Source of the DNA: Chthoniobacteraceae bacterium
GTDB taxonomy: Bacteria; Verrucomicrobiota; Verrucomicrobiia; Chthoniobacterales; Chthoniobacteraceae
Assembly (NCBI GenBank): GCA_035550335.1
Contig: DASZPK010000724.1
Span: 1-26,225, forward strand
Direction of reading: 5' to 3'
Length of the DNA stretch: 26,225 nucleotides
Part shown: one piece after another, positions 1-26,225 of the stretch
Layout: the number at the start of each line of letters is the position of its first letter
Numbering within the stretch: the first letter of the stretch is position 1
Program-made: the position numbers and the translations under genes
The notes under the pieces: generated by a model
Told to the model about the DNA's origin: nothing
Databases searched by the model: none
The model's input: the letters and a program-made list of their open reading frames with translations, nothing else

Positions 1-2
1 AC

Positions 3-584
3 CCCAGTTCGGTAAAAGTGGTGGGCTGCAAAAAACAGGTTGATTCCTATTCGCGCACGGTGAGCACCACGTTTGAATATGATTACACCGAAGAATGGCT
101 GCTGATCACCGCAACCGTGCGCACCTTGGACAATACCGTTATTGTCGAAGGAATTGAAGTGCATCCCCTGCCCGGGCCACTGGAAAAAAACAAGTTTACA
201 TTCGCGGGCAAGGGGCCGGCGCAATACGTGATGTTCGCCATTTTTTGTGCAGTGCCGCTGTTGACTCTTTTTGCGCTTGTATTGTGCATCAGGACGAAGA
301 TGAAAAGAAAATGGCTCTGGATCATTTTCATCCTGCTCGGCATCGGAAGAGTCACGATGAACTGGACGACGGGTGACGTGCAGGCTTTCGAGACCCAAGT
401 GACAAAAGCCCACGGGGCCATCACTTATTTTCACCCCTACTTTGCGATCCAATTGCTCGGGGCTGGTTACGTTAGGGCTCCATACGGGCCGTGGATGCTT
501 TCGGTTTCGCTCCCGCTCGGCGCGCTCGTGTTTCTTTACAGGCGCCGCTACCTGCAAAGAAAAACCGGCGTCCCCGGAAATTGA
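3..584 (+). CDS. Hypothetical membrane protein, 5'-truncated by the window edge
   Basis: The frame is open from base 3 (PSSVKVVGCKK...), so the true start is upstream. Hydrophobic segments YVMFAIFCAVPLLTLFALVLCI, WLWIIFILLGIG and LSVSLPLGALVFLY are followed by a basic tail. Stop TGA at 582-584. Confidence 0.8.
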   Translation, partial: PSSVKVVGCKKQVDSYSRTVSTTFEYDYTEEWLLITATVRTLDNTVIVEGIEVHPLPGPLEKNKFTFAGKGPAQYVMFAIFCAVPLLTLFALVLCIRTKMKRKWLWIIFILLGIGRVTMNWTTGDVQAFETQVTKAHGAITYFHPYFAIQLLGAGYVRAPYGPWMLSVSLPLGALVFLYRRRYLQRKTGVPGN

Positions 585-635
585 CTCGAACCCGTCTTTC
601 GACTAATCCTAACCCAAATCATCGAAACGGAAAAA

Positions 636-1034
636 ATGACCAGAACCCTCGCTTTCATCCTCGCCCTTCTTCCCGCCCTTGCGCCCGCGGTGCGCGCCGG
701 CGACAAACTCAGTCCCGATCAATTCAAAGCCATCTGCGCCGTGGCGCAGGACCAGGACCATACGACGGTGGGGCTGGCCTACGAGGACCGGATCAGCGAG
801 GCCATCAACGGCGCGATGCGCGACGCCCTCAAATCGTGCGCCGCACATGCCACACCGCCGCTGGATATCGACATCGTCCTCATCATCTCCGCGGAGGGCA
901 AGGTCGAAGAGGCGATCCCCGATCCCACGGAACCGATCTCCGCCTGCGTCGCCGGCAAACTTTCGCGCGAAAGATTCCCCGCTCCGCCGCGCCCGGACTG
1001 GAAGCAGTTGATTAACATCCACATCAAGGACTGA
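636..1034 (+). CDS. Secreted hypothetical protein, possible TonB-C/AgmX-C-like small domain
   Basis: Signal peptide MTRTLAFILALLPALAPAVRA. C-terminal pattern IVLIISAEGKVEEA...ISACVAGKLSRERFPAPP, with three Cys in the mature part. The fold call is tentative. Confidence 0.7.
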   Translation: MTRTLAFILALLPALAPAVRAGDKLSPDQFKAICAVAQDQDHTTVGLAYEDRISEAINGAMRDALKSCAAHATPPLDIDIVLIISAEGKVEEAIPDPTEPISACVAGKLSRERFPAPPRPDWKQLINIHIKD

Positions 1035-1036
1035 AA

Positions 1037-1822
1037 CTATCGCGGGATGATTCCAAGGTAGTTTCTGACTTCGCTGATTTCGCGCTGGTAAAACGGGGAT
1101 GGCTTCGCGTCGACCCACAGGCCGGTTGATGAGCCGCCGTCGAGATTCAATGCGCGCTCGATTTTAAGTTCCGGGAAAATCGCGCGCGTTGAGAGAAGCG
1201 CGGCCATCTCGGAGAGGGTGACTTCATCGCAAATAATCAGCGCGCCGTTTCCATTTCCATCGGTGGCGACCACTGTACGCTCGGCGCGGCGCGTGGCTTC
1301 GAGGCCGGCCACGGCTGCGCCCTTGTCCACGAGGAACGGTCCCGCTTGCAATGCCTGCTTGATGCCGGCGCCGGGCTTGAATTCCTCCACGCGCACCAAT
1401 GCGAAGCCGCCCTCCTTCACCACGAGCAAGCCGCTCAATAACTTTGCATGCTCGAGCGCGTGGATTTCGTGCCCGTCGCTGATCACCAGGCCGAGCGAGG
1501 TGCGGTCGGGATGGAAATAATTGCCGTTCACGCCCGCGATGCAGCCGTGCGCGCGCATGGCGGATTCGAGGGAGGCGGTGCCCGGCGCGTCGTCCACCAC
1601 CTTCAACGCGCATTGTTTGACATTGAAAAACACGGCGCGCAGTTCGACGCGGCGGCTGCCGCCGGAAACCGTCTTGCGCGTGAAGGTGACCAGCGGGGAG
1701 TCCGCCGCCATTTTTTCCGAGGAATCGGGCGCCCATTGCGCGTGGCCGGCGACCATCGTCCACACCCACACACCCGCAGCGCCCGCCGCCACCCTCCAGT
1801 GATGCCATTTGGTAAATTGCAT
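1037..1822 (-). CDS. Phosphodiester glycosidase (NAGPA/DUF2233) family exported protein, 261 aa
   Basis: C-terminal part of the 1037..2887 ORF, started at the ATG at 1822 (MQFTKWHHW...). Signal-like N-terminus. Motifs GVNGNYF, QAGPFLV, RTVVA and ALNLDGGSST. Confidence 0.85.
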   Translation of the reverse strand: MQFTKWHHWRVAAGAAGVWVWTMVAGHAQWAPDSSEKMAADSPLVTFTRKTVSGGSRRVELRAVFFNVKQCALKVVDDAPGTASLESAMRAHGCIAGVNGNYFHPDRTSLGLVISDGHEIHALEHAKLLSGLLVVKEGGFALVRVEEFKPGAGIKQALQAGPFLVDKGAAVAGLEATRRAERTVVATDGNGNGALIICDEVTLSEMAALLSTRAIFPELKIERALNLDGGSSTGLWVDAKPSPFYQREISEVRNYLGIIPR

Positions 1823-1870
1823 GGTTATCGCAGCATAGCAGCAAAGGGAATTGATCGCGCGGCATTCTTT

Positions 1871-1904
1871 TCTTTGCGCCCTTCGCGTTCTTCGCGGTAA
1901 ATTG
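1871..1904. repeat. GCAAAG-family half element before the AKR start
   Basis: TCTTTGCGCCCTTCGCGTTCTTCGCGGTAAATTG, similar to 6077-6110. Confidence 0.7.
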
Positions 1905-1909
1905 CCCCC

Positions 1910-2908
1910 ATGCCACCTGTAATGACCCATACCCGTCTCGGAAACACGGGCCTCAAAGTTTCCCGCCTCTGCCTCGGCACCATGACCTACGGCTCCAGCA
2001 AATGGCGCAAGTGGGTGCTCGATGAAGCCGAGTCGCGCCCGTTCATCGAGAAGGCGCTTTCCGTGGGCATCAATTTTTTCGACACCGCCGACATGTATTC
2101 CAACGGCGCGAGCGAGGAGGTGCTCGGGCGCGCCATCAAGGACATGGTCCCCGACCGCGAGGACGTGGTGATCGCAACAAAGTGTTACAACGGCACGCAC
2201 GACAAAAAACTCAACCGCTGGGGCCTCTCGCGCAAGCACATCATGGCCGCGTGCGACGCCTCGCTCAAGCGGCTCGGGATGGATTACATCGACCTCTACC
2301 AGATCCACCGGTTCGATTACGAGACGCCGATGCTCGAGACCCTCGAGGCGCTGCACGACCTCGTGAAGGCGGGGAAGGTGCGCTACATCGGGGCGTCGTC
2401 CATGCACGCATGGCAGTTTGCAAAGTATCTTTACCTCGCCGACCTGCACGGGCTCACACGATTCGTGACGATGCAGGACCATTACAACCTCGTCTACCGC
2501 GAGGAGGAGCGGGAAATGCTGCCGCTCTGCCTGGAGGAAAAAATCGGCGTGATCCCGTGGAGCCCGCTCGCGCGCGGCTTCCTCGCGGGCAACCGCGCGA
2601 AGGCCGGCGGCGGCGAAACCACGCGCGCGCAGAGCGACGATTTCGCCGCGCACCTTTATTATGGCGAAAGCGATTTCGCCGTCGCGGAGCGCAACCTCGA
2701 AGTCGCCAAGCGTCTCGGCGTGAAACCGATGCAAAGCGCGCTCGCGTGGGTGCTCTCGAACCAGGCCGTCACCGCACCGATCATCGGTGCGAGCAAGCCC
2801 GGGCACATCGAGGACGCAATCGTGGCGCTCGACATCCATTTCACGCCCGACGACAAGAAGGCGCTGGAGGAGCTTTACCAGCCGCACAAGACGCTGGGAT
2901 TCGAGTAG
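1910..2908 (+). CDS. yajO: Aldo/keto reductase, YajO-like
   Basis: Motifs LGNTGLKVSRLCLGTM, GINFFDTADMY, DLYQIHRFD, YIGASSM, MQDHYNLVYREEEREMLPLC and IPWSPLARG. Alternative start at ATG 1922. The gene symbol is by recalled similarity to E. coli YajO. Confidence 0.92.
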   Translation: MPPVMTHTRLGNTGLKVSRLCLGTMTYGSSKWRKWVLDEAESRPFIEKALSVGINFFDTADMYSNGASEEVLGRAIKDMVPDREDVVIATKCYNGTHDKKLNRWGLSRKHIMAACDASLKRLGMDYIDLYQIHRFDYETPMLETLEALHDLVKAGKVRYIGASSMHAWQFAKYLYLADLHGLTRFVTMQDHYNLVYREEEREMLPLCLEEKIGVIPWSPLARGFLAGNRAKAGGGETTRAQSDDFAAHLYYGESDFAVAERNLEVAKRLGVKPMQSALAWVLSNQAVTAPIIGASKPGHIEDAIVALDIHFTPDDKKALEELYQPHKTLGFE

Positions 2909-2942
2909 GGCTCCGCCCGAAACAAAAAATTCATTTCGGACC

Positions 2943-3080
2943 GGTAGGGTCGGACCTCCGAGGTGGCGGAGGGGAATGGCGGTGGCTGGTGGGAGGGCGA
3001 GCAGGGCCGACCGTCGGGCGGAAATAGCGCGTGATATTCGCGCGGCGGGCTGCCCGGAGGTCAGCCCCTACCGGTCGCAA
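2943..3080. repeat. ~138-bp REP-doublet/MITE-like element, copy 1
   Basis: Terminal inverted repeats GGTAGGGTCGGACCTCCG (2943-2960) and CGGAGGTCAGCCCCTACC (3055-3072) match 16/18. An inverted copy lies at 12143-12281. It sits between convergent genes. Confidence 0.9.
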
Positions 3081-3855
3081 TTTCACCCCGCAGCTTCGCG
3101 TTGATTTCGAGCACGGCCTCGATCAGCGAGCCGGGGCCGAGTTGGGATGCGAGCATGCGGCAATCCTTCGGGAGACAATGGCCGCCGGCCCCGGGCAGGC
3201 CGTCGGGGCCCGCGGCGGAGAGGTAGCCTTCGCCAAGGCGGCCTTCGAGTTTGGCGGCTGCGACAACCTTGTCCCAATCCGCGCCGCTCTCCCGCGCGAG
3301 GCGCGCCATTTCGGAGGAGAAGACGGCTTTCACGGCCGCAAAACCGTTCAATAGCAGCTTGACCAGCTCGGCTTCCCCCGGTGCCAGCTCGATGCACTTG
3401 TGTTCGATTGTTTTACATGCTCGCCGGATTGCCGCGAAATACGTGGCGGCGTCGGCCCCGCCGTAAACGGTCATCGGCGGGTTCAGGAAATCGGCGTCCG
3501 CGGTTGCGGAACGCAGGAATTCCGGGCTGTGGCCGATGCGCAGGTTGGGGTGAAGGCCCATCAGGGCGCGCGTGGTGCCGACGGGAATGGTCGAGCGGAC
3601 CACGAACAAGCCGGGCGCGTTCAAGGCCGCGGCGCGCTCCAGCACGGCGTGGATGGCGGAGAGATCGCACCGGTTCGCGGCGTCCACGGGCGTGGGCACG
3701 GCGATGAGCACAACATCCTGCGCGAGGGTTTCGTCCAGGCCGTCGCGCGAGCAGGCGGGGTCGGCATCGTGGCCGCGCACTTCGCAACCGGCGTTTGCAA
3801 ATCCCCGGTACATCGCGCCGCCAACCACGCCCATGCCGATGATGCCTATGCGCAT
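3061..3855 (-). CDS. Short UDP-glucose/GDP-mannose dehydrogenase family protein (264 aa, no C-terminal domain)
   Basis: Start MRIGIIGMGVVG (Rossmann GxGxxG) at ATG 3855. Motifs IAVPTP, RSTIPVGT, SPEFL, AELVK and catalytic GGHCLPKD. Overlaps the upstream gene's stop by 10 bp. Its own stop lies inside the REP-like element. Confidence 0.88.
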   Translation of the reverse strand: MRIGIIGMGVVGGAMYRGFANAGCEVRGHDADPACSRDGLDETLAQDVVLIAVPTPVDAANRCDLSAIHAVLERAAALNAPGLFVVRSTIPVGTTRALMGLHPNLRIGHSPEFLRSATADADFLNPPMTVYGGADAATYFAAIRRACKTIEHKCIELAPGEAELVKLLLNGFAAVKAVFSSEMARLARESGADWDKVVAAAKLEGRLGEGYLSAAGPDGLPGAGGHCLPKDCRMLASQLGPGSLIEAVLEINAKLRGEIATGRG

Positions 3856-5123
3856 ACTGCCTCCGCTTTTGCGCATGCCGCCTCCGCTTCCGTCGCTTCC
3901 TTTTCCAGGGCCGCCCATTCGGGACCGTAGAGCGCCCAGTGCTGGCGCTTCTTTCCCAAAGCGTGGTAAAAAAGCGGCGAGCCGTCGAGCCACCGCTGGG
4001 TGACCACTGTGTCGATATCGTCCGCTGCCGCGCCCGGCGGTGAGATTGCCGGCGGCGGCGCGAGTCGAAACGGCACGCCGAGAAGATCGCACGCAATGGA
4101 ATACGTCTCCTTGTCGCCGTGGGTGTAATCGTAAAGGCGGCGGGTGAGCGTGTTGAGGGCGGCGGCCAGTCGCAGCGCCTCCCGCACGCGGGGCGAAGCC
4201 TTGTCCACGAAAAGCTGCCCGGATTCAAACTCGGTGTCGTAAGCCGGGATGCCGAGCGCGCGGCGCAATTGCCAGCAGGTCTCCCAGCACCACGGCCACG
4301 GGCCGTCGGGCCACAGGATACATTCCTCGCCCGATGCGAAGACCGCGGCGAGGTCCGTGAGCGGGAAACAATTGGCGTCGAGCATCAGCGTCCTGCGAAA
4401 CCGCGAGTGGGCCAGCATCCACGCCTTGAACCCGTGCACCTCGTGGCGGCCGGAGAGATCGTTAAACGGTGTTTTGCCGGCATCCACAAGGCCGGCCATC
4501 TGCGAGAGCGCAGCGATCTGCCCTCGCGTGAATTCCCCCGGCAGGTGCCACACATCCACCGGCAGCGCGCAGCCGCGCGCGCGAATGTTGCGCAGGTTCG
4601 CGTACAGCTCCTTGAAAAACCGCCCGCTCGCCGAAATCACGATCCCCGCGTCCGCCGCCGGCGCCACATCCGGCGGCCAGGGCGAGCGGTCGGCGCGCAA
4701 CCTGCGCACCGCATCCAGGATCCATTCGCCGCCGCCAGGCCCCTGCGCCGCCCTCTTTTCAAAATCGGCGAGCATGACCCAAAGCGCCCCGACATGCATC
4801 GGGTCGAATTGCAGTTGCCCGCCGCGACCCGCCACGCGCTTTCCCGCAAACAACACAAACACCTCGTTCGCGAACGCCGCCGCGAACTCCTCCTTCACGC
4901 GGCGCATCACCCCCGGTTGCGTGTGCCGTAGCGCGTCCTTGTGGAAAATGATCCAGTCGATTTCCTCGAGTGCCCCGGGGGCGAGGGCGAGGTACGGCAG
5001 CGCCTGCGGAAAAAATTCGAGGAAATACCCGTGTGCGCACACGGTTTCCCCGGCGCCAATCGCCACCCGCGCCGTCTCCAGCGTTTGCGTCCAGTAACGG
5101 TCCTCCCATGGAAAAAGGCGCAT
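3846..5123 (-). CDS. Putative GT71/MNN-like alpha-mannosyltransferase with an extra N-terminal domain
   Basis: GIVISASG, NLRNIRARGCALPVDVWHL, FKAWMLAHSRFRRTLMLDAN, FESGQLFVDK and YTHGDKETY resemble the PF11051 mannosyltransferase pattern. The ~100-aa N-terminal region ending FANEVFVLF is unassigned. Confidence 0.7.
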   Translation of the reverse strand: MRLFPWEDRYWTQTLETARVAIGAGETVCAHGYFLEFFPQALPYLALAPGALEEIDWIIFHKDALRHTQPGVMRRVKEEFAAAFANEVFVLFAGKRVAGRGGQLQFDPMHVGALWVMLADFEKRAAQGPGGGEWILDAVRRLRADRSPWPPDVAPAADAGIVISASGRFFKELYANLRNIRARGCALPVDVWHLPGEFTRGQIAALSQMAGLVDAGKTPFNDLSGRHEVHGFKAWMLAHSRFRRTLMLDANCFPLTDLAAVFASGEECILWPDGPWPWCWETCWQLRRALGIPAYDTEFESGQLFVDKASPRVREALRLAAALNTLTRRLYDYTHGDKETYSIACDLLGVPFRLAPPPAISPPGAAADDIDTVVTQRWLDGSPLFYHALGKKRQHWALYGPEWAALEKEATEAEAACAKAEAVCA

Positions 5124-5189
5124 AGTCCCACTTACGTGCGCCCACCCTGTCCTGACAAGCGCAAAGCAAGGCGGAGCTTCGTGCGGCGA

Positions 5190-5217
5190 TTGACTTGGGG
5201 AAGCGTTTATTTATCGT
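5190..5217 (+). promoter_or_regulatory. Candidate sigma70 promoter for the 5227-6017 genes
   Basis: TTGACT (5190-5195), 16-nt spacer, TATCGT (5212-5217), in the divergent intergenic gap. Confidence 0.4.
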
Positions 5218-5226
5218 TTGATCGCC

Positions 5227-5595
5227 ATGGAACGGTCGATGCCGCGCACGGGGAAGATGGTTACATCGTGGATGTTCGCGTTTTATCCCATATTTTGGAC
5301 GCTGGTCTTTATCTTATTCCTGCTGCTCGTCCACGCGGAGGTGGGACATTGGCCCGCACACGGGCAGCCGCGCGGGAACGCGTTCACCCGGGGTCTTGAC
5401 ACCTTATTGTTTCTCGGGTTCCTCGTTTCTCCATTGGTCGCGCTGAGCGTGGTGGTCTTGGGCATTGGTCGATGGGTCCGTCGCCGGAAATTTCCCTTAC
5501 AAACGATTGTGGCGCTCGCCATCTTTGGTGTCTGGTTCTGGCTGATGACCGGCGACCATGTCCAGGCGGTGAATTGGTATTTTGATTGCTGGTGA
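5227..5595 (+). CDS. Small hypothetical membrane protein (about 3 TM helices)
   Basis: Three hydrophobic stretches with a GHWP..GQP loop. The stop overlaps the next ATG (TGATG, 5593-5597). Start is uncertain (5227, 5239 or 5257). Confidence 0.65.
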   Translation: MERSMPRTGKMVTSWMFAFYPIFWTLVFILFLLLVHAEVGHWPAHGQPRGNAFTRGLDTLLFLGFLVSPLVALSVVVLGIGRWVRRRKFPLQTIVALAIFGVWFWLMTGDHVQAVNWYFDCW

Positions 5596-6017
5596 TGCCA
5601 AAAAAGTTCCGCGATCCCGCGCTCGACATCCGCGCGAAAAAATCCCACCCGCTCGACTGGCTGCTGGAGCCGCTCGAGGAGCATCCCGGCTACCTGCGGC
5701 GGAGGATGTTTGGCGGAGAGGCGGTGTATATCAACGGGCGGCTCTGCCTCTCGCTCATCGCGGGGAAGGAACCGTGGAATGGCATTCTCGTCGTGACCGG
5801 GCGCGAGTTCCACGAGCCGCTCATCGCGCAATGGAAAGCGCTCAGATCGCACGAGGTCCTCGGCAAGTGGCTCTACCTCTCGCAATCGCACGCGGCGTTC
5901 GAGAGCGTCGCGCCGGCCATCGTGCGCGCCATTTACCGGGAAGACCCGCGCATCGGCATTGAGCCGAAGCCGCGGAAGAAAAGATTGACCGCAAAGGGCG
6001 CAAAGAAAATCGAGTAA
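5595..6017 (+). CDS. TfoX N-terminal-like hypothetical protein
   Basis: RRMFGGEAVYINGRLCL matches the TfoX_N-type MFGG motif, followed by EPWNG and LGKWLYL. ATG at 5595 is coupled to the upstream stop. Confidence 0.65.
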   Translation: MPKKFRDPALDIRAKKSHPLDWLLEPLEEHPGYLRRRMFGGEAVYINGRLCLSLIAGKEPWNGILVVTGREFHEPLIAQWKALRSHEVLGKWLYLSQSHAAFESVAPAIVRAIYREDPRIGIEPKPRKKRLTAKGAKKIE

Positions 6018-6054
6018 AATGAATTCCTTCCGGTCATTGCGCCCTTTGCGGTCA
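5986..6054. repeat. GCAAAG-family hairpin with a perfect 18-bp inverted repeat
   Basis: TGACCGCAAAGGGCGCAA (5986-6003) and TTGCGCCCTTTGCGGTCA (6037-6054). Overlaps the end of the TfoX-like gene. Confidence 0.85.
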
Positions 6055-6076
6055 CAAATTCGTCCTGCATTTTTCC

Positions 6077-6110
6077 CCTTCGTGTTCTTTGCGTCCTTCG
6101 TGGTAAATTG
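6077..6110. repeat. GCAAAG-family half element before the eutB start
   Basis: CCTTCGTGTTCTTTGCGTCCTTCGTGGTAAATTG, with the same GGTAAATTG terminus as 1871-1904. Confidence 0.7.
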
Positions 6111-6118
6111 ATTCCCCG

Positions 6119-7495
6119 ATGGGCTACCGCGTCACCGCAGGGGGTGTGGGCTACCAGTTCGCCGGCCTTGGCGAATTGCTGGGAAAGGCGTCCCCGCTCC
6201 GCTCCGGCGACCAGCTCGCGGGCATCGCGGCGGCCGGCGCTGAGGAACGCGTGGCGGCGCAACTCTGCCTCGCCGAAGTACCGCTCACGCGCTTTCTCGA
6301 CGAACCGCTCATCCCTTACGAGGAGGACGAAGTCACGCGCCTCATCCTCGACCGTCACGACCGCGCGGCGTTTGCCGCGGTCGCGGGGCTGACCGTGGGC
6401 GAATTCCGCGACTGGCTCCTGCGCTATGAGACGGACGCAGCAACGCTGGCCGCGCTCGCGCCCGGCGTCACGCCGGAGATGGCCGCCGCGGTAAGCAAGC
6501 TCATGGGCAACCAGGACCTGATCCTCGTCGCGTCGAAAACGCGCGTGATCACAAAATTCCGCAACACCCTCGGCCTGCCCGGCACGCTCTCCGTGCGCCT
6601 CCAGCCGAACCACCCGGCCGACGACCCGCGCGGAATCGTCGCCTCGATCATCGACGGCCTCATGTATGGTTGCGGCGACGCCGTGATCGGCATCAATCCC
6701 GCCACCGACAGCCCGGCCGCCTGCGCCTCGCTGCTGCAGCTCATCGACCGGATGATCTCCGATTACGAAATCCCGACGCAATCGTGCGTGCTCGCGCACG
6801 CGACCACCACGCTGCGTTGCATGGAGGCAGGCGCGCCGGTCGATCTCGTATTCCAATCCATTGCCGGCACCGAGGCGGCAAACCGCGGCTTCGGCATCGA
6901 CCTCAAACTCCTCCGCGAAGCGCGCGAGGCGGCGCTTTCATTGAAACGCGGCACGCTTGGCGACAACGTGATGTATTTCGAAACCGGCCAGGGATCGTGC
7001 CTCTCCGCAGGCGCGCACCACGGACTCGACCAGCAAACGCTCGAGGCCCGCGCTTACGCGGTGGCGCGCGAATTCCAACCGCTGCTCGTGAACACCGTGG
7101 TCGGTTTCATCGGCCCCGAATACCTTTACGATGGCAAACAGATCATCCGCGCCGGGCTCGAGGACCATTTCTGCGGCAAGCTGCTCGGCCTGCCGATGGG
7201 GTGTGACATTTGTTACACAAACCATGCCGAAGCCGACCAGGACGACATGGACACGCTCCTCACCCTGCTCGGCGTGGCGGGGTGCAATTACATCATGGGA
7301 GTGCCGGGCGCGGACGACATCATGCTCAATTACCAGTCAACCAGTTTTCACGACAGCCATTACCTGCGGCAGGCGCTGAAGTTGCGGCCCGCGCCGGAAT
7401 TCGAGGCATGGCTTGGGAAAATGAACATCATGCGCGGCGGCGTGCGGCTCGAAGCCGCCGGGGCGCGCCACGCGTTCCTCTCACATCCACCATGA
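6119..7495 (+). CDS. eutB: Ethanolamine ammonia-lyase large subunit
   Basis: KASPLRSGDQLAG, SVRLQPNHPADD, DAVIGINPA, TQSCVLAH, FQSIAGTE, YFETGQGS, NTVVGFIGPEYLYDGKQIIRAGLEDHFCGKL and DICYTNH. Confidence 0.97.
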   Translation: MGYRVTAGGVGYQFAGLGELLGKASPLRSGDQLAGIAAAGAEERVAAQLCLAEVPLTRFLDEPLIPYEEDEVTRLILDRHDRAAFAAVAGLTVGEFRDWLLRYETDAATLAALAPGVTPEMAAAVSKLMGNQDLILVASKTRVITKFRNTLGLPGTLSVRLQPNHPADDPRGIVASIIDGLMYGCGDAVIGINPATDSPAACASLLQLIDRMISDYEIPTQSCVLAHATTTLRCMEAGAPVDLVFQSIAGTEAANRGFGIDLKLLREAREAALSLKRGTLGDNVMYFETGQGSCLSAGAHHGLDQQTLEARAYAVAREFQPLLVNTVVGFIGPEYLYDGKQIIRAGLEDHFCGKLLGLPMGCDICYTNHAEADQDDMDTLLTLLGVAGCNYIMGVPGADDIMLNYQSTSFHDSHYLRQALKLRPAPEFEAWLGKMNIMRGGVRLEAAGARHAFLSHPP

Positions 7496-8265
7496 ACAAC
7501 CCGGATCCCTGGAACCATCTCCGAAGCCTCACCGCGGCACGCATCGCGCTCGGGCGCAGCGGCGGCAGCCTGCCCACGCGCGAGCGGCTCGACTTCCAGC
7601 TTGCCCACGCGCGCGCGAGGGACGCCGTGCTTGCGCCGTTCGACGCGGAAGAACTCGGCGCGCGCCTGCGCAAGTGCCCGCAGCCCGTCATGGTCGCGCA
7701 TTCCGCCGCGCGCAACCGCGCGGAATATCTGCGCCGTCCCGACCTTGGCCGCGCGCTTTTGCCCGAATCCCGGGCAACAATCGCGGAATACGCGGCACAC
7801 TCCGCCGCATGCGACCTCGTCATTATCGTTTCCGACGGCCTTTCCGCGCACGCCGCAGTCACACAATGCGAACCGCTCCTCGCCGCGTTCCTCCCGATGG
7901 CGGGCGCCAGCGGGTGGTCGCTCGCGCCTGTGATCGTCGCCCGCCATGCGCGCGTCGCTTTGCAGGATGAGATCGGCGCGCTGCTCAAGGCCCGTGTCTC
8001 GCTCATCCTCCTCGGCGAACGCCCCGGCCTCGGCAGCGCGGACAGCCTCGGCGCCTATTTCACCCATGGGCCGTTCAAAACCCGCACCGATGCCGACCGC
8101 AACTGCGTTTCCAACATCCGCGAAGGCGGGATCTCCACCGCGGACGCCGCGCGCAAACTTCACTACCTGATCGGAAAATCGCTCGCACTCGGCATCAGCG
8201 GTGTGCGGCTGAAGGACGAAAGCCCCGCGCTTTCCGCCGGCCCGCGTCCCGGGGAATTGGAGTAA
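7492..8265 (+). CDS. eutC: Ethanolamine ammonia-lyase small subunit, 257 aa
   Basis: ATG at 7492 overlaps the eutB stop (ATGA). Motifs TAARIALGRSG, LDFQLAHARARDAV, YLRRPDLGR, VSDGLSA, GERPGL and DADRNCVSNI. Confidence 0.96.
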   Translation: MNNPDPWNHLRSLTAARIALGRSGGSLPTRERLDFQLAHARARDAVLAPFDAEELGARLRKCPQPVMVAHSAARNRAEYLRRPDLGRALLPESRATIAEYAAHSAACDLVIIVSDGLSAHAAVTQCEPLLAAFLPMAGASGWSLAPVIVARHARVALQDEIGALLKARVSLILLGERPGLGSADSLGAYFTHGPFKTRTDADRNCVSNIREGGISTADAARKLHYLIGKSLALGISGVRLKDESPALSAGPRPGELE

Positions 8266-8340
8266 ACCGCAAAGGCCGCGAAGCCCGCAAAGATGACAGT
8301 GTAATTCGGGTTCTTCGCGGCCTTTGCTCCTTGGCGGCAA
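8263..8340. repeat. GCAAAG-family hairpin after eutC, possible terminator-like structure
   Basis: Perfect 15-bp inverted repeat GCAAAGGCCGCGAAG (8269-8283) / CTTCGCGGCCTTTGC (8313-8327). The element begins at the eutC TAA stop. Confidence 0.8.
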
Positions 8341-8385
8341 AAAATTCCGCAATTTCTTGTAAACAAAAACGCGCCTTCGCGCGTT
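8339..8385 (+). promoter_or_regulatory. Candidate ECF-type autoregulatory promoter
   Basis: A-tract, then GTAAAC (8359-8364), 17 nt and CGTT (8382-8385). This fits the general ECF AAC...CGT layout, directly upstream of an ECF gene. Confidence 0.5.
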
Positions 8386-8397
8386 TGGCTTGGTAGG

Positions 8398-8964
8398 ATG
8401 TACATCCAAAGCGGCACAACCCCCACCATGGTGCAGGACGATTACGAGCGGTTCGTGGCCCCGATCCAGGGGCGCATGGTGGATTGCGTCTGGAGGATTG
8501 TGCGCGACCCGCACGAGGCGCAGGACGTGGTGCAGGAGGCGCTCTTGCATGTGACGCAGCGTTTCCACGAAGTGCGCAAGCACCCGAACCCGACCGCGCT
8601 GCTGCTGCGGATCTGCGCGAACAAGGCGCTCGACCATGTGCGCCGCCACAAGACCCGTCGCGACGCACTGGAGCAAATGCCCGCAAAGCAGCACGACGGC
8701 GCCACGCCCTCGCGCGCGCTCGCGTGGAACGACGACATGGCGCAGGTGCTCGATTTCATCCGCACGATTCCGGAGCGCGAGGCGGAGGCGATCACCCTCC
8801 ACGCGCTGGAGGAGATGGATTACCCGGAGGTCGCCGCCGCGATGGGCTGCGCGGAATCGACCGTGCGCGTCTGGGTCGGGCGGGCGCGCGAGCGTTTCCG
8901 CGACGCCTTCCGCAAACAACAACCCTTTTTCTCTCCGGACAACCAAACCACGCCAAAGCCATGA
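8398..8964 (+). CDS. ECF RNA polymerase sigma factor
   Basis: Region 2: VWRIVRDPHEAQDVVQEALL...LLLRICANKALDHVRR. Region 4: IPEREAEAITLHALEEMDYPEVAAAMGCAESTVRVWVGRAR. Alternative start at 8428. Confidence 0.93.
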   Translation: MYIQSGTTPTMVQDDYERFVAPIQGRMVDCVWRIVRDPHEAQDVVQEALLHVTQRFHEVRKHPNPTALLLRICANKALDHVRRHKTRRDALEQMPAKQHDGATPSRALAWNDDMAQVLDFIRTIPEREAEAITLHALEEMDYPEVAAAMGCAESTVRVWVGRARERFRDAFRKQQPFFSPDNQTTPKP

Positions 8965-11900
8965 ATACCGATGATCTCGACCAGGCGCTCCGCGGGACCC
9001 TGGGGGGCCCGGCCCCCGCGGAAGTCCACGCGGACACCCAGCGCCATTTCGACGCCCTCGCGGCCGCCCTGCGGCGGCCGGGGGGAGCGCCGGAAGCCGC
9101 GCGCCGCCCGCTGCTGCCGGATTTTTTTAAACAACCGTTTATCCTCCTCTGGGTCGCCATCGTCCCGCAAATCATCCTGCTCCTGATCTGCCTGCGCGGC
9201 TACAACCTCATGGCCGCCGATCTCACCCCGGCGCAAAACACCATGTGGTTCGCGATGATGGGATGGCTGCTGGTCATGCTCCTGGGCGAGGGCGTGGCGA
9301 TGTTTTTCCTGCGCATCCAGAAACAGCGCGTGCCGCTGGCGATGGCCCTGGCGCTGATCGCCCTCCCGGTTTGCTACCTCTGGTTCGTCATGTTCCAGAC
9401 CGAGAACATAATCCCGCAGACGTTTGCGATCTGGGTGCTGCCGCCGGGGGAACTGATTTTCTACCAGTTCGCATTCATAATGCCGGTGATCATCTACGGC
9501 ACCCTGCGGCTGGCATGCATGGATTTGCGAATAAGGCGCTCGCAGGAAATCTCGCTCACGGCCTCCTCCATCGTGGCGCCGCCGCTCATCTTTCTCGGCC
9601 TGGCTGTGGTTGGGGGACCGTTCTGGGGGTACAAAGACGCATGGATGCTGCTCATCCCGGTCGGGATCGCCTGCACGGTGGTCATGTTCGCGGGCATCAC
9701 GCGCATTTGTGTGATTTTGTTTAACAGGATGCAGCGGAGCCGCCCCGGCGTGAAATCGGCGCTGATGTTCCTGATCTGTGTCGCCGCCCCGCTCGGCGGG
9801 CTGCTGCTGAATTCCTCGATCCCGTTCCCGGTGGATTTCCAGGCATGGCATGTTTACGCCCTTGCCGCGGTGAACGGCGTGCTCCTGATGCTGCCGCGGT
9901 TCCGCCAGCCGCTGGCGCGGCGGACGGTGTGGTTCGCGCAATGCGCGCTCTTTCCGTTCACGCTCTATTTCTTCGTCGTGTTCATGCCGTATCTCCCCTT
10001 CTCGATCCCGGCGATGATTTTGATCGGGCTCGGCTCGCTCATTCTCGTGCCGAGCGTGCTTTTCCTCATCCACGGCCAGCAGTTGATCGCCGGTTACCGC
10101 GAGGAGGCCGTGTCCGGCCACCGGCGCATGGCGATGGCCATGGCGGTCCTCGCGCTGCTCATCCTCCCCGGTATTTTCACCGCGGAAACGGTGAATGACC
10201 GCATGGTGCTGAACAGCGCTCTCGATTACGTCTACAATCCCGATTACAGCGCGCCCGCCGACCGTTTCGCGGGCGATCCCGCCGCCGTGGAGCGCAGCCT
10301 CGATCACCTGCGCGATTACAAGGCGGGCGTCTATATGCCGTTCCTCTCGGATTTTTACGACTGGTATGTCTTCGGCAAGCTCGTGCTGCCCGACGAGAAG
10401 ATGAACGCGATGCACACCGCGTTTTTCGGGCGCGAACTCGCGGCGTCGCGGGGCGACCGCATGGACTGGTATGGCGGCCGGCGCAACCCGCGCGAATCCT
10501 TTTCGGAAATCCCGCAGGGCCTCGAGCGCGGCCCCTCGGGCAAGACGACCGCCGAGTGCGTGACGCTCCAGTCGCGCGCCGCCGATGGCTGCGAATTCCG
10601 CACCGTCTCGCTTGATGTGACCAACCACGGCGACTTCAACGACGAATACGTGACCGCCATTCATCTCCCCGAGGGGACGATGATTTCCTCCTTCCGCCTG
10701 AAGGTCGGCAACGAGACCGTGCCCGGGCGCATCTGCGAGAAAAAAACCGCGCTGTGGGTTTACCAGACGATCCGCGATTACCAGGATTGGCCCGACCCCG
10801 GCCTGCTCGTCTACACCGACCCGGGCTCGGTGCAATTGCGAATCTCGCCGGTCGCGCCTGGCGAGACGCGCCACGCCGAGATCGAATTCGTCTATCCCGC
10901 CGGGTTGAACCCCGACATCCGCATCGGCGACAAACCGCTCGAAAAAGAAACCGCCACCAGCTCGCTCATCGTCACGCGCACCGCGGATGGCACCGCCTCG
11001 GCGATCATCACCCCCGCGATGCTGTCGCAACTCCCCGTCGCGCCGCGCGTGCCGTATCTCCATTTCATCGTGGACCGTTCCGCGCACTCGGGCATGAGCG
11101 ACGAACAGGTGCTCGATGCGATTCATTCAGCCTCGGCGAAATTTTCCGGGGCGAAGGAATGCTCCATTACGTTTGCCAATTACGAATCCGTGACCGCGGG
11201 TGGCGGCAACACGCCGCTCCTCGCGCTCGACCGCATCGACGCCTCCGCGCTAAACGATGTAAAACGCCTCCCAGCGCGCGGCGGGTTCCTCCCGGCCCGC
11301 GCAATGAAACGCGCGCTGCTGGAATACGGCCGCGAGCTCTCCACCAACGACGCCATGCGCGGGAAATATCCCGTATTCATCCTCATCACCGATTCCACGG
11401 AAAAACCGGCCGGGCTCGACCAATTCGAAGCCTTCGCGCGGCTCGCGCCCGACACCAATTATTTCTTCACCACCGCCGATGGCGGCGCACTCCAGCCCTG
11501 GTCTTTCACAGGCGATCGCGTCTCTTTCATACCGGGCAAGGCCAATTTGCTGGTCGTGCCTGAAAACCCGGACTGGTTCGACCCCAAGCCGGTCGCGCTG
11601 CTCAAAATGGGCGATGCCGTGGCCGCCTGCCCCGTCAACCCCGACGGCGACCCGCGCGAAATTTCCTTCGACTCGCCCAATGCGGCGGCGATCATTGCGG
11701 GATCATCGGGCCCCGTGGTGATGCACGACGTTTTGTCCATCCCGCCCAGGATCGCCGTGCTCGACCACGGGGCGTTCCGCGATCTCGCCCCCACGGCAAC
11801 GATCGGCCCTGCCACGCCCTACGCGCGCGGCGTGCGCGCGTGGCAGCAATATCTCGAATGGGTTTACAACCCGTCGCTCGGCAACCAGGGGCTGGCAAAC

Positions 11901-12134
11901 GTGGTGCGCATCAGCCGCGAGAGCGGAATCCTCACCGCGGCCACCTCGATGATCGTCGTGGAGAACGACGCGCAATGGAAGCTGCTCGATATCAAGCAAA
12001 CGCAAAAGCTCAACAACAAAACCGCGCTGGAATTCACGAACACCCCCGAGCCCTCCACATGGGCGCTCATCGGCATCGGCGGCGTGGCGCTCGTCTATGC
12101 CGTGCGCCGCAAACGCAAGGCGGCGGCAAAATAA
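8961..12134 (+). CDS. Polytopic membrane protein, MSEP-CTERM-like (VIT-like domain), with a C-terminal PEP-CTERM motif, 1057 aa
   Basis: ATG at 8961 overlaps the ECF stop (ATGA). About 11 TM helices, then ALDYVYNPDY, a VIT-like EKKTALWVYQTIR...DPGLL...RISP...EIEF segment and PYLHFIVD. Ends TSMIVVENDAQ...TPEPSTWALIGIGGVALVYAVRRKRK. Confidence 0.85.
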   Translation: MNTDDLDQALRGTLGGPAPAEVHADTQRHFDALAAALRRPGGAPEAARRPLLPDFFKQPFILLWVAIVPQIILLLICLRGYNLMAADLTPAQNTMWFAMMGWLLVMLLGEGVAMFFLRIQKQRVPLAMALALIALPVCYLWFVMFQTENIIPQTFAIWVLPPGELIFYQFAFIMPVIIYGTLRLACMDLRIRRSQEISLTASSIVAPPLIFLGLAVVGGPFWGYKDAWMLLIPVGIACTVVMFAGITRICVILFNRMQRSRPGVKSALMFLICVAAPLGGLLLNSSIPFPVDFQAWHVYALAAVNGVLLMLPRFRQPLARRTVWFAQCALFPFTLYFFVVFMPYLPFSIPAMILIGLGSLILVPSVLFLIHGQQLIAGYREEAVSGHRRMAMAMAVLALLILPGIFTAETVNDRMVLNSALDYVYNPDYSAPADRFAGDPAAVERSLDHLRDYKAGVYMPFLSDFYDWYVFGKLVLPDEKMNAMHTAFFGRELAASRGDRMDWYGGRRNPRESFSEIPQGLERGPSGKTTAECVTLQSRAADGCEFRTVSLDVTNHGDFNDEYVTAIHLPEGTMISSFRLKVGNETVPGRICEKKTALWVYQTIRDYQDWPDPGLLVYTDPGSVQLRISPVAPGETRHAEIEFVYPAGLNPDIRIGDKPLEKETATSSLIVTRTADGTASAIITPAMLSQLPVAPRVPYLHFIVDRSAHSGMSDEQVLDAIHSASAKFSGAKECSITFANYESVTAGGGNTPLLALDRIDASALNDVKRLPARGGFLPARAMKRALLEYGRELSTNDAMRGKYPVFILITDSTEKPAGLDQFEAFARLAPDTNYFFTTADGGALQPWSFTGDRVSFIPGKANLLVVPENPDWFDPKPVALLKMGDAVAACPVNPDGDPREISFDSPNAAAIIAGSSGPVVMHDVLSIPPRIAVLDHGAFRDLAPTATIGPATPYARGVRAWQQYLEWVYNPSLGNQGLANVVRISRESGILTAATSMIVVENDAQWKLLDIKQTQKLNNKTALEFTNTPEPSTWALIGIGGVALVYAVRRKRKAAAK

Positions 12135-12142
12135 ATCGCCGT

Positions 12143-12281
12143 TTGCGACCGGTAGGGGCCTGACCTCCGGGCAGCCCGCCGCGCGAATATAGTGCCTTGT
12201 TCCCGCGCGGCGGTCGGCCCGGCTCGCCCGCCCACCAGCCACCGCTATTCCCCTCCGCCACCTCGGAGGTCCGACCCTACC
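12143..12281. repeat. ~139-bp REP-doublet/MITE-like element, copy 2 (inverted relative to copy 1)
   Basis: Its reverse complement matches 2943-3080 nearly exactly at both ends, with a variable ~20-nt core. It sits between convergent genes. Confidence 0.9.
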
Positions 12282-12297
12282 ATGTCGAATTTGCGGT

Positions 12298-14004
12298 TTA
12301 TTTATTCCGGAAACTCCTCGCCGCCGCCGCGAATTTCTCCAGGTCGCCGTACTTGTTTTCCCACGTCGTGTACATCACGGCCTCGATGCCGTTTTTATCG
12401 TCGGCGCGGCGGAGCAGGTCGGTGATTTTTCCGGGGTCGCTGTCGTAGTAGCCGGCGATCAATTGCTTGTTGCCGCGCCCGGTGAACCACGCGAGGCTTT
12501 GCTCCCATTTGTCGAAGTTCCAGTTTGCCACGATCACGGACGGGTCGAGACCTTCCCACGAGCCCTTGTAACTCCCCTTCGCGAGGTAATAATGGTCGTG
12601 CGCGTTGTGGTTGGGGTCGAACATGTCGCTCCAGACGTAAAGCTTTGCCTGCGGGTTCAACTCGCGGAGGATTTTTGTGCAGGTGCGGAGGTTGTCGGCG
12701 AGGAGCGGGCCGGCGTCGAGTTTGCGCGCCTCGTCGGCGGGATCCCAGCCGAGGACGCGGATTTCGTCGTGCTCCATGAACCAGCGCTTCGGGTGCCAGA
12801 GGGCGTCGACGCGCTTCGCTTCGTCGCGCAGGAGGTCGACCGTCTGCGGCTCCGAGGGGGTGATCATCACCTTGCCGTCGTCGGTGGTGATGGCGTGGAA
12901 GAACGAGACGCTCAGTCTCGTGCCATCGGGCATGTTGCGCATCTTCATGACCGGCGGCTCGTGCCATACGTCGTACGCGCCCGGCCACGGGGTGCGCCCC
13001 ATCTTTGGATCGATCACGGGATCGAAATACTGGCCCTCCTTCACCTCCCAGCCCGCCTCGTCCACGCTCACCGACAGCGGCGCGGAGGGGCGGCGAACGA
13101 TGTTTAACAAGCCTGCCGGCTCAATCATGGGATTGCGCCACCAGACCTCGCCCTTCGAGTCGTCCCAGCCGGCGCGGAAGGAAATCGTGACGGCGGAGTG
13201 GTCGAGGGAATTGAAAACCACGTCGTAATCGCGCCAGTACTGCGTGGCTTTCACGTCGAGCGTCGCGTAATTCAGCTCCGCGTCGCCGCCGCCCTCGGGG
13301 AGCACCTGCACGAGGGCGGGGCCGCTGAAGCCCTGCGTCCTGATCCCCACGCGGATGTGGTACTGGTGGAACGGCGTGAGCTTCAGCTTCAACATCGCGC
13401 GCGCGTTTTTGCCGCCGCCGGGCGCGGCATGGGCGACGCCGTTTTCCATCTGCACGGCGGGATCGGCGTAGCTCCAATGTTTTACATTGAAAAACCCGCC
13501 ATCGGGGAACGCCAGTGTCTCACCCGGCTCGGGGGCCGGTTGGGCCACGCCGTTTTTCACGACGAAGAGCGCTCCCCTCACCGGCAGCGATTCCACGAGG
13601 TTCGGGTTGTGGGCCAGCAGCGCCTCGGACCACCCCATCGGGAAAACCGCGGGCACGATTTCGAGATGCAAATCGCCCGCGAGTTTCTTAACCTTCGCCG
13701 CGTTTTCGAAATAGACCGGCTCGACGGAATCGAGCTTCGCGAATTTGCTGTCGGTGAGCAGCACCTGCGTGTAACCCGCCGCCGCCGCGCGCCGCCAGAC
13801 CGCTTCGAGCGGCTTGAGGTTGTCGGTCACCTGCAGGTTCGTGGAGTAATAAAACCACAACTCCGGCGCGTGGGTTTGCGTTGCGGGGGCTGGCGCGGGC
13901 GGTTGCGGCGCTGTTGCCGCTTGTTGCACATCCGCGCAAAAGCAAAACCGCTGCGCCCCAATCAGGAGCGCAGCGGCGATTAAGAATTTGCGACCGGGCC
14001 GCAT
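12298..14004 (-). CDS. Secreted putative glycoside hydrolase (GH20-like TIM barrel with an inserted beta-rich/CBM-like region)
   Basis: Signal peptide MRPGRKFLIAAALLIGAQRFCFCA. WFMEHDEIR resembles the GH20 H-x-G-x-DE acid pair. Also YVWSDMFDP, NWN and VMYTTW. The product call is tentative. Confidence 0.65.
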   Translation of the reverse strand: MRPGRKFLIAAALLIGAQRFCFCADVQQAATAPQPPAPAPATQTHAPELWFYYSTNLQVTDNLKPLEAVWRRAAAAGYTQVLLTDSKFAKLDSVEPVYFENAAKVKKLAGDLHLEIVPAVFPMGWSEALLAHNPNLVESLPVRGALFVVKNGVAQPAPEPGETLAFPDGGFFNVKHWSYADPAVQMENGVAHAAPGGGKNARAMLKLKLTPFHQYHIRVGIRTQGFSGPALVQVLPEGGGDAELNYATLDVKATQYWRDYDVVFNSLDHSAVTISFRAGWDDSKGEVWWRNPMIEPAGLLNIVRRPSAPLSVSVDEAGWEVKEGQYFDPVIDPKMGRTPWPGAYDVWHEPPVMKMRNMPDGTRLSVSFFHAITTDDGKVMITPSEPQTVDLLRDEAKRVDALWHPKRWFMEHDEIRVLGWDPADEARKLDAGPLLADNLRTCTKILRELNPQAKLYVWSDMFDPNHNAHDHYYLAKGSYKGSWEGLDPSVIVANWNFDKWEQSLAWFTGRGNKQLIAGYYDSDPGKITDLLRRADDKNGIEAVMYTTWENKYGDLEKFAAAARSFRNK

Positions 14005-14027
14005 GAGCGACAGGTCAGTTTGCTAAA

Positions 14028-14609
14028 TTATTCCTTGGAGAGGGTGTAGCCTTCCTTCTTGGCTTCGTCCTCGGTCATGTATTTGCCGTGGGTGGTCGTC
14101 CCGTAGTACTTCGAGCCTTCCTTGTGGTACTTCTTGGTCGAAGTATTCACCCACACGTCGCCGGGCTTGGCGCCGGGAGCCGGGGTCGCGGAAGCGGAGG
14201 CGGTGGATTTCTTGGCCTTCGGGGTCGCCGAAGCGGCCGGGCTCGGGCTCGCGCTCGGGCCGGTGCCGGTCAGCTTTTCAAGCAGGGTCTTCTTCGGAGT
14301 GGCCGAAGGGGAAGCTGCGGGCGAAGGGCTCGGGCTGGCCTTGGCCTTCTTTTTCTTCGGGGTGGCCGAAGGCGAAGCGGCGGGCGTGGGGCTGGCCTTT
14401 GCGGTTTCCTTGCCGGCAACGGTGGCGGCAGGGCTCGCGGCCGGGGTCGGCGTGGCCTTGACTTTGGTTTTTTTGGTTTTCTTCGGGGACGCCGAAGGAG
14501 ATGCAGCCGGAGACGCGCTCGGGCTCGGTGAAGCTGCCGCGTCCTGGGCCTTGGCCAAGGGGGCAGCGAACAATGCTGTTGCTACGAGAAGTAGTAAGGT
14601 TTTGCGCAT
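14028..14609 (-). CDS. Exported Ala/Ser/Pro/Lys-rich low-complexity protein with a small C-terminal domain
   Basis: Signal peptide MRKTLLLLVATALFAAPLAKA (ATG at 14609; ORF track start 14621). Repeated ASPS(A)TPKK units. C-terminal VWVNTSTKKYHKEGSKYYGTTTHGKYMTEDEAKKEGY. Confidence 0.85.
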   Translation of the reverse strand: MRKTLLLLVATALFAAPLAKAQDAAASPSPSASPAASPSASPKKTKKTKVKATPTPAASPAATVAGKETAKASPTPAASPSATPKKKKAKASPSPSPAASPSATPKKTLLEKLTGTGPSASPSPAASATPKAKKSTASASATPAPGAKPGDVWVNTSTKKYHKEGSKYYGTTTHGKYMTEDEAKKEGYTLSKE

Positions 14610-14708
14610 AAGTGGGCACATGCTTTAGACGAACGCTTCACGTTGTCAAGCGCTCATTTTTTCACCATTTCAATGCATGGTTTCCTTCAGTTTGCGCCGG
14701 GAATGTCA

Positions 14709-16145
14709 CTAATCGTCTGAGGAAAACAGGCCGTCCACGGTCTTGATTGCCTCCTCCCGAAGGACGGCCGAGTTGCCCGCGAAACACCCGCGCACGATCC
14801 CCTTCGCATCGATGACGACGAGCATCGGGCATCCGCATGTTTTGTATTTCTCCGCCAGCTCCGCGCCTCTCACCATCGGGTAATTCACTTTCAACGCCTC
14901 CATCACCAGGCGCGCGTCGTTTTCATTCGGATCGGTGTTCACTCCGACCACAGCGACCAGTTTTCCGGCATAGTGCCGCGCGATATCCATGACTTGCGGG
15001 ATATCCAGCACGCAGAGGGCGCAATTCTTGTCCCAGAAATCCAGAATCAGCACCCTGCCCTTGTATTCGTCCAGCGCATGCTGGTTCCCGTCGAGATCGC
15101 TCGTCATCCAATCCGGGGCCGGTTTGTTCAACAACGTCTGCGCCGTCTCCCCGCCGCCAAACATTTTCGAGCTCTCTTCCACTTGGGCAATCATCGCGTC
15201 GAATTGGTCGGTGACGACCCCGAGCTTCACTTTCCGGCGCGCATCCGCGAGCTGCTTCCGCGCTTTCTCCAGTGCTTCCCGCGGGCTGCATGCGCCGTTT
15301 CCGACCGCGGCCCCCTCCTCCTGCACGAAATCCCGCGCGGCATCGAGCGCGACGGTCTCCCGGGAAAGTTGATCGAGCCACTGCGAATCCTTGTCGCGCA
15401 CCGATTTCAATTCCTCCATGCTGGACGCCCCGCCGGCCAAGCCCGCGCCGAAGCTGTCTTCCTCGACGAATTTCGTAACAACGCCGCGCGCCCCGTCAAA
15501 TTCGACGCGCAACAGCGTGTCCATGATGAGACCGTCATCGGAACCGCCCGCCCGTCTTCCCTCGAATACCCACCGGCCGGCCGCGGCATCGCTTTCCACC
15601 GTGGAACGGTAACTCGTCGTGGCGCCGGACGGGTCGGGCGTGCTCCACCCTCCCTGCGCCTCCGCATCATCGGCGGCGAGTTTGATAAACAGGCTGCCGA
15701 GGCGCTCTTCCTGGCTATACGCCGACGCGCCGGCGATACGTCCATCGGGAAACAATTCGAAGCTGCCGAGCGCATCCTCGTCCTGCGCTTGCGCGGCGGC
15801 GGAGCCAGTGGCGTCCGCCGTTGTTGCGGTGCGCGTGGCTGCCGCTGTGTGTTTTACACACGCAACCAGATGCCAGCTTCCATCGTCATTCAAGCGGGTG
15901 ACCCAGAATGTCGTCCGATCCGTGGCTTTCACGGAATCGGGACCCGACCCGATCTGCGTCGAGCCTTCATACACATATTCCTGGCCCACCTTGAGTTTGT
16001 AAGTCAACGAATGAACATCCCCCGCCCGCGCGGCGACAGTGGTGACCGCCACCACTGCCATGGCAACCGCGGCAGCCATTATTTTTATCAACGCGCGTAA
16101 AACAGGCGCGCGACCTCCCGCACAAGATTTCCCCCGTGTTTTCAT
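14709..16145 (-). CDS. Exported TlpA/ResA-like thioredoxin-fold protein with a large N-terminal domain
   Basis: C-terminal KPAPDW...YKGRVLILDFWDKNCALC...VVGVNTD...PMLVVIDAKGIVR, with CxxC = CALC. Signal-like AAAVAMAVVAVTTVAARA. The start may be ATG 16079. Confidence 0.82.
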   Translation of the reverse strand: MKTRGKSCAGGRAPVLRALIKIMAAAVAMAVVAVTTVAARAGDVHSLTYKLKVGQEYVYEGSTQIGSGPDSVKATDRTTFWVTRLNDDGSWHLVACVKHTAAATRTATTADATGSAAAQAQDEDALGSFELFPDGRIAGASAYSQEERLGSLFIKLAADDAEAQGGWSTPDPSGATTSYRSTVESDAAAGRWVFEGRRAGGSDDGLIMDTLLRVEFDGARGVVTKFVEEDSFGAGLAGGASSMEELKSVRDKDSQWLDQLSRETVALDAARDFVQEEGAAVGNGACSPREALEKARKQLADARRKVKLGVVTDQFDAMIAQVEESSKMFGGGETAQTLLNKPAPDWMTSDLDGNQHALDEYKGRVLILDFWDKNCALCVLDIPQVMDIARHYAGKLVAVVGVNTDPNENDARLVMEALKVNYPMVRGAELAEKYKTCGCPMLVVIDAKGIVRGCFAGNSAVLREEAIKTVDGLFSSDD

Positions 16146-16189
16146 AGTAGTATGACTTCGCCTCCAACCCTGTACAGAAGGATAGACGG

Positions 16190-16220
16190 GGAAATGTTAC
16201 ATCCGCGCGGAATATTTTTT
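16190..16220 (-). promoter_or_regulatory. Candidate ECF-type -35/UP element upstream of the redoxin gene
   Basis: Minus strand AAAAAATATTCCGCGCGGA-TGTAACA-TTTCC, resembling TGTCACACTTCC upstream of the adjacent ECF gene. Confidence 0.4.
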
Positions 16221-16289
16221 CGGCGGCGAATTTGAAACCGGGTCGCAACGGTTGTTTTCGCGCGTAAACCAGGAAGAAGCGCGTTTTCG

Positions 16290-17900
16290 TTACGCCGGCA
16301 GCTTTTTCCGCCGCAACAAGCGTTGCATCATGAACGGAAAGAGCCAGAAGAGATTCATGAACCAAACGTACCGGATCACCACGCCGGCAATGCGGAAAAA
16401 GCGGTTATGAAAGACGAACGCGCGCGCGACCGCGTCGTTCGCGTGCGCGGCAAGGGCGGCTCCGCCCACGGCATACGACCGTGCCGCGGCGACGCCGCCC
16501 ACCGCCGCCTTCGCGCCAAGCGCACAACCGCCGAATGCAAACCAGCCCGCCGCCAATCCGCCAAACACCCATACTCCGAGCGCAAAGCCTCCCATGCTCG
16601 CCAAGCCCAATGCAAACCCGCCGAACGTCATCAACCCTGCGCCCACCCCGCCGAGGCTCACCGGCGCAATCGCGACCCCGCCAAACGCAAAGATGGCGCC
16701 AATGGCCACATCGCCCGCGGCAAACCATGCCACGACCGCCCTCCTACGCGCGACAGCCTCGCAACCGAATCGGATGTGGACCAGCGGAATTCCCAGCAAC
16801 TCGAGACGGCTTCGGTATTCGAAATGCGGGCCGGGATTTTGCTGGGCGCTTTCGCCACCGGCTGATGCCCGCGCCGCCCTCTTTCGGGCCATTTCCGCCC
16901 AGACGATCAGGGCCGCGACGGCGAACGCGTAGGTAATCATCACGCCGATCATCAACCGCGCATAGAGCACCGGGTCGTTCTTCTCCATCGGCTGCCCCAA
17001 AATCGCCAGCGACGACACAATCACCGCAAACGGGATCACAAGCATCGCCATGGCCCTGTAGAATTTCCGAATATAATCGCGGGACTCCGGCGATCGCGCC
17101 GATTCCATGCTGTACCGGTAGCTGGCATACGTGCCGAAGAACGCCAGCAGCGGCGCGAGCAGCGCCCCGGCCGCGCCCATCGATGCGACGGCCTTCGCCG
17201 ACGCGCTCCCCTTCGTCACCACCGCTCCCGCTGCGGCGGCTTTTGTCGAGACCACGAGCGCAGGCAGCGCCGCCAGCACCGCAATCGTGAACGCTCTGCC
17301 GGGCGCGCTCCTGGACAACGCGCTCTCCACGGTTTTCGCCACGCGCTCATTCAGCATCACCCGGCCACGCGAGAGGCGCTGGCGCACTGCTTCCTGGGAG
17401 AGTTCGAGCGCGGCCGCCACCTTTTCCACCGACTGGGCTTCGCGGTAATAAAGCACCATCGGCTCGCGGTAATCCGCCGGGATGGTCTCCAGCGCGCGCC
17501 ACATCAGCGCCTCCTCCTCATTGCTGACCGCCATCTCATGCGGATTCCCCCCCGGGGAACATGTCTCCGGCGGCAACTCATCCGCCCGCGCCGTCGGCAC
17601 CCGCTGCTGTGCGCGCTCGGAATTGTTCACCAGATTGCGCGCGATCCCGCACAGCCATGATTTCAGCTTTTCCGGCTCCTTGAGGTCGCCCAACTTCCGC
17701 CATGCCGCGATGAAGGTGTCCTGGGCCAGGTCCTCGCTCCGTCCAACATCCCCGCACGCGCTGTACGCGACGGCGCAGATGATGGATTGGTACCGCGAGA
17801 CAATCCGCTCAAACGCACGCCGGTCGCCCCGCAGGCAAAGCTCGACCAGGCGCGAGTCGCTCGCTGATTCATTTTCCAAAATGGTTTTCATATTCACCAT
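16290..17900 (-). CDS. ECF sigma factor fused to a C-terminal multi-TM, Gly-rich membrane domain
   Basis: Region 2: DRRAFERIVSRYQ...SEDLAQDTFIAAW...SWLCGIARN. Region 4: IPADYREPMVLYYRE...VAAALELSQEAVRQRLSRGR. Then TM helices and FEYRSRLELLGIPLVHIRFG followed by Gly/Ala-rich hydrophobic repeats. Start is 17900 or 17891. Confidence 0.9.
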   Translation of the reverse strand: MVNMKTILENESASDSRLVELCLRGDRRAFERIVSRYQSIICAVAYSACGDVGRSEDLAQDTFIAAWRKLGDLKEPEKLKSWLCGIARNLVNNSERAQQRVPTARADELPPETCSPGGNPHEMAVSNEEEALMWRALETIPADYREPMVLYYREAQSVEKVAAALELSQEAVRQRLSRGRVMLNERVAKTVESALSRSAPGRAFTIAVLAALPALVVSTKAAAAGAVVTKGSASAKAVASMGAAGALLAPLLAFFGTYASYRYSMESARSPESRDYIRKFYRAMAMLVIPFAVIVSSLAILGQPMEKNDPVLYARLMIGVMITYAFAVAALIVWAEMARKRAARASAGGESAQQNPGPHFEYRSRLELLGIPLVHIRFGCEAVARRRAVVAWFAAGDVAIGAIFAFGGVAIAPVSLGGVGAGLMTFGGFALGLASMGGFALGVWVFGGLAAGWFAFGGCALGAKAAVGGVAAARSYAVGGAALAAHANDAVARAFVFHNRFFRIAGVVIRYVWFMNLFWLFPFMMQRLLRRKKLPA

Positions 17901-17919
17901 TCCAGTGGTTGGCACTCAC

Positions 17920-17940
17920 GGAAGTGTGACAGAAAATTTC
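17920..17940 (-). promoter_or_regulatory. Candidate ECF autoregulatory -35 (TGTCACA)
   Basis: Minus strand GAAATTTTC-TGTCACA-CTTCC, about 25 nt upstream of the ECF start. Confidence 0.45.
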
Positions 17941-17989
17941 TTGCAACGGAATGTTCCTCGGCGGGATGCGCGCCCTCCAGCCGCGGGCG

Positions 17990-20900
17990 TTACGCGTTCG
18001 CGCCCGCCACGTCCTTCTCCGCCGCCGGCGCGGTCCTGCCCGCGAGCTTGGCGGCGGCGGACTTGATCCAGTCGGCGTCGGGCATGGCGTAGGGGCGGAA
18101 GGTTTCGAGGACGCCTTCGCGCTCGTTGAAGAAAATTGCGCGGTGCAGCCCGAGGGTGCTCGCCTTGGGCGAATCGATGAGGCTCGCGGAATCGTTCGCG
18201 CTCATCTGGAAGAGGACGCGCATTTCAAATTCGGTGAGGGCCTTGCGGTTGATGAACCGGTTTACATTGTTAAACGTGTCGACCGTGGCGATGATGTGGA
18301 TGCCGTGGCTGGCGCCCTCGGTCATCAGCTCGTTGAATTGCGCGGAGGCGCTGGGGCCCTCCTCGGAGCTGCTCGAGAAGCTGAAGTCGTCCTCGGCGCG
18401 GAGTTTTTTGTAGCGCTGGAGGTCGTGGATGAAGAGGAAGATGGCGGGAGCGCTGGCATCGGCTTCGCCGGTTTCACTGCGGGATTTCAACTCGGCGGCG
18501 AGGGTGTTGATCGCGGCGGCGATGTCCTGCCCGCGCGCGATGGTGACCTCGTGCGGGATGGCGGCGACCACGCTCTCCATGAAATTCGCCTCGGGCGAGC
18601 CGGGCGGCGCGGCGTGGAGCAGGACGAATTTTGCCGTGCCGGCGGGGTATTGCGCGGAGAGGGCGAGCATCGACATCCCCATCATGGTGAGCGCGGATTC
18701 CTCGCGCTGGCCGATGATGAGCATGTTGCTGCCGGACTGGCGCGCGAACGCGGCCTCGGTCGGGCCCTTGATGGAATTCGGCGCGCCGAGCCATGCCTTG
18801 CCGGAATAGGGCGCGGCGGCGGGCGGGGCGTCGAGCGCGGCGATGAGGAGTTCGTTGTCGGTGATGTTCGCGGGGGCGTTGCCTTCGAACACGATGGGGC
18901 CGGGATATTTGCGGTCGTGGTGCTGGCCGGCGATGACGGTTACTTTTTCGAGCCACTGGTCGCGCTCCTCGTCGGAGAGCCACACGACCTGGAACGGGCT
19001 GTTCCCCTCAATCGCGCCGGCGGAATCGTTGTAGATGCCTTCGCCGGGGCGCGAGAGGAGGCGCGGGGCGGAGTTGTTCTCATCCATGATGAGATAGGCG
19101 TCGGCCTCGTTGCATTGCAGCGCCACGCGGATGACCATCTGGCCGAGCGTGGCGCGGGCGAGCGAATACGCGCCGCCGAGCGTCTGCGAGCCGAGCAGCA
19201 CGTGGATGCCGAAGGCGCGGCCCTGGCGCACAATGCGGTCGAACAGGAGCGAGGCGGTCTGCGCGATGATGTCGTCCTCCACAAAAAATTCCTGGAACTC
19301 GTCGATGAGCAGCAGCGAGCGGGGCATCGGCTCCGTGCCGCCTTCGCGCTTGTAGCCGGCCACATCCTGCACGCCGAGCTTGCGGAAGAGGTCGCCGCGC
19401 CGGCGCAACTCGGCATCGACGCGCTGGAGGACGCTGAGCGCGAACTCGCGGTCGCTCTCGATGGCGACGACCTTCGCGTGCGGGAGATGCTTGGTGGCGT
19501 AGCACTTGAACTCAACGCCTTTTTTGAAGTCGATGAGGTAGAATTCCACCTCGTCGGGGCTGCACCAAAGGGCGAGGTTTGTGATAATAACGTGAAACAA
19601 CGTCGATTTGCCCGAACCGGTCTTGCCGGCGAAGAGGGCGTGCTGGCGCGTGCCTTTGCCGATGGCGAGATATTGGAACTTCGTCGCGCCGGTGCGGCCT
19701 ACGGCCACTTTCAGCTCGTTCGTGGTGGAGTTGGTCCACATCTCCTCGGGTTTCGGCGCGATCTGGAGGAACGGGACTTCGACGCGGTTCGAGTCGATGC
19801 TCGCCTTGCCGATCTTGTGGCTGAGCGTCACCGCCAGCTCGGGATCGGGCGGCGTGTCGAATGCGAGCGTGGCGCCCGGTTCGCCGGAGACGCGGGCGAG
19901 CGTGTAGTTGGGGCCGGTTTTGGAGAAGCAGATGCTGCTCTTGCGCAGCTCGGCGGGCACGAAACCATCGGGGAGCGGCTGGCGCTGGTCCCAATGAATG
20001 AGGGTGAAAATGCCGCACCTCGGGCCGCTGGCGGCGATGCTCTGGAGGCGCTTCGCGGCAATCTCGCTGAAATTCGCCGGGAAATCGGCCACGACTAGGA
20101 AATGATATTTCTCCGCCACGCTGCCGGCCTGCTCGTTGTATTCGGTGATCGTGGCGTATTCGTTGCGGAGATACATCTGGATCACTTTTTCGATGTGCTC
20201 GCTCAATTCGGCGAGGCGCTCCTCGATCTGGTCGCGCTGGGTCCAGATGCGGCGGTTGATGATGCTCTCCTCGTAATCGGAGAGGTGCATCAGGCCCGCG
20301 AAACTCTCGCCGAGGCCCACGGGATCAATGATGGTGAAGCTCAATTTCCCCGGCGGCGTGGTCGCGAGCAGCCGGAGGATGATGTTGTTTAAAATGCCGG
20401 TGACTTCGCCGCCTCCCGACTCGTTCGTCTCGAATAGCACGGAGCCCTGGTCGGGATAGGTGATCGCGAGCGGTAGGGAAATTTGCGCGGGGCCGGGCAA
20501 CGCGAGACGCGGGTCTTTCGGCAGGCCGCCGGGTTGCTTGGCGAGATCGACATCGAGGTGCGCGAATTTCGTTGCGGGCGTGAACTCGGTGGCGGGCTTC
20601 CATGTTTCCACAAGCTGCTGGTCCCATGCGGGGAACATCACCTTCGCGGAAGCGTTCATCTCGTCGAGCGCGGCGTAGAGCGGTGTGATCTCCTTTTTCC
20701 AATCGGCGGTGGCCTCGTCCCACTTCGTTTTTTCCTCGGCGGCGACGGCGGCGGCCTCGGTGTTGTAGGTGGCGGTGTATTGCTCCTTGAGCGCGAGCGC
20801 CTCGGTGGTGTAGCGGCCAAGCTTGCGCTCGCGGGAGGCCTTCAATTCGTCGAGCTTGCGCCCGAGGATCTGGTCGATCTTCGCCGTGATGCGCGGGGGC

Positions 20901-21913
20901 TGGACTTCCATTTTGCGGCGGATGCGCGTTTCGTATTCGCCCTCGATCTGGTTCGCACGGCCCCACTGCTGCTGCAATTCCGCGAGCGTGCGGTCGTGCT
21001 CGGCCTGGATGCGCGCGCGGTCCTGCTCGAGCGAGCCCGAGGCGCTCGCGACGGCGGCGGTGCCCGTGACCATGATCGCGCGAGCGGTGACGATGGAATT
21101 CGCCACCTGCGTGCCGACCGGTTTCGCTTTTTTCAACCCGGACGAATAAACCGCAAAGAGCCCCACCCACAACGCGAACGTGACCGCCCCGCCGATCGGA
21201 ATCCCGAGCGGCGAATGCTGCATGGCAAACCAGAGCCCCGCCCCGGGCAGGAGCGCGAGGAACAACAATACCGGCAACGGCATGCTGCGGAAAAACTTCG
21301 GGAGCGGGAATTCCTCGAACACCGCGAGGTGTTGCTCGGCCTCGCGGAAATGATTGGCAAGATCGTTGAAATGCTCGGGCGAGACCGCGGCCTTGCGGCG
21401 CAGCATGCGCTTGAGCGCGCCGTAGCCGGAGAGGGCCTTGCGCGCGCGCAGCTCGAGGTCCTTGAGCGTCTGCTTGTTCACGTCGAGCTTCGTCGTGAAA
21501 TTGGTGAACGACCCCTCGGCCTTCTCCATCTCGGTTTTCAATTTCCGCTCGGCGAGGAAATTTTTCATCTGGAGGTCGCCCATCCAGCGCTGCTTCACCT
21601 CCTTCGCTTTCATCGGGAGGTTGCGCAGGGAATTGGCGCGGAATTTTTCCACGCGCGCGCGCCGCGTCTCGTAGACGCCCTTCACGTGCTTGCGCGTGTT
21701 TTCATACGCCTCCTCCATCTGCGAGGTGTATTGCTGGAGGCCCGACTCCGTGTGGCGGATCGCATCCTGGCTCTTGCGCGTGGTGGAATAACGGCGCGCG
21801 CTGAGTTCCTGCCCGATCTGCTCCTCGCGCTTCACGAATTTCGCGACGGTCTGCTTGAGGTTCGCGAGGAGATCGAGGCTCCGGTTGAGTCGCAGATCGG
21901 CCCCCTTACTCAC
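17990..21913 (-). CDS. Membrane-anchored FtsK/SpoIIIE-family ATPase (EssC/EccC-like), 1307 aa
   Basis: N-terminal coiled coil, 2 TM helices, then another coiled coil. One intact ATPase domain with Walker A GKTGSGKS (19604-19627), YLIDFKKG, Walker B LLLIDEFQ and QGRAFGIH. It is flanked by two degenerate FtsK-like domains. GTG start overlaps the upstream stop by 8 bp. Confidence 0.92.
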   Translation of the reverse strand: MSKGADLRLNRSLDLLANLKQTVAKFVKREEQIGQELSARRYSTTRKSQDAIRHTESGLQQYTSQMEEAYENTRKHVKGVYETRRARVEKFRANSLRNLPMKAKEVKQRWMGDLQMKNFLAERKLKTEMEKAEGSFTNFTTKLDVNKQTLKDLELRARKALSGYGALKRMLRRKAAVSPEHFNDLANHFREAEQHLAVFEEFPLPKFFRSMPLPVLLFLALLPGAGLWFAMQHSPLGIPIGGAVTFALWVGLFAVYSSGLKKAKPVGTQVANSIVTARAIMVTGTAAVASASGSLEQDRARIQAEHDRTLAELQQQWGRANQIEGEYETRIRRKMEVQPPRITAKIDQILGRKLDELKASRERKLGRYTTEALALKEQYTATYNTEAAAVAAEEKTKWDEATADWKKEITPLYAALDEMNASAKVMFPAWDQQLVETWKPATEFTPATKFAHLDVDLAKQPGGLPKDPRLALPGPAQISLPLAITYPDQGSVLFETNESGGGEVTGILNNIILRLLATTPPGKLSFTIIDPVGLGESFAGLMHLSDYEESIINRRIWTQRDQIEERLAELSEHIEKVIQMYLRNEYATITEYNEQAGSVAEKYHFLVVADFPANFSEIAAKRLQSIAASGPRCGIFTLIHWDQRQPLPDGFVPAELRKSSICFSKTGPNYTLARVSGEPGATLAFDTPPDPELAVTLSHKIGKASIDSNRVEVPFLQIAPKPEEMWTNSTTNELKVAVGRTGATKFQYLAIGKGTRQHALFAGKTGSGKSTLFHVIITNLALWCSPDEVEFYLIDFKKGVEFKCYATKHLPHAKVVAIESDREFALSVLQRVDAELRRRGDLFRKLGVQDVAGYKREGGTEPMPRSLLLIDEFQEFFVEDDIIAQTASLLFDRIVRQGRAFGIHVLLGSQTLGGAYSLARATLGQMVIRVALQCNEADAYLIMDENNSAPRLLSRPGEGIYNDSAGAIEGNSPFQVVWLSDEERDQWLEKVTVIAGQHHDRKYPGPIVFEGNAPANITDNELLIAALDAPPAAAPYSGKAWLGAPNSIKGPTEAAFARQSGSNMLIIGQREESALTMMGMSMLALSAQYPAGTAKFVLLHAAPPGSPEANFMESVVAAIPHEVTIARGQDIAAAINTLAAELKSRSETGEADASAPAIFLFIHDLQRYKKLRAEDDFSFSSSSEEGPSASAQFNELMTEGASHGIHIIATVDTFNNVNRFINRKALTEFEMRVLFQMSANDSASLIDSPKASTLGLHRAIFFNEREGVLETFRPYAMPDADWIKSAAAKLAGRTAPAAEKDVAGANA

Positions 21914-22118
21914 AGTCGCTCCTCACTTTTTTCAAAAGGCCGTCGAGGTCCTGCATCACGCCCGCGGTGCGCGCGGCGTTCGCGGGGAGGTCCTCCAAAA
22001 ATTTGTGCGCGAACTCCCGGCTCTTGACGTCGTTCCAGAACGCCTTCACCTGGTCCCATTCGAACATGAGCTCCTTCACCGCCTGCTCCAAATTGCTTGC
22101 GCTTGCTTTTACACTCAT
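21906..22118 (-). CDS. Small WXG100-like protein (70 aa, W-N-D motif)
   Basis: C-terminal 70 aa of ORF 21906..22550, started at ATG 22118, which overlaps the upstream TGA (ATGA). LMFEWDQVKAFWNDVKSREFAHKF aligns without gaps to the WXG100 core of 22859..23131. Confidence 0.8.
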   Translation of the reverse strand: MSVKASASNLEQAVKELMFEWDQVKAFWNDVKSREFAHKFLEDLPANAARTAGVMQDLDGLLKKVRSDCE

Positions 22119-22705
22119 AAAGTTTCGTTTCCAGCCGGTTGCGATGCCGCTTCGGCGGTTTGGGCGGGTTGCCCCGCTTCGGGGGTTGTGGATGCCGGGA
22201 CGTCCGCGGGGAGCGCGGCATCTTCGGGGGGCGGGCCTTGCGTGTAGGCCGCGAGCGTGCGCTGCAGGGCCACGATATAGGCGATCGCGCGCGGCATGTC
22301 GTCGTCGAGGAAACTTTTCATCCCCTCCATGCGCTTGAGGATCGGGTCGGCGGCGCTGTCGAAATTCTGCGACCATTGTTTCACCAGGCGGAGTTTGCCC
22401 TGCGCCTCGCCGAGCGCGCGCTTCGCCCTTTCTAGCGCCTGGCGGCGGGTCATGAGGGCGGTCTCGTTGTTCTTCACGAGGCGGGCGCTCATGTAATCCT
22501 GCTGGAGCTGGTCGACCTTGCGGGAGATTTTGCGGATTTCGTTTTCCCAATGCACCACGCGGTCATGCTGGAGCCACATGCGGGTCGTGCGCGCCTCGTC
22601 GTTGGCATCGGCCACCGAGCGGCGGGCCTTGGTGAGAAAAATCACCAGCGCCGCCCGGATCATGTCGAGCGCGTCGAGGGAAGTAACTTTGGCCTGGTTG
22701 CCCAT
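22115..22705 (-). CDS. Helical coiled-coil protein, probable extended WXG100-like paralogue (196 aa)
   Basis: Amphipathic helices throughout. N- and C-terminal hydrophobic spacing matches the 90-aa WXG100 protein. Low-complexity Pro/Ala tail. Confidence 0.82.
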   Translation of the reverse strand: MGNQAKVTSLDALDMIRAALVIFLTKARRSVADANDEARTTRMWLQHDRVVHWENEIRKISRKVDQLQQDYMSARLVKNNETALMTRRQALERAKRALGEAQGKLRLVKQWSQNFDSAADPILKRMEGMKSFLDDDMPRAIAYIVALQRTLAAYTQGPPPEDAALPADVPASTTPEAGQPAQTAEAASQPAGNETL

Positions 22706-22730
22706 TTGGTGTTAGCGAGGGGTCGGGATT

Positions 22731-22825
22731 TTAAACACAGAGATACGGAGGAGACAGAGAGACACGGAGAAATATTTCGAGTTTCCCTCTGTGAATCTCT
22801 GTCTCCTCCGTATCTCTGTGTTTAA
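22731..22825. repeat. Perfect 30-bp inverted repeat (95-bp hairpin, TTAA at both ends)
   Basis: TTAAACACAGAGATACGGAGGAGACAGAGA (22731-22760) and TCTCTGTCTCCTCCGTATCTCTGTGTTTAA (22796-22825). Confidence 0.92.
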
Positions 22826-22858
22826 GTAAAGAGCCCGCATCGCGATGTGTGATGTCGT

Positions 22859-23131
22859 TTAACGCTGCTCCAGGTATTGCTCGATGCGCTGCGCTTTGCG
22901 GAGCAGGTAGGGCGTCTGCTTTTCGGAGATCTCGACGAATTTTTTGAGCACCTTCATCGTGGTGATGAACTCCTCGCCGAATTTCGCGCTGTCCTGGTCC
23001 TGCCACGTCGCGCCGAGGGCGGCGAACCGCGCCTGGAGCGAGGCCGCCTTGGCCTGCACGTCCTCGTTGAAGCGTTTCAATTCCGAGGCAAACTTGCGGA
23101 CCTCCTCGGGGTCCATGATCGCTTGAGCCAT
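22859..23131 (-). CDS. WXG100/ESAT-6-like protein (90 aa, W-Q-D variant)
   Basis: About 90 aa helix-turn-helix. N-terminal IMDPEEVRKFASELKRF, central LGATWQDQDSAKF, C-terminal YLLRKAQRIEQYL. Next to an FtsK ATPase. Confidence 0.88.
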   Translation of the reverse strand: MAQAIMDPEEVRKFASELKRFNEDVQAKAASLQARFAALGATWQDQDSAKFGEEFITTMKVLKKFVEISEKQTPYLLRKAQRIEQYLEQR

Positions 23132-23213
23132 ATTGTATTGTCTGGGGTTGGTTTGGGGGATTGCGGGTGAAAAAGCTCACCCGGCGGGCACGTTTTCGCC
23201 CCGCCTCTGTGGC

Positions 23214-23241
23214 AATTTACAGGGATTGAGTGACAATTCAA
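23214..23241 (-). promoter_or_regulatory. Candidate sigma70 promoter for the WXG100 operon
   Basis: Minus strand TTGAAT (23241-23236), 16 nt, TAAATT (23219-23214). A 7-bp hairpin CGGGTGA/TCACCCG lies in the leader at about 23164-23183. Confidence 0.45.
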
Positions 23242-23249
23242 GCGCCCCG

Positions 23250-26225: not shown

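Follow-up and report, generated by a model that had tools for sequence, protein, structure and literature searches.

A self-contained cassette of four genes, which includes one WXG100 gene and one FtsK-type ATPase gene, was found on the minus strand of the window, the whole 26,225-nucleotide stretch of DNA that was analyzed. Sequence comparisons lead us to favor, with moderate confidence, a role in protein export, the cassette acting as a reduced type VII-like (WXG100) module in a diderm-LPS host.

Organization and conservation of the cassette

The tightly packed operon comprises co-directional minus-strand open reading frames (ORFs) of 90 amino acids (aa) (positions 22859 to 23131), 196 aa (22115 to 22705), 70 aa (21906 to 22118), and 1,307 aa (17990 to 21913), the last starting with GTG. 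Direct reading of the sequence confirmed these positions and both predicted overlaps, an ATGA shared by the 196-aa and 70-aa genes (22115 to 22118) and an 8-bp GTGAGTAA shared by the 70-aa and ATPase genes (21906 to 21913). These overlaps suggest translational coupling. The 90-aa and 196-aa genes are separated by 153 bp, while the corresponding gap in most orthologous loci measures 3 to 12 bp. This gap contains an inserted palindromic repeat element (22736 to 22820, unstranded) with two 25-nucleotide arms that are perfect inverted copies of each other. Its RNA folds into a hairpin of −76 kcal/mol (z score, −10.5), and the arms have 16 genome-wide matches with up to three mismatches, versus none in the control.

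Because orthologues of all four genes occur in the same order, the ORFs are considered genuine rather than chance calls. The order was intact in 12 of 12 complete loci fetched from other genera and recurs in other classes of Verrucomicrobiota and in two Planctomycetota, with contig-end fragments and one locus without a detected 70-aa gene as the exceptions. Likewise, 19 relatives carry both the WXG100 gene and the large ATPase gene and 21 carry neither; a 20th relative, represented by a 75%-complete genome, has an ATPase fragment only. The distribution is patchy, with the cassette present in approximately two thirds of the sampled genomes of the family; the rest of the phylum yielded only eight strong matches in 400 genomes. 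The original prediction held that the cassette contains nothing else. This is consistent with the window, where no toxin, immunity, or type VII secretion system (T7SS) membrane gene was found, and with 78 orthologous loci spanning 9 kb or more, where no fifth conserved neighbor was detected and no further gene family occurs in more than eight loci.

The presence of Omp85 and LpxC indicates that the host, a soil verrucomicrobial bacterium, is a diderm (diderm-LPS), in line with the proposed occurrence of such a module in a diderm. The expected lack of canonical T7SSa/b membrane parts extends beyond the window, as searches of five genomes, four of them at least 96% complete, recovered no YukC/EssB, EsaA, EccB, EccD, or YukD. 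To our knowledge, this membrane scaffold is required in every studied T7SS.

Features of the ATPase and the small proteins

The 1,307-aa protein is a membrane-anchored, EssC/EccC-like FtsK/SpoIIIE ATPase (PF01580, 113 bits). From the N terminus, its two coiled coils flank a two-helix membrane hairpin and are followed by three FtsK-type modules. The NCBIfam models for EccCa, EccCb, and EssC scored below their cut-offs, with E values of 1e-33 to 1e-26 versus 9e-8 for FtsK. Among sequences in the PDB, the best matches were T. curvata EccC (8e-30), EccC5 (2.5e-27), and YukB (1.5e-19), followed by FtsK (3e-10); PDB chains scored 107 bits for EccC/EssC versus 42 bits for DNA-translocating FtsK. By these scores, the ATPase resembles EccC/EssC far more closely than it does DNA translocases. 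At least 150 representatives of 50%-identity clusters were recovered, every one among the matches listed at an E value of <1e-245.

Residues 1 to 205 (21299 to 21913, minus strand, as for all features below) form an N-terminal cytoplasmic helical region that is charged and heptad-like and is read as a coiled coil. Its column conservation is low (0.33), and the Urbifossiella limnaea ATPase carries a fused Ser/Thr kinase domain here. Residues 210 to 256 (21146 to 21286) contain a pair of transmembrane helices joined by a loop approximately six residues long, segments 210 to 232 and 235 to 256 being the only ones detected in a hydropathy scan. Since the flanking residues are basic, both ends of the hairpin are likely cytoplasmic.

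The first module, D0 (residues 471 to 720; 19754 to 20503), is degenerate and without a P-loop; it shows a weak PF01580 match around residues 506 to 607, and in an alignment of 26 orthologues Walker A is absent and A[DN]F replaces DE. D1 (residues 721 to 990; 18944 to 19753), the middle module, aligns to D1 of EccC/EssC and is the sole module with both Walker motifs, directly translated as GKTGSGKS (Walker A, 19604 to 19627) and LLLIDEF (Walker B, 19295 to 19315). All 26 orthologues, from both phyla, retain GK or GR followed by TGSGKS as well as DEF, with a column conservation of 0.79 for the module. D1 is therefore predicted to be the only catalytic ATPase module. In D2 (residues 991 to 1290; 18044 to 18943), degenerate in the same alignment, GQxxE replaces the P-loop and the acidic Walker B residues are absent. 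This degenerate-active-degenerate order is retained throughout the 26 orthologues.

None of the three small proteins has a hydrophobic segment or signal peptide. The original prediction assigned a WXG100 fold to all three, yet the sequence identifies the 90-aa protein alone as a member of the WXG100 family (PF06013, 36.8 bits; Pfam cut-off, 27.3). It carries a W43-Q-D motif and belongs to an HP0062-like subfamily; as anticipated, the best PDB match of its family profile is Helicobacter pylori HP0062 (3fx7; E value, 6e-9), followed by Bacillus anthracis EsxB and Staphylococcus aureus EsxA. Identity is 69 to 87% within the family and 48 to 50% to Planctomycetota. With a mean column identity of 87%, the protein is more conserved than the ATPase motor; a secreted product would explain this no better than a regulator or a component of the machine.

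The 70-aa protein has no Pfam match, and a weak WXG100 contact appears in 4 of 58 family members (best E value, 0.024). Its AlphaFold2 model (pLDDT, 94; helices 3 to 27, 31 to 41, and 44 to 69) nevertheless resembles a WXG100-sized hairpin, the best natural structural matches being the WXG100 proteins EsxEF (Z score, 8.0), HP0062 (7.8; root mean square deviation, 1.9 Å), and EsxA (7.5). Residues W21, W28, D30, F36, P45, and C69 are invariant, and homologues fall into 534 clusters, with an alignment probability of 94.6% for the Urbifossiella homologue.

The WXG100 assignment was not supported for the 196-aa protein, which belongs to no known family (no Pfam or NCBIfam match) and consists of a coiled-coil hairpin of two 75-residue helices (2 to 76 and 81 to 155) and a Pro/Ala-rich disordered tail (156 to 196). 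Its AlphaFold2 model (pLDDT, 86 overall and approximately 97 across the hairpin) matched generic long coiled coils only, including, over the full length of the hairpin, the YscO homologue CT670 (Z score, 10.2 over 155 residues). Within the family of 54 homologues, 7 show a weak contact with the YscO Pfam model and 4 a nonsignificant one with DUF3958 (best E value, 0.044); no LXG or DUF3130 match was found, nor a toxin domain in the protein itself. W44, W53, W111, and Y154 are invariant across the 54 homologues, and the homologues recovered form 476 clusters, the Urbifossiella homologue aligning with an hhalign probability of 98.7%. Profile-profile comparisons among the three small-protein families gave no significant match, and no sequence link of the 196-aa and 70-aa proteins to known T7SS substrates was detected.

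Comparison with known systems

This kind of cassette was already described computationally by Zhang et al. (2012), whose Table 1 (footnote 6) lists, for these phyla, a "solo WXG" accompanied by a YueA-like ATPase of three modules, the middle one active, as a mobile version of T7SS. The defining points agree exactly, namely, a WXG100 gene that stands alone, a three-module middle-active ATPase, and occurrence in Verrucomicrobia and Planctomycetes. However, the two extra hairpin genes and the coiled-coil/membrane-hairpin/coiled-coil N-terminal half of the PVC ATPase are not mentioned in the footnote, and the "mobile" label is only weakly borne out (contexts vary, but plasmids almost never carry the cassette). 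WXG100 proteins of Verrucomicrobia were reported in 2011, according to a citing paper. The module is thus uncharacterized experimentally, as originally proposed, but its class is not new.

Similar to T7SSb (Ess, Bacillota) and T7SSa (ESX, Actinomycetota), the cassette combines a WXG100 gene with an adjoining gene for a membrane-bound multi-module FtsK/SpoIIIE ATPase with D1 as the motor. In contrast to these systems, it lacks EssA, EssB, and EsaA or EccB, EccD, EccE, and MycP; its ATPase has three P-loop-like modules instead of a DUF plus three, without FHA domains; and its host is a predicted diderm-LPS bacterium, while a survey of T7SS variants covers Gram-positive bacteria only (PMC11217815). 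HP0062 (PDB 3FX7, 2GTS), paired with the FtsK/SpoIIIE protein HP0066, is closest to the 90-aa protein among solved structures; W-x-D replaces W-x-G in its hairpin bend, and it clusters with an FtsK/SpoIIIE gene (PMC3397514; PMC4978471). A cassette on a Helicobacter plasmid differs in its 823-aa ATPase, from which the N-terminal coiled-coil/membrane-hairpin half is absent, and in a WHH nuclease toxin and SUKH immunity gene that lie after the WXG100 gene and before an ATPase-adjacent gene of 77 aa; sequence searches detected no homologues of the 196-aa and 70-aa proteins in it.

WxG-FtsK pairs are also embedded in TerY-phosphorylation-triad islands, as cited in PMC4978471 (its reference 46). On a Caballeronia plasmid, a WXG100 gene and a gene of approximately 76 aa overlapping the start of an FtsK-type ATPase gene recall the cassette, but VWA, PP2C, kinase, and CARF genes, all absent from our window, are added and the ATPase has no membrane hairpin. 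Some PVC loci likewise show a link to a kinase. As a working analogy only, LXG toxins and their Lap1/Lap2 targeting complexes in T7SSb (PMC10801868) similarly co-encode a long helical-hairpin protein and small WXG100-like partners beside the ATPase; the cassette differs in lacking LXG, DUF3130, or significant DUF3958 matches and a toxin domain.

Proposed function and alternative explanations

In the favored export module, the ATPase would probably assemble into a ring like the EccC/EssC hexamers, with the two-helix hairpin as its inner-membrane anchor (12 helices per hexamer) and D1 as its source of energy. The three signal-peptide-less hairpin proteins would be its clients or cofactors: the WXG100 protein and the 70-aa hairpin probably dimeric core or adaptor subunits, and the 155-residue hairpin with its flexible tail occupying the slot of the toxin cargo in the proteobacterial relative. 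As no outer-membrane part is linked, cargo may be delivered to the periplasm or the inner-membrane surface.

Export is suggested by the WXG100 assignment with HP0062 and EsxB/EsxA as nearest solved relatives, the EccC/EssC affinity of the ATPase, and a module order typical of the 2012 T7SS-version class. The gene overlaps, WXG100/ATPase co-occurrence, and shared gene order across two phyla also point to this role, as do the membrane hairpin and the absence of signal peptides or hydrophobic segments from the small proteins. Toxin-immunity pairs such as that in the Helicobacter slot usually represent exported toxins, which by analogy argues in the same direction. Arguing against export are the very short predicted periplasmic loop of the ATPase, the missing T7SS scaffold and periplasmic or outer-membrane partner, and the lack of a substrate-like sequence in the 196-aa and 70-aa proteins. 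In addition, a simple hydropathy scan revealed no clear membrane hairpin in proteobacterial plasmid relatives, and perhaps none in the kinase-fused Urbifossiella ATPase; the family can therefore evidently work without an anchor.

A non-secretory role has a limited but real chance of being correct. A membrane-tethered FtsK-type ATPase would then act on cytoplasmic protein complexes or DNA, with the hairpins as regulators, adaptors, or central stalk, the part FliJ/YscO play for the type III ATPase, possibly in signaling, stress response, or conflict-related DNA handling. The CT670 and YscO contacts fit this role, but YscO, FliJ, and Smc matches all lie within the range for any long coiled coil. 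The kinase fused to the Urbifossiella ATPase, the high WXG100 conservation, the unlinked outer-membrane partner, and the anchor-less relatives in TerY-P-type islands (PMC4978471) are further points in its favor. The PVC version, however, retains its membrane hairpin in those Verrucomicrobiota and Pirellulales members that were checked, and its ATPase lies closer to EccC/EssC than to DNA translocases. The suggested association with defense islands was not borne out either, since PADLOC reported nothing beyond the shared ATPase domain and neither the window nor the conserved flanks contain defense genes; similarly, no outer-membrane channel or periplasmic partner is conserved near the cassette in the 78 loci.

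It is improbable that the cassette is the remaining core of a mobile interbacterial-conflict system that lost its toxin cargo or exports polymorphic toxins encoded elsewhere. Its class was called mobile by Zhang et al. (2012), its genomic surroundings differ at almost every locus, its distribution is patchy, and the Helicobacter cassette holds a toxin-immunity pair. Yet no toxin or immunity gene occurs in the window or conserved flanks, the genome has a single WXG100 match, and the extra sub-threshold matches of relatives are long ORFs with coiled-coil-type or uninformative Pfam hits and no toxin domain. Moreover, relatives occur on only 5 of 72,556 plasmids (27 to 34% identity), the base composition of the cassette resembles the remainder of the contig, and none of the four genes, which are conserved in two phyla, is disrupted. 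Inner-membrane remodeling or repair, in which the hairpins would form membrane-bound polymers, as PspA, Vipp1, or ESCRT-III do, and be disassembled by the ATPase, is very improbable. The small proteins are indeed helical hairpins, and their structural matches include, at low ranks, chains of ESCRT-III and PspA. Many unrelated coiled coils match equally well, however, the sequences show no similarity to PspA or Vipp1, and ESCRT-III/PspA systems use ATPases of other types.

Organization of the four-gene cassette

Four co-directional genes on the minus strand, read as ORFs from the sequence, encode a 90-aa WXG100 protein (22859-23131), a 196-aa hairpin protein (22115-22705), a 70-aa hairpin protein (21906-22118), and a 1307-aa FtsK/SpoIIIE-type ATPase with a GTG start (17990-21913). 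The original prediction of this arrangement, including the ATGA overlap at 22115-22118 and the GTGAGTAA overlap at 21906-21913, was borne out by direct sequence reading. Judged by its sequence, the cassette is a real, well-defined, and widely conserved unit that belongs to a computationally known kind. The source genome is a soil MAG of 756 contigs (83% complete), of which the window is one entire contig. By the names that its homologues carry, the genome belongs to Chthoniobacterales/Chthoniobacteraceae (Verrucomicrobiota). It encodes Omp85/BamA and LpxC, so that the host is indeed a diderm, as had been proposed.

The 90-aa WXG100 gene is uncoupled from the next gene, with a 153-bp spacer (22706-22858) between them. 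This spacer contains a perfect palindrome with 25-nt arms (22736-22760 and 22796-22820), corresponding to an RNA hairpin of -76 kcal/mol (z -10.5). The palindrome is one member of a repeat family scattered through the genome (16 matches to the arms at up to 3 mismatches, versus 0 in the control). In most orthologous loci the palindrome is absent, and in most the two genes lie just 3-12 bp apart, which marks it as a local insertion. It might uncouple or stabilize the WXG100 transcript. In addition, one soil metatranscriptome contig (254 nt, 97% identical) maps to 22463-22716, over the 5' portion of the 196-aa gene. It weakly suggests that the gene is transcribed in a close relative, and is too little to establish expression or operon structure. 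The ORF adjoining the ATPase gene (16290-17915) encodes a fusion of an ECF sigma factor (regions 2 and 4) with a long membrane domain rich in Gly and Ala. Since a related ORF occurs near the cassette in only 3/13 loci, the fusion gene is probably outside the module.

The ATPase and the small hairpin proteins

In agreement with the predicted FtsK-type assignment, the ATPase matches PF01580 (113 bits). The NCBIfam models EccCa, EccCb, and EssC match it below their cut-offs, with E values of 1e-33 to 1e-26, and FtsK reaches only 9e-8; the EssC equivalog TIGR03928 scores 92 bits versus a cut-off of 778. Sequence matches in the PDB follow the same order, with T. curvata EccC (8e-30), EccC5 (2.5e-27), and YukB (1.5e-19) preceding FtsK (3e-10). 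Identity as an FtsK/SpoIIIE DNA translocase was rejected on these model and PDB scores, in which FtsK lies far below EccC/EssC. The canonical FtsK of the genome is encoded separately, on contig C753 (PF01580, 215 bits).

An alignment of 26 ATPase orthologues from both Verrucomicrobiota and Planctomycetota delimits three modules. D0 (residues 471-720) has no P-loop in these orthologues, D1 (residues 721-990) carries Walker A ([KR]TGSGKS) and Walker B (DEF) motifs in all 26, and D2 (residues 991-1290) shows GQxxE where the P-loop is expected. Direct translation places the D1 Walker A motif GKTGSGKS at 19604-19627 and the Walker B motif LLLIDEF at 19295-19315, both on the minus strand, and D1 aligns to D1 of EccC and EssC. 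By sequence, the ATPase has three FtsK/HerA modules, of which the middle one alone has intact Walker motifs, as in the class of 'solo WXG' systems with a YueA-like ATPase in Zhang et al. 2012 (Table 1, footnote 6). Hydropathy analysis revealed two adjacent membrane helices and no more (residues 210-232 and 235-256). Their basic flanks would place both ends of the protein in the cytoplasm.

Among the small proteins, the 90-aa product exceeds the curated PF06013 cut-off (36.8 versus 27.3 bits, residues 6-85), with the same outcome in a genome-level search. Its W43-Q-D45 motif is invariant in 12 orthologues and aligns to W-R-D of Helicobacter pylori HP0062, which crystallography shows to be a WXG100-type hairpin. 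In HP0062, the W-R-D lies in the bend, and the gene is linked to an FtsK/SpoIIIE gene (PMC3397514; PMC4978471). The originally proposed resemblance to HP0062 holds up, as this protein (3fx7) is the best solved structure for the 12-orthologue profile (E 6e-9), followed by Bacillus anthracis EsxB and Staphylococcus aureus EsxA.

The 70-aa protein matches no Pfam or NCBIfam family, and only 4/58 members of its own family touch WXG100 (best E 0.024). Its AlphaFold2 model (pLDDT 94) comprises helices 3-27, 31-41, and 44-69, with the invariant W28-x-D30 at a kink and L44-P45 at the turn; the C-terminus carries a D-C-E sequence. In a structural comparison with 48,161 chains, this model has WXG100 proteins as its top natural matches, namely EsxEF (Z 8.0), HP0062 (Z 7.8, rmsd 1.9 Å over 68 residues, 18% identity), and EsxA, EsxOP, PE25, and EsxA/B (Z 7.0-7.5, with EsxA and EsxOP at 7.4 or above), all within the range below about 13 in which, according to the tool, Z can reflect a common helical arrangement. 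Such values are common for helical hairpins, and the WXG100 likeness is therefore suggestive rather than decisive.

The 196-aa protein likewise lacks a Pfam or NCBIfam family, and its hhalign probability in the WXG100 test is 0.4%. In its model, two 75-residue helices (2-76 and 81-155) form one hairpin, behind which comes a disordered tail rich in Pro and Ala. The model matches generic long coiled coils alone (Smc arms, HlyD, F-BAR, and YscO homologues), all under the noise bound for helical proteins, with no WXG100 chain among the 50 best structural matches. A Foldseek search of the 70-aa and 196-aa models against the PDB yielded generic hairpins only, with nothing at E <= 0.001.

Paralogy of the three small proteins was considered and is not shown, as all three hhalign profile comparisons are non-significant (probability of 1.3% for the 70-aa versus the 90-aa family). 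For this reason, the predicted 'three WXG100-fold genes' should be reworded: the 90-aa protein is a WXG100 protein, the 70-aa protein is a short hairpin of WXG100 shape in its model, and the 196-aa protein is a double-length hairpin. All three lack hydrophobic segments and signal peptides, and the known T7SS export signal YxxxD/E is absent. The pattern [YFW]-L-x6-[ILV]-x2-Y ends the last helix in both the 90-aa family (residues 75-86, 22874-22909, minus strand, Y86 invariant) and the 196-aa family (residues 143-154, 22244-22279, minus strand, Y154 invariant), and it recurs in HP0062 and the homologues of the planctomycete Urbifossiella limnaea. Either a shared recognition motif or signal, or mere heptad spacing, would account for it.

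Distribution and relation to type VII secretion systems

The same four-gene order was found in 12/12 loci belonging to other genera in the family, as well as in further classes of Verrucomicrobiota, with carriers including Chthoniobacter flavus Ellin428 (cassette at L085:7001-11866) and Prosthecobacter, Phragmitibacter, and Methylacidiphilales MAGs. A contig scan aimed at other phyla gave only Verrucomicrobiota in the best 80; Planctomycetota, represented by U. limnaea and one Pirellulales MAG, were reached via cluster names and their encoding contigs. In U. limnaea, the WXG100 protein shares 50% identity, and the other two small proteins are recovered with hhalign probabilities of 98.7% and 94.6%. 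At least 428 species genomes encode a relative of this WXG100 protein, and among the matches listed, all 150 representatives of 50%-identity ATPase clusters have E values below 1e-245. The WXG100 protein and the large ATPase occur together in 19 of 41 relatives and are both absent from 21, the last being a fragmentary genome with a piece of the ATPase only. With its stand-alone WXG100 gene in one operon with the three-module ATPase, and with Verrucomicrobiota and Planctomycetota as its hosts, the cassette fits the class of Zhang et al.

No conserved fifth gene was found in 13 loci, and when 78 loci of 9 kb or longer were compared, no outside gene family appeared in more than 8, consistent with the prediction that the module contains nothing else; cassette order is conserved in both phyla and the flanks vary. 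Neighbors in the window include an ECF sigma factor, a thioredoxin-like protein, a TPR protein, and ethanolamine ammonia-lyase, with no toxin, immunity, or defense gene among them. An association with defense was dismissed, as PADLOC matches just the shared FtsK domain (SspH, mad8, HerA). Extra WXG100-like matches in relatives were also dropped as toxin substrates because these long ORFs, with coiled-coil-type or uninformative Pfam matches, have no toxin domain.

Searches for YukC/EssB, EsaA, and YukD (PF10140, TIGR03929, PF08817) and for EccB and EccD (PF05108, TIGR03920) gave no match in the source genome or in four relatives with completeness of 96% or higher, one of which is a single contig. 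As positive controls, the Ess models matched in Bacillus subtilis and the ESX models in Corynebacterium glutamicum. These five genomes differ from type VIIb (Ess) systems, which have EssB/YukC, EsaA, and a YukD-like protein beside EssC and EsxA, and from type VIIa (ESX) systems, which have the membrane components EccB and EccD.

Relatives of the ATPase are rare on plasmids (5/72,556, 27-34% identity). A Helicobacter sp. NHP19-012 plasmid (NZ_AP024820.1, L134:2761-7163) encodes, in order, a WXG100-like protein, a 340-aa protein ending in a WHH (HNH-type) nuclease domain, a SUKH immunity protein, a 77-aa protein, and an 823-aa ATPase, and so holds a toxin-immunity pair inside a solo-WXG cassette. 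On a Caballeronia plasmid, the order is VWA, WXG100, 436-aa, 113-aa, 76-aa, and 927-aa ATPase, followed by CARF, VWA, PP2C, and kinase genes. Unlike the ATPase encoded in the window, both plasmid ATPases lack the N-terminal half with a coiled coil and clear membrane hairpin. Neither the 196-aa nor the 70-aa family has detectable homologues among the plasmid genes in the same slots.

The footnote in Zhang et al. 2012 describes the class to which the cassette belongs, and Sutcliffe 2011, as cited, places WXG100 proteins in Verrucomicrobia. WxG and FtsK together are termed 'a minimal set' of T7SS by Uchiyama et al. 2016 (PMC4978471), who mention HP0062 and HP0066 by name. A 2024 survey of T7SS variants covers Gram-positive bacteria only (PMC11217815). 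Literature searches yielded no experimental work on WXG100, type VII secretion, or ESAT-6 in Planctomycetes or Verrucomicrobia. The original wording 'distinct, uncharacterised' applies to the module only at the experimental level, its class having been described computationally.

Candidate functions and lineage variants

We lean, with modest confidence, toward a stripped-down type VII-like exporter. In such a system, the ATPase would form a ring in the inner membrane with D1 as the driver, the WXG100 protein and the 70-aa hairpin would be dimeric core or adaptor components, and the long 196-aa hairpin would be the likely passenger, delivered outward to the periplasm or the membrane surface. 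The cargo-like reading of the 196-aa protein is drawn mainly from the Helicobacter plasmid, where the same slot holds the toxin-immunity pair. Counted against an exporter are the periplasmic loop of only about 6 residues, the stronger conservation of the WXG100 protein than of the motor, the existence of anchor-less ATPase relatives, and the lack of a linked outer-membrane partner among the flanks of 78 loci.

A non-secretory ATPase with the hairpins as regulators or stalk is a rival that we consider unlikely for a motor that scores closest to EccC and EssC. A conflict system with its cargo encoded elsewhere would have a parallel in the Helicobacter plasmid; with toxin and immunity genes absent from the window, it appears quite improbable. 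Membrane remodeling is the most improbable of these functions.

A bolder version of the exporter reading is doubtful. Here, the ATPase hexamer, with 12 membrane helices and no EssB/EccB-type scaffold, would alone suffice as the inner-membrane translocase of folded helical bundles. Its export product would be a three-hairpin hetero-oligomer, delivered to the periplasm of Planctomycetes and Verrucomicrobia, where the 110-angstrom hairpin and Pro/Ala tail would have an envelope role specific to these phyla. To our knowledge, every studied type VII system needs several membrane proteins beyond the ATPase, and we know of no settled account of how type VII substrates cross a second membrane. If true, the hexamer-only translocase would be the simplest type VII-like machine and the first shown working in a diderm-LPS cell. 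The four-gene version, present in two diderm phyla and in cultured strains (C. flavus Ellin428, U. limnaea), is the smallest natural system in which to test what an EssC/EccC-type motor and WXG100 hairpins can do unaided. As computational recognition of the class is old, this value lies in experiment rather than discovery. The window adds one member and contributes to the evidence that the unit includes two further hairpin genes but no fifth gene.

Several loci depart from the common layout. In U. limnaea (CP036273.1), the cassette ATPase (L131:8001-12722, 1573 aa) is fused at its N-terminus to a Ser/Thr protein kinase domain. A second kinase gene (L131:3958-6855, 965 aa) lies directly upstream of the WXG100 gene. 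Kinase genes occur near the cassette in only 5 other loci, and the HSP70 and Band_7 neighbors of this locus do not recur in other loci. Phosphorylation control has been proposed for several Gram-positive T7SS variants, and the kinase fusion and nearby kinase genes hint at such control of the cassette. Two Pirellulales loci (L132:1542-1814 and L133:1329-1601) contain an extra 90-aa gene without a Pfam match directly upstream of the WXG100 gene, which may be a diverged WXG100 paralogue in a five-gene variant. In one single-contig genome (G020, L018:12136-13160), the 90-aa and 196-aa orthologues read into other frames as 169-aa and 243-aa ORFs with unrelated tails, reflecting either frameshift errors in a long-read assembly or a decaying cassette.

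Follow-up and report, generated by a model that had tools for sequence, protein, structure and literature searches.

What is the task of an FtsK-type ATPase that is encoded beside a WXG100 gene and carries one intact ATPase module between two degenerate ones? The question is raised by a gene in a window of 26,225 nucleotides, the whole stretch of DNA that was analysed, from a Chthoniobacteraceae bacterium (GCA_035550335.1, contig DASZPK010000724.1). By analogy with known systems, the encoded protein is probably the motor of a stand-alone, minimal WXG100/FtsK-type cassette. The gene starts with GTG and overlaps the stop codon of an upstream 70-aa gene by 8 nt. In its product, a helical N-terminus is followed by a tight two-helix membrane hairpin, a second helical stretch and three FtsK-fold modules (d1 to d3). 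The open reading frame and all motifs quoted in the first-pass annotation were recovered, each where it had been placed. The features of the protein are as follows.

17990..21913, minus strand: ATPase gene, 1307 aa; homologues span 98-100% of its length
21314..21913, minus strand: helical region at the N-terminus (aa 1-200) with heptad periodicity and few Pro/Gly, without a Pfam domain or FHA
21134..21286, minus strand: two-helix membrane hairpin (aa ~210-260) from hydropathy; the loop is very short, and both outer flanks carry K/R
20594..21118, minus strand: second helical region (aa 266-440), weak coiled-coil character in a crude test
19769..20593, minus strand: module 1 (d1, aa 441-715), dead FtsK/EccC-type fold without a P-loop
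18914..19768, minus strand: module 2 (d2, aa 716-1000), Pfam FtsK_SpoIIIE at 1.9e-32, predicted to be the only catalytic module
19604..19627, minus strand: Walker A motif GKTGSGKS (aa 763-770), invariant in 59 relatives
19292..19315, minus strand: Walker B motif LLLIDEFQ (aa 867-874), its hhhhDEFQ pattern invariant in 59 relatives
18029..18823, minus strand: module 3 (d3, aa 1031-1295), dead FtsK/EccC-type fold

Judged from its motifs, only the middle of the three ATPase-like modules can work. The whole 1307-aa protein contains exactly one Walker A, at aa 763, and a single Walker A is likewise present in 256 of the 265 full-length relatives. In d2, GKTGSGKS at aa 763 is followed by IDEFQ at aa 870 and QGRAFGIH at aa 897. 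Both the Walker A and the hhhhDEFQ motif are invariant (59/59 diverse relatives), in agreement with the earlier view of an intact second domain. The mean identity of d2 among relatives is 68%, and the ATPase class is under strong purifying selection. FtsK_SpoIIIE (aa 729-907) is the only Pfam match of the protein; neither an FHA domain nor an FtsK gamma domain was detected with Pfam. By sequence, d2 is nearest to D1 of EccC/EssC (HH E-values of 1e-17 to 1e-20, vs 1e-12 to 1e-14 for D2), and its best structural match is the FtsK motor (VIA Z 31.4, rmsd 2.6, 278 residues). PADLOC matches (SspH, mad8, HerA) span the generic FtsK module only and were discarded as evidence of a defence system.

For the two other modules, the first-pass annotation had proposed a first domain with FtsK-like remnants but no Walker A, and a degenerate third one. 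Both are genuine FtsK/EccC-type folds, dead but conserved, according to AF2 models and to fold and profile comparison. The models cover the ATPase part of the protein and were built from an alignment of 59 rows (pLDDT 89.6 with pTM 0.80; second model, of d1, pLDDT 93.5). In the model, aa 441-1295 are filled by the three modules, and the best Foldseek match is EccC from T. curvata (4nh0, E 1.8e-31 over 904 columns). A Walker A motif in d1 or d3 was found in none of the 59 diverse relatives. In d1, with the quoted motifs at aa 515, 605 and 629, hhhhA[DN]FP stands where Walker B would be, and SGxRCG is an invariant motif. In d3, with the quoted motifs at aa 1063, 1160 and 1199, GQREES takes the P-loop position and hhhhHGL/HDL that of Walker B.

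Matches of the d1 profile to PDB sequences were at chance level only (best E 0.046, dehydrosqualene synthase). Therefore, the fold of d1 was established by structure and profile-profile comparison instead. In structure, d1 resembles D2 (Z 20-22) more than it does DUF domains (Z 12-14), with VIA Z scores of its AF2 model of 22.0 to EssC D2 and 13.7 to the DUF of EccC5. It is related to d3 by hhalign (E 2.8e-9), true FtsK is matched by its profile at 4.8e-8, and by HH it is weakly nearest to D1 (E 2.4e-4). Module d3 is related to d2 by hhalign (prob 97.7%, E 1.5e-12), superposes on 6j17 with a VIA Z of 22.0 and is nearest to D3 or D2 of EccC by HH (E 2e-8 to 4e-7).

A tight hairpin of two transmembrane helices behind a helical N-terminus had been noticed before, and two hydrophobic helices are indeed present at aa ~210-232 and 235-260, joined by a loop of a few residues. 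The hydrophobic segment is kept in 262 of the 265 full-length relatives, at a median position of 213. Because the membrane segment is a hairpin, both helical regions lie on the same, presumably cytoplasmic, face. Thus, the coiled coils suggested on both sides of the anchor flank it along the sequence and not across the membrane. The coiled-coil nature of these helical regions is only modestly supported by sequence: in a crude heptad scoring, aa 1-200 reach z=3.4 and aa 266-440 z=1.6, and the longest runs free of Pro and Gly are 29 and 44 residues. A single long stalk is therefore conjectural. A search of the ESM Atlas with aa 1-440 returned matches to unnamed clusters only.

The ATPase gene is the last of a four-gene operon. 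The preceding genes are listed in operon order.

22859..23131, minus strand: 90-aa WXG100 protein, first operon gene (Pfam WXG100 36.8 bits, cut-off 27.3)
22115..22705, minus strand: 196-aa helical protein without a Pfam family, present in 69/80 related loci
21906..22118, minus strand: 70-aa WXG-like helical protein (FWND) without a Pfam match, present in 72/80 related loci

The 90-aa protein is the only WXG100 match found across the genome. Of the 72 related loci with upstream DNA, 63 retain all four genes in this order. Beyond the operon, no neighbour is conserved in more than 5 of 80 related loci. EccB/D/E, EssA/B, EsaA and YukD are absent from the conserved neighbours, as are VWA, kinase, phosphatase, nuclease and Ter genes in the 80 loci. 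An upstream TPR gene and downstream ECF sigma and AhpC-like genes were considered, but are not conserved neighbours of the operon. A promoter and terminator scan of the locus gave nothing exceeding shuffled sequence.

The ATPase lineage is already described in the literature. A three-module, middle-active design was reported with verrucomicrobia named (Zhang et al. 2012, Biol Direct, Table 1 footnote 6, PMC3482391). Members of this class are also associated with TerY-P triads and with Type III-A CoCoNuT systems (Bell et al. 2024, eLife, PMC11090510), and the WXG+FtsK pair of the H. pylori HP0062/HP0066 type is a further link (PMC4978471). Our ATPase is a member of this solo-WXG-linked three-module YueA/EssC-like class. 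It shares with the forms of Zhang et al. and Bell et al. the three FtsK-fold modules of which the central one alone is active, the helical N-terminal region and the neighbouring WXG100 gene(s), of which one has a clear WxG motif and one lacks it. The CoCoNuT-linked forms carry a long coiled coil at the N-terminus but lack membrane helices, and forms lacking such helices probably act by a mechanism that differs from classical secretion (Bell et al. 2024, PMC11090510). Since the two-helix hairpin is missing in these forms, our ATPase represents a membrane-anchored subtype distinct from the described soluble ones. In addition, the operon stands alone, without genes for VWA proteins, kinases, phosphatases, nucleases or Ter proteins beside it.

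At least 590 species genomes carry the ATPase class, and relatives occur in Prosthecobacter MAGs and in Verrucomicrobium sp. BvORR106. With the d1 profile, relatives are recovered from four other phyla, at E-values of 5.5e-33 for Caballeronia, 2.1e-37 for Rhodococcus, 9.1e-15 for Helicobacter and 2.4e-22 for Deinococcus, all of them carried on plasmids. The members from Caballeronia, Rhodococcus and Deinococcus are recognised by both the d1 and the d3 profile, the Helicobacter member clearly by d1 only. The nearest plasmid homologues have the d1-d2-d3 layout with one Walker A, and their d2 identity is 33-41%, vs 29-31% for EccC. An annotated WXG100 gene adjoins the Caballeronia ATPase; the other plasmid ATPases are adjoined by small unnamed genes.

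These homologues bring a different role into view, namely that of a conflict or defence motor at the cytoplasmic face which is not an exporter and for which the hairpin is a mere membrane tether. Like the CoCoNuT/TerY-P-linked homologues, such a motor would remodel or assemble WXG-like helical proteins, or act together with nucleases. The plasmid relatives examined lack membrane helices, as do the forms for which Bell et al. 2024 (PMC11090510) favour a non-classical-secretion mechanism. The Caballeronia relative is located beside VWA, CARF, PP2C, kinase and AAA genes, the Helicobacter relative beside HNH and SMI1/KNR4, and the Rhodococcus relative beside TerD genes. Furthermore, the family is patchily distributed, with members in 43 of 267 good genomes of the taxonomic class and in 7 of 293 from the whole phylum. 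We nevertheless consider a defence motor unlikely, given the almost universal retention of the membrane hairpin, the lack of any defence, toxin or immunity gene conserved as a neighbour in 80 loci, and an average d2 identity that is high for an accessory conflict gene.

It is very improbable that the protein is an ordinary EccC/EssC orthologue and its locus a canonical type VII secretion system (type a or b). It is true that, among named families, it matches the EccCa, EccCb and EssC models best, and among structures those of EccC, EssC and YukB (references: T. curvata EccC 4NH0/4N1A, EccC5 7NP7/7B9S/8RIN, G. thermodenitrificans EssC 4LYA/5FV0 and B. subtilis YukB 9QKS). As in EccC/EssC, two membrane helices precede tandem FtsK-fold modules, a degenerate module stands before the catalytic one and WXG100 partner genes are present, with a WXG100 gene in the operon; as in EssC, the C-terminal module is non-catalytic. 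However, the scores for NCBIfam TIGR03924, TIGR03925 and TIGR03928 (114.5, 95.2 and 92.2 bits) are far under the curated cut-offs of 509, 347 and 778. All ATPases of T7SSa-j have four NTPase-fold domains (DUF and D1-D3; PMC11217815), compared with three modules here. The single Walker A contrasts with three in two EccC examined and two in an EssC-like protein from Brevibacillus. About 200 helical residues before and about 170 after the membrane helices replace the short N-terminus or FHA domains and the short stalk of EccC/EssC. Neither EccB/D/E, MycP, EssA/B, EsaA nor YukD was found here, and a search of the 83% complete genome for PF05108, PF10140 and PF08817 (the EccB, YukC/EssB and YukD families) gave no match. 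The d1 profile does not hit the DUF regions of EccC/EssC. In the domain tree, d1, d2 and d3 each form their own clade across five phyla, apart from DUF, D1, D2 and D3, with DUF, D2, D3, d1 and d3 left in an open polytomy. The number of modules, the scores and the separate clades bear out the proposal of a lineage separate from EccC/EssC.

Other contrasts drawn in the first-pass annotation had to be abandoned. The membrane-proximal ATPase-fold domain of EccC/EssC was taken to be catalytic, but it is the degenerate DUF, which is followed by the catalytic D1 (bioRxiv 10.1101/2024.01.26.577026). A dead module ahead of a live one is thus normal in EccC/EssC, and the domain order, described as unusual, is in part the standard one. 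The lack of FHA domains was noted correctly; it is no distinguishing trait, since FHA domains are absent as the norm from the ATPases of T7SSa, c, g and h (PMC11217815). The different allosteric wiring proposed in the same annotation is conjectural.

It is highly improbable that the protein translocates DNA in chromosome segregation or conjugation, as FtsK/SpoIIIE/TraB/TcpA do. Module d2 resembles the FtsK/SpoIIIE motor (2IUS, 2IUT, 6T8B; Z 30-31, rmsd 2.5-2.8 Å, ~278 residues, 24-25% identity) and TcpA is matched too, and several source annotations label relatives 'DNA segregation ATPase', but FtsK has a single module and a different membrane part, the gamma domain is missing here, contig C753 of the genome encodes a separate bona fide FtsK (215 bits), relaxase or conjugation genes are neither among the neighbours scanned nor conserved, and the linkage to WXG100-type genes is fixed.

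For the motor of a stand-alone WXG100/FtsK-type cassette, a working scheme can be drawn by analogy with EccC/EssC. The ATPase would assemble into stacked hexameric rings on the inner side of the cytoplasmic membrane. All ATP hydrolysis would be supplied by d2, and d1, in the place of the DUF, may serve as a structural or coupling ring. WXG100-type partners would dock on the C-terminal d3 and would be transported through the cytoplasmic membrane or handled there, presumably with no EccB/D/E or EssA/B/EsaA partner involved in the cassette. Several points speak against this reading. The operon has no linked outer-membrane component, in a host that is presumably diderm. One long stalk, if formed, would put the rings far from the membrane, which is odd for a translocon. 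Moreover, the soluble, helix-less relatives in apparent conflict or defence contexts argue against taking secretion as given.

In a bolder and rather doubtful version, the membrane-anchored PVC subtype would be a self-sufficient single-protein translocon with twelve membrane helices per hexamer, which delivers WXG100-type helical proteins to the periplasm of a diderm bacterium without other type VII parts. The strongly conserved dead d1 and the two flanking helical regions would then constitute a new gating or coupling device. If this were true, it would be the simplest type VII-like machine known and the first with demonstrated function in a two-membrane, non-mycolate bacterium.

The ATPase class is widespread, with about one sixth of the good genomes sampled in this taxonomic class carrying it. 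If the ATPase exports proteins, it would represent a minimal type VII-like system in diderm bacteria and would provide a clean model for the cooperation of one live and two dead FtsK modules.

Both the architecture of the ATPase and its linkage in an operon are established. Its gene is the fourth and last of four co-directional genes, which overlap by 4 nt and 8 nt at the last two junctions. All motifs quoted in the first-pass annotation were found in the protein, in the order given there.

Genes of the four-gene set (window coordinates) and motifs of the ATPase (residue numbers)
22859-23131, minus strand: 90-aa WXG100 protein (Pfam WXG100, 36.8 bits, cut-off 27.3)
22115-22705, minus strand: 196-aa helical protein
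21906-22118, minus strand: 70-aa WXG-like protein
17990-21913, minus strand: ATPase, intact open reading frame, 1307 residues
aa 515, 605, 629: motifs of module 1 (d1, aa 441-715)
aa 763: GKTGSGKS, module 2 (d2, aa 716-1000)
aa 870: IDEFQ, module 2
aa 897: QGRAFGIH, module 2
aa 1063, 1160, 1199: motifs of module 3 (d3, aa 1031-1295)

The whole ATPase contains exactly one Walker A motif, and its sole Pfam match is FtsK_SpoIIIE (aa 729-907, E 1.9e-32). As had been stated, no FHA domain was detected by Pfam.

A structure model of aa 441-1307, computed with an alignment of 58 diverse homologues, comprises three alpha/beta modules (mean pLDDT 89.6, pTM 0.80). In Foldseek, the model is most similar to 4nh0, the cytoplasmic portion of T. 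curvata EccC with its three ATPases (E 1.8e-31, 904 columns). VIA-align superposes module 2 on FtsK motors (Z 31.4, rmsd 2.6 Å, 278 residues), modules 2 and 3 together on D2-D3 of EssC (4lya; Z 28.2, 493 residues), and module 3 on the C-terminal ATPase domain of 6j17 (Z 22.0, rmsd 3.5 Å, 237 residues). Module 1, modelled separately (pLDDT 93.5), resembles D2 of EssC (Z 22.0, rmsd 2.6 Å, 232 residues), D2 of EccC (Z 20.5) and TcpA and FtsK (Z 19-20.6), and more weakly the DUF domains of EccC5, ESX-3 and YukB (Z 12-14). Profile-profile comparison of family alignment slices relates d3 to d2 (probability 97.7%, E 1.5e-12) and d1 to d3 (96.2%, E 2.8e-9), and the d1 profile matches true FtsK (E 4.8e-8). 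Thus, predicted structures and profile comparison identify modules 1 and 3, as originally proposed, as genuine FtsK-type folds and not as folds outside the RecA/FtsK group.

The degeneracy of these two modules is old and selected. In all of 59 relatives, module 2 has the invariant motifs G[KR]TGSGKS (Walker A) and hhhhDEFQ (Walker B), and neither d1 nor d3 has a Walker A (0/59). Conserved motifs are hhhhA[DN]FP and an invariant SGxRCG in d1, and hhhhHGL in d3. Relative to the window protein, identity across the 59 averages 47% in d1, 68% in d2 and 44% in d3. A single Walker A is present in 256 of 265 full-length relatives.

The catalytic domain of EccC/EssC had been taken to be the membrane-proximal one. 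This is contradicted by the domain order of EccC, in which an N-terminal DUF precedes D1 to D3; of these four globular domains the DUF has an ATPase fold that is degenerate and fails to bind ATP, a degeneracy common to T7SSa and T7SSb (bioRxiv 10.1101/2024.01.26.577026). Every T7SSa-j ATPase has four NTPase domains, and types a, c, g and h of T7SS lack FHA domains (PMC11217815). Since a degenerate DUF precedes D1 and FHA-less types exist, the dead-then-live order, initially regarded as unusual, and the missing FHA domains are ordinary among T7SS ATPases. What distinguishes the window ATPase from EccC/EssC is its three modules with a single Walker A; three such motifs are present in each of two plasmid EccC examined and two in a Brevibacillus EssC-like protein. 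By sequence, d2 is nearest to D1 (HH E 1e-17 to 1e-20, versus 1e-12 to 1e-14 for D2) and d3 to D3 or D2. d1 occupies the place of the DUF, yet is structurally more like D2. In a quick maximum-likelihood tree, d1, d2, d3, DUF, D1, D2, D3 and FtsK each form their own clade, the order among clades being mostly unsettled with 56 domain sequences, only three T7SS ATPases and long branches.

The window ATPase belongs to a class already on record, including in Zhang et al. 2012 (PMC3482391) and Bell et al. 2024 (PMC11090510). In footnote 6 to their Table 1, Zhang et al. explicitly name verrucomicrobia. Bell et al. report EssC homologues linked to CoCoNuT systems, in which only the central one of three ATPase domains is active; these proteins carry an N-terminal coiled coil of >200 residues, lack membrane helices and are accompanied by two WXG100 genes. 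Stand-alone versions are credited there to Anantharaman et al. 2012. WxG and FtsK of H. pylori are regarded as a minimal type VII set (PMC4978471).

Two hydrophobic helices (about aa 210-232 and 235-260) are separated by a loop of few residues, with K/R on each outer flank. The hydrophobic segment is kept in 262 of 265 full-length relatives, at median position 213 and ~500 residues before Walker A. Coiled coils had been placed on both sides of this anchor. That description holds along the sequence, but a hairpin puts both flanks on one face of the membrane. A crude heptad test gave z 3.4 for aa 1-200 and 1.6 for aa 266-440, the support being stronger for the former, and helix-breaking residues are common in the helical regions. 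Hence, the suggested long stalk is unproven.

Across 80 related loci of species genomes, each small gene was found in 67-72; at least one of the three is present in 72 loci, and 63 of these keep the same gene order. Beyond these genes, no neighbour is shared by more than 5 of the 80; therefore, the upstream TPR gene and the downstream ECF sigma and AhpC-like genes lie outside the cassette. The sigma factor (16290-17915, minus strand), directly downstream of the ATPase but not a conserved neighbour (4 of the 80), has regions 2 and 4 within its first 190 aa and a C-terminal extension of ~350 aa. Elsewhere in the window are a 1216-aa open reading frame with a VIT domain and PEP-CTERM tail (8484-12134, plus strand) and EutB, the ethanolamine ammonia-lyase large subunit (6119-7495, plus strand; Pfam E 2.5e-218). 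The source genome (83% complete) also encodes a distinct true FtsK. Its only WXG100 match is the 90-aa protein, and EccB, YukC/EssB and YukD families were not found in it.

By analogy with EccC/EssC, the ATPase may form hexameric stacked rings at the cytoplasmic face, with module 2 presumably the only motor. Module 1 would be a DUF-like ring with a structural or coupling role, and module 3 would receive the WXG100-type partners, which may be moved across the inner membrane or handled there. The main alternative, a conflict or defence motor tethered to the membrane without export, would suit the neighbourhoods of soluble relatives, but is weakened by the conservation of the hairpin and the lack of defence genes nearby.

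Relatives occur in at least 590 species genomes, nearly all labelled Verrucomicrobiota. In an even sample of the class, a family-specific d1 profile matched 43 of 267 good genomes and 33 of 156 genera, nearly always within open frames of ~1300 aa. In an even sample of the phylum, the full-length ATPase was found at E <= 1e-100 in 7 of 293 good genomes, which rules out a cassette kept throughout the phylum. The cassette thus has a wide yet patchy distribution. Three family matches (G289:C21:54473-57760, G169:C36:7414-10668 and G456:C66:8428-9159, as genome, contig and position) carry one in-frame TGA each, which could be sequencing error, pseudogene or recoding. Eight contigs (L001, L017, L021, L027, L047, L050, L058, L077) titled Bacteroidetes, Acidobacteriota genera, Bifidobacterium, Klebsiella, Omnitrophota or Gemmatimonadales encode ATPases 62-76% identical to the window ATPase; the probable explanation is mis-binning or mislabelling of MAGs, not gene transfer.

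A tblastn search of plasmids with module 2 found as closest relatives 'FtsK/SpoIIIE domain' proteins of Rhodococcus, Caballeronia, Deinococcus and Helicobacter (33-41% identity to module 2, versus 29-31% for EccC). All four have d1-d2-d3 with one central Walker A, d3 of Helicobacter being barely detectable by sequence. Hydropathy indicated no membrane hairpin in the three checked (Rhodococcus, Caballeronia, Helicobacter), and the plasmid neighbourhoods are unlike the window locus. The Caballeronia locus comprises VWA, WXG100, three unnamed genes, the ATPase, CARF, VWA, PP2C, kinase and an AAA gene. On a Helicobacter sp. NHP19-012 plasmid (locus L083:4158-8560), an 89-aa small protein, an HNH endonuclease, SMI1/KNR4 and a 77-aa protein precede an 823-aa three-module ATPase without membrane helices; the locus looks like a toxin-immunity cassette. 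The Deinococcus actinosclerus plasmid protein (L088:3993-7382; 947 aa), annotated 'DNA translocase FtsK', is a d1-d2-d3 family member (d1 E 2.4e-22, d3 E 9.1e-30), followed by two hypothetical genes of ~90 aa each. On a plasmid of Rhodococcus sp. AH-ZY2 (L082:4721-8689), a 1322-aa member whose N-terminus appears TerD-like by eye lies amid TerD and DUF475 genes, with two small genes (73 and 87 aa) after it. Through this actinobacterial member, the ATPase class would be connected with Ter loci of the stress response.

Follow-up and report, generated by a model that had tools for sequence, protein, structure and literature searches.

The stretch of DNA analyzed here (the window) comprises 26,225 nucleotides from a Chthoniobacteraceae bacterium. 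A sequence-only reading had pointed to three small proteins and aligned parts of them; their open reading frames are all there, on the minus strand, and the quoted alignments are accurate. The small genes are followed by an ATPase gene, and the features on which our analysis draws are these:

17990..21913, minus strand: gene for an FtsK/SpoIIIE (EssC/EccC-like) ATPase, 1307 aa, membrane-anchored; fourth gene of the cassette
21906..22118, minus strand: 70-aa gene; truncated WXG100-like hairpin
22029..22037, minus strand: W28-N-D30 turn motif of the 70-aa protein, between predicted helices; aligns to W43-x-D45 with an offset of 15
22115..22705, minus strand: 196-aa gene; long two-helix coiled-coil hairpin with a disordered tail
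22244..22279, minus strand: Y143-I-x6-L-x2-Y154, the C-terminal element with which helix 2 of the 196-aa protein ends
22731..22825, no strand assigned: palindromic dispersed repeat inserted between the 90-aa and 196-aa genes
22859..23131, minus strand: 90-aa gene; WXG100 protein of HP0062-like type with W-x-D at the turn
22874..22909, minus strand: Y75-L-x6-I-x2-Y86, C-terminal element of the 90-aa protein
22997..23005, minus strand: W43-Q-D45, the motif at the hairpin turn in the 90-aa protein; aligned counterpart in HP0062, the WRD turn (PMC3397514)

In the window, the ATG of the 70-aa gene overlaps the stop codon of the 196-aa gene (ATGA), and the end of the 70-aa gene overlaps the GTG start of the ATPase gene by 8 nt. 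The order 90-196-70-ATPase is kept in all 30 related species-genome loci, 24 of which also share the ATGA overlap joining the 196-aa and 70-aa genes, and all four genes are present on two further contigs from the protein collection. Each of the 10 loci from a phylum scan carries the three small genes in the same order, and an ATPase match begins in 6 of them. Wherever the retrieved DNA extends far enough past the 70-aa gene, an ATPase comes next, with the exception of locus L044, which has a kinase-like ORF in that place; locus L043 has a long coiled-coil/TM ORF after the 70-aa gene. The cassette is carried by Chthoniobacter flavus Ellin428, and look-alike clusters occur in Planctomycetota. 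Three apparent fusion proteins, P0018 (196+70), P0247 (70+ATPase), and P0294, were left out of the evidence because they look like frameshifted assemblies, with a locally scrambled stretch in P0018 and frameshifted junctions or tails in the other two.

The ATPase matches PF01580 at 1.9e-32 and, partially and with scores under their cut-offs, TIGR03924, TIGR03925, and TIGR03928. No conserved genes flank the cassette in related loci, where the TPR gene upstream of it in the window is not conserved either, and neither EccB, EccD, EccE, MycP, or EspG genes nor an outer-membrane component is linked to it in a host that is presumably diderm. PADLOC returned no defense-system match for the three small proteins, and the promoter/terminator scan returned nothing exceeding shuffles. 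Most related loci have no more than 3-14 nt between the 90-aa and 196-aa genes; here this spacer contains the palindromic repeat. Its 39-nt arms are 92% complementary, and a search of the same genome lists 43 matching places, counting both strands, spread over about 20 contigs. This repeat lies outside the protein system.

The 90-aa gene shares an operon with the ATPase gene in the window, and its product matches Pfam PF06013 over residues 6-85 with 36.8 bits, passing the gathering cut-off of 27.3; against TIGR03930 it scores 29.2, under the cut-off of 44.85. Its identity across all related loci is 53-87%, and a word-index homologue search returned near-identical sequences only. The best solved relative found with the family profile is Helicobacter pylori HP0062 (PDB 3FX7, E=7.7e-9), followed by Bacillus anthracis EsxB (E=1.3e-6), and with EsxA also among the solved relatives; the family aligns end to end with all three hairpins. 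All 156 distinct sequences of the family have W43 and D45, the turn having Asp instead of the Gly of W-x-G, as in HP0062 (WRD; PMC3397514). Judged by its sequence, the 90-aa protein is a true member of WXG100 and belongs to the HP0062 type, in which W-x-D replaces W-x-G; it probably forms a homodimeric four-helix bundle.

The product of the 70-aa gene is shorter than the roughly 100 residues typical of WXG100 proteins, and in the window it has no PF06013 match in Pfam. Its relationship to the 90-aa protein holds at the level of its family, which, clustered at 50% identity, numbers over 1,000 representatives. As the sequence-only reading had it, the protein aligns without gaps to the core of the 90-aa protein (L17-F40 versus L32-F55, 7 identities in 24 positions), and the likeness goes beyond chance: the ungapped profile window between the two families scores 30.2 over 16 columns and 33.8 over 29 columns, ranks top or second among all offsets, and is reached by none of 500 column permutations. 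Comparison of the 70-aa family with the WXG100 family by hhalign gave P=5.5e-4 and 0.002, both in the register of offset 15. With the WXG100-family HMM, the median score was 8.8 bits for 143 representatives of the 70-aa family, compared with 2.0 for reversed and 0.0 for shuffled decoys; 53 of the representatives outscored every decoy, and 110 matches fell at offset -15. In the reciprocal search, all 19 WXG100 members outscored all decoys at offset +15. PF06013 is also the most frequent family match among the 143 representatives (14 at E<=1, best E=6.5e-5), a rate of about 10% with which an empty spot check is consistent, none of ten representatives sampled at even steps down the match list having shown a WXG100 match. 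The named clusters nearest to the protein in the ESM Atlas are WXG100 as well.

W21, W28, and D30 are invariant in the 143 representatives, and the C-terminus has a conserved D-C-E. In a pseudo-fusion AlphaFold2 (AF2) model, described below, the 70-aa protein has predicted helices at residues 3-27, 31-41, and 44-69 (pLDDT 84-89) with a kink at 42-43. The 70-aa protein is a diverged and truncated WXG100-like hairpin, an unannotated paralogue of the 90-aa protein from which about 15 residues are gone at the N-terminus and about 6 at the C-terminus, and in which the turn signature W-x-D-x5-F-x3-[FY] has been kept.

The 196-aa protein is a separate case. AF2 predicts a single hairpin with helices at residues 9-76 and 81-155 (mean pLDDT 85.8; helices, 95-98) and a disordered tail rich in Pro, Ala, and Glu (residues 156-196). 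Each arm is about 33 residues longer than those of WXG100 proteins, the predicted turn, K78-N-N-E81, has neither W-x-G nor L-x-G, and three conserved Trp residues (W44, W53, and W111) are each placed within a helix. The middle of the hairpin is charged, like a two-stranded coiled coil, and its open end is hydrophobic (residues ~11-31 and ~126-154). No Pfam or NCBIfam match rose above noise, fold searches with the model returned generic coiled-coil hairpins only, and neither AF2 model found a Foldseek match in the PDB at E<=1e-3, the hits again being generic coiled coils. The word-index search added few members to this family.

What this hairpin is can be read in more than one way. The sequence-only reading took all three proteins for diverged paralogues and the longest for a WXG100 hairpin with a coiled-coil insertion that lengthens both arms. 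Its predicted topology, a single helix-turn-helix, fits, as do the positions of the termini relative to the turn, with the first Tyr pairing with approximately residue 13-14 in each protein; the C-terminal profile window between the 90-aa and 196-aa families ranks first of 11,319 pairs. Local hhalign comparison, too, matches best in the registers proposed by that reading (C-terminal twice, N-terminal once), and a few members outscore decoys at offsets +68 and +2. The hhalign matches are, however, not significant (P=0.087, 0.25, and 0.33 against the 90-aa family), the signal fell with more diverse alignments, permuted and reversed controls attain an equal window score, and the registers are mixed; against the 70-aa family, P was 0.078 and 0.021, in registers that disagree. 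Besides the unlike turn, PF06013 and LXG are absent from the 25 most-matched families of 48 members of the 196-aa family, no WXG100 match is listed for any member, and convergence readily yields long helical hairpins. The quoted N-terminal residues are accurate (L13/I16/L20/F23 versus V11/F14/L18/F21), but the pattern is not notable, ranking 69 of 11,771 windows, and the roughly 70 extra residues claimed between the N- and C-terminal patterns of the 196-aa protein come to 66 more than in the 90-aa protein. The claim of common descent had itself been staked on profile-profile comparison, and there it fails for the 196-aa protein: the predicted hairpin with longer arms fits, but homology to the other two is not supported, and the protein is not demonstrably their paralogue. 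We consider descent of all three from one ancestor unlikely. A role in which the hairpin is no substrate but serves the hexameric ATPase as a stalk, an adaptor, or a regulator, comparable to FliJ/YscO in type III systems, strikes us as decidedly improbable. An antiparallel coiled coil of about 150 residues encoded just upstream of an ATPase would suit such a role, and YscO (PDB 4MH6) aligns over 157 residues, but its Z=8.9 lies inside the generic range for long helices. The weak Pfam matches to YscO (5 of the 48 members, best 1.1e-3) and FliJ (2 of 48, best 3.3e-4) were rejected as generic coiled-coil noise, equalled by spurious families such as Prominin (22 of 48). [quoted passage not shown]

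The C-terminal Tyr element noticed in the 90-aa and 196-aa proteins poses a question of its own. In the 156 sequences of the 90-aa family, position 75 is Tyr in 110, Phe in 44, and Leu in 2, L76 and Y86 are invariant, and position 83 is Ile in 141 and Val in 15. Among 48 diverse members of the 196-aa family, position 143 is Tyr in 33, Phe in 8, His in 3, and Trp in 1, position 144 is Leu, Ile, or Val, L151 is kept in 47, and Y154 is the sole invariant column (48/48). The spacing of the consensus, [YF]-L-x6-[LIV]-x2-Y, is thus kept in both families, remote members included, as the sequence-only reading had expected; the first aromatic is absent in the most remote members (L043, L044, L045, and L047). 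By profile score, on the other hand, the likeness does not exceed chance: the 14-column window scores 13.7, matched by 45% of column permutations, and the top window, shifted by one residue, scores 15.7 (permuted maximum, 13.6 +/- 2.6; reversed-profile maximum, 14.4). It is quite conceivable, though on the whole we doubt it, that the element has no common function and is a generic a/d-type hydrophobic seam, noticed post hoc, that ends two unrelated amphipathic helices. Positions i, i+1, i+8, and i+11 share one helix face, the first aromatic is replaceable, and the middle residues differ, with K79 invariant in the 90-aa family and position 147 variable in the 196-aa family. Against such a seam speaks the terminal Tyr, kept in 156/156 and 48/48 sequences; of about 147 positions that could be paired with the conserved C-terminal segment of the 90-aa protein, the one scoring best is precisely where the last helix ends, and a local [IL]-[DE]-x-Y-[LT] core survives in the most remote pairs. 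The export motif YxxxD/E was found in none of the three families, which confirms at the family level its reported absence from the 90-aa C-terminus. The only conserved [FY]-x3-[DE] is in the long hairpin, at residue 132 and thus some 20 residues ahead of the helix end, and the 90-aa and 196-aa families both lack the pattern HxxxD/ExxhxxxH.

How these proteins might act together was approached with an AF2 pseudo-fusion of the 196-aa and 70-aa proteins, built from the window's own joined pieces with unpaired natural rows and a natural tether (pTM 0.68). Four-helix-bundle chains (ferritin- or Dps-like; EspB with Z=10.9) align over model residues 5-264 and cover 120-142 residues, at Z values in the range, below about 13, that the tool itself treats as non-specific for helical bundles. 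Read indirectly from these fold-search ranges, the 70-aa hairpin appears in the model to dock where the long hairpin opens, which lends indirect support to the hetero-oligomeric bundles proposed by the sequence-only reading. A 70-aa hairpin sitting on the hydrophobic open end of the 196-aa protein would create a short four-helix bundle, and the conserved element [YFHW]-L-x6-L-x2-Y at the helix end could then come close to the partner's W-x-D loop. Such an arrangement would be reminiscent of EsxA/EsxB and PE/PPE pairs, with their composite signal of W-x-G plus Y-x3-D/E, and also of the LXG-Lap1-Lap2 pre-secretion complex. As this helix-end element is found in the 90-aa protein too, both it and the 196-aa protein may present the element to the same ATPase site or to a common partner.

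Taken as a whole, the three genes are best explained, in our judgment with somewhat better than even confidence, as encoding small helical subunits that belong to a conserved type VII-like cassette of four genes in Verrucomicrobiota. The sequence-only reading was partly right, common descent holding for the 70-aa and 90-aa proteins. We infer complex formation and ATPase binding, the small proteins likely forming bundles that act with the ATPase, and possibly export. A more specific idea, which we put forward tentatively and with low expectations, is that the 196-aa and 70-aa proteins make up a new type of split export signal, in which the 70-aa protein would supply a W-x-D loop and the 196-aa protein the Tyr-bearing helix end [YF]-L-x6-L-x2-Y, this helix end replacing YxxxD/E. 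The same helix end in the 90-aa protein would then be an export arm too, the element being read by the single active ATPase module. If true, PVC bacteria would own a minimal type VII-like export pathway with a separate recognition code.

Surveys from about 2011-2012 onward list cassettes of WXG100 proteins and FtsK-like ATPases for bacteria of the Gram-negative type. Zhang et al. 2012 (PMC3482391, Table 1 footnote 6) noted a cassette type with a 'solo' WXG domain and listed verrucomicrobia and planctomycetes among its lineages; HP0062 is the solved example (PDB 3FX7/2GTS; PMC3397514). Such Gram-negative systems are functionally unconfirmed (PMC10765036), and we found no experimental test of these cassettes in the literature open to search. 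Our cassette shares with this type a WXG100-type hairpin whose turn carries W-x-D (in HP0062, WRD) and whose gene adjoins that of an FtsK/SpoIIIE ATPase, and with HP0062 an aromatic residue and a Tyr at aligned C-terminal positions. Unlike the 'solo' WXG type, it has two further conserved small genes, one of which encodes a cryptic second WXG-like protein.

Other T7SS offer partial parallels. In the LXG systems of T7SSb, a long helical domain of about 200 residues is likewise co-encoded with small WXG100-like hairpins, Lap1 (DUF3130) and Lap2 (DUF3958), and Lap1 has a conserved aromatic-containing motif (FxxxD) near the end of a second helix; the LXG-Lap1-Lap2 pre-secretion complex is thought to recruit cargo to EssC (PMC9600955). 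The cassette proteins, by contrast, have no sequence match to LXG, DUF3130, or DUF3958, the cassette has neither a toxin domain nor an immunity gene, and its WXG100 protein itself carries the helix-end motif. EspB of T7SSa, in which a disordered, Pro-rich tail succeeds the helical bundle, resembles the long hairpin in this respect, its match to the 196+70 model lying in the non-specific range. In EsxA/EsxB and PE/PPE, hairpins pair into four-helix bundles in which one partner supplies the W-x-G loop and the other the Tyr-bearing C-terminal export arm. The cassette differs from mycobacterial T7SSa pairs in lacking YxxxD/E, and it reverses the PE/PPE arrangement, as the long partner has the Tyr and the short partner W-x-D. 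Similar to the HxxxD/ExxhxxxH pattern at WXG100 C-termini (Poulsen et al. 2014, PMC3935865), which sets two conserved hydrophobic positions 11 apart on one helix face, the Tyr pair of the cassette has the same spacing, but its element is without the central acidic and hydrophobic positions. Set against these systems, our findings are an incremental gain that refines a known, understudied system and reveals no new kind. What they add is a cassette with a fixed set of three small helical proteins rather than a solo WXG, an unannotated short WXG100 relative, and an invariant Tyr-bearing helix end common to a WXG100 protein and a long hairpin, with Y86, Y154, W28/D30, and specific pairings as concrete targets for testing.

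Among the three small proteins of the cassette, the sequence-only reading had seen diverged paralogues, two of them sharing a C-terminal Tyr motif. Their genes lie in one tightly packed row of five, from a TPR protein to the ATPase, and a palindromic element sits within it:

23250-26207, minus strand, TPR protein of 985 aa
22859-23131, minus strand, 90-aa WXG100 protein
22731-22825, spacer between the 90-aa and 196-aa genes, palindromic element of ~95 nt with 39-nt arms, 92% complementary
22115-22705, minus strand, 196-aa protein
21906-22118, minus strand, 70-aa protein
17990-21913, minus strand, FtsK/SpoIIIE ATPase of 1307 aa

In the window, an ATGA overlap joins the 196-aa stop to the 70-aa start, and the 70-aa gene in turn shares its last 8 nt with the ATPase gene, which starts at GTG. 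When one genome per prokaryotic species was scanned, 30 loci encoding a 196-aa relative emerged, all verrucomicrobial by record title and most named Chthoniobacter or Chthoniobacterales, C. flavus Ellin428 included. The order 90-196-70-ATPase is kept in all 30, the ATGA overlap in 24. Profile scanning of the phylum found the 196-aa family in 11 of 401 genomes; two of these are distant members (155-156 aa, identity 20-22%) that are still flanked by a WXG100 gene and a ~70-aa gene. One remote locus, L044, has WXG, 156-aa and 75-aa genes but, where the ATPase would follow, a Ser/Thr-kinase-like ORF with an HRDLKPEN motif (L044:102-1475, minus strand). The same four genes occur with other flanks on two further distant contigs, and no conserved flanking gene was found among the related loci compared, the TPR gene included. 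The 70-aa gene is present in 13 of 18 other genomes of the window's taxonomic family and in 1 of 12 from other sampled families of its order. The genome itself, a MAG of 83% completeness, has this WXG100 locus only. Matches to the palindromic element are listed at 43 places (both strands counted), spread over ~20 contigs of this genome with 70-90% identity, and the spacer that holds it is just 3-14 nt in most related loci; the element resembles an insertion of MITE or REP type within the operon.

The 90-aa protein scores above the Pfam WXG100 cut-off (36.8 vs 27.3 bits), and its family profile aligns end to end with H. pylori HP0062 (3FX7; 7.7e-9), B. anthracis EsxB (~1e-6) and S. aureus EsxA (0.012). 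Of these, HP0062 has been solved as a hairpin dimer whose bend carries WRD; the HP0062 gene clusters with an FtsK/SpoIIIE gene (PMC3397514). W43-Q-D45 is invariant among 156 distinct sequences of the 90-aa family. Over the same loci, this protein is much better conserved than its two partners: its identity is 69-87% across the 30 nearest loci and 53-76% across ten remoter loci, against ~38-66% for the 196-aa and 70-aa proteins in the closest loci and down to ~22-31% in distant ones. Metagenomes hold more than 5,000 clusters of it at 90% identity.

We identify the 70-aa protein as a WXG100-type hairpin that has been truncated and has diverged. With shallow alignments, its comparison with the 90-aa protein was weak (hhalign P=0.036). 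An exhaustive profile search revealed a large family (1,185 representatives at E<=1e-3), and 143 diverse representatives, compared with the WXG100 family, gave P=5.5e-4 and 0.002, each time at the offset of 15 that aligns W28-x-D30 with W43-x-D45. The decoy-controlled HMM test settles the relationship. Under the WXG100-family HMM, the median score was 8.8 bits for 70-aa members, 2.0 for their reversed copies and 0.0 for shuffled ones; 53 members outscored every decoy, and 110 matches shared offset -15. In the reciprocal search, all 19 WXG100 members ranked above all decoys, at +15. The ungapped 24-residue alignment first read from the sequence, with its 7 identities, was correct, and none of 500 column permutations attained the score of the ungapped window. 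PF06013 was the commonest Pfam match among the 143 members (14 members, best E=6.5e-5), and five matched WXG100_2. W21, W28 and D30 are invariant, with F36 in 138 and C69 in 142 of the 143. In an AF2 model, the 70-aa part folds into a helix at 3-27 and another at 31-69 with a kink at 42-43 (pLDDT 84-89), and W28-N-D30 sits exactly at the turn. The protein retains W-x-D-x5-F-x3-[FY] but is shorter by ~15 residues at the N-terminus and ~6 at the C-terminus, the terminal Tyr being among those missing. The family ends in a conserved R-x-D-C-E (window 21906-21920), whose second-last Cys does not persist in L043 and L044, the two remotest loci. The family HMM also catches YWTD-repeat proteins (LRP6 chains and P0203, a 5709-aa protein), spuriously, through an L-x-W-x5-K-x-[YH]-W-x-D-x-K stretch.

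The same descent had been proposed for the 196-aa protein, as a WXG100 hairpin with a long insertion. Its topology agrees: AF2 predicts a single long hairpin (helices 9-76 and 81-155, pLDDT 95-98) with its turn at K78-N-N-E81 and a disordered tail at 156-196, and the shared N- and C-terminal patterns and the extra residues (about 66) were read correctly. Homology, however, was not supported in profile comparisons with the 90-aa family (P=0.087, 0.25 and 0.33), a result that the sequence-only reading had itself named as grounds for rejection; by that yardstick, this part of the proposal is refuted. Comparisons with the 70-aa family gave P=0.078 and 0.021 in differing registers. In the decoy-controlled test, just 8 sequences out of 48 and 6 out of 19 exceeded decoys, in mixed registers, though the originally proposed +68 and +2 occur among them. 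Fold searches (Foldseek, ESM Atlas structures) returned generic coiled-coil hairpins only, and neither PF06013 nor LXG was among the 25 most-matched families of the 48 members. Weak matches to YscO and FliJ were no better than plainly spurious coiled-coil ones. The ESM Atlas clusters nearest to the hairpin come mostly from planctomycetes, and one of them counts 2,908 members. In a 353-aa cluster, an Imm33-like domain (PF24719) follows the hairpin, a cluster-level lead hinting that such hairpins can carry a C-terminal passenger. P0034, a 153-aa protein on a 740-bp metagenome contig, switches from 196-family protein to a WXG100 C-terminus right after a shared A-Q-R and is probably an assembly chimera at that short stretch.

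Residue counts along the C-terminal Tyr motif (positions in the 90-aa / 196-aa protein; 156 and 48 sequences)
First aromatic, 75 / 143: 90-aa family Y 110, F 44, L 2; 196-aa family Y 33, F 8, H 3, W 1, other 3
Next residue, 76 / 144: 90-aa family L 156; 196-aa family L, I or V
Hydrophobic, 83 / 151: 90-aa family I 141, V 15; 196-aa family L 47
Final Tyr, 86 / 154: 90-aa family Y 156; 196-aa family Y 48

These counts show that the Tyr motif is real and conserved within each family; Y154 is the sole invariant column of the 196-aa family. In the most remote pairs the first aromatic is lost and [IL]-[DE]-x-Y-[LT] kept in both proteins. Of all 11,319 pairings of windows from the two families, the C-terminal one ranks first, but scores in its range also come from permuted and reversed profiles. 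A functional element common to both proteins is therefore plausible but unproven. YxxxD/E, first noted as missing from the 90-aa C-terminus, is absent from all three families; HxxxD/ExxhxxxH, a pattern of WXG100 proteins (PMC3935865), was likewise absent from the families checked. The long hairpin has the sole conserved [FY]-x3-[DE], at residue 132, in 34 of 48 members.

The middle of the long hairpin is charged, and its ends (~11-31 and ~126-151) exceed by far the hydrophobicity that a two-stranded coiled coil requires, which suggests a docking site for two further helices. We modeled the window's 196-aa and 70-aa proteins as one chain, with the disordered tail as its natural linker, which gave a pTM of 0.68. 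Against this model, chains of compact four-helix bundles align with 120-142 residues over positions 5-264; they are ferritin- or Dps-like, plus M. tuberculosis EspB at Z=10.9, and the search tool deems Z values in this range non-specific for helical bundles. These fold matches suggest, indirectly, that the 70-aa hairpin packs on the open end of the long hairpin, the site of the Tyr element.

To conclude, the original observation is partly confirmed and its interpretation partly supported. Our analysis adds a quantitative case for the 70-aa protein as WXG100-type, a negative result on 196-aa homology and conservation data for the Tyr element. The cassette belongs to an already known kind of system, of putative function, which Zhang et al. 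(2012; PMC3482391) had noted. The proposed 196/70 arrangement would resemble EsxA/EsxB and PE/PPE pairs, in which the W-x-G loop and the Tyr export arm lie on separate chains, and the LXG-Lap1-Lap2 complex (PMC9600955).
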